A stretch of 63,026 nucleotides of DNA, filler included, from Reticulomyxa filosa (Eukaryota; Protista; Foraminifera): NCBI GenBank assembly GCA_000512085.1. It is 14 parts of 14 records of this genome, joined end to end, with 100 filler letters (N's around TTAATTAATTAA, not from the genome) between each part and the next. Parts side by side here need not be neighbours in the genome. Positions count along the whole stretch, not along the records: positions 1 to 8,525 come from ASPP01027181.1; 13 more parts are not named here. One strand, given 5' to 3'. The notes beneath the pieces were generated by a model that saw only the letters and a program-made list of their open reading frames with translations, did no database searches and was not told where the DNA came from. This document shows positions 1-63,026 of the stretch, in pieces (the first letter of the stretch is position 1; the number at the start of each line of letters is the position of its first letter). Both the position numbers and the translations under genes were made by a program.

Positions 1-3000
1 TTTTTGTGGTGGGATGCGGTGCGAATAAATACAACACACGCACACACGAAGCATCCATGGCACTGAGACAATTTGAAATATGTCTATTTTGTTCATTCAT
101 TTATTTATTTTAATATAGTTTATTCCGGCTCCTCGCGAGGGAGACATAGTTGAAGTAAAATGGCGCAATCAACAAAATCCAGATCAAGTGCGAGTGCTGA
201 AAGTCATACCTATCCCTTGGGACACTCATGAAAATGGAGATAAAAACACAAAAAAGGAGACGGACGCAAAACCTAATCAAGCAAAAGACAAACCGAGCGC
301 TGGCAGTGACAAGAAACAGAGCATCAATCATTTCAAGGAATGTGTGTTTGTTGTGGTGAGAGAGAGATAGAGAGAAAGAAAATGAAAAAGGAGAACAAAA
401 GTAAAATGTTAATGACAATAATATGACTTTATCGTTTTTATTATTATTATTATTATTACTCTTGTTTTGATAGTGTTTCCTTTTCTGTTCTCTTTCTCTT
501 GCTTTCTTATTATTGCACACAACATTTGTACATGACCCACGAAAATTGGCCTGACAGAAATGGAAATCAATTGAAGTGGAAATTGAATATATGACTGGCA
601 ATGAAAATCCAGATGCGCCAGATGTTGATACCCTTGATTTTCATCCCGCCATTCAAAATCAATATATTTTGTCTTGGAGAGTAATAGAAACTATGCCACC
701 CCATTTGGTCAATCCGGATAGTTATAACTTGATCATGGCTGATCATTGTTTGATTTGTTATACTCCTTTCAAAGAGTTTGGCTATCAAACTATTTCTTGT
801 TGTGGCCACGACAATATTTGTGCCAAGTGTGCCTTGCGTGAGCGTTGGTTTGCCGAAAACAAAAATAGCCCGATCGTGTGTCCTCTCTGCAAGGTATGCA
901 GTATAAAGAGAGATCTAGACATAAACAAACTTGTTTATATATATATACATATATATTATTTTGAAATTATTCCACTAAATACAGGAACCTTGGGAAACCA
1001 TTGCCTTTGTTAGAGCAGGGTCAGCAGTAACGTGGGATACAATATTCGATCATCCTGTAGAATTTGATTCGGAGATCGATGTATTTTTTGAAGATTTGCA
1101 GACCTTATGGCACTTTTCACATATTCGCAGTTTCCATTGTCCAGTCTGTGATAACCGTGCCAAACACTCAGATTACTCAAAGCGCTATGGCACTGCAAAG
1201 AAGTTGCTCCAACACATGCGTGAATCACATGAAAGCCAAGTATTGTGTGGTGTGTGTCTGCAACATGCTCATCTCTTTATTGGCGAACAACGAATATTCA
1301 ATATCCGAGAATTGAAGGATCACATGAAATATGGATCCCCTGCGCGTGATGGCTTTCCAAAAACAGAGCCACACAGTTGGTGCAGTATGTGTTCTAAACA
1401 ATACTACAACAAAGAATACTTGCATCTTCATTGTCAGAAAGACCATTTCTCCTGTCATTGGTGCCAAAATAGTGGACATGTCGAATTCTTTAAAACACGA
1501 GAAATTTTGGTTTGTAACTTGTCTTCAATGTTTTATTACATGCACGTACATATGCACATATACACATATATATATGTATATGTGTGTACGTTGATATGGA
1601 CATGCAATGGGTTTATGGACAATATACAGGAGGAGCATTTCCGATCTGATCATCAACTCTGTGAACATCCTCAATGCTTAAATGCACGAGACTTTGTCGT
1701 GTTTAACGATCCTTTGAGTCTACAGCAACATCAAGAAAGTTTTCATGGCATAAAATATGCAACAACTCAAGCTAAAAAGCAAGCAATGCAAATCAAGACA
1801 AGCTTTCGTTATGGTGATGAAGAGAGGCAAAGAGATCGAGCAGACGTATTGATTATTCCTCTGGAAAACGATATGCGTAATCGTACAGAAGAAGAGGCAC
1901 ATCGCTTGCAATCCAAGTGGAAAAAGGAATTTGATGAAATTCATCGTCGATACTTTAGCAATCACGGCAACTTTGATCATCGCCTGCAAGAACATCAAGC
2001 CCACAAAAGGATGGGCTTACGACACATTCCTGATGCTTGTTCAAAATCACAATTTCAACAGTTGAGCTCTATCTATCTGTCATCACAGTACCTATGTATA
2101 TTATATATAATAATAATATGTGTGCATTTGAATCGTCCTTCTTCGAAATTGTAATAAATAAATTGCTTGTTGTTTGTTTTGAACAAAACCAAAGACGTAA
2201 TATAGATGTAATGATGCGGATTCAAAAGATTTTGGTCACTGATAAAAAACTTCAAATATTCCAACAGATATCAGAGCAATTTGACAAAAAGCGCATGAGA
2301 GCAAGTGATTTCTTCTTGCAATTTAAGTCGTTGTTCAGTCCACTATGTGAAGAAGATGTGTGGGTGGATGTAATGATGCAAATGCTGTCGCTATTGACAG
2401 ACCATGTATTGCGTCGACAGCTATATTCGGAATACAAAACGTGGAAATTGACAGGCCGTACCACTGCCCAATTGCATTCGACACCACAACAAGCAGAGGC
2501 ATGGAAAGCCCCTTCAAATGCACAGCCGACAGCTGCGTCAATTGTTGCCGGAAAAGCTCGTCGCGTGAGAGGCCACGGCACTGCGGCTTATAACTATCCA
2601 TCAGCGAGACAATCAGCTAATGTGCCATCCCTTCCTTTGTCCACAATGACTACACAATTAGATTCCACACAAGAGCCAGTCATTGCAGCACCACAACAAC
2701 TGCAAGGCGCCTGGGCTCGTGGAACACCAGTTATGCAAGTAAAAAAGGCTGTAAAACCAAATTCACGTCCAAAAGTTCAAAAGGTTCAAGCCAGTGCCAA
2801 GCCAAAAGAGGCTATTCCAATGGATCCTAAAAATCCGCTTTTCGACAAATATTGGCCTGCGTTGGACAAACCACCACCATTGCCAGTATTAGCAACATTT
2901 TGTCACTCGCATATATCTTATTTTGTTCTTTTTTATGTCGACGAAACGTTTGACAACAAGAGTAAATTTTCTTTTTTTTTTTTTTTAGACAGTAGAAAAA

Positions 3001-4313
3001 ATTGAATTTTCGAGTGACTCTGAAGAAGAAGACAAAAAAAAAAAGAAAAACCGAAAAGAAGCAAATAAGAAAAAAAAAGCAGAAAAAAGAGATGACAACG
3101 AAAAAAAGCAAAGCGAAAATGTCCCAAAAAATCAAAAAGAGAAAAACGAAAAAAAAAATAAGCCACAACCACCCAAGACGTCAGAAGCAACAAAAACAAG
3201 CTCACCTTTAAAGGTAATTGAATATATTTGATTGACGTTTTAGTTGTGTTTAGGTATCTTTTTTATTGATCAACCAAAAGAAAAAAAAACGTGAACAACT
3301 AACAAAGGGGTTAATGCCGCACGAAAAAGCAAGAGGCAAATTTTCCAAAGAAAATCCATGGGGCGCAGGTGCAAAGCCACAAGGACCAGCTCCAATTCAC
3401 GTTGATGACCTACCAACGACTGAGAGTGGGAACAATCAACCGGCAGTGAAAGAAAAACAAGAAGAAAAAAAAAAAGAAAAAGCGCAAGAAAACAGACCTC
3501 GAAATTTGAAACAGCAAAGCGCGCCTTTGCAAGAATTGATGAATGCTTCAAAGAGTATTGATAGCAAAAATGCAGAATTGTTACGCAAATTGGAATCATA
3601 TGAAGAAGAAATCGAAGAAATGGACCGTTCCAAAGTATTTGCATTTTTGTTATATCTGTTCCAATGCTGTGTCAAATCATTGCAAGATAAGTGCGGAACA
3701 GGCGAGATTATGAAACAACTCTTTACCGAGTATATGCTCTCACCTTCATTTCGTAATCACATCCACCATGTCATTCAGACACATTTCGTGTCAAGTCCAC
3801 AGTTCCACAAAGATATGCCCATTTACGCTTGTTTTGGTACTCAAGTATTTGCTGTTGAAATTTTAAAATCCTTGCCAAAATGGAGTGAAGCCACTGCTGT
3901 CGCAATCAACGGACTTTTGTCATTAATTACTGACGTGCGACTAGAACAGATCGAAGAGTTCCGAGAATGGATTGATCAAACTATTCAAATGCTATCAAAA
4001 GAGGAGTTGTATGGTTTATCTCTTTACTTATGGTTTGTTTTGGAGACACAAATTCCAATTAAAGGATCGACAAACCGCAATGAAAGCAAAAGTAATGAAA
4101 TTTACACTCAACCTCCAACCCAGCACAAAAATGAAAACAAAAAAGTACCTGAGCAAGCAGCACCGAGCAAAAAGCCCCCTAAAGCACAAAGCGGGAGTTT
4201 TGTGTCCACATACATTTTAAATTTTAAAAATATTTTGCTCTATTTATATTCTATTCATTACAGAAAAGAATAAAAAGAAACGGAATGTCGTTTTGTTCCA
4301 TGTTGGGCTATGA
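1..4313 (+). CDS. ZNF598: ZNF598/Hel2-like RING E3 ubiquitin ligase (ribosome quality control); multi-exon, 5'-partial
   Basis: RING (CLIC...CCGHDNICAKC...CPLCK) is followed by the C2H2 array typical of Hel2/ZNF598 (HSWCSMC..HLHCQKDHFSCHWC; EEHFRSDHQLCEHPQC..FVVF). The last exon, 4264-4313, reads KNKKKRNVVLFHVGL*, resembling the Hel2 C-terminal basic-hydrophobic motif. GT-AG introns join the ORFs. Confidence 0.88.
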
Positions 4314-6475
4314 TCAAAGAAATGTCTAAATGTTTATCATGGGGTGCACATGAATTTTATTGTCTTTAAAAAAGATTTTTAAAAATCGAAGATAAGTTGA
4401 ATTCACTAAAAAATAAATAAACAACTTTGAGGCAAAGTTTGTTGATCAAAAACTATATTCTTTCGACACTTTGGCAGTATCTCATTATTTCCTGTTTCTT
4501 TGGTAGTAAACACAACATTACGCCTAAAATTAATAGAATCATAGCAGAATAATTCTGCTAACTATCCTTTTCACTGTGAATAAAGAATATTTTACCTGTC
4601 TTTCAAAAATATTTTTGAAAATGACAACAAACTTTTTGTGTTTATCGTTCTGCCAAATTGAACACAAGTTAAAAATTTAAGTTTTGAAAACATCAATTCT
4701 ACAAAAACTTGAAACAAAGATCCACACGTTGCACTTGCATTGTAGCCATCTGTATTCATCAAAAAAAAAACAAAACTTTTCACCAGTCCGAAATTTCGCA
4801 CTAAAAAACAAAATTGTAAGAATTTCAGACAACGAAATTACTTCGTTTTTTCTCGTCAAAAGGTATCAGTGGCAAGAAGACTAAAAAAATGTTATCATCA
4901 GTAAACAACAAAAGCAAACATGAAAACAAACCTGAAGCTTGAAAAACTTACAAGCAATAAAAACCTGTTAAAACTATCATTCATTATTTGAATCTGAAAA
5001 AAGGAAAACTAAGTTACTGAACTTCGGTACTGTACTCTTTTTTAAGTTCAGCTCGTACTTGGAGTCGAAATTGAGCGTAGCTGTGAATTTTGAAAAAAGT
5101 TAAATTACTTATCGTGCAAGTTTTTGAATTTTATATCATCGTTTCAATTTGTGCAAAGTATATTAATAAAAAAAATATTTCGAATTTCAATTGTAAATCA
5201 ATTATCTTTCAAAAATGTGACAAAAAGAAAAATCTTAGTTCATTTGTTTTATTTTTGAATATATATAATGTTTGTCTTTTGAGAACAAAACACAAGTTTG
5301 AGGTGTGTCAAGTTAGAAGATAAAAAAAATTGCAAATTACGTTCATTTATAATAATATGTTTTTCACACATACGTACACAAGCATAACATATCCTAAAAT
5401 TAAAACATAATTATTACAACTGTTTTTTTGTTTTAAAAGAGAAAGTGTGAAACATATGTTTTTGAAGCTGCGAAAGTATAAGTTTGAAATGGGAAAATAT
5501 TGAAAACAAATTTCATTAATTAGCTAAAAGGGGGAGCAACAAAAGTGAACGTGGTAAACAAGAAGTAGTAACACTTTTTTTACTAGTTTGTTGTCTCTTC
5601 ATTTCTTCATTCATTTGGAGGTATAAATAACAAAATGTTTGCCGTTGTTTCAGTTGAATCTGACAATCAAATGATTTGGTCAATGTTTTTTTTTTTGTTC
5701 GGATTTGAAAAATAAGACATATTTGTATTATATAAAAACATCGTTGCATGAATAAGTGGACATAATGAAAAGAAAGATCAAGAGATTACTAATTATTAAT
5801 GATTGGTAAGCTCGCAGGTTCTTTGATCAAGGTTGTTCAAGTGATTGAATCGGCAAAATTGTTCCCAAGAAACATGGCAAACGTTTTTTAAGTATGCCAA
5901 CAAATGTAAGTTCATGTCTGTGTTGATGTTCAAACAAAAGAAAAAAAATCGCTTTTTGTGAATCCGAAAAAATATTTTTATGATTAAAAATGTTACATAT
6001 AATGGTAGCTTACGCTACGAACTTATGCTCCAATGAGGATCGCATAAAAAAAAAAGTGGAGTTGTTCAGGCAGTGAAATAAAGAAAAAGATGTTGCTGAT
6101 AGTAGAAATTCCAAGTACAAGTGCATTCTTTGTGATATTATCTTATGTTGATTTTTTAATTTGAATGACAATTTTTTTTTCAATGTTTAATAGCTGGGGT
6201 CAAGTCGAATCAACAAGTTATTTCGGAGTTTTGGCAATTGATGTGAAAACCTGGAAAAAAGTTGGTGCAAGTTGATAATGAAATGCTAGTTGTTTTTCTC
6301 CGAACAGAAAATCTGATTTTTGTTTAATAATATTTACTGGTATCTTGCATTGCTTAGTCCAAGATAATGTTGCGATGCATGATTGCAAAATTAAATAAAA
6401 CAGATTTACCAGTAACTCCAATATTTATGATAATGTCGCTACGAATGATAATAATTTTAAATAAATTTAAATCGA

Positions 6476-6799
6476 AGTGACTTAACTTATGGGTAAATCT
6501 ACACCGAAAGAGTTGCATGTTGGGTCAGACATGCAAAGGCATGCACTGTTATAGACTCCAGTGGGGTACTTGATTGGTTCATGATGCAGACATGCATATT
6601 GTGTTGTATCAGGTGGCTACGACCAGGGTGTTGTAGTTTCTACGCATTGTTACAATATAACATACACTTGATATGGCCACAAATCTCTTGGCACATGGTT
6701 TGCTCTAATATAGACTTTAGCTGGGGCCATGTGTTGTAAAGTTTGCAACATGCAAAGTCTTTCAACGCTGTGAAATGGGTTCGAGTCCCGCCGTCTCCT
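6476..6799 (+). ncRNA. Degenerate tRNA-like element with a ~250-nt structured insert (tmRNA-like or long-intron tRNA architecture)
   Basis: T-arm/B-box GGGTTCGAGTCCC at 6777-6789 and acceptor strand CGTCTCC at 6792-6798. A-box/D-arm-like TAACTTATGGGTAAATC at 6483-6499. Long-range helix 6501-6522 with 6746-6771, several G:U-rich hairpins, and T-runs downstream. Confidence 0.45.
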
Positions 6800-7177
6800 A
6801 TTTATCATTTTATTTTTTATCTAAATATATTTAAATTTAATTTGCTTGTGTGTTTTTGATATATTGTAGTATTGATATTTTCAATATCGTAGAGTTGTGG
6901 TCAATTGATAACTTATTGCAAGTGAATGGAAAGATTGGCAAGACAAGATTCAAAAATGTCTATTTGAGTTTGATAAAAATATTGAAATGCAGGTACAATA
7001 TGGCACGATCACTCAAGCCGCTATGTTTTTTTGTAAAAGCGTAACGATTTATATAAGTATAGAGCCAAAGTTCTTGCAAATCATTTTGAGATCAACTAAA
7101 AAAAAAACAAACAATAGAACGGGAACGGCATTAAAAATTTGTCGCCTGATACTTTAAAGGACAAAATGCACGTTAAA

Positions 7178-8448
7178 TTACCAAAAAGCAAGCAACAACA
7201 AAGAAAAGTCAAATATAACGAACAAAAGATGATTTATTTTGCCCTTACCGGAAGAGTGTGATGTAACGGTCCATATACTTTTACTGTTTTCATTATATGT
7301 AGCTACGCTGTTTGGTGGAATTGTGATATTTTCAATGAATCCATTAAACAAGATAACGGGTGTGTTGTCAGTATCATCAATGATAAAAAAATAAAAAGGA
7401 AAGTCCGCCTTAAATAATATGGGCGTATTTGTTGTGTACGAACTACCAGCCATAACAACCACAGTGACAGCAGCCGCTGTAAAGCCATTTTCTGTCACAT
7501 CCAACGCGGTGTCATGATAGATTTCACTTATGAAGATCGGCGCGGAGGTCATTTCGCTAAAGTTCGCTTTGCTAGAATCAAATGCATCATGCATTCCTAA
7601 ATTTTTCAATGAATCGGTTAGCTTGTACTTATCTTTGTTTATTTTTTATTTTGGTTCATTTAAACGACCATTAGTATGTACCTTTTTTTTCTTTTTTTTT
7701 TTCTGAAACCATAGGCAGAATAATAAAAGATAACTGCTAATGGAAAATTTGGGCACAGCCGAAAGCGACTCGAGTGTACTCCAACTATGTTAATGCATTT
7801 TTGACCACGTCATTGTCAATTTCGGTTTGACATGTGGAACACTTGAGCAGGGCGAGAAACACGAACAAGTTATTTGTGTTTGTACTGCGCAGCTTGACAA
7901 ATTGGAAATAACGGTTTTCATAGTAGTCAAAGTGGCCAATCTGATGCATCAAATGGATTTCAGTTTTCACATTTGTGCGCGATTCATCCGATAAAATGGG
8001 TTTTTGCTTGTCATACTTTCCGAAAATTGTTGAGACCAAAGACCATTTATGTATAATGTATTCACAAGTATCATCACATCTGATTCGCTTATTTGTGGTA
8101 GAGCTTTATGGAACCATTCCCTTTTTTTTTTTTTTAAAGTAAGTTTTTTTTATATACCTTTTCCCCTTCGTTTTTTTTTTTTTTGTATGTATAGCCTGTA
8201 GTTTACCATCAGTTTGATTTTCAATCCAATTGTTAATCAATTGCAAACTGCCATTGGCCTGCAAGTCCAGCATATAAAAATTATCTTGGCCCACTGCAGA
8301 TACGTATGACGATTTTACTTGCGCTTCAAATTCGTTGTCTAACCATATACGGTTGGCCACTTTGACTAGTGGCTTTGTTGAATTGCTCTTACTACTCACA
8401 ACCGAACCGTCGTACCGAGACATCAAGGCTTTTCCGTTGTTGTGAATC
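7178..8448 (-). CDS. Serpin (serine protease inhibitor family) with hydrophobic C-terminal extension; 5'-partial, multi-exon
   Basis: VANRIW...INNWIENQTDGKL; LGMHDAFDSSKANFSEM; hinge ENGFTAAAVT; C-terminal signature FKADFPFYFFI...ILFNG. Confidence 0.92.
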
Positions 8449-8525
8449 CTGCATTTATACAAATGAACCAAAAGAGAAAAAGGACAAAGCAAAAAACATT
8501 AGAATGATACATTTTCAATTTTCAC

Positions 8526-8625
8526 NNNNNNNNNNNNNNNNNNNNNNNNNNNNNNNNNNNNNNNNNNNNTTAATTAATTAANNNNNNNNNNNNNNNNNNN
8601 NNNNNNNNNNNNNNNNNNNNNNNNN
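8526..8625. other. Artificial contig linker
   Basis: N44-TTAATTAATTAA-N44 (stops in all six frames). Confidence 0.99.
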
Positions 8626-9240
8626 AATTGATTTTTTTTTTGTTAATAATGTTACATTTATTTAAATATATACGTATTTAAACAATAAATATGTACATAT
8701 TTTTTTTTTTGTATAGACAATGGACCAGATGCAAAAAAAAAAGGGAGTAGAAGACAACACAGTCTCCGAAAGGAGTGAACAAGGTTTGTCTATTTTTCTT
8801 TTTTTAAAAAAATGTTCAAATGTTGTGTATTTGTGTAATAATAGTTACCGGTCAATGTTGTTATGTTTATTATTCCCCCTCCACACACACAAAATGGGGT
8901 TGAAGGCCATCCCGTTTACGAGATTAGGGCTAGAGGTATGATATATATATATTCCTTTTATTATATAATGTAAATGTGTGTATGTGTGATAATAGGAATT
9001 CCCCCGCACAAAGAAAAAATTATTTATTTTTTTGGTCCCCTCCCAATATATAAACAAATAAAAAAATTGTTTGAGTATTTCTATATAGGAAAAAAAAAAA
9101 TTGATGATATCGAACTAAAATAGGTATATATATTGTTTGTTGTTTTTTTAAAAAATAAAAAAATTTGCTTGTGTGTACATAGATGCACCTGAACCCAGAC
9201 AAGATCCAGATTCAAAGACCCAGTTTTAAAAATTGTGAAA

Positions 9241-9500
9241 TGGGATGATGGGAAAAAAGATAAAATAATAAATAAAAAGGGGGGAAAAAAGGAGGAAAAA
9301 GAAAAATAATAATTGATAAAAGGGGGGGAGAATAATGAAAGAAGGTAGGAAAAAAAGGAGAATAAAGAATAAAAGGGGAAAAAAAGGAAGAATAAGGAAA
9401 GAGGGGAGAAAAAAAAGGAAGAATAAAGGATAGAGGGGAAAAAAAGGATAAAAGAAAGTAGAAAAAAAATGAAAGAAAAAAAGTAGAAAAGAAAAAAAAT
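9241..9500 (+). repeat. Polypurine (G/A-rich) low-complexity tract with degenerate ~25-30-nt units
   Basis: Almost no C over ~260 nt; recurring aggggaaaaaaaggaagaataa-like units. Confidence 0.75.
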
Positions 9501-11348
9501 TAAAGTATAATTATAAGTTGGAGTAATGACTCCAAAAAATAATTATATACTGGCGAATGCCAGGATTAATAGTTAAGTAAAAAAAATATTATTTTTTTTT
9601 GTATATGACTTCTTAAAATAAAAAATATAGACAGCAAACAAGTTCAAATAAAAAACATCTAGTATTACACGTATTCTCACTTTCAATACTACTTGTGTCT
9701 CTTTTTTTTTTGCAACAATGTTTTTTTTAATTATAGGTGGCAAGGAAAAACGAAAGTATGTGATCCAGCGTGTGAAAAATAAAAAAAAGATGGATGCAGT
9801 ACAAGAGACGAGATTGTCGTCAATGGGCATTTGTGAAGGTAACATTATGGCTGTCCCGGAACAACAAGTATTGATTACATGGTTTTACATTTCATTTTAA
9901 TTCAAAAAAATTTAAAAAAACAAAACAAAAAAAAAGATTGTTATCAAAATAAATTTATTTGAGATACAGACTTGGAGCCGAAGTACTTGTGTTTAGCGCA
10001 TTGTCCAATTGATGAATATCCTGAAGAAACCTTGTGCCCTCATGGAAGAATGAACACGACTATGCAGTACAATAAAGTGGAGTCTTGATATTATGAAAAT
10101 CGACGTCATGTGTAAAGAAAACGACACACCAAAAGCATTATGGATGTTTGTCTTACTCGAAGAATCATTTCGAATGCGGATGCCCACTAATATTGTCAAT
10201 GATGCAAAGAGCGCATTTATCCAGCTGTAAAAAAGGTCCCATTTGAGGAAGAGACCGAAATAGTTTGTCACGCACCCGGGGGGATATTGTGCGTTGACGT
10301 TGCCCAAATGCCAAGAAGATATATGGACCATCAGTCTGATCTTTGCAAAAAGAAGACATATTATGGAATTGTATTGTAGTGCAAAGAAATTGATCTTTAT
10401 TTAGTCTCCAAGCACATATAATGGAAATATAAATTACCTGCATCATCACCGAGACCTTTACTCGCAATCGCATCGTCACCTTTTTTAGTCATTTCGAATC
10501 AAATTGTCATAGTACGTAGGGATATAACTACCACAATGATATGCGCAATATGTAATGGAATACGATGATATAATTTTCATCACTAGTTCTTTTTCTATCT
10601 ATCACACAAAAATCCAAACATTTGTCCAATCAATTCCACATGTTCGAAGTCCTGTTATGCTCAAGTCGCTATCCTGCACAACTGGTCTTAGCATTAATCG
10701 CCAACACCGACTCCAATTTTTTCTCCTGCTCAATTTCCTGCTGTGAAATTAACTGTGGCTTGTGTTATCCATTGTGCTCGAGCTGACACGTATAATTGAA
10801 TCTGTTTTAATGAAATGGGCTTGCATTAATATCCCATTTTGCTAGCTAGTACTGAAATATATATTATATGTTATGATCTTCAATATCTATCCTTGCGCTT
10901 TATCGTATTGACATACCCGACACTGTCAAGATATGTGTATTCATGCCATTGAGAGGAAGTAAAGAGATTTAGATTATTTCTCTTGCCCTATTGCAACCCA
11001 ACGTAATAGCTTCATTGCAACGTAGAATATCCTCGATATCAGTTGTAACAATCACTTCTTCACAGTTTGATTCAAACACACCACAACAATCGTGTCAATC
11101 CCTCAAACTTCCCGACAATAATCTCAACTTTGATGCCAACACGAATTCAAACGATATTCCCAGCAAGGCATCCTACAATGTACACACACACCTTTTTCAC
11201 TACAGTTGTGAGGACGATGCGTATTGCCATGACAAATCTAGTTTTTACGAAGCCGTTTCGAAGTGTGCTGTGTTTTTCGGATTGTACCAAACGAATATAT
11301 CCTTGATAATTGAATGTTACCTCCAAAAGTGTCGTACCAAATACGAGT

Positions 11349-11448
11349 NNNNNNNNNNNNNNNNNNNNNNNNNNNNNNNNNNNNNNNNNNNNTTAATTAA
11401 TTAANNNNNNNNNNNNNNNNNNNNNNNNNNNNNNNNNNNNNNNNNNNN
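11349..11448. other. Artificial contig linker
   Basis: N44-TTAATTAATTAA-N44. Confidence 0.99.
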
Positions 11449-12791
11449 ATACACATACATATACATATTTTATTATTTGCTAAAAATATTTTATTGCTAT
11501 GCAAAAAATGTAAGTGTTATTCAAAGTTGATGTTTGTTATATTTCAACTGATGAAATATCTGTCATCCCTGACAATGGTTTTAAAGTCACCATGGATTTG
11601 CAATTGGATTTCAAGTAGTTTTGTTTTTGTGCGAAGTCTCTTTTCGCCTGTGATGTGTTTCCGCAAGCATACAAACATATATATATACATATACATATAC
11701 AACTGTATATATGTACACACAACTAGTTTTCCGTGGTCTTTGAAGTTTGTGTTTGAGATTTGGTACTTAACTTTGTTTGATTTTGTGATACACTTTTCGA
11801 AATTTAACCAACAATTCTTCCAATAACTTTTGTCATCATCCCCTTCTTGTGCCAGGCTCTCCAAATCTCGTAAGAATTTGTAATAAATCTTTAATCTGTC
11901 AAACGGATGATATAAATACCTACATCAAGAAAAAAAGTTGAAACAAGACATTCCTTTTTTTTTGTTGTCCTTTTGAGACATTAAAGGAAACGCAAGAATA
12001 CATACCAAGGCAACATGCAAAGCATCGGCGCTTCAATACACTTTTTAACCTTTTCGTTTTCCAATCGCATCGAAGCAAAGGATCGAAATTCCATTGACTT
12101 CCATTCCGCAAATACTTTTAAAACACTGTCAAATCTGCCCAAGTAATCGTCATACATTTGCACAAAGTTGCCATACTTATGAAAGTCCGGCACTATGTTT
12201 AATGCGTCACGAATCACTGACAAGAAATTCATGTGAAATTGCAGCATATGTTCTAAAAATAAATATACATATTGGACCTTCATCCGCCCACCCCAAAAAA
12301 AAAGAACAAATATATGATTTCTTTTTTAAAAAACCGTATACGTTTTTTTTACCCCTCTTCCCCCTTTCGCATACATAAATCAAACTCTTTCATTGCCTAT
12401 CTTCCCCTTGTACTATGTGTAACAACTTAACATGCTGAGGTTTGAGACGAAGCTTTTCACTGTGCTCGTGAAGTGGCTTAAATACATTTTTCACAATCAC
12501 TTCCAACATATTCACGTACTCGTCCTCTGATTTCAACAACTTTTATTTATTTGTTTTATTTTTTTTATTCATTGTTGGTCATTGTTGCTGTTAATTTGAT
12601 TCTGTTTCTTCGCGTACATGTCAAAGTTCGCACTTCCTTATTGGAAGAGAGGAAACAAAAATCTTGTTAGAGATGAAAATATTGGTGACACACTGTTTCT
12701 TTTGGCTAGGCCTCAAACACTTAACGTCATGGTTGCATTTCTCACGGAGAAGTTTTACTTTTTCATTATCCTCCTCTCGTCGAAGCGCCAT
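11449..12791 (-). CDS. RhoGEF (Dbl-homology domain, probably followed by PH); 3'-partial, multi-exon
   Basis: Spliced start MALRREEDNEKVKLLREKCNHD|LLKSEDEYVNMLEVIVKNVFKPL matches DH conserved region 1. Also HMLQFHMNFL...MYDDYL, and a CR3-like YLYHPFDRLKIYYKFLRDL. Intron 1 is 12540-12725. Confidence 0.8.
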
Positions 12792-13070
12792 GAGAATTTA
12801 TTACTTTGTTTGTTGAAATAAAGTGTTGAAAATGAAATTTGCAATTCGGAAATCCAGGTAAGTCAACTCTTTTTATTCGGTAAGGCGTCCCTTTTCTGAA
12901 AGTCGTTTTTCTGGTGTTTTGCTAACGTCTTGCATTAAGTAAAAAAATAGTTTAAAAACTCTGGTTATAAATCTGCCCAGAAAATACGATTGAAAGCTAC
13001 GTGTGCACACAATTTTTTAGAAAGAATAACTGAACAAACGAACTTTTTGGGGGCAAAGAAGTAAGGCCAA
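12792..13070. promoter_or_regulatory. Putative bidirectional promoter region
   Basis: 279 bp between divergent ATGs at 12791 (-) and 13071 (+), on the same contig. Confidence 0.45.
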
Positions 13071-16000
13071 ATGAGTTCGAATAAAAGAGATGAAGATGAA
13101 GATTCAGAGGTAAAAAGTGTGTAGTTTGCAACATTCATAATCATGGAACGATAAAAATAAAATTTTAGGTACGCAAGGAATGGGGCATTGGATCGCAAGT
13201 AGAGGTGTATTCGGCGTCATTGAAGCAATGGGTTGCTGGTGACATAACACGTATTTTTTTGGATGGCGAAGGAGAGTGGTTGGAGGTGCAATATTCCATA
13301 GGTAAATGCAAAAGCACAAAAAAAGCAGTTTGTGCAATGGGTTGTGATTTTTATTAAAAAAGTATACACATACAAATTTTTTTGTTTTGTACAAAACAAA
13401 ACAAAAAAAAGGACGTGAGATGCGTCTAAAACAAATTCCGAGAAGTGATACAAATTCGATTCGGCCATGCTATCAGCAACAAGAAGAGACTAAGACCCAA
13501 AGCAATGGGTTAAAAAGACGAGATTGGGAAGGAGATGAAGAAAAAGCAATTTCAACAAAAGAGATGAGTATCAACGCAATCCAAAAAGCAACCTTGCGCA
13601 AAGTTACAAGTGAATTGGATTTGGATGATGTTGAATCGGACGCACAAGTTGACTCAAATTATATTTTTACTGCACCAATTAATTTTCTTTTTTTTGATAA
13701 AAAATGAAAATAAAAAAATAAAAATAAAAAGACTATTTCGTCTGTTTATAAAGATACGCTCGTCTTGGACTCGTGGCGCGGCGGTGGAAATATACTCCCG
13801 TGGGAAAAGGAGATGGATGCGTGGGACGGTAGAACGCATATTTGTTGACGACGAAGGCGAATGGCTGGAGATTCGTTATGGCACTAATCTCGTCAAAGAA
13901 ATCCCAAGAAATTCCACTGACATACGTCCCCTACGAGCACGCTTTATGAATCATTTCACATTTTCGGTAGGTTTATTTATATGATACTTTTATTATATGT
14001 ATGTATATGTGTATATAATTTTTTTTATTAAAAAAAAAGAGGGTGAAACTTTTTTTTTTTTTTTGATTGGGTGACAACACTTTATGATAAATAGAAAGAT
14101 CACATAAACCGCATGATGGCGACTTGGGAAGATGTGGATATGGAGGGAACGCGACACTTGGATGCAATATTGTTGGACGCGGTGCTTCGAGCATTTGGTT
14201 TGCATTTGAAAGTGGACGAGTTGGAAAGAGTGCTCGGTTGGATTGACATTGACAATCGAGAGGCCATTACGGCGGATCAATTCCTGGCGTGGATGACGTC
14301 GCCGGTGGAGACATTAGAGCAAAGAGACATGCAAAAGCGCATCTTTGAGGCGATTGACCGTACGGTGCGTGGAGAGCTGGCGTCGATATCGCCACAGTTC
14401 TCGGAACACGAAAAAAAAAGCAAATCAAAGTTGGCGATTTTGTACAACAAGGGCGACGACGATGACGACGATGATGACAATGATGACGATGATGATGGAA
14501 ATAACAACAGCAACATATATGGGTCCAAAACTAGTGAGAAAGTAAATGGGATTGGAGTGTCGATCACATCCCGGTTCCGTCCTGCCCCTTCTCCAACGGC
14601 ATACGCTTCTATTGCACTGGATCAGATTGACGAAGCCAAACACATGGAATCGTCGTCACATGATTGGAGTGAAACTCATGCGAATCGTGACAATGAGAAG
14701 AGTGGAGGCAATGCCATTGGCAGTAAGCTTGGCCAAGAGCATGCACGGGGCAATGACAAAGGAACAATGCCTTCGGCAGACAGTACAACGACCTCCAGAG
14801 AAACAGCAAGAAGTGAGATGGAGTCTTCTGCTATCGTCATGGCAGAGTTCAGTGACAAAGAGGACGAAAATGAAGAGGATGGTGATACCGTTGGCGAACT
14901 GCCTTCGTTTCACAGAGCTATCTCTCAGCCGCAAGAAGGCAATCAATTAACTAATTTGGCATGGAAATTGGAGGTTTTTAATTTGCTTTTGTTACAAATA
15001 ACTGTTTTTTTTTTTTTTCCTCCCCTCTCCACTCTGAATGCATTTGTGACTTAGAAATTGGGTTTGTACGGGTCCTACTTGAAAATCGTTCCGACCGATG
15101 AACAGCATCAATATACCCCGAATGTGAAGCAAGACAAAATCGAGGTGGAAGACAAACACTTGCGAAGGCTGATGAAAGATGTACAAGTGTACATGAAAAC
15201 TCGTGTCGAGAAGGCCGGCGTGGAAGGCATTCGCATTTATGACTTGGGACAATTTGTGCACAAAAAGTTTGAAACTTTTGATCGCTCCAATTATTTGAAA
15301 GGGAAAGAAGCGCGCTTTTCTGACTTTGTGCATTTAACACCAGGTTTGGTTGTGTTGCAAATCGAAGATGGAACTGGCATTTTAGATCGCATTGTTGTTA
15401 CGGAGGAAATTGCCAAAAAAATCAATTTGAAACAAAAACTGGAGGTTCGTCTTCTCTTTTTTTTTTTTAATACGTACATCCACATTTTTCTGTTGTGCGT
15501 ATGTACACACATACATAATTTTTTTAAATGTGTATGTATACGTGAATGAAAATCATCCAATGTAATTACATTAAATATGTACGTATATGTATATATTTGC
15601 TTTGTTGTGGATTGCAAATCCTAGTTTGTGATGGCGATGCTGTGCGACAAAACCAAAATAACGAATGATTTGACACTGATTTCAGAGTCGAACCACGACA
15701 GACATGGCCGAAGGCTCTCGGTGAGCGAGAAGCTGTTGAATGTACAAGACTTTGGGGCACGCATGAATGCTTTGGGCGCCAATTTCACGGATTTAGAGAG
15801 AGACGAACTGTTTTGGGCAGTTGCTGGGAACCACGCACATTTGGTTTCCCAAAGAGATATTGGAAGGTACTTTGGTGAAATGGTCGATGATCTACCGAAA
15901 GCTACAGAAACTGTGCTGGAGGCATTACCGAGAGTCATCAGTGTTAAGAAGATAGAAAAAAAAATTATATATACACATATTTATATATACATAAATACGT

Positions 16001-18218
16001 ATATTCATATATACATTCATTTTAATCATTCCACATTTATTTTTATTGACTCACTTTCTCTGATGTCTTTTGTTTTGTTTAAATGGGACAAACAGTTGGC
16101 TCGATTAAAGTATCGTCGTGAACCATTGTGGCGCAATTATATAATCAAGCAATGTCGTAAGCGTTGGAACAATGTGATGTTGGTGACAGTGTTGGATCGA
16201 CGAACGCGGATGCGACAAATGGACATGATTATAATTCCGCGGACCAATTCGCCTCATGGCGAAGACTTGCTTTCTGTTCAGAGATCGTTTCATTACATGT
16301 GTCATGTTTTGAACAAACTACAGTACAGCACTGTGGTCAAGAAACTGGATCACGGAGCCGACAAATTCGCCTACTCGTGCATCACCGACAGTCCAAATGT
16401 CCGCTCTTTTCCCGAAATGTTATTAGAATCAAGGATCCGACGTATTGCCTACACTGAGCATTTCGTCGCACAAGTGGTTGGGTCGTTAATGGAAACCATA
16501 TTATTTTGTCATAAACACAACTGTGTCAATTTGAATCTAAACGTCGGTTTGTGCCATTTCTTTTTTTTTATTTTTATAATTAAAAGAAGATGCTAAATGA
16601 GTTTACTTGTTCATGTATATGATCGGGCCGAATGTTTCCACAACGATCTAAAGATCATCTGGGATTCGACACACAATTGCGACCAATTCTAATGGATTTC
16701 TCCAGAGCTGTGATCGTCGAACCGAATGAAAAAGTGTATCAAATAAGTTAAGTTAATGATACAACAACAAAAACAAAAGAGAGGCATGGCAAAAAAAAAA
16801 AAGTTAAATCATTGTGATGATTAGTGTATTTATTGTTTTGGTGCAGCTTCAATGATGAGCTCAACTCCTCCCGAGTTGGCGTTGCTGATGGGAACGGACA
16901 CATTTGCAATGAACATTGAATTGACCGGCAAAACGCTCCGCAAAGTAGATTCATGGAGGGTAGGGGTGTTGTTATACGCGTTAATCACAGGCACTCTACC
17001 CTACGCTGCGTCCACCTTACAAAATTTCATCACTCATATTTTAGCTGGACAACCTGTCATTCCTCTTCAAAGTATTAAGTGTTCATACGACTTGAAGAAT
17101 TTGCTCTCGCAATTGTTGGAGCCAACTTTTTTTAAACGAATTGATATTCAAGATGCTCTCAAGCATTCTTGGTTCAAAGTTGGGGAGTTGTCGTATGTTT
17201 TTTTTATTTGTTTGTTTTATCTTCGTATCAATTGTTACCTTATGAAAACAAAAATGGAGTCTTTCCATATGTACGATACATACACAGACAGCATCAACGG
17301 AATTGGTATCTGAAGATGTGTACTCCAAGATTCAAAATTTGGACCGAATTGAAGCCGCAAGGAATTGGATATCAGCCATCACTTAGTTAGGCTTTTGTGT
17401 TTTCACTTGTACCTTCGTTGAACGTGGAATACGACACTTATACACTCTGAAATTGAAACTACATCTCAATAGCAAAGGATATGATCTTCCAAATCGTGAA
17501 CAAAGAGACCGCAAATATTTTTTCCGCTTAGATGCCACAGGACAAAGAGAAAAGCTGAGAGTTAATATTTTGGATGTAATTTGCTGTACCCTTTTTAAAA
17601 ACGATTGAAATATCCCTTGTTGGATAAACATTGAATGATTGAATAGCAAGACAATCTGGCAATTTTCATCGAGGATCGGCTGGGTTATTGTCCGTTCAAG
17701 GCACGCAGTATAATTAAAGTAAAAATAAATGTGTACATATATGTGTATATATTAGTAATTAAGTTGTAAGTAACACGAATGTTTTGCTGAATGCTGAAAG
17801 GATCTCATCAAATCGACAAAGAAATCTCAATGGACATGGCAAGATTTTGAAAGCTATTATAATGAATTGGATATGACAAAAAATCAAACAATGCTATTAA
17901 CAAATGCAATATTTCGAGGATTGGATCCTCAAGGAACAGGAATAGTAAAATCAACTTTGTTATTAAGTTTGTTCGAAGACATTAATTTGCGTATGAAACC
18001 AGTTATTGATAAAATTAAATCGCAGTCAGAAATGAGGTAATATATATACCTAATATATATGTTCGGTAATTTATTTATTTTTTATTTTTTATAATAGTTT
18101 TGTTGAAGTACATGAAGGATTAAAAAAAGCGATTAATGATGGATTTGATATTTCGGAATTATTGTCTGTTGATCATATCGTGAAAGTTCCAGAAAAAAAA
18201 TTAAAAATAATGTCCTGA
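13071..18218 (+). CDS. Multidomain CDPK/CAMK-like pseudokinase: 2x Tudor/Agenet-like, EF-hand pair, acidic linker, kinase fold, degenerate calmodulin-like C-terminus
   Basis: Repeats W.(I/R)GxxVE(V/I)YS...W..G...RIF.D.EGEWLE(V/I).Y...K(Q/E)IPR. EF-like DVDMEGTRHLD and DIDNREAIT. Kinase C-lobe PPE..VDSWRVGVLLYALITGTLPY..RIDIQDALKHSWF. C-terminal FRLDATGQ and FRGLDPQGTGIV. The splice model stays in frame to TGA at 18216-18218. Confidence 0.8.
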
Positions 18219-18970
18219 TGGCATTATTTAACTCTGTTGTTTTTCAAATGTTTGTGGCAAACGAATATGTTGTTATCATGATTTTTTTCGTATCAAGTCT
18301 TTGAAGTATCGAAAAATATTTTTAAATGACTGATATTATAAACCGTCAATAAATCTAAAAGAAGCCTGCAGTTGCATTATCTTTATTGTGAAATTTTTTT
18401 TAAATCAAAAAATTATTTAAATTAAGTGAAAATTGAGTTTTTAACTATCGAACATAAAAGTAAGTAATTTATAAGCTGACTTTTTCCACAATTTATACAT
18501 GCTTGTTTTGTGTTAGTTATAATTTATTAAATACAATTTTAATCCAAAAAATATACCTTCCATTGGACTATGCAAAAGAAAAAAACGCTAAAGATAAACA
18601 ATTGTAACTTTTGCTTTCCATTTCAAAAGTTATTGCACCACAAGCGACAACGCTTCTAGAAGAAAACTAATCATAAACATCTCAGTCAAAAACTATAAAA
18701 AATTGAAAAATATTAATAAAAACAACAACTATTTCTTTAAAAAAAATCAGCCATCAAATGTTTTTTCTAAAGAATAGCAATTTTTTGCAAAATACTGTTT
18801 TTTAAATATTTCCAAAAAGGATCAAAGCAGTTATTTTTTTCTCAAGTATCACTTTGAACAATTTTATAGCTGCTTTTGTGAGCATAGCCTTTTTTGCATT
18901 TATCAATTCAAAAAAACTCATATTACAATTTTTTGGAAACAAAATTAATGATAAAAAATGACACATCTAA

Positions 18971-19070
18971 NNNNNNNNNNNNNNNNNNNNNNNNNNNNNN
19001 NNNNNNNNNNNNNNTTAATTAATTAANNNNNNNNNNNNNNNNNNNNNNNNNNNNNNNNNNNNNNNNNNNN
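18971..19070. other. Artificial contig linker
   Basis: N44-TTAATTAATTAA-N44. Confidence 0.99.
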
Positions 19071-20319
<1,249 letters not shown>

Positions 20320-20419
20320 NNNNNNNNNNNNNNNNNNNNNNNNNNNNNNNNNNNNNNNNNNNNTTAATTAATTAANNNNNNNNNNNNNNNNNNNNNNNNN
20401 NNNNNNNNNNNNNNNNNNN
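20320..20419. other. Artificial contig linker
   Basis: N44-TTAATTAATTAA-N44. Confidence 0.99.
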
Positions 20420-21976
20420 AAGGTGGCATTTTAGGTGTCAACTTTCTTTTTTATACTACTGTACTATTTTAATGTAATGACTTAATGTTGTTGACTGATT
20501 CAAATGATTAACTTTTTTTCATCACAACTTACTTTACTTTTTTTGTCTTGTTGGTTAACTATTTTTGTTTTTGCTGAAAGATTTGCTAAGATAGTAATCT
20601 TTTCGTATTACACATTACAAAATTTTTCACAGCCATCATTTCTCACACCATGTGTTACGTTTTTTGTTATATAATTTACAAGGTACTTTTTGGTTAGAAG
20701 GCCAACATCATTTGAAATTAAATCTTAAAGTATTTTATGCACTTTTGACTTGTTTTTATATTGTATGCTTTTTTACAAATGTTTACGCAGAAAGTGAATT
20801 TTACAATTGAGATTACTTTCACTCTGCAAAAAATTATCACTTGTTTTATATGTACCAGGTATTGCAAGGTTTTAGTCTTGATTATCTTTTTAACTTGATC
20901 AAGAATCTTTTGTATATACCACAGCTATTTAATCAACTTTCCTTGGATTTTTTAAATTTACTGAGCACATCAAACACAAAATAATCTTTAGAAGAAATGG
21001 GTGTTGTTAAAGAAATTATTACAATTACATTTTTAACTAACAATCTTATTATATAATTATTTATTATTTTGTTGATTATATTTAGACAAGATACAGAACA
21101 ACAACCCAGAATAATGATTCTTGCAATTTCTAAAGCTAGCCTTACATTTTGATATATCTTTTGTAAAAATATAGCAACTCAACATATCAGTTACTATTCC
21201 ACTTGGCAGATATGTATTGCTGTTAATGGATTGTCAGTATATATAAGAATATTATTGCGTATCAAAATTTTTCTGGAATTACATTATTAATTTACAATGT
21301 ACAGAATCTATTCATTTAAATCACTATTATCCATCTATGCAAAAGAGACTATCAATATACTAATACAACCTTCCATCAAAATTGATGAAAGTAAGACCTT
21401 TATGATGTGACAAGACAGAAGCCGAGCAATACCAAAACAAATTAAAGCAAATAAGAATTTGACTATTACTTGTTAGTTTCCGAACATAGGATTACAGTGA
21501 ATTAGGAAAAAAAGGTCAATGTACAAAAACTACCACCTGTACATTTGTCTTATGATTGTTAAGCAAGGTTTATACTTAAGGGAATTACTTGTAGACGACA
21601 ACGGATAAAAAAAGGAATGTTAATGGCATCAAAGGGTTCAAAAGCTAGTCTCTTGTGAAATGAATTCATCCACACTCTTTGCCAAAAGATTATGTAGCGC
21701 AGGTGGGTCAAGGTCATCATCTTCATCACGCTGGACAGCTATCGAATGTTGACGAGCCATTGATTCGATCAAGGAGACCTGCGTACCTTGAATTTGCTGA
21801 GATAATCGTCTTTGGAATAGTGACTTGTCTTTTCGGTGTTGTGGTCCTGGATTACGTAGTTTGGCACGATCCTCTGAAGCACTATTGAGTATTTGTATGC
21901 GCTTTCCCCTTCGTAGACCCTCTATAATTTAATGTAACATAAGTCTAAAAATAAAGAGCTTAAAAAAAAAATGCAT

Positions 21977-22076
21977 NNNNNNNNNNNNNNNNNNNNNNNN
22001 NNNNNNNNNNNNNNNNNNNNTTAATTAATTAANNNNNNNNNNNNNNNNNNNNNNNNNNNNNNNNNNNNNNNNNNNN
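21977..22076. other. Artificial contig linker
   Basis: N44-TTAATTAATTAA-N44. Confidence 0.99.
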
Positions 22077-23288
22077 CTTTAATGTGATATCATTTTTGAC
22101 ATTCATTTATTCCTTTTAGTTGTGGCGGTTTCAATATTCGAATTTTTGAATGTGATTTGTAATGATTTGCAGTTGTTTTTTTATATTTCTTGCAATCAAT
22201 GCATTCACAGAAGTCAATGTTTCATCATTTTCTTGTTTTACTTCTTTTTCTTCTTCCATTTGATTATTAAGTATTTTTTATGCTCGAATGTGTTCATAGA
22301 ATAAATGACTTACTTTTGGATTTGTCAATGACAAATGTTATAAGACTCTTCAGTGTTACTTGCGTTTCAATATATACATCATGCTTTGGAAACATATAAT
22401 CTAATATTATCAAAGAAGTCTTTATCTTCAGATACAATCAAGTTGAATTGTTATGCCTTTTTTTCATGTGATTGCAACAGCAGTTTATAATTTGATTAGA
22501 TTATCACATAGCATTGTAAATCTTCCAATATCAAACGTGATTTTGTATTTCTTAATTTCAATGCTATTTATTGCGTGTTTACTCATTTCTCTCAAATCTT
22601 CAATATTCTTAGCATATTGTCTTATCTTATATTACAATCCAGATTTGATGGTATATGAACATTGATGATTGTTATCCTTCACAGATATGGGATCATTACT
22701 TGCAAGAAATAGAATGTAATATAAATCAAATCTAATATTCATCCATACTTATAATTTGGCTTTTGATGCCAAACAAGTTTCACCACTACAATACCCTTGC
22801 AGATTGATTGATTCCCAGATTTGTTTTTTCAATTTCCGTCTTTTCCATTCCTTTTGAACAATGCTATCAAGTTCAGGTCATATAAAAAGAATGAGTTGCT
22901 CTTGCTAGATGTACCATGTTGTAGCGAGCAAGCTAGGTGTTGAACAGGAATTATTGACATTATCATTTTTTATACCGAGCCTCTTTCACAGTCCTTATTC
23001 TCTTTAAAAAAGAGAGAATAAATTCCTTATTTTGATTTTATTCAACGTAAACATAAGAAAGCACTTTAATGCAATTTGTTCCATTGTTTTTTAAAAAGTT
23101 GTTTTAAGAAACCCTATCTTTTAAAAAACGATTCTTTATACAAAACTTTTTAAAAACAGCGTAAAAGGTGGTCAGTTCCAAAAAAATTCGTATTTCTAAG
23201 TTAAGAAAGATTTTTCTTTAAGTGCAAAGAATAGTAGCTTCACAAAGAAATATAAGAATAGTTTTCTTGTTACCACTTGCAAGACGAT

Positions 23289-23388
23289 NNNNNNNNNNNN
23301 NNNNNNNNNNNNNNNNNNNNNNNNNNNNNNNNTTAATTAATTAANNNNNNNNNNNNNNNNNNNNNNNNNNNNNNNNNNNNNNNNNNNN
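23289..23388. other. Artificial contig linker
   Basis: N44-TTAATTAATTAA-N44. Confidence 0.99.
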
Positions 23389-26300
23389 ACAATGACAATG
23401 ATAATGAAACTGATACAAACAAGAGGAAATACTCTGCACCGGTTTCTGAAACATCCAATTCAAAGGGAAAGAAACCAAATTGTATGTCGTCTTTCCTATT
23501 TTGTTTTTAATCTTTTGTGTTAATCACAATATAGAAGGGTGGGATCGGGGATCTGTTGTGCTTTGTGAATCATGTTGGTCAATGCCATTTTGGTATGTGC
23601 GAACAAATACACCGTGAATAGTTGTCAAACATCACAGCGATGAGGTTTGTTTTTTTTGGAAGGGGAGGGAGGGGGGAGGGGACATGTTTTGTATACACAC
23701 ATGGCAGTATACATTACAACATACACATTTCTTTGTGAGTTAACACATGTAGAAGGAATTGGGGGGGGGGGAGGGGGGTGGGGGAAATCCACATTATCAA
23801 TTAGACCAAAAAATGTCCACGAATCAAGTTGTTGGAATCTGACACTTCCGATGCAGGTCTGTTTGTGTGATCCGAGTGTGTTAATGGAGAATTAGAAAAG
23901 TAAAACGAGATTCCAAGGGACAAAAAACATAACCTTGAGCATGACTCAAACAAATATCCATACAAATATGTGGAGGACACATAGAGCTAATATCAGCAGA
24001 GAGCGATGATTGGATGGACGTGAATGGAGTTCGCTCCAAGGTGTACTCGAGCGTGGAATTGAAAAGCAGAATAAAGCCAAAGACATGGAAATCGACCACA
24101 AACGTGAATGGGGCTGGCCCAGGGGCAATGATAACGACAACGATAACAACAACGACAACGACAACGACAACAACGACGACAATGACAATGACGACATTCA
24201 CTCCGAAATTCAACTCGGAATCTCAATTGTCGATGAATGCGTCCGAGTCAACAGAGCCATTCAAAACAAACACAAACGCAAACATGAACATGAAAAGGAA
24301 AACGAAAAACAACAAATTACAATTGAAATCGAAATCGAAAGTCGAACTCGAATTTGTATCCGATTCGACGATGATCGGACCCAAAGCAACCTCCACGCCT
24401 CCACCAATGTCCATGTCCAAGTTCAAATCCAAATCAAAGACACAAGTGAAATCCAAATCCAAATCGAAATTAGATACGGCGGAGGAGCCATCGAAATTGC
24501 CGGTGTCTTCGAGTGCCAAAAATGGCCCTTCATTGCCGATCTTGAAGCGCAAGTCATCTCCTTTGCCAATGATGTACGAGGGCCAGCATTCGATGTTTCG
24601 ATTCAACGCCATCCCATTGTCAACGGACAACCTGCACAAGATCAAAGAGAACGTCGCGAACATATCGCACGAGTTTACCGTGGTGGTGATCGGGGGCAGT
24701 CGAAGTGGGAAGACGAGTATCATTCGCAGATTTGTTACTGGCGGATTCACCGGAAAATACAAACGATCGGTCGAGTTGAAAGAGTACCAACATAACTGCA
24801 CTGTTCCAATTGAACTGCACGAAACGTCTTTGGCCGATTCCAACATGGACACGACTTGGGATCAGTTTACAATTGACAAAAAGAGCGTACAGACGAAACA
24901 GCACGACATTTATCCCAACGAAATCGATGCCATGTCTGGTGCCGCCTTTGCCTTGGGCGTGGTCAGACCAGACGAAGATGTGTTTGATAGCTCCGAAGAC
25001 GAAGAGACAGAAGAGACCGAAGAGATCGATGAAGAAGAAAGAAGACAAGTCGAAGATAATGACAATCTCAAAGAAAAAAAAATATTGACACACACCTTGT
25101 TTTCACCCAAACGTTCGCAAAACGCCGCAGATGATCAGCAAGACGTGGGAACGGTCGACCCACTTCATCACGTCAATTCGCAAAGTGACGATCTGAAACT
25201 GTACAATGAAAAATCATTGCCGCTCTCGAAGGACGACACCACGGTCCAATTATCTGATGACGGCAAAAATCAAACCCGTATCACCAAAATCGATTTGAAT
25301 GTCCAATTGAACATCGTCGACTTGGGCTTCCATGCCATTGGCGATGACAAATTTTTCGAAAAAGTCAACGCGCTCATTTTGGTATGTGACGTCACCGACA
25401 CGTCATCACTCGAGCATCTTTTATTTAAGTTTAACGATTTAGTTTGATGTGTGCTTTTATTTTATTTTTTTTACACTATTTTTGTATACATATGTATGTT
25501 GTATATACATATATATGTATATAAAAAGATACCAAGACTTTTTGAGTAAAATTCCAATCGTACGCAAACGTCGTGCGTCGTCTGTTGCAAGCGAGCATTC
25601 GCGCGCAGGCAACAATGACACTCCCTTTATTCCGGTAATTATCGCCGCAAACAAATGTGACGAGCGCAGTCAGCGAGTGGTGTCGCTTGGCGAAATTCAG
25701 AACTTTGTGCAAAACAAGGTCCAGCCCATCTTCGATCGCCAGCTGGAAGGACAGGGATGGGCAAATGTAAATCAGAGTCAGAGTCAGAGTCAGAGTCAAA
25801 GTCAGAATCAGACTCCTCAGGAGGAACTTGAACTCGATGAATTGGACGAGGTGTCTTCACATGGGACGATGATCAATACTCCAAAAGGCAATCTGTTCAC
25901 GCCCACAAGCGCGAGCACGCGGACGTTGCGAACCGGTGTGATGAGTCCTTCCGGTGCCAATGGCGTCGAACTCAATCGCGGAATGTTTACTTCGACAAAG
26001 TCGCTCCCTAATGTTTCCACACGTCGACAATCCAATGAAACCATGTGGAATGCGCCATCGGTGAGCTTCTTATTCACAGAAAAGGACACTGCTTGGAGCG
26101 ATGAGGACGATCACGAGAATGCCAATGCAAACGGAAAAGACAAAGAGCATGCATTGAATACCATTTTCGAAACAGACGACAATGACGTCACACAAGAAAA
26201 AGCGCTGATAAAAGATAAGGATACTGTCAATGCGGTCTTGAAAACAATGACCACCACTCCCATTTCCGAAAATGGCAAAAACGTGGAGAAGAACAAAGGA

Positions 26301-26777
26301 ACTGAAGATGTCGATGGAAATGACAATGATGATTTCATCGAAGTTGAAACCGAAACCGACACGGAGTTACCTAAAAGTGCGAGTCCTGATGCTTTGTTGG
26401 CTGATCCTATTCATATCAGCATTGTCGAATGCAGTGCCGCGACGGGAAAGAATATCATCAAGGTGTTCGAAAAGTGTATCCACAAAGTTATGCTTTCTTT
26501 CGCTTTATCGTGCAAACCACAACACAAACGCCAGGGCTTCTTTGTGTTTGTCAACATAAACAAATAAAAGGTGTTGCCTTCGCGGTTGAGTGAAGAAGGA
26601 CACAAGCGCACACGAACCACTGCGTTGGTCACCGCACCACTTTGGTTACGCCAAATTGTTGATACTTTTGCAGACGAAGATGACGAATTATCACTTCCAA
26701 GGGTAAAATCCGTTCAGGATGATGCCTATGTTTTGCTCGACGACGATGGAAGGACTTTGGAGCCCTTGAGAGATTAA
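23389..26777 (+). CDS. Atypical Ras-superfamily GTPase with large low-complexity insertions; probably 5'-partial
   Basis: G1 VVVIGGSRSGKTSIIRRFV, G3-like LNIVDLGFH, ALILVCDVTDTSSLE, G4 VIIAANKCD, G5 IVECSAATGKNI. Main ORFs 24014-25447 and 25449-26567; final exon 26571-26777. Confidence 0.85.
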
Positions 26778-27635
26778 TGTACTGTGTCAATCGCTTGTTT
26801 CTTGCTTTTTGTTTTCTTTTGTTTGATATTCAATTCATAACAAATATTTCTCCATTGCATTGGCCTGTTTATTCTTCTTTTTTTGTTTTTTGTTTTTTTA
26901 ATAGTTGTTTAGATCTGTTGTTTTTTTATATTCCTTTTCAAAAAAAAATGATTATGCGAAATTATGACCAAAACAACAAAAAAAAAAACAATGCAATCAC
27001 AAATTTTTTGTTTTTTTCTCCTTGTCTTGATCTTTGTTGAATTGTGGGAAAGTTGGTTTTTAGTGACTGACTTAGCCTTTTGGTTTGTTTTTGCTGCACT
27101 TTTCTTTGAGGGAGTGCGATTCTTTCACATTTTCCTCTCTATTGATCTCCTTTCCATCTTTGTGCTGTCCGACATGGACAGCATTGCGGTTTGTATAGAA
27201 CATAGATTTTGGAATTGAGAGTTTATTAAAAAATTGCTTTTTATAATTTCAGTGCATTTAATTTTTTTTGTCGTTTCTTTTTTAGTGTAATGGAGCTATG
27301 TCTTATGCATGTAACACTAAAAAAATTGATAAAGAGATCACTAAGAGCAAACAAGAACAGGTATGAATGCAATATTGGACGTTTTTTTTTGGATTTTGTT
27401 ACTTTTTTACGCTTTTCATTTTCGTAAGCCGGAAATCCTCTGCTGAAAATTCAACCAAAATTTTCGTGATAGCCATAATTTCTTATCATTTACAGGAAAA
27501 AGTTTTCTTGTCGTACAACTCTAAGATCGCTTTATTTCCTTTAATGGAAGAGGTTTGTGATTAGATTAGAGGGCAGAGCAAAGAGAGAAAGCAAAAACTG
27601 TTTGTTAAAAACAATAGCTAAGCGGTGTTCCATCG

Positions 27636-29373
27636 ATGCGCACGTTGTCTCTTGGAGACTTTCGAACAGATGTGTACAAACATCACGGATCAGAATTCGA
27701 AGTAGAAGACGAAGACCAGTCATGGCTAGCCTTTGCATTTAACATTGCAAGTGGGTTTCGTGCCTTTCTGAGCAGCAGTGAAGAAAATGAGACGCAAGCC
27801 AAATGCACATCGGACAGAAAGTTAATTGTTTGGGTTTTGATCACATACCTGCATGTATGAGCGGAGAGGAACGTAGGAGGGAGGGGGTGCACAAATGCAT
27901 CTTTCCCTTTTTTTTTTGTCGTACACCAATGTTTGCAATAACAGAAGTGCGGATACAAATGAGTCAAAGTATTTACGACGCCAAAGACAAAGATATCCCT
28001 ACGTATACTCTACCTTTCGAAATCAGGTATGTAGCAAATTTAGAGAAAGGAGGAAAGAAGAGGAAGAGAAAAAAAAAAATTATTGTTTGTGTGGTGGTTG
28101 TAATATTGGTGAACTGAAAAGCTGAATGACATACCCGAAGGAGCGGCCCATCATCCACTCCCGTCAGAAGAAGAAATGAAAAGCTCTGCACACGATGAAA
28201 AGTTTATGGATGTGAGCAGTAGTAAAGCTTCCACACCAAAGAAAAGCAAGGATAAACGCAACAATAATGAGCATAATAATGAGCATAATAATAATAATAA
28301 TAATAATGCAAATGAAGAAACAAATCGTAATGAAACACAACAAACGTTAACAATACAAACACTGAGGCAGTTGCATTTATATTGGCACAACTCATTGAAG
28401 TCGGATTCCAAACACGATATTATTGCCAAACTTTTCCATCCCGTGGACAATCGCAGTGTGAGTATACAGTCTGCACATCTTGTAGATCCGAATATCATTC
28501 ATTCCTCCAAACTTTTGCTCAGTTCGGATGTTTTGCATTTTTTGAAAGTGTGAAAGTTGAAAACAATAACCTCTGGTAATTGTGGGGGGAAACACTCTTA
28601 GAACAATCACTGCGACGTTGTAATTCGTTTCCATCACTCAATTGCCAACACGAGCCATTGACTCAACCACCTGAAGGAAGGGCCACTCCAGAGATCCCAA
28701 TGCTAAATTGGAGTGATAACAAGGACGGAGATGAAAAGGATATTGAATACGACTGCAAATTCGATTCCAAACAATTGGATGATGCTTCTTCCACAGTGTC
28801 TGCCAATACTGATCGTAAAAGTGAAGAAAATCTACACGGTAAGGCTTCTTTGTCTTTAGAAGGATGTGAAGTGAAGATTCATTCTTTTTTTTTATGATTA
28901 TTTAAAAAATAAAAGAAAGCAACAATATGCAATCGGCCATTGACTGGAGTTTAGCACAGGGCCCTTCGAGCTTTTGTCCAAGTCTCTCTCGGAAATCGAG
29001 TGATCAAACAATGAACAGGTATCAAAAAGACCGTCGTAATACCTGCGCGCAAAAGAAGACGTCGCCACATTTTAAAATGACGACGATTCATCAACGTACT
29101 AACAGTTGCATTTCTGTTGGACAATCTCAAGAACATCCCTTGCTATTTAATACAAATGCTATAAAAAAAGAGGCAAGTGATGAAACTACAATCGCCAGTG
29201 GCAAAAGCAGTGCTTCATTTGTTGACGTCACAGACAATAACAATAAACCCATACATGACAACACACTTGCTCATCCTCATGTCGAAGACGCTGAGACTGT
29301 TTACGACGATCGAGTGTCAGAATCGTCGTATGCCAGTTCCAATGTCAGTTGGTGCGTGGTTGGAAACAAATAA
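27636..29373 (+). CDS. Hypothetical Ser/Asn-rich protein, multi-exon
   Basis: A chain of + strand ORFs (27636, 28176, 28580, 28927) with coding-like composition, separated by AT-rich GT..AG segments. No family recognised. Confidence 0.5.
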
Positions 29374-29719
29374 AGCGAAAAAACTTGTCGGATATTGTTT
29401 TTTTAGTTAGTTTGTTTTTTCTCAGCAACATTTTTTTAAATTGTGGAAAATTGTTTTTCTTTTTTAAAATTACACACAAAAATCTTGTTTTGCCTTTGTC
29501 GTAATTCTCATAACTGTTTCCAATCCACCTTGACAAAGCTTTTTTTTGTGCCGTAGCTGTTGTCTTCAAACAAAAATTTGAAACATTTGTCAAAGTTATT
29601 GTGTTTGGAAACAAAAATTCATGAAATTGATATAGTAACTAGATTCTAATAGCAAGCGATTAAATTTAACATAACAAAAACTAGCATATTTCTTTTAGTC
29701 AAACACCAAATTTTTTGTC

Positions 29720-32136
29720 CTAGTTAATTAATTTTTTCACTTTTTCTTTTGCCTGTAATGTTACTTGCTCCCATTCTCCTAATGTTCCACTATACACTTT
29801 CCATGCTTCTTCAAAATATTTACATGCAGTTTTCATTTCCCCTTGCTTTTCAAAAATATGTCCCAAACTCCAATAAGAATCAGCAACCTCTTCACTCATA
29901 CTTCCAGATATTTCTTTCATAATTTTTAATGCATTTTCATGACATTCAATTGCATTAGAATAGCATCCTTTATTATTATAAGTAAAGCCTAAATTATTGT
30001 AAGACCAAGCAACATCAATATGACTATTTCCAAAAAGATCTAATCTAATTTTTAAAGCTTTTTCATGACATTGAATTGCTTCATCATGTTGTCCCTTATT
30101 AGAATAAGAATAACCTAAATTATTATATGATGAGGCAACATCGCTATGATTATTTCCATAGATATCCAATTTAATTTTTAATGCTTTTTGATGACATTCA
30201 ATAGCTTGATCATATTGTCTTGCTTCATTATATGCATAACCTACATTGTTATATGATAAGGCAACATCACCATGATTAGTTCCAAGTATATTTAATCTAA
30301 TTTCTAATGCCTTTGTATAATATTCAATTGCTTTTCTATAATATCTCTTTTTATCATATGAATCACCTAAATTATTGTATACATTTATACTCCAAGCATG
30401 ATTATTGCCAAAAACATCTAAAATTATTTTTATTGATCTTTCATAACTTTCAATAGCTTTATTATATTGTCCTTTGTCTTCATACACAAGCCCTAGATTA
30501 TTATATGAGTTAGCTACAAAAGGATGATTTGATCCAAAAGTATCAATGCAAATTTGTAAATGCTGTTGTGAATATATAATTGCATCATCTAAAAGGTCTT
30601 TTTCTGAACATTGTTGTTGTTTATCTTCTAGATTTTGAAGTTGCACTAAAACATCATGATGAATTTTCATATCCCATAAAATAGGTGTAATTGATTGTTT
30701 TAATGTTTCATCAATTATCACATTTTCAGTAACAAAAATTTGTGTTGTTATATTTATTTTTCCTTGAGATTGAATTTCACAATTGACAGCATATACATTT
30801 CCATCAATAGTTACATCATCAAATATTATTAATTTTCTTTTTATTGTATATATCCAATAATCTCCAATTTGTTTTTTTTCAATTATATTATCATTATTCA
30901 CTAATAAATAAAATGAATTAATATATTCCTTTGTTTCATTTTCATTAGAATGTATTTTATTTTTCCATTCTGAAACATTGTTTGTAATCACAATTAAACC
31001 TTGTTCATTTTTATCAAGTATTTCTTTTACTATTTTTGCTCCTTCTACATTTGATTTTATCCAATCTTCACTCCAATGTTTTTTCAAATCTAAAGTTTCT
31101 ATTGATATTTTGGGTTTATCTTCTTGTTTTATTTCTTCATTTCTGAGTCCCATCTTTGTATGCATAGTTACAATATTATTATTATCATCTTTTCCTCCGA
31201 TAATATGTACACATGTATTATCATTATTTAATATTGCAGTACAATCAAATAATGGTTTTGGTAAAATATGATCCAATTTCATCCATTTGTTTTCTGCAAT
31301 TGAATACTTATATATATTATCGGAAATGATCTCTTCTAAATAAATATTATAACTCTGTCCTCCAAAAAAAAAAGTATATCATTTACATGTATATATGAAT
31401 ATCTTTTGAATGATGAAATACTATCGCAAACAGATATTTTATAAAATTGAAATAAATTATTGTTTTCATTATAATCAATTATTAATCCTGTCTTTTTATA
31501 AAATAATATCATTTCATTCTTATTATTTATTTTTGATATAAAACAATGGTAAGATATCCAATAATCTTCACTTGGAAAATTATTATGATTAACATATTGA
31601 AATGTATTTAAATTAAATACACTAATATTTTGAGGAGGATAAGTGATAAATAACAAATGATTATTACTTCCACCAATCACTGCACGCATTCCTTCATAAT
31701 TATTTTTATCAATGCAAATTGATATATTATCATTATTATTATCTTTAAAAGGAATCCATTCATTATTATATTTGTCTTTTTTTTCTTCTTCTTTTTTGTT
31801 GTCATTATCCCAAACACTTATATAATTCATTATTAATGCATATTTAAATGATCCACTAAAAGATAATAATGTAATTTCATTTAAATTATTATTATTGTTA
31901 TTATTAATTTTCACTACACAATGTCCATGTAATATGATATCTTTTGGATAAGAACAAATAAGTTTGTATTGATTTCGAATGGTATGATAAGAATAACAGT
32001 TGTTAGTTTCGTAACCCCCACAAATGAGAATTTCATGTTTATGTATCACACATTGACTTTGAAAAAACACGTCTGGCAAAGGAGCCAAAATTTCAAAAGG
32101 AGTTTTATTGTCTATATCACTATCACTTAGATCCAT
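29720..32136 (-). CDS. Kelch-like beta-propeller plus TPR-repeat protein, intronless; apparent frameshift in an A10 homopolymer at 31364-31373
   Basis: SQCVIHKHEILICGG and RAVIGGSNNHLLFIT kelch-like blades; 42-aa TPR repeats (H.DVA.SYNNLG..Y...GQ.D.AI.CH.KALKI.L). Correcting the homopolymer restores ILFFGG...YKYSIAENKWMKL. Confidence 0.88.
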
Positions 32137-32640
32137 CTTTCAAATGTCCCAAAGTTAAAACTTTTTTTTTTAAGCTTCCTAACACTCCGACGTTTTGACT
32201 GTTGCGAAGTGCAAAGTGTAAACAAAAGAAAAAATTGTTAATTTTTGAAGGGAAAAATAGATTGTTAATTTTTGAAGGGAAGAATAAATTGAAACGACTA
32301 AATCAACAATATATCTCATATTTTCCACGCATTATACAATTAAAATTTGAATGTTTAAGCAATACTTTCGACTGAACTTTGTCTTCACAAGATAACATCA
32401 TTTTGTTTTCTTTTTACAAATATAAATATTCAAAAAATGTGGTCTTTCACAGTTTTTTTTTTGTTATTTGAAATTAGGTAATTGAAAAGTTATTCCGACA
32501 TGATAGTTGAAGTAGATTATTGCTTTAATTTTATACTGTTCATCGAATAAGGAAATGCAATTATGATTTGTAAAATTAAAAAGAGGCAAACAAGCCTTAA
32601 TTGATGAATATTGCTAATGTATAATTTTTTTCAATTGCAT

Positions 32641-32766
32641 TGTAGGGCAAGGCCCTATAAATATCTGAACGTTGAAGGAACCTGGGAGTTCCCAGCGGGA
32701 TAAAACTCATCAACCAACTTCACTTACTCTTTTGTTTTGTTTTCTTCTTTTGTTGCGTCATTCATC
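32641..32766 (+). repeat. Inverted partial LTR (left terminus)
   Basis: Reverse complement of 35211-35331; about 10 substitutions and one 5-bp indel by eye. Confidence 0.93.
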
Positions 32767-35107
32767 ACGAATTGTGGCTTGGTTCAATTTCCGATTGACT
32801 CACATGCATAGCGAGCCCCTTTCTTTTTTACTAATAAGACATTTGCTGCAAATTGAGAACAGCTTTTCCTTATGTTGTTGCTTGTTCATTATTCCGTTTC
32901 TCTTTGTTCTTGACAATGTTTGCATCATTATCATCTGTTGATTCACTACTAGCGACGGACTACAAATCCTGACCTTCAAATATTTCATCCGATTGTACGT
33001 GCTAAAATTTTTCATGCTCCAACATCAATGCATAGCCTAGTTGACGTAATGCGCTTCTAGATATAATAAAGTTATTATGCAGATTTGATACTACATAGAA
33101 ATTTTCCTTGAACATTGATATGAGTTTGTTATTGACTTACTTTAGATTCAATTCTATTTTTTCTTGTAGTGTGATGGACCCTCCTGCATGCGTCACAATG
33201 AACGCACGCGCATCCTTCGTTACTAAATGCTTGTATTTACGGGCAATAGAGTCGCTGAACGCACATATTGATGCTACGGTATCTGCAATTGCATTATTGT
33301 AACTATCTCTTTATTATACAATTTAATTACAATTTTGTCATGTTTTTCCATCACTTTATCGACACCAAGCATTGGAAGTATGTGCTCGACATTTTCTTGA
33401 TCTGGCTGCTGTTCGATTACGTGTAATTCATTCATGTTGTTTGGACATACACTTCGCTTGTGACCATGTTCGCCAAAATTCCAGCACTCATCGTTCACAT
33501 AACGATTGCTTTTGGAGCATTGTATTGCTTTTTGTCCTTGTATGTATTCGTGACGTTATTGCTTTGGTTCTGCGGATTAATACTGTCCTTCGGATCATTG
33601 TATGTATCGTTCCTGTTCTCGTAATTATATTTTTCCTTAACTGTAAAACGATTGTCTCTATCGTATATATTTTTCTGTACATAATACCTTTTATTACCTT
33701 TTGAATAACTTCCCCTTGATGTTGTTTGTTCAAATTTTTGTTTTCGATAGACTATATGCTTTGTTTGTCTTTCATCATCGAATATGTGATATATGTTCTC
33801 CAGAAAAGTTTCTGTTTCATTCAATGTTGCTGGATTTTGTTCGTACACCAGTCGTCACACGATTACAACAAACGACCCTAGCAACGATTACATTAACCTT
33901 TCATCGTATAGTTTCAACCTCTTTCTTGCTGGAACACTACATTCTGCTTCGTATTCCAACTCCAACTTTAACGCGAACTTCGTTTGTTTCCATCTGAGTA
34001 AAATATCAGCTGGTCCCTCGTGATGTCTCGTGTTAAATTGAAGCAGCTCCAATGTCCTTTCTGGTACGTGATGTTTGCCTCCAAACATTTTACACATCCA
34101 GTACATCAATAAGCTGAATATATTAATATTTTCTGCTAGTGCCATTTCTTGAATATCGCTAGCCATATATTGTGAAACTACATATTTTTTACAAAAATCG
34201 TCTGTAATTTGATATGTCGCTTTCCAATATAAAAGTTGTCTTCGCCAACGTTGAAACTCGTCTCTATATCCCTTGAAGATATAGCGAAATTAATTTGATG
34301 ATTTCATTGCCAACTTCGTCAAATCGTTGTCTGAATGTCGAATGTCCAGGTCTACCATATCATCATTTCGTGATTGCTCAACATAAGGTTGATCAATCAA
34401 TTCACCTTTACTCTCCTGCATTTTTGTCACAATTTTTCCAAAAAAAAAAAGCAGATTGTTGTTATGATATTTGTCAATGTCTTTATCATTATATTCATAA
34501 AAATAAAACAATGACCACAACAAAAAGAATTTTCTTGTCGAATTGTTAAAAAAAAATCAAACATGACTTTTCAACAATAACTGTTTCGTACAAAGAACAT
34601 CGAAATTCGACATGGGGTCAATTTGACATCATTTTTGTCTTGATGTTTTTGCTCCATCATATCGTGTGATCCTTTTTGCTCCAACAGTTGTGTTAGCTTC
34701 TTTACCTGTTCGTCCAACATTGCTACTTGCTTTTTTAACGCTAGTTGATTATTGATGTCAATACCAATAACCGACGAGATCTCCTTGTTGCTTTGTTTGC
34801 TTTTATCTTGTGTTTCAACCTGATTTTCCATTGGTGATACTTACAAGTTAAGCTTTGTTGATACAAATGCTTGCTCATCACTAATGTTGCTTGTTCTTGA
34901 ACGAATACTTTTGCAATTTGCTGATAACCTTAACTTAACTTGGAAACTGCTTCCGATTCGTTAGGTCTGGCTGTTTCTCCTATTTCTAACAATTTTTGTT
35001 TTACCATTTGATGATTCGTCTTTGCGATTTCATCTTCACTCGGCAATGTATTTCCAGATTGAGCTGATGCCATTTTTTTTTTCGTTCGCAACACAGTGGG
35101 TGCCAAA

Positions 35108-35331
35108 TGTGAGACGTCATCTGGAAGAGGTTATACTAAATGTAATACAAAAAGGGTTTTACTCATGAAACCAGTGTTCGGTAAAACAAAAGTGAATTAA
35201 ATAAAAGAAAGATGAATGACGCAGCAAAAGAAGAAAACAAAAGAGTAAGTGAAGTTTGTTGACGAGTTTTAGCTCACTGTGGACTCCCAGATTCCTTCAA
35301 CGTTCAAATATTTATAGGGCCTTGCCCTACA
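35108..35331 (-). repeat. Complete 224-bp LTR
   Basis: TGTAGGG...CTCACA, followed after 2 nt by a TGG-starting PBS. Confidence 0.88.
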
Positions 35332-35570
35332 GCATCTCCTACACTTAGTTCCAAATCTTATTATGTATGCAAGATTATGCCCGAGAATACAATGATCTGT
35401 AGTGCATTTCAAACAAATACAGTGGCTGATATTTCATCAGATTGTATTTTACAAAAAATTAATGTTGTTTTTGTGCAGTTTTTTTCTGTTGTACTATTGT
35501 GACTTTACCAAAGAAGCAGGACTTATCAAGGATAGATACAAAAACTTATATCATCTCACTACGCAATATA

Positions 35571-35640
35571 CAATATGTTGCAGAAAAACTGAACATTTAA
35601 AATGCACCTTATTAAAATAATCGATTTTCTCCATGAAAAC
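35571..35640 (+). mobile_element. Degenerate Tc1/mariner-type MITE terminus (same family as 60292-60419)
   Basis: TA|CAATATGTTGCAGAAAAACTGAAC...GATTTTCTCCATGAAAA aligns with the palindrome arm at 60292. Confidence 0.65.
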
Positions 35641-36249
35641 AAACATTTAAACTTAATTTTTAAGAATACAAATTTTGTATTTTTAAATATTGAATTATTT
35701 TTAATAACTATTTTTGATAAAAATGTCATTTTTAATATGATTTTTGAAAATTTTGCTAGAATGCATACAATTCGCACATTTATTAGACAATGAAAGTTTT
35801 ACAATTAATCTTTTTGTTGTTTGTCCTTTAAAATATAATAGCATTTGCTTTCTTTATTGGCTGATGCATACATAACACGTCAAATTAGTAAATGCTAATT
35901 TTGATTTATCATTTAAATCAAAGTCTTCAAATGACAAAAAAAGCTAAATTGTATCTATTACAGCGCAGACAACAATTTCAACTCAAAGATTACGATTTTC
36001 ATACGATTGCATTTAGGTATTCAGCTTTTTTATTGCACACTTCCAACTGCATATTATTTTTAGCCTCGAGTTTCAAAAGAAAACTGCCAGAGGATCATTA
36101 AGAGCTTATGTCTAAAACTAACAAAAGAATGTAATATTTATGAATTTGAGACAACGGAACTGGTGAACTTGGACGTACATGTCATTTTTTTTTAAAAAAT
36201 ATAATAATATATTATATATATATATTAAAGATACAAAGTAGCCAAGGTT

Positions 36250-38003
36250 ATGACAGCGGTAACTAATGAAGTGGTAGAAGATGAAGAGAATGCAGCAAAA
36301 CGGCATAGACGTTTACAAACGTATGACTTAGGGAAGGGTAACTGGGAAGGTACGTACCGACGGGGGTCATCAGCGACAAATGGGCACGGGGCGACGATGG
36401 CAAAGTACGTGGCCTCGCTATCAAATGAGCAGCGAGCGCAGTTGACAAAAGCGTCGAACGACCTGCGAGCGGAGCGCACAATAAAGCGTTTGGAGTTGAA
36501 GTTGGAGGAGGCAATGGACCAGCGAAACCAGGCGACAGAGATAATAAAGAACTTGGCGAAGGAGAACGAGGATTTGAAGTTAGAAAACGAGGATTTGAGA
36601 GGTCAAGTGCAAAGAAAAGAGCATGACCTGAAATTGGTGGAAAAAGATTACACGTTGATGACAGAGTTGTTTGAGGAAGAGAAGAGCAAGTATGAAATGG
36701 AGATTCAAAAGATGGACAAGTTGAAGCGTGACATGCTGGAGCGCGAGGAGCAATGGGAGCTGCGCGCGAAAGAGCAGGAAATTTTGGAAACGGAGAAAAA
36801 GCATGAGTTGCATCGACATATCAAGTCGTTCGATGGGTTTGAGGAACAGGAGAAGAACGAGTTGAACACGCCGATTGAAAAGAAGTTGTATACGCAGTTT
36901 CAAGAGGAGAAGCGCCGTTGCGAACAGCTGAAGCAACAGATGGATACGTTGCTGACCAAGTTGGAAGACCAAAGCCGATTGGAAGAGGAAAACCATCAGC
37001 TGAAAGAGTATTGCAATAAACTCGAACAAGACAATGTGCAGCAGCTGGAGGAAGCCAATGAAGTCAATGGGTCTGTCCACAACGAAATCATTAAGCTCGC
37101 TCATCGCAATGCCCATTTGGAACAAGAGAAACAGGAATTCGTGCGCGAACTCGAAGCCAAGACTTATGAAATATCCATGCTTCGCAAAAGTCTCGAGCTC
37201 GGATACCGCGCCACTTCCAATCCCAATGCCGACCACGAACGTATGGACGAGCCCAATGCCATGGCCGATGAAATCTATAACACGCAGAAAAATGAATTGC
37301 TCTCCGCTTTTGATCCTCCCGAATTTGATAATTTCGAACCCGAAACTGAACCTTCCGTTGTTGACAATTCCATTTTGGTGGCTTCTGCTAGTGCCAAAGC
37401 GACCGATACCAAAGACTCTCATGCCAAACCTGCTTTTGTCCCGGACGTTCTTAAGGAGTACCTCCATTTGACCGCCACTGCCGTCAAAATTAAATATCCC
37501 AAAGTTAATATTGAGTCCGATGAACTCATTAAAAAAGTTCAGTTTGAACCCTATTTCAATTACTTTGAACGAATGACCCAAATCATGCAAGCCGAAGAAG
37601 CCAGGCTTAGAAAACCCAAAACCCCAACCACCAAACCCGAACCCGAGTCCTTCTTCTCTAAAATGAAACATAGAATGTTTGGTGTCCCCGCTTCCTCATC
37701 AGCCTCTACCCATAAACATCAACCTCCTTCTACTGACAGTTATTTTTTGTTTATTTGTTTGTCTGTTGATTGGTTGTACGTTGCTCATATGAGAATGTGA
37801 ATATTGATCCAATACAGACTATCCCAATCAGTCATTGCGTGACGCTCGAAACTTGCGCAGAAAGAATACTGACCCAAAAGAGCCTCCCAAAAGTGAAACT
37901 GAAAAAAGAGAAGGAGAAAGAAAAGGAAAAAGAAAAAGAAAAGCCGTTGGCTGAACAACCATTTCGTTCCGTTTCACCTGTACCACCTGCAGATCAAATG
38001 TAA
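36250..38003 (+). CDS. Long coiled-coil protein with a compact C-terminal helical domain
   Basis: 516-aa ORF rich in E/K/L/Q heptads, then DVLKEYLHLTATAVKIKYP. One probable intron near 37739-37817; the final frame is uncertain. Confidence 0.8.
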
Positions 38004-41000
38004 TTTTTTGTTTTTCTTGTTTATCTATCTGTTCATTTGTTTGTGAATTTTTTTGTGGGTTGAAATTATTTCCTTGAGTTGGCCAATATAACATATTCAA
38101 TGTTCAACATATTTCTTTGTGCAAATGATATAAAATCCTATAATCGCAATTTTTTTTATAAGTTCGAGACTGGAGATTTAAAGAAATTTCTATTTTAAAA
38201 GAAAAAATTAGATTTTTTTCGAAAAAGGATAGCAATATTTTCTTTCAAACTCTGAAGAACATAACAGTCAAGCTACACCCAAAACTTCACATTTTTTATT
38301 TATTTTGGTTTTTTTTTAACATTGAATCGCTCACAATGCAAATACAAGAAAAACAACATTTCTACCAGGCCACAAAAATTCCAAATCAAAACGATCAGCG
38401 GAAAGAGAGTGAAAAAAGCAACCGCATATAAAAAAAGAAAAAAAGGACAAGACATTTGCCAAGCCCACTAAAATAATTGAAAGCAAAAATATTTTCAAAT
38501 TTTGACGCTCTTGGCATTCCAACGACGTCTCCGTGTTTTTCGTTTTTCACCGATCTATAAATTTTTTTTTTAAAGGAGATTGCATTAAAAAAAAGACAAC
38601 AAAAAAATGGAAGGAATCTCCAAAACTTAACGTGACACTCCAACTCACTATTGGCTTGATCTTGACCTTTTCTCTTGAGTTTAAAATTCAACCCACAATT
38701 TTGTTTGTCATCGCTGATGTTCAAACAAGCAGCATTTGAGGATATTTTTGATTGGCAAAGGGGCTGGGTCCTGTTACAATATAGTTGTATTTAATTGTTG
38801 CAGACCAACTACGAAATTCAATTTATAAAAAAAAAGATAACCCCCAAAATTTATCCTGCGTCTCTTTCCCCCCTTCCCTTTCTCTTCTTTTTAGGAGTTC
38901 CGTACAAGTTGGACGAACAGACATTCATCTGCAATATTTCGGATTGACTACTTACTCCTTCATTTATCTCGTCAATTGGATTGACAACCCACGAATCAGT
39001 CTGCTTTGCACATTCATCAAAGCAATTTCGTGGTTTGCTGTAACCATGTGATAATCCTTGGCGACTCTCTTGGCAATCAACAGATGGCACTGATCCTGCC
39101 CCATTGCCTTTTGCCTTCTTGTTTTTTAGTTGATTGTGTTTTTCAACGCGATCTAACCACCGTTTTCCGCCCTTTTTTTTGTTTTTAAAGACCATCATAA
39201 AGCCCACTTTTTCACTTTTGTTTTCCTCATAACCTCTTTTTCATTTTGCAAAACAAAAGAAAATCTGTACCTTCAGCTGAATCCCGGTTCCTTGATCATC
39301 AAAACACGTGAGTGTTATCTTATCACGTTGAATAAATTTCAATTTTGACAAAACCCTATTTCATAAAATTGAAGCCCGGTCAAAATAAACAAACTGTTTG
39401 TGTCGTTGTTTATTCTATCCACTCCCTCCCTCTCATGGCCAGCTAAAAGTTTACCTTCTGAGATTTCTCTTAAGGAAAATAGGTGTTGTTTGATGATTGG
39501 ACTGGTACCGAGCACAAACTGCACGTGAGCACAACGTGTAACTTGACTTGGATGAAAGGATTTTATTCCGACGTATACGCGTTACGTTCAGTTTTGGTGG
39601 AAACCGCCATTGAATACCTTTGAAATCAGATTTATTCGCCCTCTACACGTGTTACATTTTTTTTTTTTTGTGTTAATATCAATGACTTTTCTCAGTATTA
39701 TTCCAACAATACAGCAAAGAAAATCATAGATAAACAAGTTATAGCCCCTCTTCTTCTCTATTTACAAAACGATGTTGATGGGTACTAAATCTTTTTTCAT
39801 TTGTTTGAACTGATCATCAGTCGTATCTGTTCATTATAAAAATATACAACACTTAATAGTCGCAACATTTTTTTTAAGCTTTTAGGGAAAAATTGTGTAT
39901 TAAGCTTTTTTTTGCGTTACGTAGAATTAAAAAAAAAAATGATGATAACTGTCGAAGCAACGAGATTCTCGTGAAGGAGACTCACGACGATGATTGCATC
40001 TTCTTTTCTGAAACAAAGACAAAAAAGGCTTGAACCTTTTTTTGTTTCAAAGTACGTATACTTTTTTTTAAATAGAAATCTAATGACTTTGTCAATTGGA
40101 TTGTTTGTGAAGGGGAGAAAAAAAAGAAAAAAAAAACAGATTGCATTTGAAAAAAAAGACCCGGCGGCTTAGGGCCACTCTAAGCATATGCGTGAATGGA
40201 TTGGTAAGTTCCCGATTTGCAAAGACACTGGAAAACTTCGGCTCGGGAAGATCTTCTCCACACTTTTTTTTCTCCTTCCAAAAAAAAAAACTTTTTTTTT
40301 CTCCAAAGACTTCTTTGGCAATCCCAATTAGTGGTTTTATTGGAATAAACAAACGTTGCGAAAGAGCAATAAAGATCGAATGCAAATTTTTTTTCAGGAC
40401 TAATGATTGTCAACCTGTTGAATAATTCACCAACATTGTTCCCCAAGAGCCGTTTCAATTTACCTTAGAGAAATTTCTGTTCTTTTTGTTGTTTGTTGTG
40501 TTGCTTACGTTGAATTCAAACGTCCACGAGACATAAAAACCAAATTATACAACCATTTGAGCAATGGCAATTTATGTTAGGTTTTCTTTGAAAAAGCAAG
40601 CAAATCACTTCTACAGGTAAATATAGAGTTTTTTCTATATCCTGCCCCCTTTTCCTCGCTCAAAAACAGTAACTTTCTGCAAATTTTGATTTGCTATAGT
40701 GATAGTTTATATCTTCCACAGAGCGTGTCAAAGGTAACGAACGTTTTGTTAAAAGCATTGTCCGCAAGAAGAGGTTGTGTTAATGTGTTTTTACCATTGG
40801 ATTAATTTAAAATATAATGTGTCAATTATTCCAACCTTGCGCACAATGATGCTAGTATTAAATACATGTACTTTGCAGTCTGCGGGAGAGAAGCGCAAAA
40901 ACTAAAAAAATTGGATTGAGTGAGCTCCATATAAGCAGTCATTCAGTCACGCCCAAAATAATGACTGTGAAAGGAGCCCCAAGGAACCAACAAGAAGAAA

Positions 41001-41082
41001 AAAACAAAAAACAATTTCGAAAAAAAGTGTTTTTATTCCTATGAAAAGAAGAAAAAAAAAAAAAAAAGAGGGGAGAGAAGGG

Positions 41083-42114
41083 TCAAATATCAGCAATTTT
41101 GACTCCGATGGAATTCCAACGGACAGTCCAAACCGTATATCCATTGGCGACAAGTAGATCCTGGGCTTGTTGTTTATCATTAGCAGAAAGATGAAGATTT
41201 TCGTAGATGATAACAGGGGGTCTCAAATGTGCAATATTCATGAAGCTTTTCAAGACAATAAAGTCATAGCCTTCAGCATCAATGAGCAGCACATCAATGG
41301 TGCCATCTCTCACAGCCAAATTGCTTTGTTTGAACTCATGGACGACAGTATCCGGTGTGACGCCACGGACAGTGACTGTGTCAATATAATGATCGACGTC
41401 AAATTGCAATTCATTTCGCCGTTGCAATTTGGACAAGTGTTTGACAATGTGATTTTTATTAAATGAGCCAATTTGATATTTGAGCGCATGTGTTTCCTCG
41501 GGTTTTTCTTTGGCAAATTCATCGTTGACCACGTAAAAAGCCTGTGGACCATTGGCACTGGACAACGCTGCGTTCATCAAATACAGACGTTGTTTGGCGC
41601 TCGCCATGCTCGACTCGACATTGGCTTGGAGCTTTTCAAACAAAAAGGGAACCGGTTCCATCAACACGCCATGCCAATGGCTGTTCTGCAACAGTCTTTG
41701 CACCGGATCATTCGATGCCAGAAAATTCCCGTCACATGCCCCCACTTGGATAAAATTTATTCCCTCGTTTTCTCTTGTGTATACATCACTTAATAAAGAT
41801 AGCGTTTCCATGTCGCTTGGTAACTTTACGTCCCTCGTTTCCAGCTTGCTTCGGATCATCTCCCCGTATTCATAACGGAACTTTTGTTGCAAGTACGTAC
41901 TCCTGTCTTGATCCTTCGTTCCCTTGCTCGCATCTCCAAACATCTCCCCATTCCTTTTTGCATTTGTCTCATCTGACACTTTGTTTAAACCAAGAGTCGA
42001 TATCCCGTAATCCAGCAACAGCATCAAAAAATAACAAAGTACAACAAGTATTAATAAAACCAGAAAACCATTTCTTGTTTTCTTTGTGCGGTTTTCTTCT
42101 CTTCGAAGACGCAT
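41083..42114 (-). CDS. FkbM-family SAM-dependent methyltransferase with N-terminal membrane anchor, intronless
   Basis: FIQVGACDG, GVLMEPVP.LFEKL, NAALS, IDVLLIDAEGYD, VIIYE; transmembrane segment FLVLLILVVLCYFLMLLL. Confidence 0.9.
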   Translation of the reverse strand: MRLRREENRTKKTRNGFLVLLILVVLCYFLMLLLDYGISTLGLNKVSDETNAKRNGEMFGDASKGTKDQDRSTYLQQKFRYEYGEMIRSKLETRDVKLPSDMETLSLLSDVYTRENEGINFIQVGACDGNFLASNDPVQRLLQNSHWHGVLMEPVPFLFEKLQANVESSMASAKQRLYLMNAALSSANGPQAFYVVNDEFAKEKPEETHALKYQIGSFNKNHIVKHLSKLQRRNELQFDVDHYIDTVTVRGVTPDTVVHEFKQSNLAVRDGTIDVLLIDAEGYDFIVLKSFMNIAHLRPPVIIYENLHLSANDKQQAQDLLVANGYTVWTVRWNSIGVKIADI

Positions 42115-42440
42115 ACCTCAATTAACTCACAATTGATTATTAATTTTCTTTTTCAGACAGAACGTTGCAAACCAATCCAAAAAACAGAAAATATTGTATC
42201 GCAAGCATTTTACTAAAAAAATAAGAATTTTACAAAAATAATATTAATCCGATTTTTTTCTGCATAATTAAACGAGGTCAAATTAACTTACTTGACTTGG
42301 ATATGTAGTTTTGGCATTTGACTGCAGAACGGCCAACGTCGAGTTGTCAATCGGCAAAAAAATTATGGTTCAACGAAATAATAATTGTAATTTCAAATTA
42401 AATTCAACACATAAAATTCATTTTTAAAATGTATCAAACA

Positions 42441-43077
42441 TTAAACGTGGTCATTATTGTCCTTATTGTTGATGTTGGAAACCTCTTTCTCAATTCGGAT
42501 ATTTTGTTGGATTTTGTGAGCACAAAAGTGAACACTGACGAGCATAATAAAAATAATGAGAATAAAGATCAACACAGACCATAAGAAATAAAAAGTACCC
42601 AAGCCTGCCAAAATATTTCCCATGCCAGTTGGAATGATAAATTCTCCAACAGAGGAAGCAAATACCAACGCACTGCCATAACGGCCGGTTAGTTGAACAG
42701 ACTCTTCGGCCATGAGCAAAGTAGTAGGAAAGATGCAAGCCATAAAAAACCCAAACAATCCAGAGCCTGCCCATGCAACATGCATTTTGTCAATGCATAT
42801 AAGCATGACCACGCAGATTGAAACACACCCGGTCACATTGAAGTATAGTAATTGTTTGGGTGTAAACCTTTTCGACGTCCAAATCGAAGCGAATCGCCCA
42901 ATGGCCAAACAGCCCCAATAAGTACCCGTTACATACCGACTTACACTATTTGACGTATTCAAAAACAGAACGCAATACGTCGCAATATAGGCTCCATAAC
43001 TCACTTCTAGACCGACGTAGAACCCTTTGTATCGGATTGATTTACGTAGTATGATGCAAGTTGCATATTCCATTATT

Positions 43078-43108
<31 letters not shown>

Positions 43109-43700
43109 TCAAACAAATTTCATTTGTTTGTAATAATCACAAAACTTGTGCATGTGTATGTGCATAGATATGTAATCGAACCTAACAAACATCCACAGCC
43201 ACCAATGATACTCCATTCGGCACATTTGCTGATTTCATTAGTTTCAGTGGACACGCCAAGAGACTCTGCCGAAGTGTGTTTTGTAGCCAATTCATTAGTA
43301 GTTTGAGGAGGACTTGACGACACTGCGTGATTGGGCTGAGTGACTGCCAAAGTGTTTGTCGGTGATTCCACCCTCTCGGCTTTCTTTTTTTCCGGCTTCA
43401 TTGGACTCGGTAACAAAAGCAGCAAAACTGATACTGGCACATACAGCAATCCAAATATCCACGTCGAGGCCGCATAACTGTTTGATACATCTAAAGATAA
43501 TTGTATTAACAATGGACTGTATTTGGTCCATTTATTTGTTTGTGCGTGTGCAATGGGTACATATATTATATACACACACATATATATATATGTATATGTA
43601 TATATGGTTTGTTGTGCATGATGTTAGAAATTGGAGATGTGGGAATTGAATATTAAATATTAATACAACAAAATAAAAGAACAAATTTTATTTTTAAAAA

Positions 43701-43731
<31 letters not shown>

Positions 43732-44464
43732 CCTTGAGTAATGCACCAACGGCGAAAAAGAAATGTAAGGCTTGCATGTACGGACCACTTTCGTTTTCGG
43801 TACCTTTAACGGTGGTAGAGGCTGAGGAGGCGTCGGCTTGGGAGGGTCGAAACAATGCCAACAGACATACATTGCTCACACAATCGACGAAGGAGAGACA
43901 ATTGCCTTGGATGCAATAGTTGACGGCTAAAAACTCAATGGTGCGAATATATGGAGTGATGAGAATAGTTATGCCGCCTACAAATGTATTGATCGCCAAA
44001 ATGTTGTGCGAATGATAGGGATACATGTCCAACAGATATCCGGATGCCACACTCCCGACGACATATCCGAATGCTCGAAGTGAAAAGATCCACGCTATTG
44101 CCTCCAATGAAGCGTGCACTTGTTGCTGTAATAAGGATAGCATTGGACCTGGGGCGGCACTGATCAATCCCACTACGACATATGACACAAAATACACACC
44201 AAAACACCACTGTCGATACTTTATTAGTGCTTGTCTGTTCGTCGATATGTCGGATAGAAATGAAAACGATTGTACTTGCAGATTGCGCATTTTAGTCTCG
44301 AGTGGTGACAATGTTTGCTTTTGTCCTGCGTCGTCTTCTTTTTCTGTAACTGGATGTGCAAATTCTACATCGTCATCTGAAGAGGAATTGCTTGATCCAT
44401 CGCTACTTGAAGAAATTTCAACTCCATGCGACAGTTGTTTCGATCTATGTACATGATTTGACAT
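42441..44464 (-). CDS. MFS transporter, MFSD4/FucP-like; multi-exon
   Basis: GLISAAPGPMLSLLQQQV, GPYMQALHFFFAVGALL, FYVGLEVSYG, YWGCLAIGRF, FMACIFP; many transmembrane helices. Confidence 0.88.
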
Positions 44465-44886
44465 TGATATTTGGTAGCTTTTTGAAGTTTTGTTTATTCA
44501 CTCTTTCCCCTAAGTTTACAAAAAAACAGCTCTTCTACAACGATAATCAAATTTTTCCATGAAAATAAATAGTAATCCAATTTTTTGGAATATCTGTTAC
44601 TTAGTGCTTTTTTTAATTTAAATGTGTAGAGTTTTCTCTTAGAAATACTGTCACTGTAGTAATGTAATAATTGTAATAATCAATGTAGAATACACTAATG
44701 TGTTTTTATAATCTTTTCCGTTTTCATAAAATGTGGCAGTCTTTGAATTTTGTATTCAATTAAATAAAATTAAAATAATTTAAAAATTATAATAAATCTA
44801 ACAAAAACAAATTCTAAAAAAGTTGTAAAAATACCAATTAAAAAAGAATAACAAAATAATGTAAATTATCATTAAAAGCTTTATAA

Positions 44887-45098
44887 TGTAAGGCAAATCC
44901 CTATTGTACAATCTCAAATACTAACGGAACGGTGGGACCCGGCGGGTTAAAACCCTCTTCACAACGCAACTCACTTTTGTGTCTTCTTTACTTATTTTCC
45001 TTTATTGTGTTGAAATTATTTTTGTTAATTTAGTTTCTTTTTACTTTTTGGAACTAAGTTTCTTTCGTATTACAGTTAGTCGTTTCACTATTCCTACA
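44887..45098 (+). mobile_element. Solo LTR (212 bp) with 4-bp TSD ATAA
   Basis: TGTAAGGCAAATCCCTA...TTCCTACA flanked by ATAA at 44883-44886 and 45099-45102. Second copy at ~60498-60715. The terminus resembles the LTR at 35331. Confidence 0.88.
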
Positions 45099-45838
45099 AT
45101 AATATAGTACTATATTGTGACATCCTTGTGCAAAGTTATACAGCAAAGAAATGTTATTATCTCAAATTCTAGGAAATATATAAAAAATTTTTATAATCAT
45201 ATCTATGTTAAGTATAGTTTTTGAAAAGCAAACAAAATGTTTTACAATTTTTGTGATTGCAATAAAATTAAGAATAATCACTGTGTTGCAAAATTTACAA
45301 AAAATCATGAAAACCTCAATATTAACATATTTAAAAAAAGATTAAAATTTATTTTTCGTTGAGAATATGGCAGTTTTTAAAATTAGTTCAAAAGATTGCA
45401 CCGCACCAATTTTATCAATTTTATTAATCTTAATCAACACTATTTAAAAAATTTAACATAAAAATTGTTGGGCTGGGAAATGACGATTACGTTTTTTTAT
45501 CATTTTCTTTGTTCTATTTTTTCCGTTATTGAAAAATAGCCAAGATTTGAGAAGGCTTTGGTTTAGTTTCTTTCAAATTTTGCCGTGTTAATAAATTAAA
45601 GCAAAACCAATACCCAACATATTCGCCATTGGAGAACAGAAATCGGTGGTACACTATAGTTTTTTGATACCGAGAGTATAAAAAAGGACAAAGGAAATTT
45701 CAGTATTTCATTTGAAAACATTTAGTAAGGCATAGCAAGCTGCCGATAGTGAACAAAAAACCAAGGAATCGGTCATTGAAACACTCTAAAAACGACAAAT
45801 AATTCAATTTTCTTATTTTCCTCAAAAAAGCTTGCTTT

Positions 45839-46645
<807 letters not shown>

Positions 46646-47150
46646 TGAGTATTCTCACGCGGTGCGTCGTCTGTGTCGTCCATTCCCCAAAGCAAGTCCC
46701 CAACATTATTCAAATACAAAGAAGGTAGGAAAACAAAAATAAGGATATTTAACCTATTCGCGAAATACTCAAAGATTTTTTAATTTACAATTTTTCCCAA
46801 AAAAAAGATATCTTTTAATTCAGGTCCCCCCACTTTCACACTTTTGGCTTGTGTATGTTTTTATTGCATGATTTTTTTGTGCCTTCTTTAAATTAAATTA
46901 CGATTTTGTAACTTGTGAACAACAATCACTTTACTGGGTCAATAAGTTAGTTAATTTAATGGCAAAAAAAGGGTGAGCAGACGCAAAGGTACAATTTTAA
47001 AATCATAGATCACTTAATAATCAAAAATTTGTTTGATCCGAATTATACAACATTTTCAAGTTTGCACTTACTTTTGAACATAGCTAATAGACTAAATCGT
47101 GGGACGATGGATGTCACGAAAATGGAAGTGGAGAAAAAAAAAGTTTGCTA

Positions 47151-48780
47151 TTAAAATGTTAATACACGGGAGTCAATGATAGAGCCACGTTCAACAGCAA
47201 CGTTTCGAAGCCACTTCCTCCAGAGAACCTGACTGATCAAAGTGTCCATATTTCCAATGACAATAAGTCCACATCTGGCTCTGGTAAGCATGACGTTGAT
47301 TCGAGGCTGATCTCTTACAAATCCAATATTCTGCCAAAGATTCGAGCGAACAGCACTAAAAATGATGACTTCACTTTCATTTCCTTGAAACCCATCAACA
47401 GTGCATACATCGATTTTAGGTTCGATTTGCAGACGATTCAATATCAATTTTTGTTCAATCTTTGCTTTTTGTCCGCGATAAGGTGTGATGATGGTAATGG
47501 AGTTATTTACTTTGGAAGCTGGGTTTTTGACGGCATTGGCTATCCACGTGTCTCTATTTTCTTCCCAAATTTGTTGAGCAATTTTGACAACCAAGTCAGC
47601 TTCTTTTTCGTTTTCCACACTTTGCATTGCATTGCGAACCTCTTCGGACTCCACATGAACAAAGCATACTGGATAATCGGCGACCGGCCAAGGAAACCCT
47701 CTGGGGATGTGGCGTTCCAAATTGTCTGCTGTTTTCAGCCGTCCATCGTAAAATTGTCTCGAAGGGAACTCACTCAGTGATGCGTGCATACGATATTGAA
47801 TGTCCAAGAATTCGGCTTTCCGTCCATTTTTTATTAACCGTTCAAATAATGATGTTTGAAGACCTCTCTGTTTATATTATATATACATATATATATATAT
47901 AATATAAACAGAAGATAGTAATACCTCACAATAATTAAACACGAACAAACCTGCTTTGCAATAAAGGACAAGACAGTCGGCGGCAATTGTTGATGATCAC
48001 CAATAAGAACTAAGGATCCACCGTCTTTTAATTTTTGCAAGGGCGGCAGTATGCCAATTTCACTGCATTGACTCGTTTCATCGATCAAGACCAGGTCAAA
48101 TCGGTGTTTTAAGCTGCTTTTACTCCCAATGCAAGTGCATGCGATAATTGGAGTCTTCATCGCATCACGATATGATGATTGATTCCGTAGCAAAAGGTGT
48201 CCATATCCTTGTTCCTCCAAATCCGATTGATAACCAAGTCGAAGGCATTGCATTCCTCGGTCCGCAATTCGTCGGCACAATACGTCAACCGCAACATTCG
48301 AATAGCTGCAAATCAATACCCGACCTTTGGGATTTCTTCGAAAAAATTCTTCCACTATGGCCACTGCAACATGAGTCTTCCCTGTTCCGGGTGGTCCATG
48401 GATTAATGTTACTGGGCTTTTTTTTTTTTTTTTGCAATTTCATCACAAATAACAATTAAATATATACATATATATATATATTATAAAAATATGTATGCAT
48501 GTTGATTGAAACTTGGTGAGAGCCCACAAAACGGCATTTTTTTGACTATCATTTAATTGATCTGAGAACGATGAGGGAGTGGAATAAGAGGTTGTCAATG
48601 TGTTGGTAGAGAAATCAACAACGAAATTAACGGAGGGAGACGGCAGTATTGTGGGCTGTGTGAGATCTTCAAGGGACGAAGGGGTAAAGATTTCCCAGGA
48701 GCCGTTCAACAGCATATTGCTAACGTGAAGGGGATACGCGCCTTCAGTGGACACCAACGCAGCTAGTGCCTGTCCACCAT
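47151..48780 (-). CDS. SF1 UPF1/SEN1/DNA2-NAM7-like helicase (AAA_11/AAA_12); 5'-partial
   Basis: LNDSQKNAV, IHGPPGTGKT, SNVAVD, LIDETSQ, IGDHQQLPP, QYRMH, TVDGFQGNE, RINVMLTRAR. Confidence 0.93.
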
Positions 48781-48896
48781 TGTTTGGTTTGGTTTTGTTT
48801 TGTTTTGTTTGTTTAATAATTGCAACATTCCCATGGGCACATTAATGCACATAACACATATATATATATATATATATATATATTATCGAATTAAAA

Positions 48897-48996
48897 NNNN
48901 NNNNNNNNNNNNNNNNNNNNNNNNNNNNNNNNNNNNNNNNTTAATTAATTAANNNNNNNNNNNNNNNNNNNNNNNNNNNNNNNNNNNNNNNNNNNN
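48897..48996. other. Artificial contig linker
   Basis: N44-TTAATTAATTAA-N44. Confidence 0.99.
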
Positions 48997-49008
48997 ACAC
49001 ACACACAG

Positions 49009-50457
49009 GATGATATTAAAAATTTGAAATCAGAAACAGAATTAAATGAAAAAAAACAAAGTGAAGAAATTTCAAAGATACACAATGATAATCTAATCCT
49101 AAAACAACAGTTGGTATGTTTTTTTTTTTTTTTTTTGTCCATATGTCAAAATTTTAATAAATGATAAATCACATCGACTAGAATGATCAATTAATTGAAA
49201 TTGAACAATTGAAGAATAACATTCAAGTCAAAATGATTCAATTCATCAAATGAATGTTAATCATAACGAAGATAAAAAGAAGATCATTCCAATCATCAAT
49301 TATTGCAATCCAAATGCAATATATCATCGACATTCAACTTTGATTTGTTTCGTTCATCATCCAAATTATTCAATACATTCACTGGACACACTGACACTGT
49401 ATGGAGTATTGATTATTCAATATTTGATAATAGTCTGTTAATTTGTTCTGGATCAGAAGATAAAACTGTTCGTGTATGGGATGCTGACAACAACAAACAG
49501 ATTCAATCATTCAACTGGCATTCAAATTCTGTGCTTTGTGTGAAATTTTCACCATATCATTATCATAATCGTCGTCAAAATGTTATTTGTTCTTCATCAG
49601 CTGACAAAACTATTCGGTTTTGGGATTTCAAACATAATCGGCAATTGCAATTACTGGATGAACACACATATGCCATTTGTGGTATTAAATTTTCGCCATT
49701 TAATAGTGGTAGATATTTATGTTCTGGATCTGGTGATTGTACTATTCGTTTATGGGATGTTGAAACATATAAATTATTAAATATTTTCAATGGACATACA
49801 AGTACTGTTACTTGCATTGACATTTCACCATTACAAAGCAACAACAAAAGCTACAGTAATAAAAATGACAATACTGGTGTAATTGGTGGCAATGGATATA
49901 CCATTTGTTCTGGATCATATGATAAAATAATTCGTGTCTGGGATATTGAAACAACCAAACAATTAAATGTATTCAAGGGACATGATAATTGGATTTATAG
50001 TGTAAAATATGGATCAAATGAATTGAAGAATATTGGTTGTGCAAATACAATCTTATCTGGATCAAGAGATAAAAGTGTTCGTTTGTGGGATATTCGATCT
50101 GGTCAACAAATTCAAGTGTTCAATGGACATAGTAGTTGGGTATGCTGTGTTGAATATTCACCATTTATAGTAAATAATATTGAATTTGGTGGTAATTCAA
50201 ATGTGATATGTTCTGGATCTAGAGATAATACAATTCGATTTTGGGATATTCGATCAAATAAGAATGAATTGAATATAATCAAAGGAGATGAGAAAGATGA
50301 TGGAATATCATGTCTTACATTTGTGTCATTGAAAAAGAAAGTAAATAACAATGCTCAAGTATTAAATGATGATTGTGTTGTTAATTTATGTCACGGTTCA
50401 GTCAAAGGTCCAATTCATGTTCGGGAATTGGCACATGTGAATGAAGATTTATTTTGA
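49009..50457 (+). CDS. Coiled-coil plus WD40-repeat protein; 5'-partial
   Basis: About 7 repeats of GH...V...(ICSGS.D.T(I/V)R.WD). Upstream coiled-coil exons carry homopolymer frameshifts. Confidence 0.93.
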
Positions 50458-50931
50458 ATTTGCAAGAGTGTCTGTGAAACAAAAACATTGATAAAGTTTG
50501 TTGTTTTTTGTTGATAATTTTATTAAATACTTTTATTCCTTTTTAATTAAATTGTTATTAAAATTGCGATTGTGTTTTTTGGAATGTATTTTCTTTAACA
50601 TAAAGGTTTAGTTGGAAAAACATCGTGAAAAGAAAGTATTCAATGGACAATACTCAATATTTTTATAATTACATCAAATAACAAATAAGGCAAATTTGAT
50701 TAGTTTGGTATTTTATAAGAATGTGCAAAAGATTTTATTAAAACTAATTTGGAGCCCTTCCTTTATTGACCTAAAAAAGTATAAATATTTTTTGGTTTGA
50801 TTCAACAAAAATTGTTATGAAAGGAAGTATAAAGAGCATTTTTTGCACCAAAGTAACTGAACCAATGGACGCTCCAAACATTCGAAACTTAAAAACAAAA
50901 ATAACTTAATGAAAAAAAAACAACAAAGATT

Positions 50932-51417
50932 TTATGAAGATTTTCTCTGTTGAAAAATAATGTCATAATCAGTGGTATCTTGGCTTTCCACACAATACCA
51001 TTCACCATTTTTACTTTTACGAATATCTTGCCTGATATTGATCAACATTTGCCTCAATGAATATCCACTTTTGTATTTGGATTTGATAACATTTGCCATG
51101 CAATTACTCAACAATGAAAAATCAACAACTTGATGTCCTTGAGTAGTTGACCAAATGGTCAAAAATCCATCATCATTATGTCCATATAATGAAATAGCTT
51201 TGTTTATATTTGTTCCTTTTGTTGTTATTTTATGAGCCATTGGGATATTTTCACCACGACAAATATCAACAATAAATATTTTTGGAAAATCTTTGAAAGA
51301 TTCCATTTTATGACAATTAAATGTCGTGCGTATCTTGTCAATCGATAAAGAGTTTCCATCACTTGTCACAAGCATATTTTCTTTCTTTCCATGTCCACAA
51401 ATTATTATTATCAATCC
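50932..51417 (-). CDS. Caspase-like cysteine peptidase (clan CD, C14), C-terminal part; 5'-partial
   Basis: Catalytic dyad motifs IICGHG and FPKIFIVDICRG, followed by a p10-like DGFLTIWSTTQGH. Confidence 0.85.
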   Translation of the reverse strand, partial: GLIIIICGHGKKENMLVTSDGNSLSIDKIRTTFNCHKMESFKDFPKIFIVDICRGENIPMAHKITTKGTNINKAISLYGHNDDGFLTIWSTTQGHQVVDFSLLSNCMANVIKSKYKSGYSLRQMLINIRQDIRKSKNGEWYCVESQDTTDYDIIFQQRKSS

Positions 51418-51517
51418 NNNNNNNNNNNNNNNNNNNNNNNNNNNNNNNNNNNNNNNNNNNNTTAATTAATTAANNNNNNNNNNNNNNNNNNNNNNNNNNN
51501 NNNNNNNNNNNNNNNNN
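51418..51517. other. Artificial contig linker
   Basis: N44-TTAATTAATTAA-N44. Confidence 0.99.
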
Positions 51518-53401
51518 TTTTTTTTTTTTTTTTTTTTTCTCCATTTACATTTCCGTCCCTTTCTCCCCCCCTCAAAAAAAAAAACAAAACGAAACTCAAA
51601 ACAACAAACTGCAATTGCATAACTCCGAAAACGACAAAAATGCTCAGAGTTTTGAGCCAAACGGATTTGTAAGAGAGTGAAGTGATAGCCCACAAACTAC
51701 GTATGACTTGTAGAGTGACATACAAAGTGAACATGATGAGCAGGGCAATGAGACCGGCGATAATGTATAAGAGCAGCGAATACCCTGGGAATGTATGGAT
51801 TAGTTGATGAAGTGAACTGACCTCGCTCAGCATAAGTAACGTAATAAGCAAAACGAAAACGAACCCGCCCATGGCTCGAATGCCCGCCAAAAAGCAATCG
51901 TGCAATTTCAAACGGTTTTCATAAAATAAGCATGGACAACAACATATCCGGTCCGTGCATTGTCCAAAGCATCCATAATAATTCGCTTTGGATTGATATT
52001 TATCCATCAAAACAAAACAAAACAAAGAAAAGAAAATAAAAAAAAAAATATTAATTCACTATCCTCACACAAATGAATACGCAGTGTTTAAGTTTGTGTA
52101 ATTTACAATTTGCCGAAATTTGAACTTCCAGACTTTCTTCAACGACTCCTCGTCCGCCACAGGACAGTACAACAACTTGTAAATAGGCACCCAAAACTAA
52201 GAAGGAGATCAATTGTAATATGGGGTAAGTGTAAAGAAACAATTCCCATCCATTGCTGGATTTGTCTCCGATGGAAATGTAGAAACACAGCAATCCGAAA
52301 ATAGAATAGCAAGCGGGTGCATACAAAATAAACTGATATTTGCGAATTGCCAGGATTTTCTCCTTGTCGAAATATTCGATTTCATGCATCGAATACAATG
52401 ACACGTTGTTATGCACGTGGCGGTGGTTCCCAGTCTTTGGTTCTATCACCGCGCCGTCCAAATCTATTTCACTCACTTCTGTCATTTTTGTCTTTGCGAT
52501 ATGAGTGTGATTTATGCTCCCACTGCGACTGCATGATGAATGACTCCAATCACTTCCAACGTCACTAAACCTTTGTCATATGTTTGATATGCATATACAT
52601 ATACATATATAAATATAAATATACATATATAAATATACACATACATATACATATATGTATATGTACATATATAATGTTGCTTTCAAAACCTGCTCAAATC
52701 CCGATCTTTGATTGGTTCCTTGTCTTTTTCTTCAAAAGGAAGAGCCAAGGGTTCGCTTGAAATAACCGTGACCGAATCCAGTAAAGGGTTCCTTCTCTTT
52801 TTTGTGCCCCCACTGTATAAATACCGCACATATTTATCTTCATATGTTTGTAGGATCATATTCCTTGATAACTGTGACTGCTTGGTACCAGCCTTTAAGC
52901 CACTTCGAGTTGAGTTTGTGGTGTGCGTAACAACGCTCTTTCCACCCACGTCTACTTGTTCCGATGCCATTTGAACGTGATCCATTCGTGGTGCATCCAA
53001 CCCATCGTTTTCATATTTTTTGCTATAATAATGTTTTCCTTATTTGTATTTATTTTATTTTATATTTTATTTTATTTCATTTTATTTTCATTGACTCATT
53101 TATGCGCCTCACACAAGTCATCGAATATCCTCAAGCTTTTTACTCTGTTTTTTCCTTTAAAAAAAAAAAAATGTTTCAAATTGTGCGTGTGTTTTTTTTA
53201 ACCATATTTTTTTGTTTTTCTGAGCAAGTCATTGTACCACTCAATAACTTTTTCTCGACGAGTTTCCATGTAATCTTCCAATTTTTTTTGATCCGCATCC
53301 ATGACGACATCCTTGTTGGTCGCTTTCAAGTGATGTTTCCTGGGACTCGTTGCATAAGAAGTCAAATCGAACGCAGGAGGGGACTTGGCTTTTGACGCCA
53401 T
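51518..53401 (-). CDS. Multi-pass membrane protein, possibly OST-alpha/TMEM184-like; 3'-partial
   Basis: ILYAPACYSIFGLL, a Cys cluster ICCCPC, and K..SIFVVFGVMQLQ recall the Solute_trans_a family. Hydrophilic N-terminal exons. Confidence 0.5.
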
Positions 53402-53761
53402 TGTTTTCTGTTCTTCCTAGTCGTTTCGTGTTGTCATTTGTATGTTAAAGGCAAGCATTCCCAACATAAACAGACGAGAAAAAAAAAAAGAGGGATTGAC
53501 TATATAGCTATGGGATTATGTGCTGATTACAAAAAAACTCGAGGAATGAAAGGGCAATATAATATAGTGATGAGCAGAATCGGAGAGGAAGAAGAAGATT
53601 CCATCAACTTTTTGATCCTCTTCGGAAAACATCAGATCATGTTCTTTTTTTTCATAATAAGAGATAGCAGAGTATTTTATGACTTGTGTTTGTTCATTGT
53701 TTTTGGAATTGTAATTATGGCCATTTGGAGTTTTAAGAGGAGTTCGTTCTTGTTCACCTCC

Positions 53762-53788
53762 ATTTATATCATCATCGTCATCATCATC

Positions 53789-53832
<44 letters not shown>

Positions 53833-53845
53833 CATTATTATTATC
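53762..53845 (+). repeat. (ATC/ATT)n trinucleotide microsatellite
   Basis: Direct reading; it sits at a contig end. Confidence 0.9.
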
Positions 53846-53945
53846 NNNNNNNNNNNNNNNNNNNNNNNNNNNNNNNNNNNNNNNNNNNNTTAATTAATTA
53901 ANNNNNNNNNNNNNNNNNNNNNNNNNNNNNNNNNNNNNNNNNNNN
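53846..53945. other. Artificial contig linker
   Basis: N44-TTAATTAATTAA-N44. Confidence 0.99.
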
Positions 53946-54990
53946 ATTTATCCGAAACAGGTTGATGAAAACTAATTTGATGTACATCTTGAGGAGCATA
54001 GAGTACCATGAGAACAACCGAGGCAGCTACGTAAAAAACAAAGAGCGGGATGTTGCAAAACGACAACCTTCTTCGTAGGCAGCAATAGATAAAGTCAGTA
54101 ATGAAAGCCGTTATTCCAAATAGTAGCGCGAAAGTGATACAAAATTCACCTGCGCGTTCCATATAAAAATTTGTTGGGAAATATATGACTGCAAACCAAA
54201 GCATCATTCCCACCAATCCACCAATGGTAAAAAACAGAGTTGTCCACAAATCGTTGCAACAAGTCGTTTTTGAAAGAAGGCCTATTCACATGATCCCATC
54301 GCAATTGGAAAAGGATTTGCAATGATGTTATCCACGACAATATCCAAAATGTACTCGCAACTGGTACACCATGTATTCGCTTTTCGTAGATCGGCTCGCT
54401 GAGTTTGGACATGTATTTTTATAAAAAAAATAAAATTAAAATCCGACCTGTTATGCCACGTCCAGAACAGATACTTCAATCTCAACATATTAAAAGTTGA
54501 CCAAAGAGTGCCCGTGAGACAGATGGTAAGTCCAACAGTCCCGAGTTGGGACAGTTTGCACTTCCATGGCAGTGTGATCAAAGTATATGAAAATCACACG
54601 TACAAAGGCTCTCTTTTCCACAATAACATCACGTAAAATTGTGTGTGTGTGATAAAAATTTCCAATTTGTGAATTAAACAATGTAAAGCATTCTGAATTC
54701 TTTCCGTATATACTATAAACAATGATAATTATGCATGGTGAGGCAGTGTCAACATCTCCTTTCATTACTTTCCATAACTCTATTCCAAAATCTGCTATTG
54801 ATAACAAATTTGCAAACATCATTGTTTTGTATGCAAGTCTTTCACTACGTGTATCTTTCCAAATTGCTTTGAGTAAGATTCTATTCTCTATTTGTTTTAT
54901 TAATTGCCAAGAATAGTACAATCTCAACATTAGCAAGAATATTAGTAATATTAGTATCATTATTGTGCTAATTAGCGGAAATAAAATCAG
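53946..54990 (-). CDS. Hypothetical multi-pass (~7 TM) membrane protein; multi-exon, 3'-partial
   Basis: Successive minus-strand exons with hydrophobic helices (ILILLIFLLML, TVGLTICLTGTLW, TFWILSWITSL, LFFTIGGLVGMMLWFAVIYF, FALLFGITAFI, IPLFVFYVAASVVLMVLY). Confidence 0.6.
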
Positions 54991-55087
54991 TGTAAGTATT
55001 TTTATGGAAGATTAAAATAATATTGAAGTGAGTTTTTGAAAATAAGAAACAAATGTTTGACAGATTATTATTCTGTGGGGTGTCTAC

Positions 55088-55227
55088 TGTAGAGAGCTAC
55101 ACTAAATGTAATACGAAAAGATTTTACTCGAATTGAGAGTGGCTTTTAGTAAAATAAAGTAAACTAAATAACCAAAATAAATAACTCAGTAAGTAAAAAG
55201 GAAAGACCAAGCAAGAAGTGAAGAAGG
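55088..55227 (-). mobile_element. Partial LTR of a related family, cut by the contig end
   Basis: TGT terminus plus ACTAAATGTAATACGAAAAGATTTTACTC, matching 35135-35164 in the Gypsy LTR. Confidence 0.55.
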
Positions 55228-55327
55228 NNNNNNNNNNNNNNNNNNNNNNNNNNNNNNNNNNNNNNNNNNNNTTAATTAATTAANNNNNNNNNNNNNNNNN
55301 NNNNNNNNNNNNNNNNNNNNNNNNNNN
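55228..55327. other. Artificial contig linker
   Basis: N44-TTAATTAATTAA-N44. Confidence 0.99.
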
Positions 55328-56510
55328 AATTAAATCAATTACAAAAGAGTTTGGAAAATGTGAGTTTGTGTGCACCAAATGGAAAATGTTATTGGTTCCA
55401 GATAAGACACAATCGATCACGTTCAAGATGAAAAACAAAAGAAATATCCAAAGATGAAATTAAAATTAGATAGTAGCAATATTGAAGAAGCAGATTACGT
55501 GAAATATTTGGGATTGATTGTGGATCAGCAAATGACATTCCAACAACATATCAACTATGTTTATAGTAAAGCAGCAAAGGAACTTCGTCCAAGTTTATCA
55601 GTGTATAATTTATTGTATACCAAATGGTGAAAAAGGTTAAAACTACATAATACTAACAATCTCACAAAAATCCAACTGCTATAAAAAAAATTTTAATCAC
55701 TATAAAAATTAATTTTACTAGTAAAAAATTTTCGGACTTTACTTTTCCGACGATTTTGAGATATCTACTTGTTGAAGTGATCTATTATCCTGACTGATTG
55801 CAAGTTCGTGATTAATGCAATATTCGACAAATGGGATTCTGACATCTATAAATTGCCAATTATGGATTGTCAGAGATATTGAGGTCATTTAATGAAGATA
55901 AAAATATATATATATTAGAAGCCCATTCATAATCATTGGCAGCAAACAGCGCTCAAGGGTGGAGCATGTTGGATCAAAATCCGCTATGTATTTCCTTTTT
56001 TGAATTGTGAGTTCTGGATCTCTCCAGGAGATTTGGAGACTTGTGATACCATCGGTCTGATCAAAATCTACATTGGTATTCCACAATTTGAGAAAGAAAT
56101 ATTAATATGTTTTTAGTTATTGTTTTGTGTTATATTTTTCTTTCAGACTTTAATGCTAAATCTTTTTTTACTTTTGGATTAAAGATCATTCTGGTATACT
56201 GGAAATGATAAAGTAGATCTTGTTGCAAATATCGCAACCAGATTTAATTCAACAGCATAAATCAGCGGCATTCCTGAATAATCATGGATTAAATCCCTTC
56301 TTTACAGAACAATGGAATAGACATTGGATTTGCGAAGGAATTGATATTCCAAGACACGTAGCCACGATATTTCATATCTAACCTGACGGAGGCTCAATTA
56401 TTTGAAAAAATTGTATTGCATTCATTGACATTTAGTGAACGCAAGATCATTTGTCGACTGGTAAAATTGGATTGCATGATTATTTGCATACAAAAATTAA
56501 TTCTCCTGGT
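55328..56510 (+). mobile_element. Degenerate non-LTR (LINE) retrotransposon fragment: RT C-terminus plus RNase H
   Basis: VKYLGLIVDQQMTFQQHINYVYSKAAK (~55499-55579) and WIKDHSGILGNDKVDLVA (~56176-56230); stops and deletions in between. Confidence 0.8.
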
Positions 56511-56610
56511 NNNNNNNNNNNNNNNNNNNNNNNNNNNNNNNNNNNNNNNNNNNNTTAATTAATTAANNNNNNNNNNNNNNNNNNNNNNNNNNNNNNNNNN
56601 NNNNNNNNNN
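56511..56610. other. Artificial contig linker
   Basis: N44-TTAATTAATTAA-N44. Confidence 0.99.
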
Positions 56611-56697
56611 AATAATAAAAAAAAAAAAAATAAAAAAATAAAAAAAAATAAATGAAAAAAAGAAACAAACAAATGAAACAAAACAAATAAAGCAAAA

Positions 56698-57357
56698 TTA
56701 AAAACTGGTGGCATTGTATTGGTGTTTGGAATACCAATAAGTGTCAAAAGGATTTTTTTCATTACTATTTAAAAAAGCGTTGTTGCCACCCCATAAAGTG
56801 CTATTGGGTCGTTTGTTTGCTTTTTGTGAATTTGCATTTACTTTTGTATTTATACTTGCGTTTGTTTTTGTTTTTGTTTTTGCATTTGCATTTGTATTTA
56901 TATTTATGTTTGTGTTTGTGCCGTTTTTGTCTGACTCATCAAATGTGGTCGACGATGATGACGATGACGTCTGTGTGTAACAAGCATGGATTCCCATGTA
57001 TTTGTTTTGCTCGTGTCGCAATTCCATTTCGATTTGTCTTATCCACATCACGTTTTTCCACATTTGCGGAGGCTTTTTTGAGGTCCAGTTGTACTGCTGA
57101 TTTGCGACACATCGACCCGTTTTTTCGTACAGCTTCCAACCTCCCCAATGATGGCCATAACAATATGCATAATAGTATTCAAAGTTAAACACACCATACA
57201 ATTGCTGCTCCAAATTGCTTGGAATTCCATGCAAACTATCAATGCGAACTTCAAACATATGAAAGTCTGGCATTGGAATTAGGATTATTCGATAGTGTGC
57301 TCCTTTTTTTTTTGTACATTTTTTTTTTTTTTGAAATGTACAAAATGCTTGGACCCC

Positions 57358-57388
<31 letters not shown>

Positions 57389-57705
57389 CAAATTACAAAT
57401 AAACCTGCATCTCTTTCAAATAACCAAAACCATTTGTAAAACAGTCTTTTTTCTTCTTTTGATCCAAACTGAATTAAAAACACTTCCAACAAACTGTATA
57501 TACAGCTTTCGTCAAACAAGTACTCTCGTGGTTGGGTAGGGGCATCCTTATCATTTCCCGTTTCGGTTGTCTGTTTTTTTGATATTTCTTCTGTTTCAAA
57601 CTTCTTTTCTTCTGAGCATGTAGAAGAGTGCATTATCCCTTTTCTATAATAATCTATAATCAAAAAGGGGGTAACACATTTTTTTTGTTCGTGACGATTT
57701 TTCAA
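56698..57705 (-). CDS. Hypothetical protein, multi-exon; start uncertain (may extend to ~58223)
   Basis: 335-aa read-through ORF with an aromatic-rich globular segment and an N/T/K low-complexity tail; an embedded poly-T/poly-A intron. Confidence 0.55.
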
Positions 57706-58660
57706 AAAAAATTGAACTACGATTGTAGAGAAATTTTTGAATTATGCAGAACGTGTGATAAATTTAAAGCAATTTTTTTTCAATACTAATTATGTCGTTT
57801 AAGGTTTTTTCTGTAAATAAAAAACTACAAAATGTATTTTTATTTTGACCACAGCCGCGCAGAATTTGTTCAAAAGCTTGAAGTACCAATTGAGAGAGGA
57901 ACACTGCACACTAACACAACATGGAATCAGTTTTACAGTTGTTTTTTTTACAGTAACTAAGGAAACTTTTTGCTGTTTCATTGCTCTTTCAAAAAAAATC
58001 GGTGCATATGAATGAATATCCAAATTTAAATCTTCCAAGACATTTTTTTGATCACAAATTCAGAAATTTGATGTAATTCAATACTTTCAATAAAAAAAAA
58101 ACATGAATTTAAATTTAATTCAAATTGAAATTGCTCAATTAGATTCATATCTTTCAAAATGCATAACACCTCGTCTTGTTTGTGTATTTTGTCAAACAAA
58201 GTAGCGTCAACAAATGATTTCATGGTGTTAATATTCTATCATTCAAAAGATATAATCACAAAACTAAAATATTTTTAAAAATTTTTAAAAAGTGTAAAAA
58301 ATGTAAATTGAACATAATTTACATGTTTAATCTTTTTTACATGTTGTAATTGTGATGAATATTGAAAAAAAAAAGTGCACTTGACTTGAGCTTTTTACAA
58401 ATAAAAATTTAAAATTTAGATATAAAACATATTTTGGTCAAAGCGACAAAAATTTTTTTTGTGAGTGTAAAACTTTTGCGAAATTATATTTAATTTTATT
58501 AAAATTGTTACTTGATCAAATTTCCAATCTTAAACGATTTTCTTCAAATTAACACAAAAAATTGATTTTTGTTAAAATTCTTTAGCTATTTTTTAAAAAA
58601 CTTTCAAATCTAAAATTTAAGACAAAGTTCAGTAAGGGAGAAAGACGACATAAACTTTTG

Positions 58661-59179
58661 ATGGTTTCATCGGACGGGCGCTTGGTGGCGTCAATTTTAC
58701 TGACGTTTTTGGCGTGGTTTATATACACACCAATATTTATCTACTGGCTTGCACGATATATAAGGATTTCACATCATCCTGTAATAGCAAAGCGTTACAC
58801 GACACTAGTAATTTTATTGAACGTATTGGCGATATTATTTATAGGCGTGGAAAGAGTAGTCTTCATATGGGTCTATATAAGTGATTTGATTCCCAAACAC
58901 TCGATATCTTACAAGACAATGTATTATACATATGGTTGCCTGTATTCCCTCTGCATCCATGGCATGTTGTACTTGTACTTGTTACGGGTATGGTGCATTG
59001 AGTACGATATTGGTTGGTGCGTTGGAAGCCAAAGGCAATCTTGGCGACTACATTTGGACCCAATTAATCAGCAAAAAGGCAATTGGTACATCCGAAATAA
59101 ATCGACATTTGGAAATGTGCGATGGATGGCAAAATTTGTTTTTGTTATCTATGGGTTATCAGTTACCATTTCGCAGTGA
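58661..59179 (+). CDS. N-terminal part of a multi-pass membrane protein, possibly 7TM-RGS-like; 3'-partial
   Basis: TM1, then HHPVIAKRY, TM2, TM3 ending YLLRVW..Y. This pattern recalls protist 7TM-RGS proteins, but no RGS box is in the window. Confidence 0.55.
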   Translation: MVSSDGRLVASILLTFLAWFIYTPIFIYWLARYIRISHHPVIAKRYTTLVILLNVLAILFIGVERVVFIWVYISDLIPKHSISYKTMYYTYGCLYSLCIHGMLYLYLLRVWCIEYDIGWCVGSQRQSWRLHLDPINQQKGNWYIRNKSTFGNVRWMAKFVFVIYGLSVTISQ

Positions 59180-59181
59180 CG

Positions 59182-59222
<41 letters not shown>

Positions 59223-59322
59223 NNNNNNNNNNNNNNNNNNNNNNNNNNNNNNNNNNNNNNNNNNNNTTAATTAATTAANNNNNNNNNNNNNNNNNNNNNN
59301 NNNNNNNNNNNNNNNNNNNNNN
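59223..59322. other. Artificial contig linker
   Basis: N44-TTAATTAATTAA-N44. Confidence 0.99.
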
Positions 59323-60291
59323 ATTGCTGATAACAAAAAAAAAACAACAGACTACATCATAGTTCAAATATTTTCATTTGTCTTTTGACAAGGACATTGC
59401 TGATCGTGCTTACTCTACTTCTGAGTCCAATAAAACATTTACGTTTTTTATAAAAAGAAGTGTTTGTTGGATTTGCATGATAATCCACAATTTTGTCAAT
59501 ATACATTATCCAATGAAATTGACAAAGATGAACTGAAAAGATTAGTGCAAACTATTCATTTAGAATCTTTATCGCGTTGGCCGTAAAAGTGTTCAAGGCA
59601 TTTCAACAATTGCAAAGAAAATTCTTTTTAATAAATTGACTAAAAGTAAGAACATATTACATAATCTTTGGAATATTGAAAAAGATTTAAAATAATCAGA
59701 TTAAGATATTTTTAAGTCTGATTAATATTTCAACTTGTTTAATTCAACGAAACATAAGCTAAAAAAAGTGACAGTAAATAAATTATTTAGTGAAATATAT
59801 TAATCAAACATTAAAAATAATGTTGATAAATTATCTGCTTCAACTAAAAGTTATAATACTATACTGAAAAAACGAAAAGCAAACTACTGGATGATATCAA
59901 TTATATAATTAAATGTATTTAATCTAAAAAACATTATTCAGAAAATTTTAATGAAATAGAACAAATTGAAAGCATTATTGAATGAATGATGTTGCAAGAT
60001 CAACAATAGAAGAAATCAAGGATATTACAGCAAATTTGAAAAAAGAAAACAAAAATTTTTTAAAAAATAGAATATATTGGCGACCTTATTGAAGAGAATA
60101 AATTGAATATGAAGATTATGAAGAATATAACGAAACAAATAAAAAGAAATTTGATGCAAAATTGACTAAGCAAAGAAATTACAATTATGCATTGAATCTG
60201 ATGAAAAAAAAAGATGATCAAGTCTGTCTTTTTTAAAACAGATAATTCCGGCAATTGAACAAATTAGTAAAAAAAAATGTGGTGTTAGATA

Positions 60292-60419
60292 CAGTATGTT
60301 GCAAAGAAAACTGAACGCCTAAAACGATATCCTATGATGATAATTGATTTTTCATGGAGAAAATCAATTATCATCATAGGATATCGTTTTAGGCGTTTAG
60401 TTTTCTTTGCAACCTACTG
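60292..60419. mobile_element. 128-bp palindromic Tc1/mariner-type MITE with TA TSD
   Basis: TA|CAGTATGTTGCAAAG...CTTTGCAACCTACTG|TA; ~60-bp arms with 2 mismatches and almost no spacer. Confidence 0.88.
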
Positions 60420-60497
60420 TATATACTGTTAACGATGTTTTGCCTTTCGTTGATAAATAATATAACAAACTTGCAATTAATAATTTTTATTAATTGC

Positions 60498-60715
60498 TAT
60501 TATCAAGTCCATGTTATACAATCTCAAAACTAATGGAACGGTGGGACCCTCGGTGGGTTAAAACTCTTCACAACGCAACTTACTTTTGTGTCTTCTTTAC
60601 TTGTTTTCCTTTATTGTGTTGAAATTATTTTTGTTAATTTAATTTCCTTTTACCGAAGTTGCTTTTGGAACTAAGTTCCTTTCGTATTACAGTTAGTCGT
60701 CTCACTATTCCTACA
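60498..60715 (+). mobile_element. Solo LTR, second copy of the 44887-45098 family (5' end degraded)
   Basis: Colinear with 44887-45098 from ACAATCTCAAA to TTCCTACA. Confidence 0.85.
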
Positions 60716-60884
60716 TTAGATCTTAGTAAAAAAAGAATAGAAATATAATTGATAAAAAATTGTAGAGAAAAATAAAATGCGTTTTGAAATACTTGAAGAT
60801 TCGTAGATAATTTTAACAAATTTTGAAAAAATGTTGATTTTTGACATAAAAAATCGATCATCTTCATAAGGTGCATTTTAGTGT

Positions 60885-60984
60885 NNNNNNNNNNNNNNNN
60901 NNNNNNNNNNNNNNNNNNNNNNNNNNNNTTAATTAATTAANNNNNNNNNNNNNNNNNNNNNNNNNNNNNNNNNNNNNNNNNNNN
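60885..60984. other. Artificial contig linker
   Basis: N44-TTAATTAATTAA-N44. Confidence 0.99.
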
Positions 60985-62804
60985 TTTGTTTGTTACGCAT
61001 TCACATTTTTGGATTTAGCTTTGTTTTGTGATTGAAAAAAAATAAATATTCACTTTTTCAATAAGCGAATGTTTTAGCAAATTACAATTGATATGCTCAT
61101 TTCAAAAAATATTTCAAACACAAATCATTTGTTTTTGAATAAAAAAAATAAATACTATTCCAAATTTTATTGCGGCAAAAATAATTATTCACTTCCTCAC
61201 AAGTAATTTCTGTTGTCTGTTAATAAATCTTTTGTATTTTTCCCAAATATCCATAAACCAAAACTTCAATGCCCACTTGCCAAATACATTTCATCCAATT
61301 ATTTTTACCCGTTCAATTTTAAATTATCTCACTGTCTGTTGGGTTTTTTTAATTTTGTTTTGGCGCATAAAATTTTTTAAAAACTATTTACATTTAAACG
61401 TTTAATCTTTTTTTTTTCTGTTGGAAACATTGTCTTGTTTACCGATAAGATTAATAACAAATAATTTATACATATGCTTATTTTTTGTGGTTTTTTATTT
61501 ATGTGTGTTCGACAGCCTTTATTTTTTTTTTTAACACTATGCAAAAGACACATTTTGTTAAATTTACCAGATTGTTCAACTGTAATGTAACATGTCAAAA
61601 AAAAATGCAAAAAAGTGCCTACTCAAAGCCTTTACCTTGTAAAAAAAAACACAAAATGGTTAATTTGACTGCAAAAAACAAAGTCCGATAAATATGACGT
61701 CACGCTTCATGTATTGCCTAAAAAAACATAAAAATAAATAATGACATATAAATTCTTGTGGAATGATTATAAATGCGTTAAGCCATTTCACATCAACTTT
61801 AAACATAAATAAGAATTCAAAAACACAAATTAAACGACCGATGCAAAAAAGCAAATGTAAATCTAAAAAATAATTATTTTATCTTTCTTGAATGGTAAAA
61901 TAAAGTAAACGATGACAATAAATTCCACAATCTTCTGTATTATCTCCTTTGATTAGTGCAATTCTGCACTATTTAACCGAATATTCCAAAAATAAATTGA
62001 AAAGTGATATATCTTACAATTTGAATGTTAAACAAAATATAAAAGATAAGCGTTATCAATACCTAATTTCTCCAGCGTTTATTGATAATTGCTGTGATTT
62101 ATGGACTAACGTAATTGCTCTTTTGTTTTTATATTTCAATTAGTAGAGACTAATTTAATGATTTTTATAAATAATAATTGCTGCATGTTTTGTTTGCAAG
62201 AAAAGATTATAAGTGAGACAAATTAAGTTTTATAATCAAAATGTTCATATCCAATTTTCAATTATTATCTTATAGACATATACAAGAAGCGGATTATAAT
62301 TCTTTTTTTTTACACAAACTTCAATATATTTAGCTTATTTTCTATTCCAATATTACTTATGTTAACGAATTGAAACAACTATTGCATCAAATAATATACA
62401 GTAGTTATTTATGACGAAAATAACTTAGTTGAATTGATATTAAATGAAAAATATTAACCACATTAATTCAAACTTTGTTAAGTTTGGTTTATTTTCAAAT
62501 AGAAATTCTTATTTCATAAAATTGATGTAACCACATTAAAAACAAAACTTGAACGAACTCAAAATCGTGCAATGTCTTTTTGACCCCTTTAGAGAAATCT
62601 TTCATCACAGTTTTTAACAATGCTGTTGCATTATTTGTTATGTCAAAAAAGGACACCAAAGATGTATGTTAAAACTTCAAATGTATTAAATACAATTTAT
62701 TTAATCTACACTAATTTCAAATATACAACCCATTTTTAACGTAAAATCAACGTTCAAAAGGGCTCCTTTTTTAAAGTAAAAAAGATCAAGTACTTAATAG
62801 TAAC

Positions 62805-63026
62805 ATGGAGAATAAAAGCACGAGACAAATATCTACTGAACAAAACCAAAAAAACCTTACTACAGCAACTTCACTTCCTAAGAGCGAAAAACAACCTGAA
62901 CAAAGTCAACATATTATTACTTCAACTCCCTTTCAAAAGTTGAAAGAGTTGCCCAATTCACTTTCTTCATCTCAATGCGTGGTACACAAACACGAACTCC
63001 TCATTTGTGGAGGTGTTGATAAAAGA
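62805..63026 (+). CDS. Kelch-like family protein N-terminus, paralogue of the gene starting at 32136; runs off the window
   Basis: MENKSTRQ...TPFQKLKELPNSLSSSQCVVHKHELLICGG versus TPFEILAPLPDVFFQSQCVIHKHEILICGG. Confidence 0.85.
   Translation, partial: MENKSTRQISTEQNQKNLTTATSLPKSEKQPEQSQHIITSTPFQKLKELPNSLSSSQCVVHKHELLICGGVDKR

Follow-up and report, generated by a model that had tools for sequence, protein, structure and literature searches.

A tRNA fold assembled from the two ends of a longer molecule is found in bacterial tmRNA (SsrA), in which the 5′ and 3′ ends meet in an acceptor stem and T arm and a long helix takes the place of the anticodon arm; to our knowledge, this two-end topology is known outside bacteria and organelles only from tmRNA. 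In MALAT1 mascRNA and the bacterial YrlA Y-RNA-like RNAs, a tRNA-like fold serves a non-tRNA transcript as a module for structure or processing, and there the module is contiguous and local. SINEs may also be derived from tRNAs, and among their layouts we know of none in which the tRNA is split by the body of the element. Finally, tRNA genes can be interrupted by introns, which in pre-tRNAs typically pair with the anticodon. Introns of non-canonical position or unusual length have been described in Archaea and in the nuclear tRNA genes of Cyanidioschyzon merolae (PMC3728597; reviewed in PMC4090602).

The locus considered here is a 324-base stretch (6476–6799) on the + strand of the window, by which is meant the whole 63,026-nucleotide stretch of DNA that was analysed, filler included, taken from the 102-Mb Reticulomyxa filosa assembly GCA_000512085.1. 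An earlier note on this DNA had described the locus as tRNA halves clamped around a structured insert, and every string that it quoted was found in its place; of the origins it offered, the evidence matches the first, in which an undescribed Pol III RNA or SINE-like family has left a decayed copy here. On balance, comparison of sequences inclines us to the explanation that the window copy is a mutationally decayed pseudogene, and that the ~325-nt structured RNA genes to which it belongs form a low-copy family, not described before, that stems from a glutamate-type tRNA. Like tmRNA, the family brings its 5′ and 3′ ends together in an acceptor stem and T arm, and it has a long helix for the anticodon arm, a short linker before the T arm, a similar length and, in one lineage, a G3·U70 pair. 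Where mascRNA and YrlA hold a contiguous local module, it builds its tRNA fold from two RNA ends.

In an intact + strand RNA, the acceptor stem, a D-arm-like hairpin and the T arm would clamp both ends together, with a short helix (Y) and a long, variable one (H2) standing in for the anticodon arm (Table 1). H2 would be formed by the paired ends of the 257-nt insert, with the old anticodon held within its base, and the insert core would fold into conserved domains, two of which carry an identical 8-nt hairpin loop. In module 1 this loop motif reads UAUAGACU in the window versus UAGAGACG in intact copies, and modules 1 and 2 together make up a 25-nt internal direct repeat. Pairing in the 5′ domain (6523–6577) is uncertain, an unbiased helix scan of all column pairs being noisy in such a G/U-rich RNA.

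Table 1. Features of the window copy and its flanks, by position in the window.
Feature	Position	Strand	Remarks
Dispersed repeat upstream, outside the RNA	5381..6471	+	Accompanies lineage A copies
Acceptor stem, 5′ strand, decayed	6476..6482	+	AGTGACT; 4/7 pairs with 6792-6798
U8-A9 and D-arm-like hairpin	6483..6498	+	3-bp stem, GG in loop; partial A box
Helix Y, 5′ strand (CACCG)	6502..6506	+	Partner 6768-6772
Long closing helix H2, 5′ strand	6507..6522	+	Insert start; partners are anticodon relic and insert end
Module 1	6542..6566	+	Short hairpin, 8-nt loop motif, then UGGGG
Hairpin H5	6578..6596	+	81% paired across copies
Branched domain H6	6602..6678	+	Outer helix 6602-6614/6666-6678; inner G·U-rich hairpin 6615-6638
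Domain H7	6685..6740	+	15-bp helix 6685-6699/6726-6740 around module 2 (6701-6725)
Closing helix H2, 3′ strand	6746..6762	+	
Anticodon-loop relic (CTTTCAA)	6759..6765	+	CUUUCAC in L002; UUC = Glu; ARAGORN long-intron call on L002
Helix Y, 3′ strand (CTGTG)	6768..6772	+	
T arm	6775..6791	+	Perfect B box (GGTTCGAGTCC); stem 4/5 pairs in window
Acceptor stem, 3′ strand, and discriminator	6792..6799	+	CCA not encoded
T runs (TTTT, TTTTTT)	6800..6826	+	Putative Pol III terminator

Taken alone, the fold of the window copy barely beats chance, with an MFE of −96.8 (z −1.46; 8 of 100 shuffles fold equally well) and z +0.14 for the minus strand in the shuffle test. ARAGORN at default settings makes no call on the window or the copies, and Rfam cmscan returns nothing at the element on the window (E up to 10) or on the three best copies (E up to 5). 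The marginal z score and the silence of both programs at this site would suit a chance resemblance, in which ordinary intergenic DNA happens to hold a T-loop-like motif and inverted repeats. The probability of this is negligible, chance being ruled out by at least 22 homologous loci, by their covariation and by the fold of an intact relative, L002 (z −5.22); it is the family and its covariation, not the fold of the window copy itself, that place the feature beyond chance. Of the checks that the earlier note had proposed, the Rfam search came back empty, ARAGORN and the shuffles responded to L002 (the former with its long-intron option, as tRNA-Glu(UUC)) and not, or hardly, to the window copy, and the searches for copies in the same genome (at least 22 matches, 71–86% identity) and for compensatory changes among them both succeeded.

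The family comprises 12 full-length and ~13 partial loci in the assembly, and contains two young lineages (90–97% identity). In L002, the best copy, the MFE is −145.2 kcal/mol, matched by 0 of 100 shuffles (minus strand z −2.29), and the acceptor stem (7 bp, perfect, including G3·U70) is accompanied by a T arm of 5 bp and a closing helix of 18 bp. Copies lower in GC are less intact: L002, at 54% GC, keeps 87 of 92 model pairs, and the window copy, at 44% GC, keeps 76 of 92. A sister family, family 2, with at least 20 loci and 31 compensated pairs, has the same clamp with a different triplet; since two related families, ~45 loci in total, share it, the clamp is not a one-off accident.

As far as aligned sequences can demonstrate it, the + strand fold has been conserved by selection, with the insert as constrained as the tRNA-like parts. 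Across the 12 copies, 81.2% of the 92-pair model is paired, versus 33–45% with partners slid, a score that is inflated because the model was derived partly from L002, and the covariation score is 0.211 versus 0.07–0.10 when slid. Cells changed on both sides of a pair number 64, versus 36.3±4.9 in shuffles (0/500), an excess to be read with the caveat that related copies can exceed shuffles even without selection. In the youngest copies three changes each have a compensating partner: position 222 with 259, in H7, went from U-A to C-G in the young copy L004, and both acceptor position 5 with 322 and H6 position 137 with 199 are compensated across partial copies on different contigs.

Such double changes are spread over the molecule. 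They affect four pairs of the acceptor helix, three of the five in the T-arm stem, five in H6 (lineages A and B differ, for instance, by CG to UA and AU to GC), six in H7, of which three are consecutive between the same lineages, and 10 of 17 in H2, whose strands are hypervariable (47–48% mean identity) yet 75% paired. The D-arm-like stem is the most conserved tRNA-like segment, being 100% paired and invariant in all 12 copies, and the segment is also common to sister family 2. Helix Y keeps four or five of its five pairs in 10 of the 12 copies, the inner hairpin of H6 is 93% paired across copies, and the one C and one G that L002 has lost from H5 pair together in other copies. Mean identity is 72% in the insert core versus 71% and 63% in the tRNA-like ends, and, per site, young copies have changed faster in the exon-like parts than in the insert.

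Most of the local structure drawn earlier belongs to this conserved fold: the hairpins 6544–6548/6559–6563, 6616–6623/6630–6637 and 6690–6701/6724–6735 are helices conserved family-wide, and 6513–6522 pairs perfectly with 6746–6755 in the window. The proposed 10-bp helix 6600–6609/6655–6664 is not the conserved pairing, covariation favouring that of 6602–6614 with 6666–6678. The proposed pseudoknot, 6711–6719 with 6737–6745, forms 9 of 9 pairs in the window but just 3–5 of 9 in the best-kept copies L002, L005 and L006, and is peculiar to the window copy, where it owes its existence to mutations that opened a conserved helix at its base; H7 there has three mismatches among its outer four pairs (worked by hand).

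The family is probably transcribed by RNA polymerase III, judging from its promoter-like elements. These would comprise a split A box and B box and an upstream TATA-like element; the B box is perfect in the window copy and L002, and the group C copies have a common TATA-like box at −58 to −45. Against this stand the distance between the two boxes, ~290 bp and far beyond the usual spacing in tRNA genes, and an A box that fits the consensus only in part (~8 of 11 positions by inspection). Transcription would stop at the T runs that lie shortly 3′ of the RNA in 12 of 12 full-length copies, which are terminators by conjecture only, since the flank is AT-rich. RNase P and RNase Z would then trim the ends, CCA would be added, and the whole RNA may persist as a stable scaffold with a tRNA-like domain and not simply be a tRNA precursor.

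Spread of the family would have occurred by duplication at the DNA level, most copies decaying afterwards. Flanks can be aligned over at most ~30 bp between distant copies and over hundreds of bp inside lineages, and in group C homology runs from −85 to +100; homology that continues past the RNA into the flanks fits DNA-level duplication, not the retroposition of Pol III transcripts. Copies are scattered through intergenic DNA, where their neighbours are host genes of unrelated kinds (ZNF598-like, serpin, SF3a60 and kinesin). The ZNF598 gene to which the earlier note had drawn attention is real, as a ZNF598-like gene, and its adjacency coincidental, because other copies adjoin unrelated genes.

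This dispersal is also what would be expected of a SINE-like non-autonomous element made from a split tRNA, whose fold would be kept for Pol III transcription and for recognition by a partner reverse transcriptase, whose subfamilies would stand for successive master copies, and of which the window copy would be a dead insertion. We regard this as unlikely, though a reading of some weight. As in tRNA-derived SINEs, there is tRNA ancestry, a B box (perfect in intact copies) and a set of dispersed, diverged subfamilies with young and old members, some copies being 5′-truncated (L016, L018, L021) or internally deleted (L022, L065), and sister family 2 has a run of 7–15 A straight after its tRNA-like 3′ end. 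Unlike in SINEs, the tRNA parts are split between both ends around the body, leaving no contiguous 5′ tRNA head; in family 1 neither an A tail nor a target-site duplication was seen, copies are few (~25), flanks have been co-duplicated with them, and the flanks examined encode host genes only, with no reverse transcriptase or other transposon protein. Subfamilies, decayed or truncated copies and the A-rich tail of family 2 suit a mobile element too, and to that extent speak against a family of RNA genes.

Considering the tRNA ancestry itself, the loci may be read as split tRNA-Glu genes in which the 257-nt insert is a giant non-canonical intron, at tRNA positions 31/32 or 32/33 and perhaps with a function of its own. 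Intact L002-type copies would be spliced to tRNA-Glu(UUC), and those of group C to the CUC form; the window copy would be a pseudogene either way. The Glu-like long-intron tRNA suggested earlier gains from the ARAGORN result, and as an account of the family it seems to us rather unlikely. As in intron-bearing tRNAs, the tRNA body is broken close to the anticodon, with which the insert pairs, and ARAGORN accepts one copy: with long introns allowed and the default threshold, L002 is called as a 70-nt tRNA-Glu(UUC) whose 257-nt intron directly precedes the anticodon loop, a full CUUUCAC loop lying in the 3′ part. At that threshold a cloverleaf with a 7-nt anticodon loop is obtained for L002 and not for the window copy or the other 10, and relaxed thresholds give inconsistent parses. 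UUC or CUC, both Glu, is the triplet in 11 of the 12 copies; four group C copies read CUC, and L047 and L049 have a matching change in the aligned 5′ strand of H2. There are, in addition, several near-identical lineage A copies, with the acceptor pair 5 with 322 apparently compensated across contigs.

Room for the intron reading is also left by the tRNA census, since patterns joining anticodon loop and T loop retrieved no conventional tRNA-Glu(UUC) or (CUC) gene from the fragmented assembly; their tRNA-like matches were family copies and one bacterial contaminant, and none of 23 further matches that were fetched was a tRNA. Similarly, a T-arm/acceptor pattern for the parental tRNA, allowing three mismatches, turned up nothing but family copies, contaminants and a few Ser tRNAs. 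The census is, however, incomplete, the assembly being fragmented and 63 of 4123 candidates having been scored in the RF00005 search, mostly as bacterial-type tRNAs.

Several features of the loci stand against splicing. The canonical anticodon stem has four of five pairs in L002 only and none to three of five in the other 11 copies, whereas the competing helix Y is conserved. Position 33 is A in lineage B, whose copies are young and well kept. Unlike known tRNA introns, the insert is highly structured, covaries and is conserved like the exons, while the exon-like parts of young copies diverge faster, and it lies 5′ of the whole anticodon loop. Its position is not 37/38, and by inspection a bulge-helix-bulge is absent, because the 3′ junction falls inside a continuous helix, four pairs from a 3×3 internal loop. 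Sister family 2, finally, combines this architecture with an AAU triplet and has G as the next base, position 37; a tRNA for codons that start with A would hardly carry G there.

A group I intron was also considered and rejected. Rfam gave no match at E thresholds of 10 for the window and 5 for the best copies. A group I intron would also be expected to follow a U and to end in G, whereas this insert follows C or A and has C as its last base.

The likeness to tmRNA noted earlier holds for topology, with its tRNA-like domain, long closing helix and linker of 2–3 nt before the T arm, and does not extend to tmRNA models, SmpB or pseudoknot conservation. A tmRNA relic, or a eukaryotic tmRNA analogue with an alanine-chargeable domain and a short tag frame ending in tandem stops, is very improbable. 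Beyond topology it could draw on G3·U70 in L002, whose U is retained in the 3′-half copy L004, and on a 10-codon frame that starts GCC-ACA and ends at a conserved UAA-UAG in a hairpin, all changes in the last two Leu codons being synonymous. This codon argument is, however, post hoc and based on very few events; the frame is a helix strand in which compensatory changes alter residues non-conservatively, and it lies near the 3′ end, with no PK1-like context, rather than after a first pseudoknot. G3·U70 is confined to lineage A, being absent from the window copy and from lineages B and C. In contrast to tmRNA, the family has a real D-arm hairpin and no conserved pseudoknots, and it is multi-copy (~25 diverged copies), nuclear and set in AT-rich eukaryotic DNA, with a sister family.

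No copy was matched by the ARAGORN or Rfam tmRNA models, although on C5503, a contaminant contig of the same assembly, ARAGORN detects a genuine bacterial tmRNA; at a relaxed threshold it makes one spurious permuted tmRNA call, on L010. No SmpB gene (PF01668) was found in the assembly, which is fragmented and may lack it for that reason, and where the best match has E 0.89 and 15.5 bits, while 10 of 14 control genomes were positive. Relatives beyond the genome of R. filosa were sought in metagenome, prokaryotic-genome and viral contigs with a pattern of 20 specified bases from the most conserved insert motif. None was found in bacteria, archaea or viruses, which tells against a transferred tmRNA relic; the matches L066/L184, L067 and L183 are chance ones of motif length with dissimilar flanks.

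Apart from these readings of the family as a whole, it is distinctly unlikely that the intact copies make a stable, CCA-tailed and aminoacylated tRNA-like RNA that works in translation, as a tmRNA analogue or as the sole source of tRNA-Glu. The former would be a nuclear-encoded analogue, to which the G3·U70 of lineage A, the 10-codon frame and the tandem stops would belong. The latter would call for release of the tRNA from a 257-nt structured intron, and we know of no eukaryotic splicing endonuclease that cuts at the position of this intron.

If expressed, the proposed family of structured RNA genes would represent a new class of eukaryotic RNA, in which the two ends of a 325-nt molecule meet in a tRNA fold, with a conserved, covarying insert between them. 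It bears on the questions of how far apart the A and B boxes of Pol III can work, of how tRNA-like modules are recruited into other RNAs, and of protist tRNA genes with introns beyond the known splicing rules. For annotation, loci of this family escape both default ARAGORN and Rfam. L002-type copies carry an extra 565-bp repeat between the upstream dispersed repeat and the RNA.

The structure described in the earlier note is real; the sequence is a decayed copy belonging to a new family of tRNA-derived structured RNAs with tmRNA-like topology. Direct reading recovered every string quoted for the copy at 6476-6799 of the window. When this copy was used to search the window's own assembly at the DNA level (102 Mb, 50,809 contigs), 22 places matched at 71-86% identity, bearing out the suggestion that copies exist in the source genome, and two divergent copies used as queries led to further loci. 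Searching every fetched locus with a profile yielded 12 full-length and about 13 partial copies, many of the latter ending at contig ends. These form family 1, RNA genes of about 325 nt in which Glu-type tRNA halves clamp an insert of 257 nt. In the identity matrix, lineage A joins the best-kept copy, L002, to partial copies at 92-97%, lineage B groups L005 and L006 with partial copies at 90-95%, and older copies fall to about 60-70%; between the window copy and L002 the identity is 83%. Rfam holds no family matching the window or the best copies, a scan of prokaryotic genomes, metagenome contigs and viral contigs with one motif found no relative, and literature searches on the presumed organism group, covering tRNAs, introns, SINEs and repeats, turned up no account of such elements. 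Two internal-deletion variants were also seen: L022 (contig C19925), where the D-arm region is fused directly to the second loop module, and L065 (C6962), where the first module is fused to the 3' strand of insert domain H6.

The window copy itself is a pseudogene. ARAGORN makes no call at the element, and an Rfam search of the window with E up to 10 leaves it without a match. It keeps 76 of the 92 pairs of the family model, compared with 87 in L002, 84 in L005 and 82 in L006, its acceptor stem has four of seven pairs and its T stem four of five, and the base of insert domain H7 has opened. Its GC content is 44% (54% in L002) in surrounding DNA of about 30%. The 8-nt loop motif carries the same two substitutions in both of its occurrences here. 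Two elements of the fold proposed in the earlier note did not survive comparison with the other copies: the pseudoknot is a by-product of damage in this copy, and the 10-bp pairing of 6600-6609 with 6655-6664 competes with the H6 pairing conserved in the family, nearly all of which remains in the window copy.

Features of the window copy and its neighbours, and the loci of sister family 2
Feature	Position or locus	Strand	Remarks
Acceptor 5' strand	6476-6482	+	decayed; sequence read
D-arm-like segment	6483-6499	+	sequence read
Perfect 10-bp pairing	6513-6522 with 6746-6755	+	sequence read
Duplicated hairpin modules	6542-6566 and 6701-6725	+	
T arm	6775-6791	+	textbook B box; sequence read
Acceptor 3' strand	6792-6798	+	T runs after; sequence read
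ZNF598/Hel2-like gene	576-4273	+	several exons; RING, C2H2 and ZNF598 PAH domains
Serpin gene	7178-8492	-	at least two exons; downstream of the RNA element, with its end about 380 bp away
Family 2 loci	L156-L164, L174-L182		
Family 2 contigs (1)	C3713, C10646 (three copies), C21356, C22182, C26034, C27852, C46874, C27434, C1046		
Family 2 contigs (2)	C2691, C21488, C25573, C25876, C25944, C26556, C44508, C45223, C47445		

Comparison with shuffled sequences gave a divided answer, since the window copy folds only weakly better than its controls (+ strand -96.8 kcal/mol, z -1.46, equalled by 8/100 shuffles; minus strand z +0.14), whereas intact L002 reaches -145.2 kcal/mol on the + strand (z -5.22, 0/100 shuffles as good; minus strand z -2.29). 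Strong structure in the intact copies is confined to the + strand. The minimum free energy fold of L002 contains a perfect 7-bp acceptor stem, including G3.U70, a 5-bp T arm and an 18-bp helix between the two ends of the insert.

Covariation was counted with a hand-written model of 92 pairs on an alignment of the 12 copies. Pairing holds in 81.2% of cells, against 33-45% when partners are slid by one to three columns, and the covariation score is 0.211 against 0.07-0.10; 64 cells are changed on both sides, a number reached by 0/500 shuffles (36.3±4.9), and 31 pairs show a double change, reached by 13/500. The model was partly shaped on L002, and related sequences may exceed shuffles without selection; both points are addressed by the slid-partner control and by compensations among young copies. 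Double changes are distributed across the whole model, at four acceptor pairs, three of five T-stem pairs, ten of 17 pairs of the long closing helix H2, five pairs of H6 and six of H7, three consecutive ones in H7 distinguishing lineage A from B. RNAalifold independently recovered H6 and H7 with compensations. That the likeness to a structured RNA is fortuitous is barely conceivable.

In lineage A copies that are only 3-8% away from L002, a compensating partner exists for three changes. U to C at 222 and A to G at 259 occur together in a single copy, L004; the other two pairings are inferred across partial copies on different contigs, acceptor A to G at 5 (5'-half copies) being matched by U to C at 322 (the 3'-half copy L004), and H6 C to U at 137 (L015) by G to A at 199 (L004). 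Lineage A also shows C to U at 28, 30 and 31, of which the latter two preserve as G.U the 5-bp helix Y that replaces the anticodon stem. Selection on the fold is recent and includes the insert. A helix that is hypervariable yet stays paired, beside loops that are conserved, is the hallmark of a structural RNA, and the strands of H2 have a mean pairwise identity of 47-48% with pairing nonetheless retained, so the insert is not an intron that drifts freely. An internal duplication of 25 nt gives it two short hairpins with an identical 8-nt loop, and a G run follows each. A conserved UAA-UAG within the second module closes a ten-codon frame; because this frame coincides with one strand of H7, where compensatory changes alter its residues, it is read as non-coding. 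In its last two Leu codons, changes are few and every one is synonymous.

With long introns allowed and at default threshold, ARAGORN reads L002 1-327 as a 70-nt tRNA-Glu(UUC) with a 257-nt intron immediately before or after position 32, which would make the copies tRNA-Glu genes split by a giant, non-canonical intron. The entire CUUUCAC loop lies within the 3' part, and U33-C36 are paired with the bases that open the insert. CUC, likewise Glu, stands in four copies of group C, two of them (L047 and L049) with a matching change on the H2 5' strand, and lineage B keeps UUC with A at 33. This reading is distinctly unlikely, however, as the canonical anticodon stem has four of five pairs in L002 but 0-3 in the other eleven copies, and the insert core (mean pairwise identity 72%) is as conserved as the tRNA-like 5' (71%) and 3' (63%) parts. 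Helix Y (CACCG with CNGUG), which competes with that stem, has four or five of its five pairs in ten copies. From the ARAGORN call and the conserved helix Y, family 1 descends from a Glu-type tRNA, and its conserved structure is not a cloverleaf.

A tRNA-Glu(UUC) loop-plus-T-loop pattern has 75 matches in the assembly, with a tRNA-like 3' half in only three (L002, L004 and the bacterial-type contig C30679); 23 others were fetched and gave no tRNA by ARAGORN, nor did Rfam find one in three of these, and the CUC version gave a single implausible match. In an assembly so highly fragmented, and with 63 of 4123 candidates from a general tRNA search scored (mostly bacterial-type tRNAs of 76-77 nt, e.g. 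Ile(GAT)-Ala(TGC) pairs), there is a weak, intriguing hint that an ordinary tRNA-Glu gene may be missing.

When helix Y forms, a linker of 2-3 nt precedes the T arm, and what was the anticodon loop is a bulge at the foot of H2, so that the tmRNA-like layout proposed earlier stands as a topology. Identity as a tmRNA does not: tmRNA detectors stay silent, even though ARAGORN does pick up an authentic bacterial tmRNA on a contaminant contig, and a genome search found no SmpB gene, leaving a tmRNA analogue or relic very improbable. Group I features are absent from the element. Bacterial contaminant contigs (L072, on C5503; L135, on C30679; L086-L101 and others) carry, besides this tmRNA (its tag is ANDEKFALAA), a tRNA-Glu of enterobacterial type and several Ile(GAT)-Ala(TGC) pairs of the kind usual in bacterial rRNA operons.

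A generic T-loop-anchored pattern and a D-arm motif search uncovered a sister family with the same clamp, family 2, at 20 or more loci (300-318 nt). Its 5' 30 nt, insert junction included, are about 80% identical to family 1 (estimated by eye), and its 3' end is family 1's linker, T arm and acceptor strand. The two inserts cannot be aligned; that of family 2, too, pairs with the triplet region, here AAU or ACU followed by G at 37. Subtype 2b has an entirely different acceptor sequence that is still complementary, and RNAalifold on 12 copies gave 85 pairs, 31 with compensations (covariation term -3.12). Since the D-arm search of the assembly yields families 1 and 2 only, the clamp is a recurring design of one element superfamily and no general feature of tRNA genes in the assembly, which makes the triplet less likely to be a working anticodon. 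About 110 nt upstream of family 2 lies a conserved motif, CGGAGTCGGACTAT. L166 (C34230), L167 (C33266) and L165 (C32968) may represent a third family, about 395 nt long, that terminates in a T arm and an acceptor-like strand, with G-rich repeats of about 22 nt in tandem ahead of these.

Distant family 1 copies share at most about 30 bp of alignable sequence beyond the RNA; within lineages, alignable flanks extend for hundreds of bp. Group C (L009, L014, L047, L048, L049) has common flanks from about -85 to +100. Upstream, -58 to -45 holds a TATA-like box and -30 to -8 a conserved A-rich motif; downstream, there are two conserved blocks up to +100. These may be promoter and terminator or parts of a larger duplicated unit. 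Lineage A has about 1 kb in common directly upstream, corresponding to window 5381-6471, and L002-type copies have an extra 565-bp repeat, bounded by a short direct repeat, between this and the RNA, 7 bp upstream of the latter. The 5381-6471 sequence is itself a dispersed non-coding repeat (at least 12 loci, 68-92% identity, positive GC skew). A SINE-like mobile element is unlikely for family 1, which has neither A tail nor target-site duplication; family 2 has a run of 7-15 A after its 3' end, and retroposition may have acted there or in older events. The co-duplicated flanks, with A tail and target-site duplication absent, favour spread by DNA-level duplication of a small gene including its promoter. 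With slightly better than even confidence, we regard the copies as a small gene family of Pol III type that encodes a stable RNA; in this RNA the tRNA-like clamp would supply the promoter and end-processing signals and stabilise the conserved insert, and the copies would have spread by duplication and then mostly decayed.

Where the examined flanks encode anything recognisable, it is ordinary host genes (SF3a60, kinesin). The window copy sits between a serpin gene and the ZNF598/Hel2-like gene that the earlier note had reported upstream, which is confirmed; the neighbours of other copies are unrelated. Within the ZNF598-like gene region, a palindromic (TG/TA)-type microsatellite at 1535-1607 produces spurious sub-threshold miRNA matches (mir-297, mir-3149, mir-1277), and at 4819-4906 on the minus strand, between genes, there is a weak, sub-threshold C/D box snoRNA-like match of snR107/snR61 type (25 bits, E 0.24).
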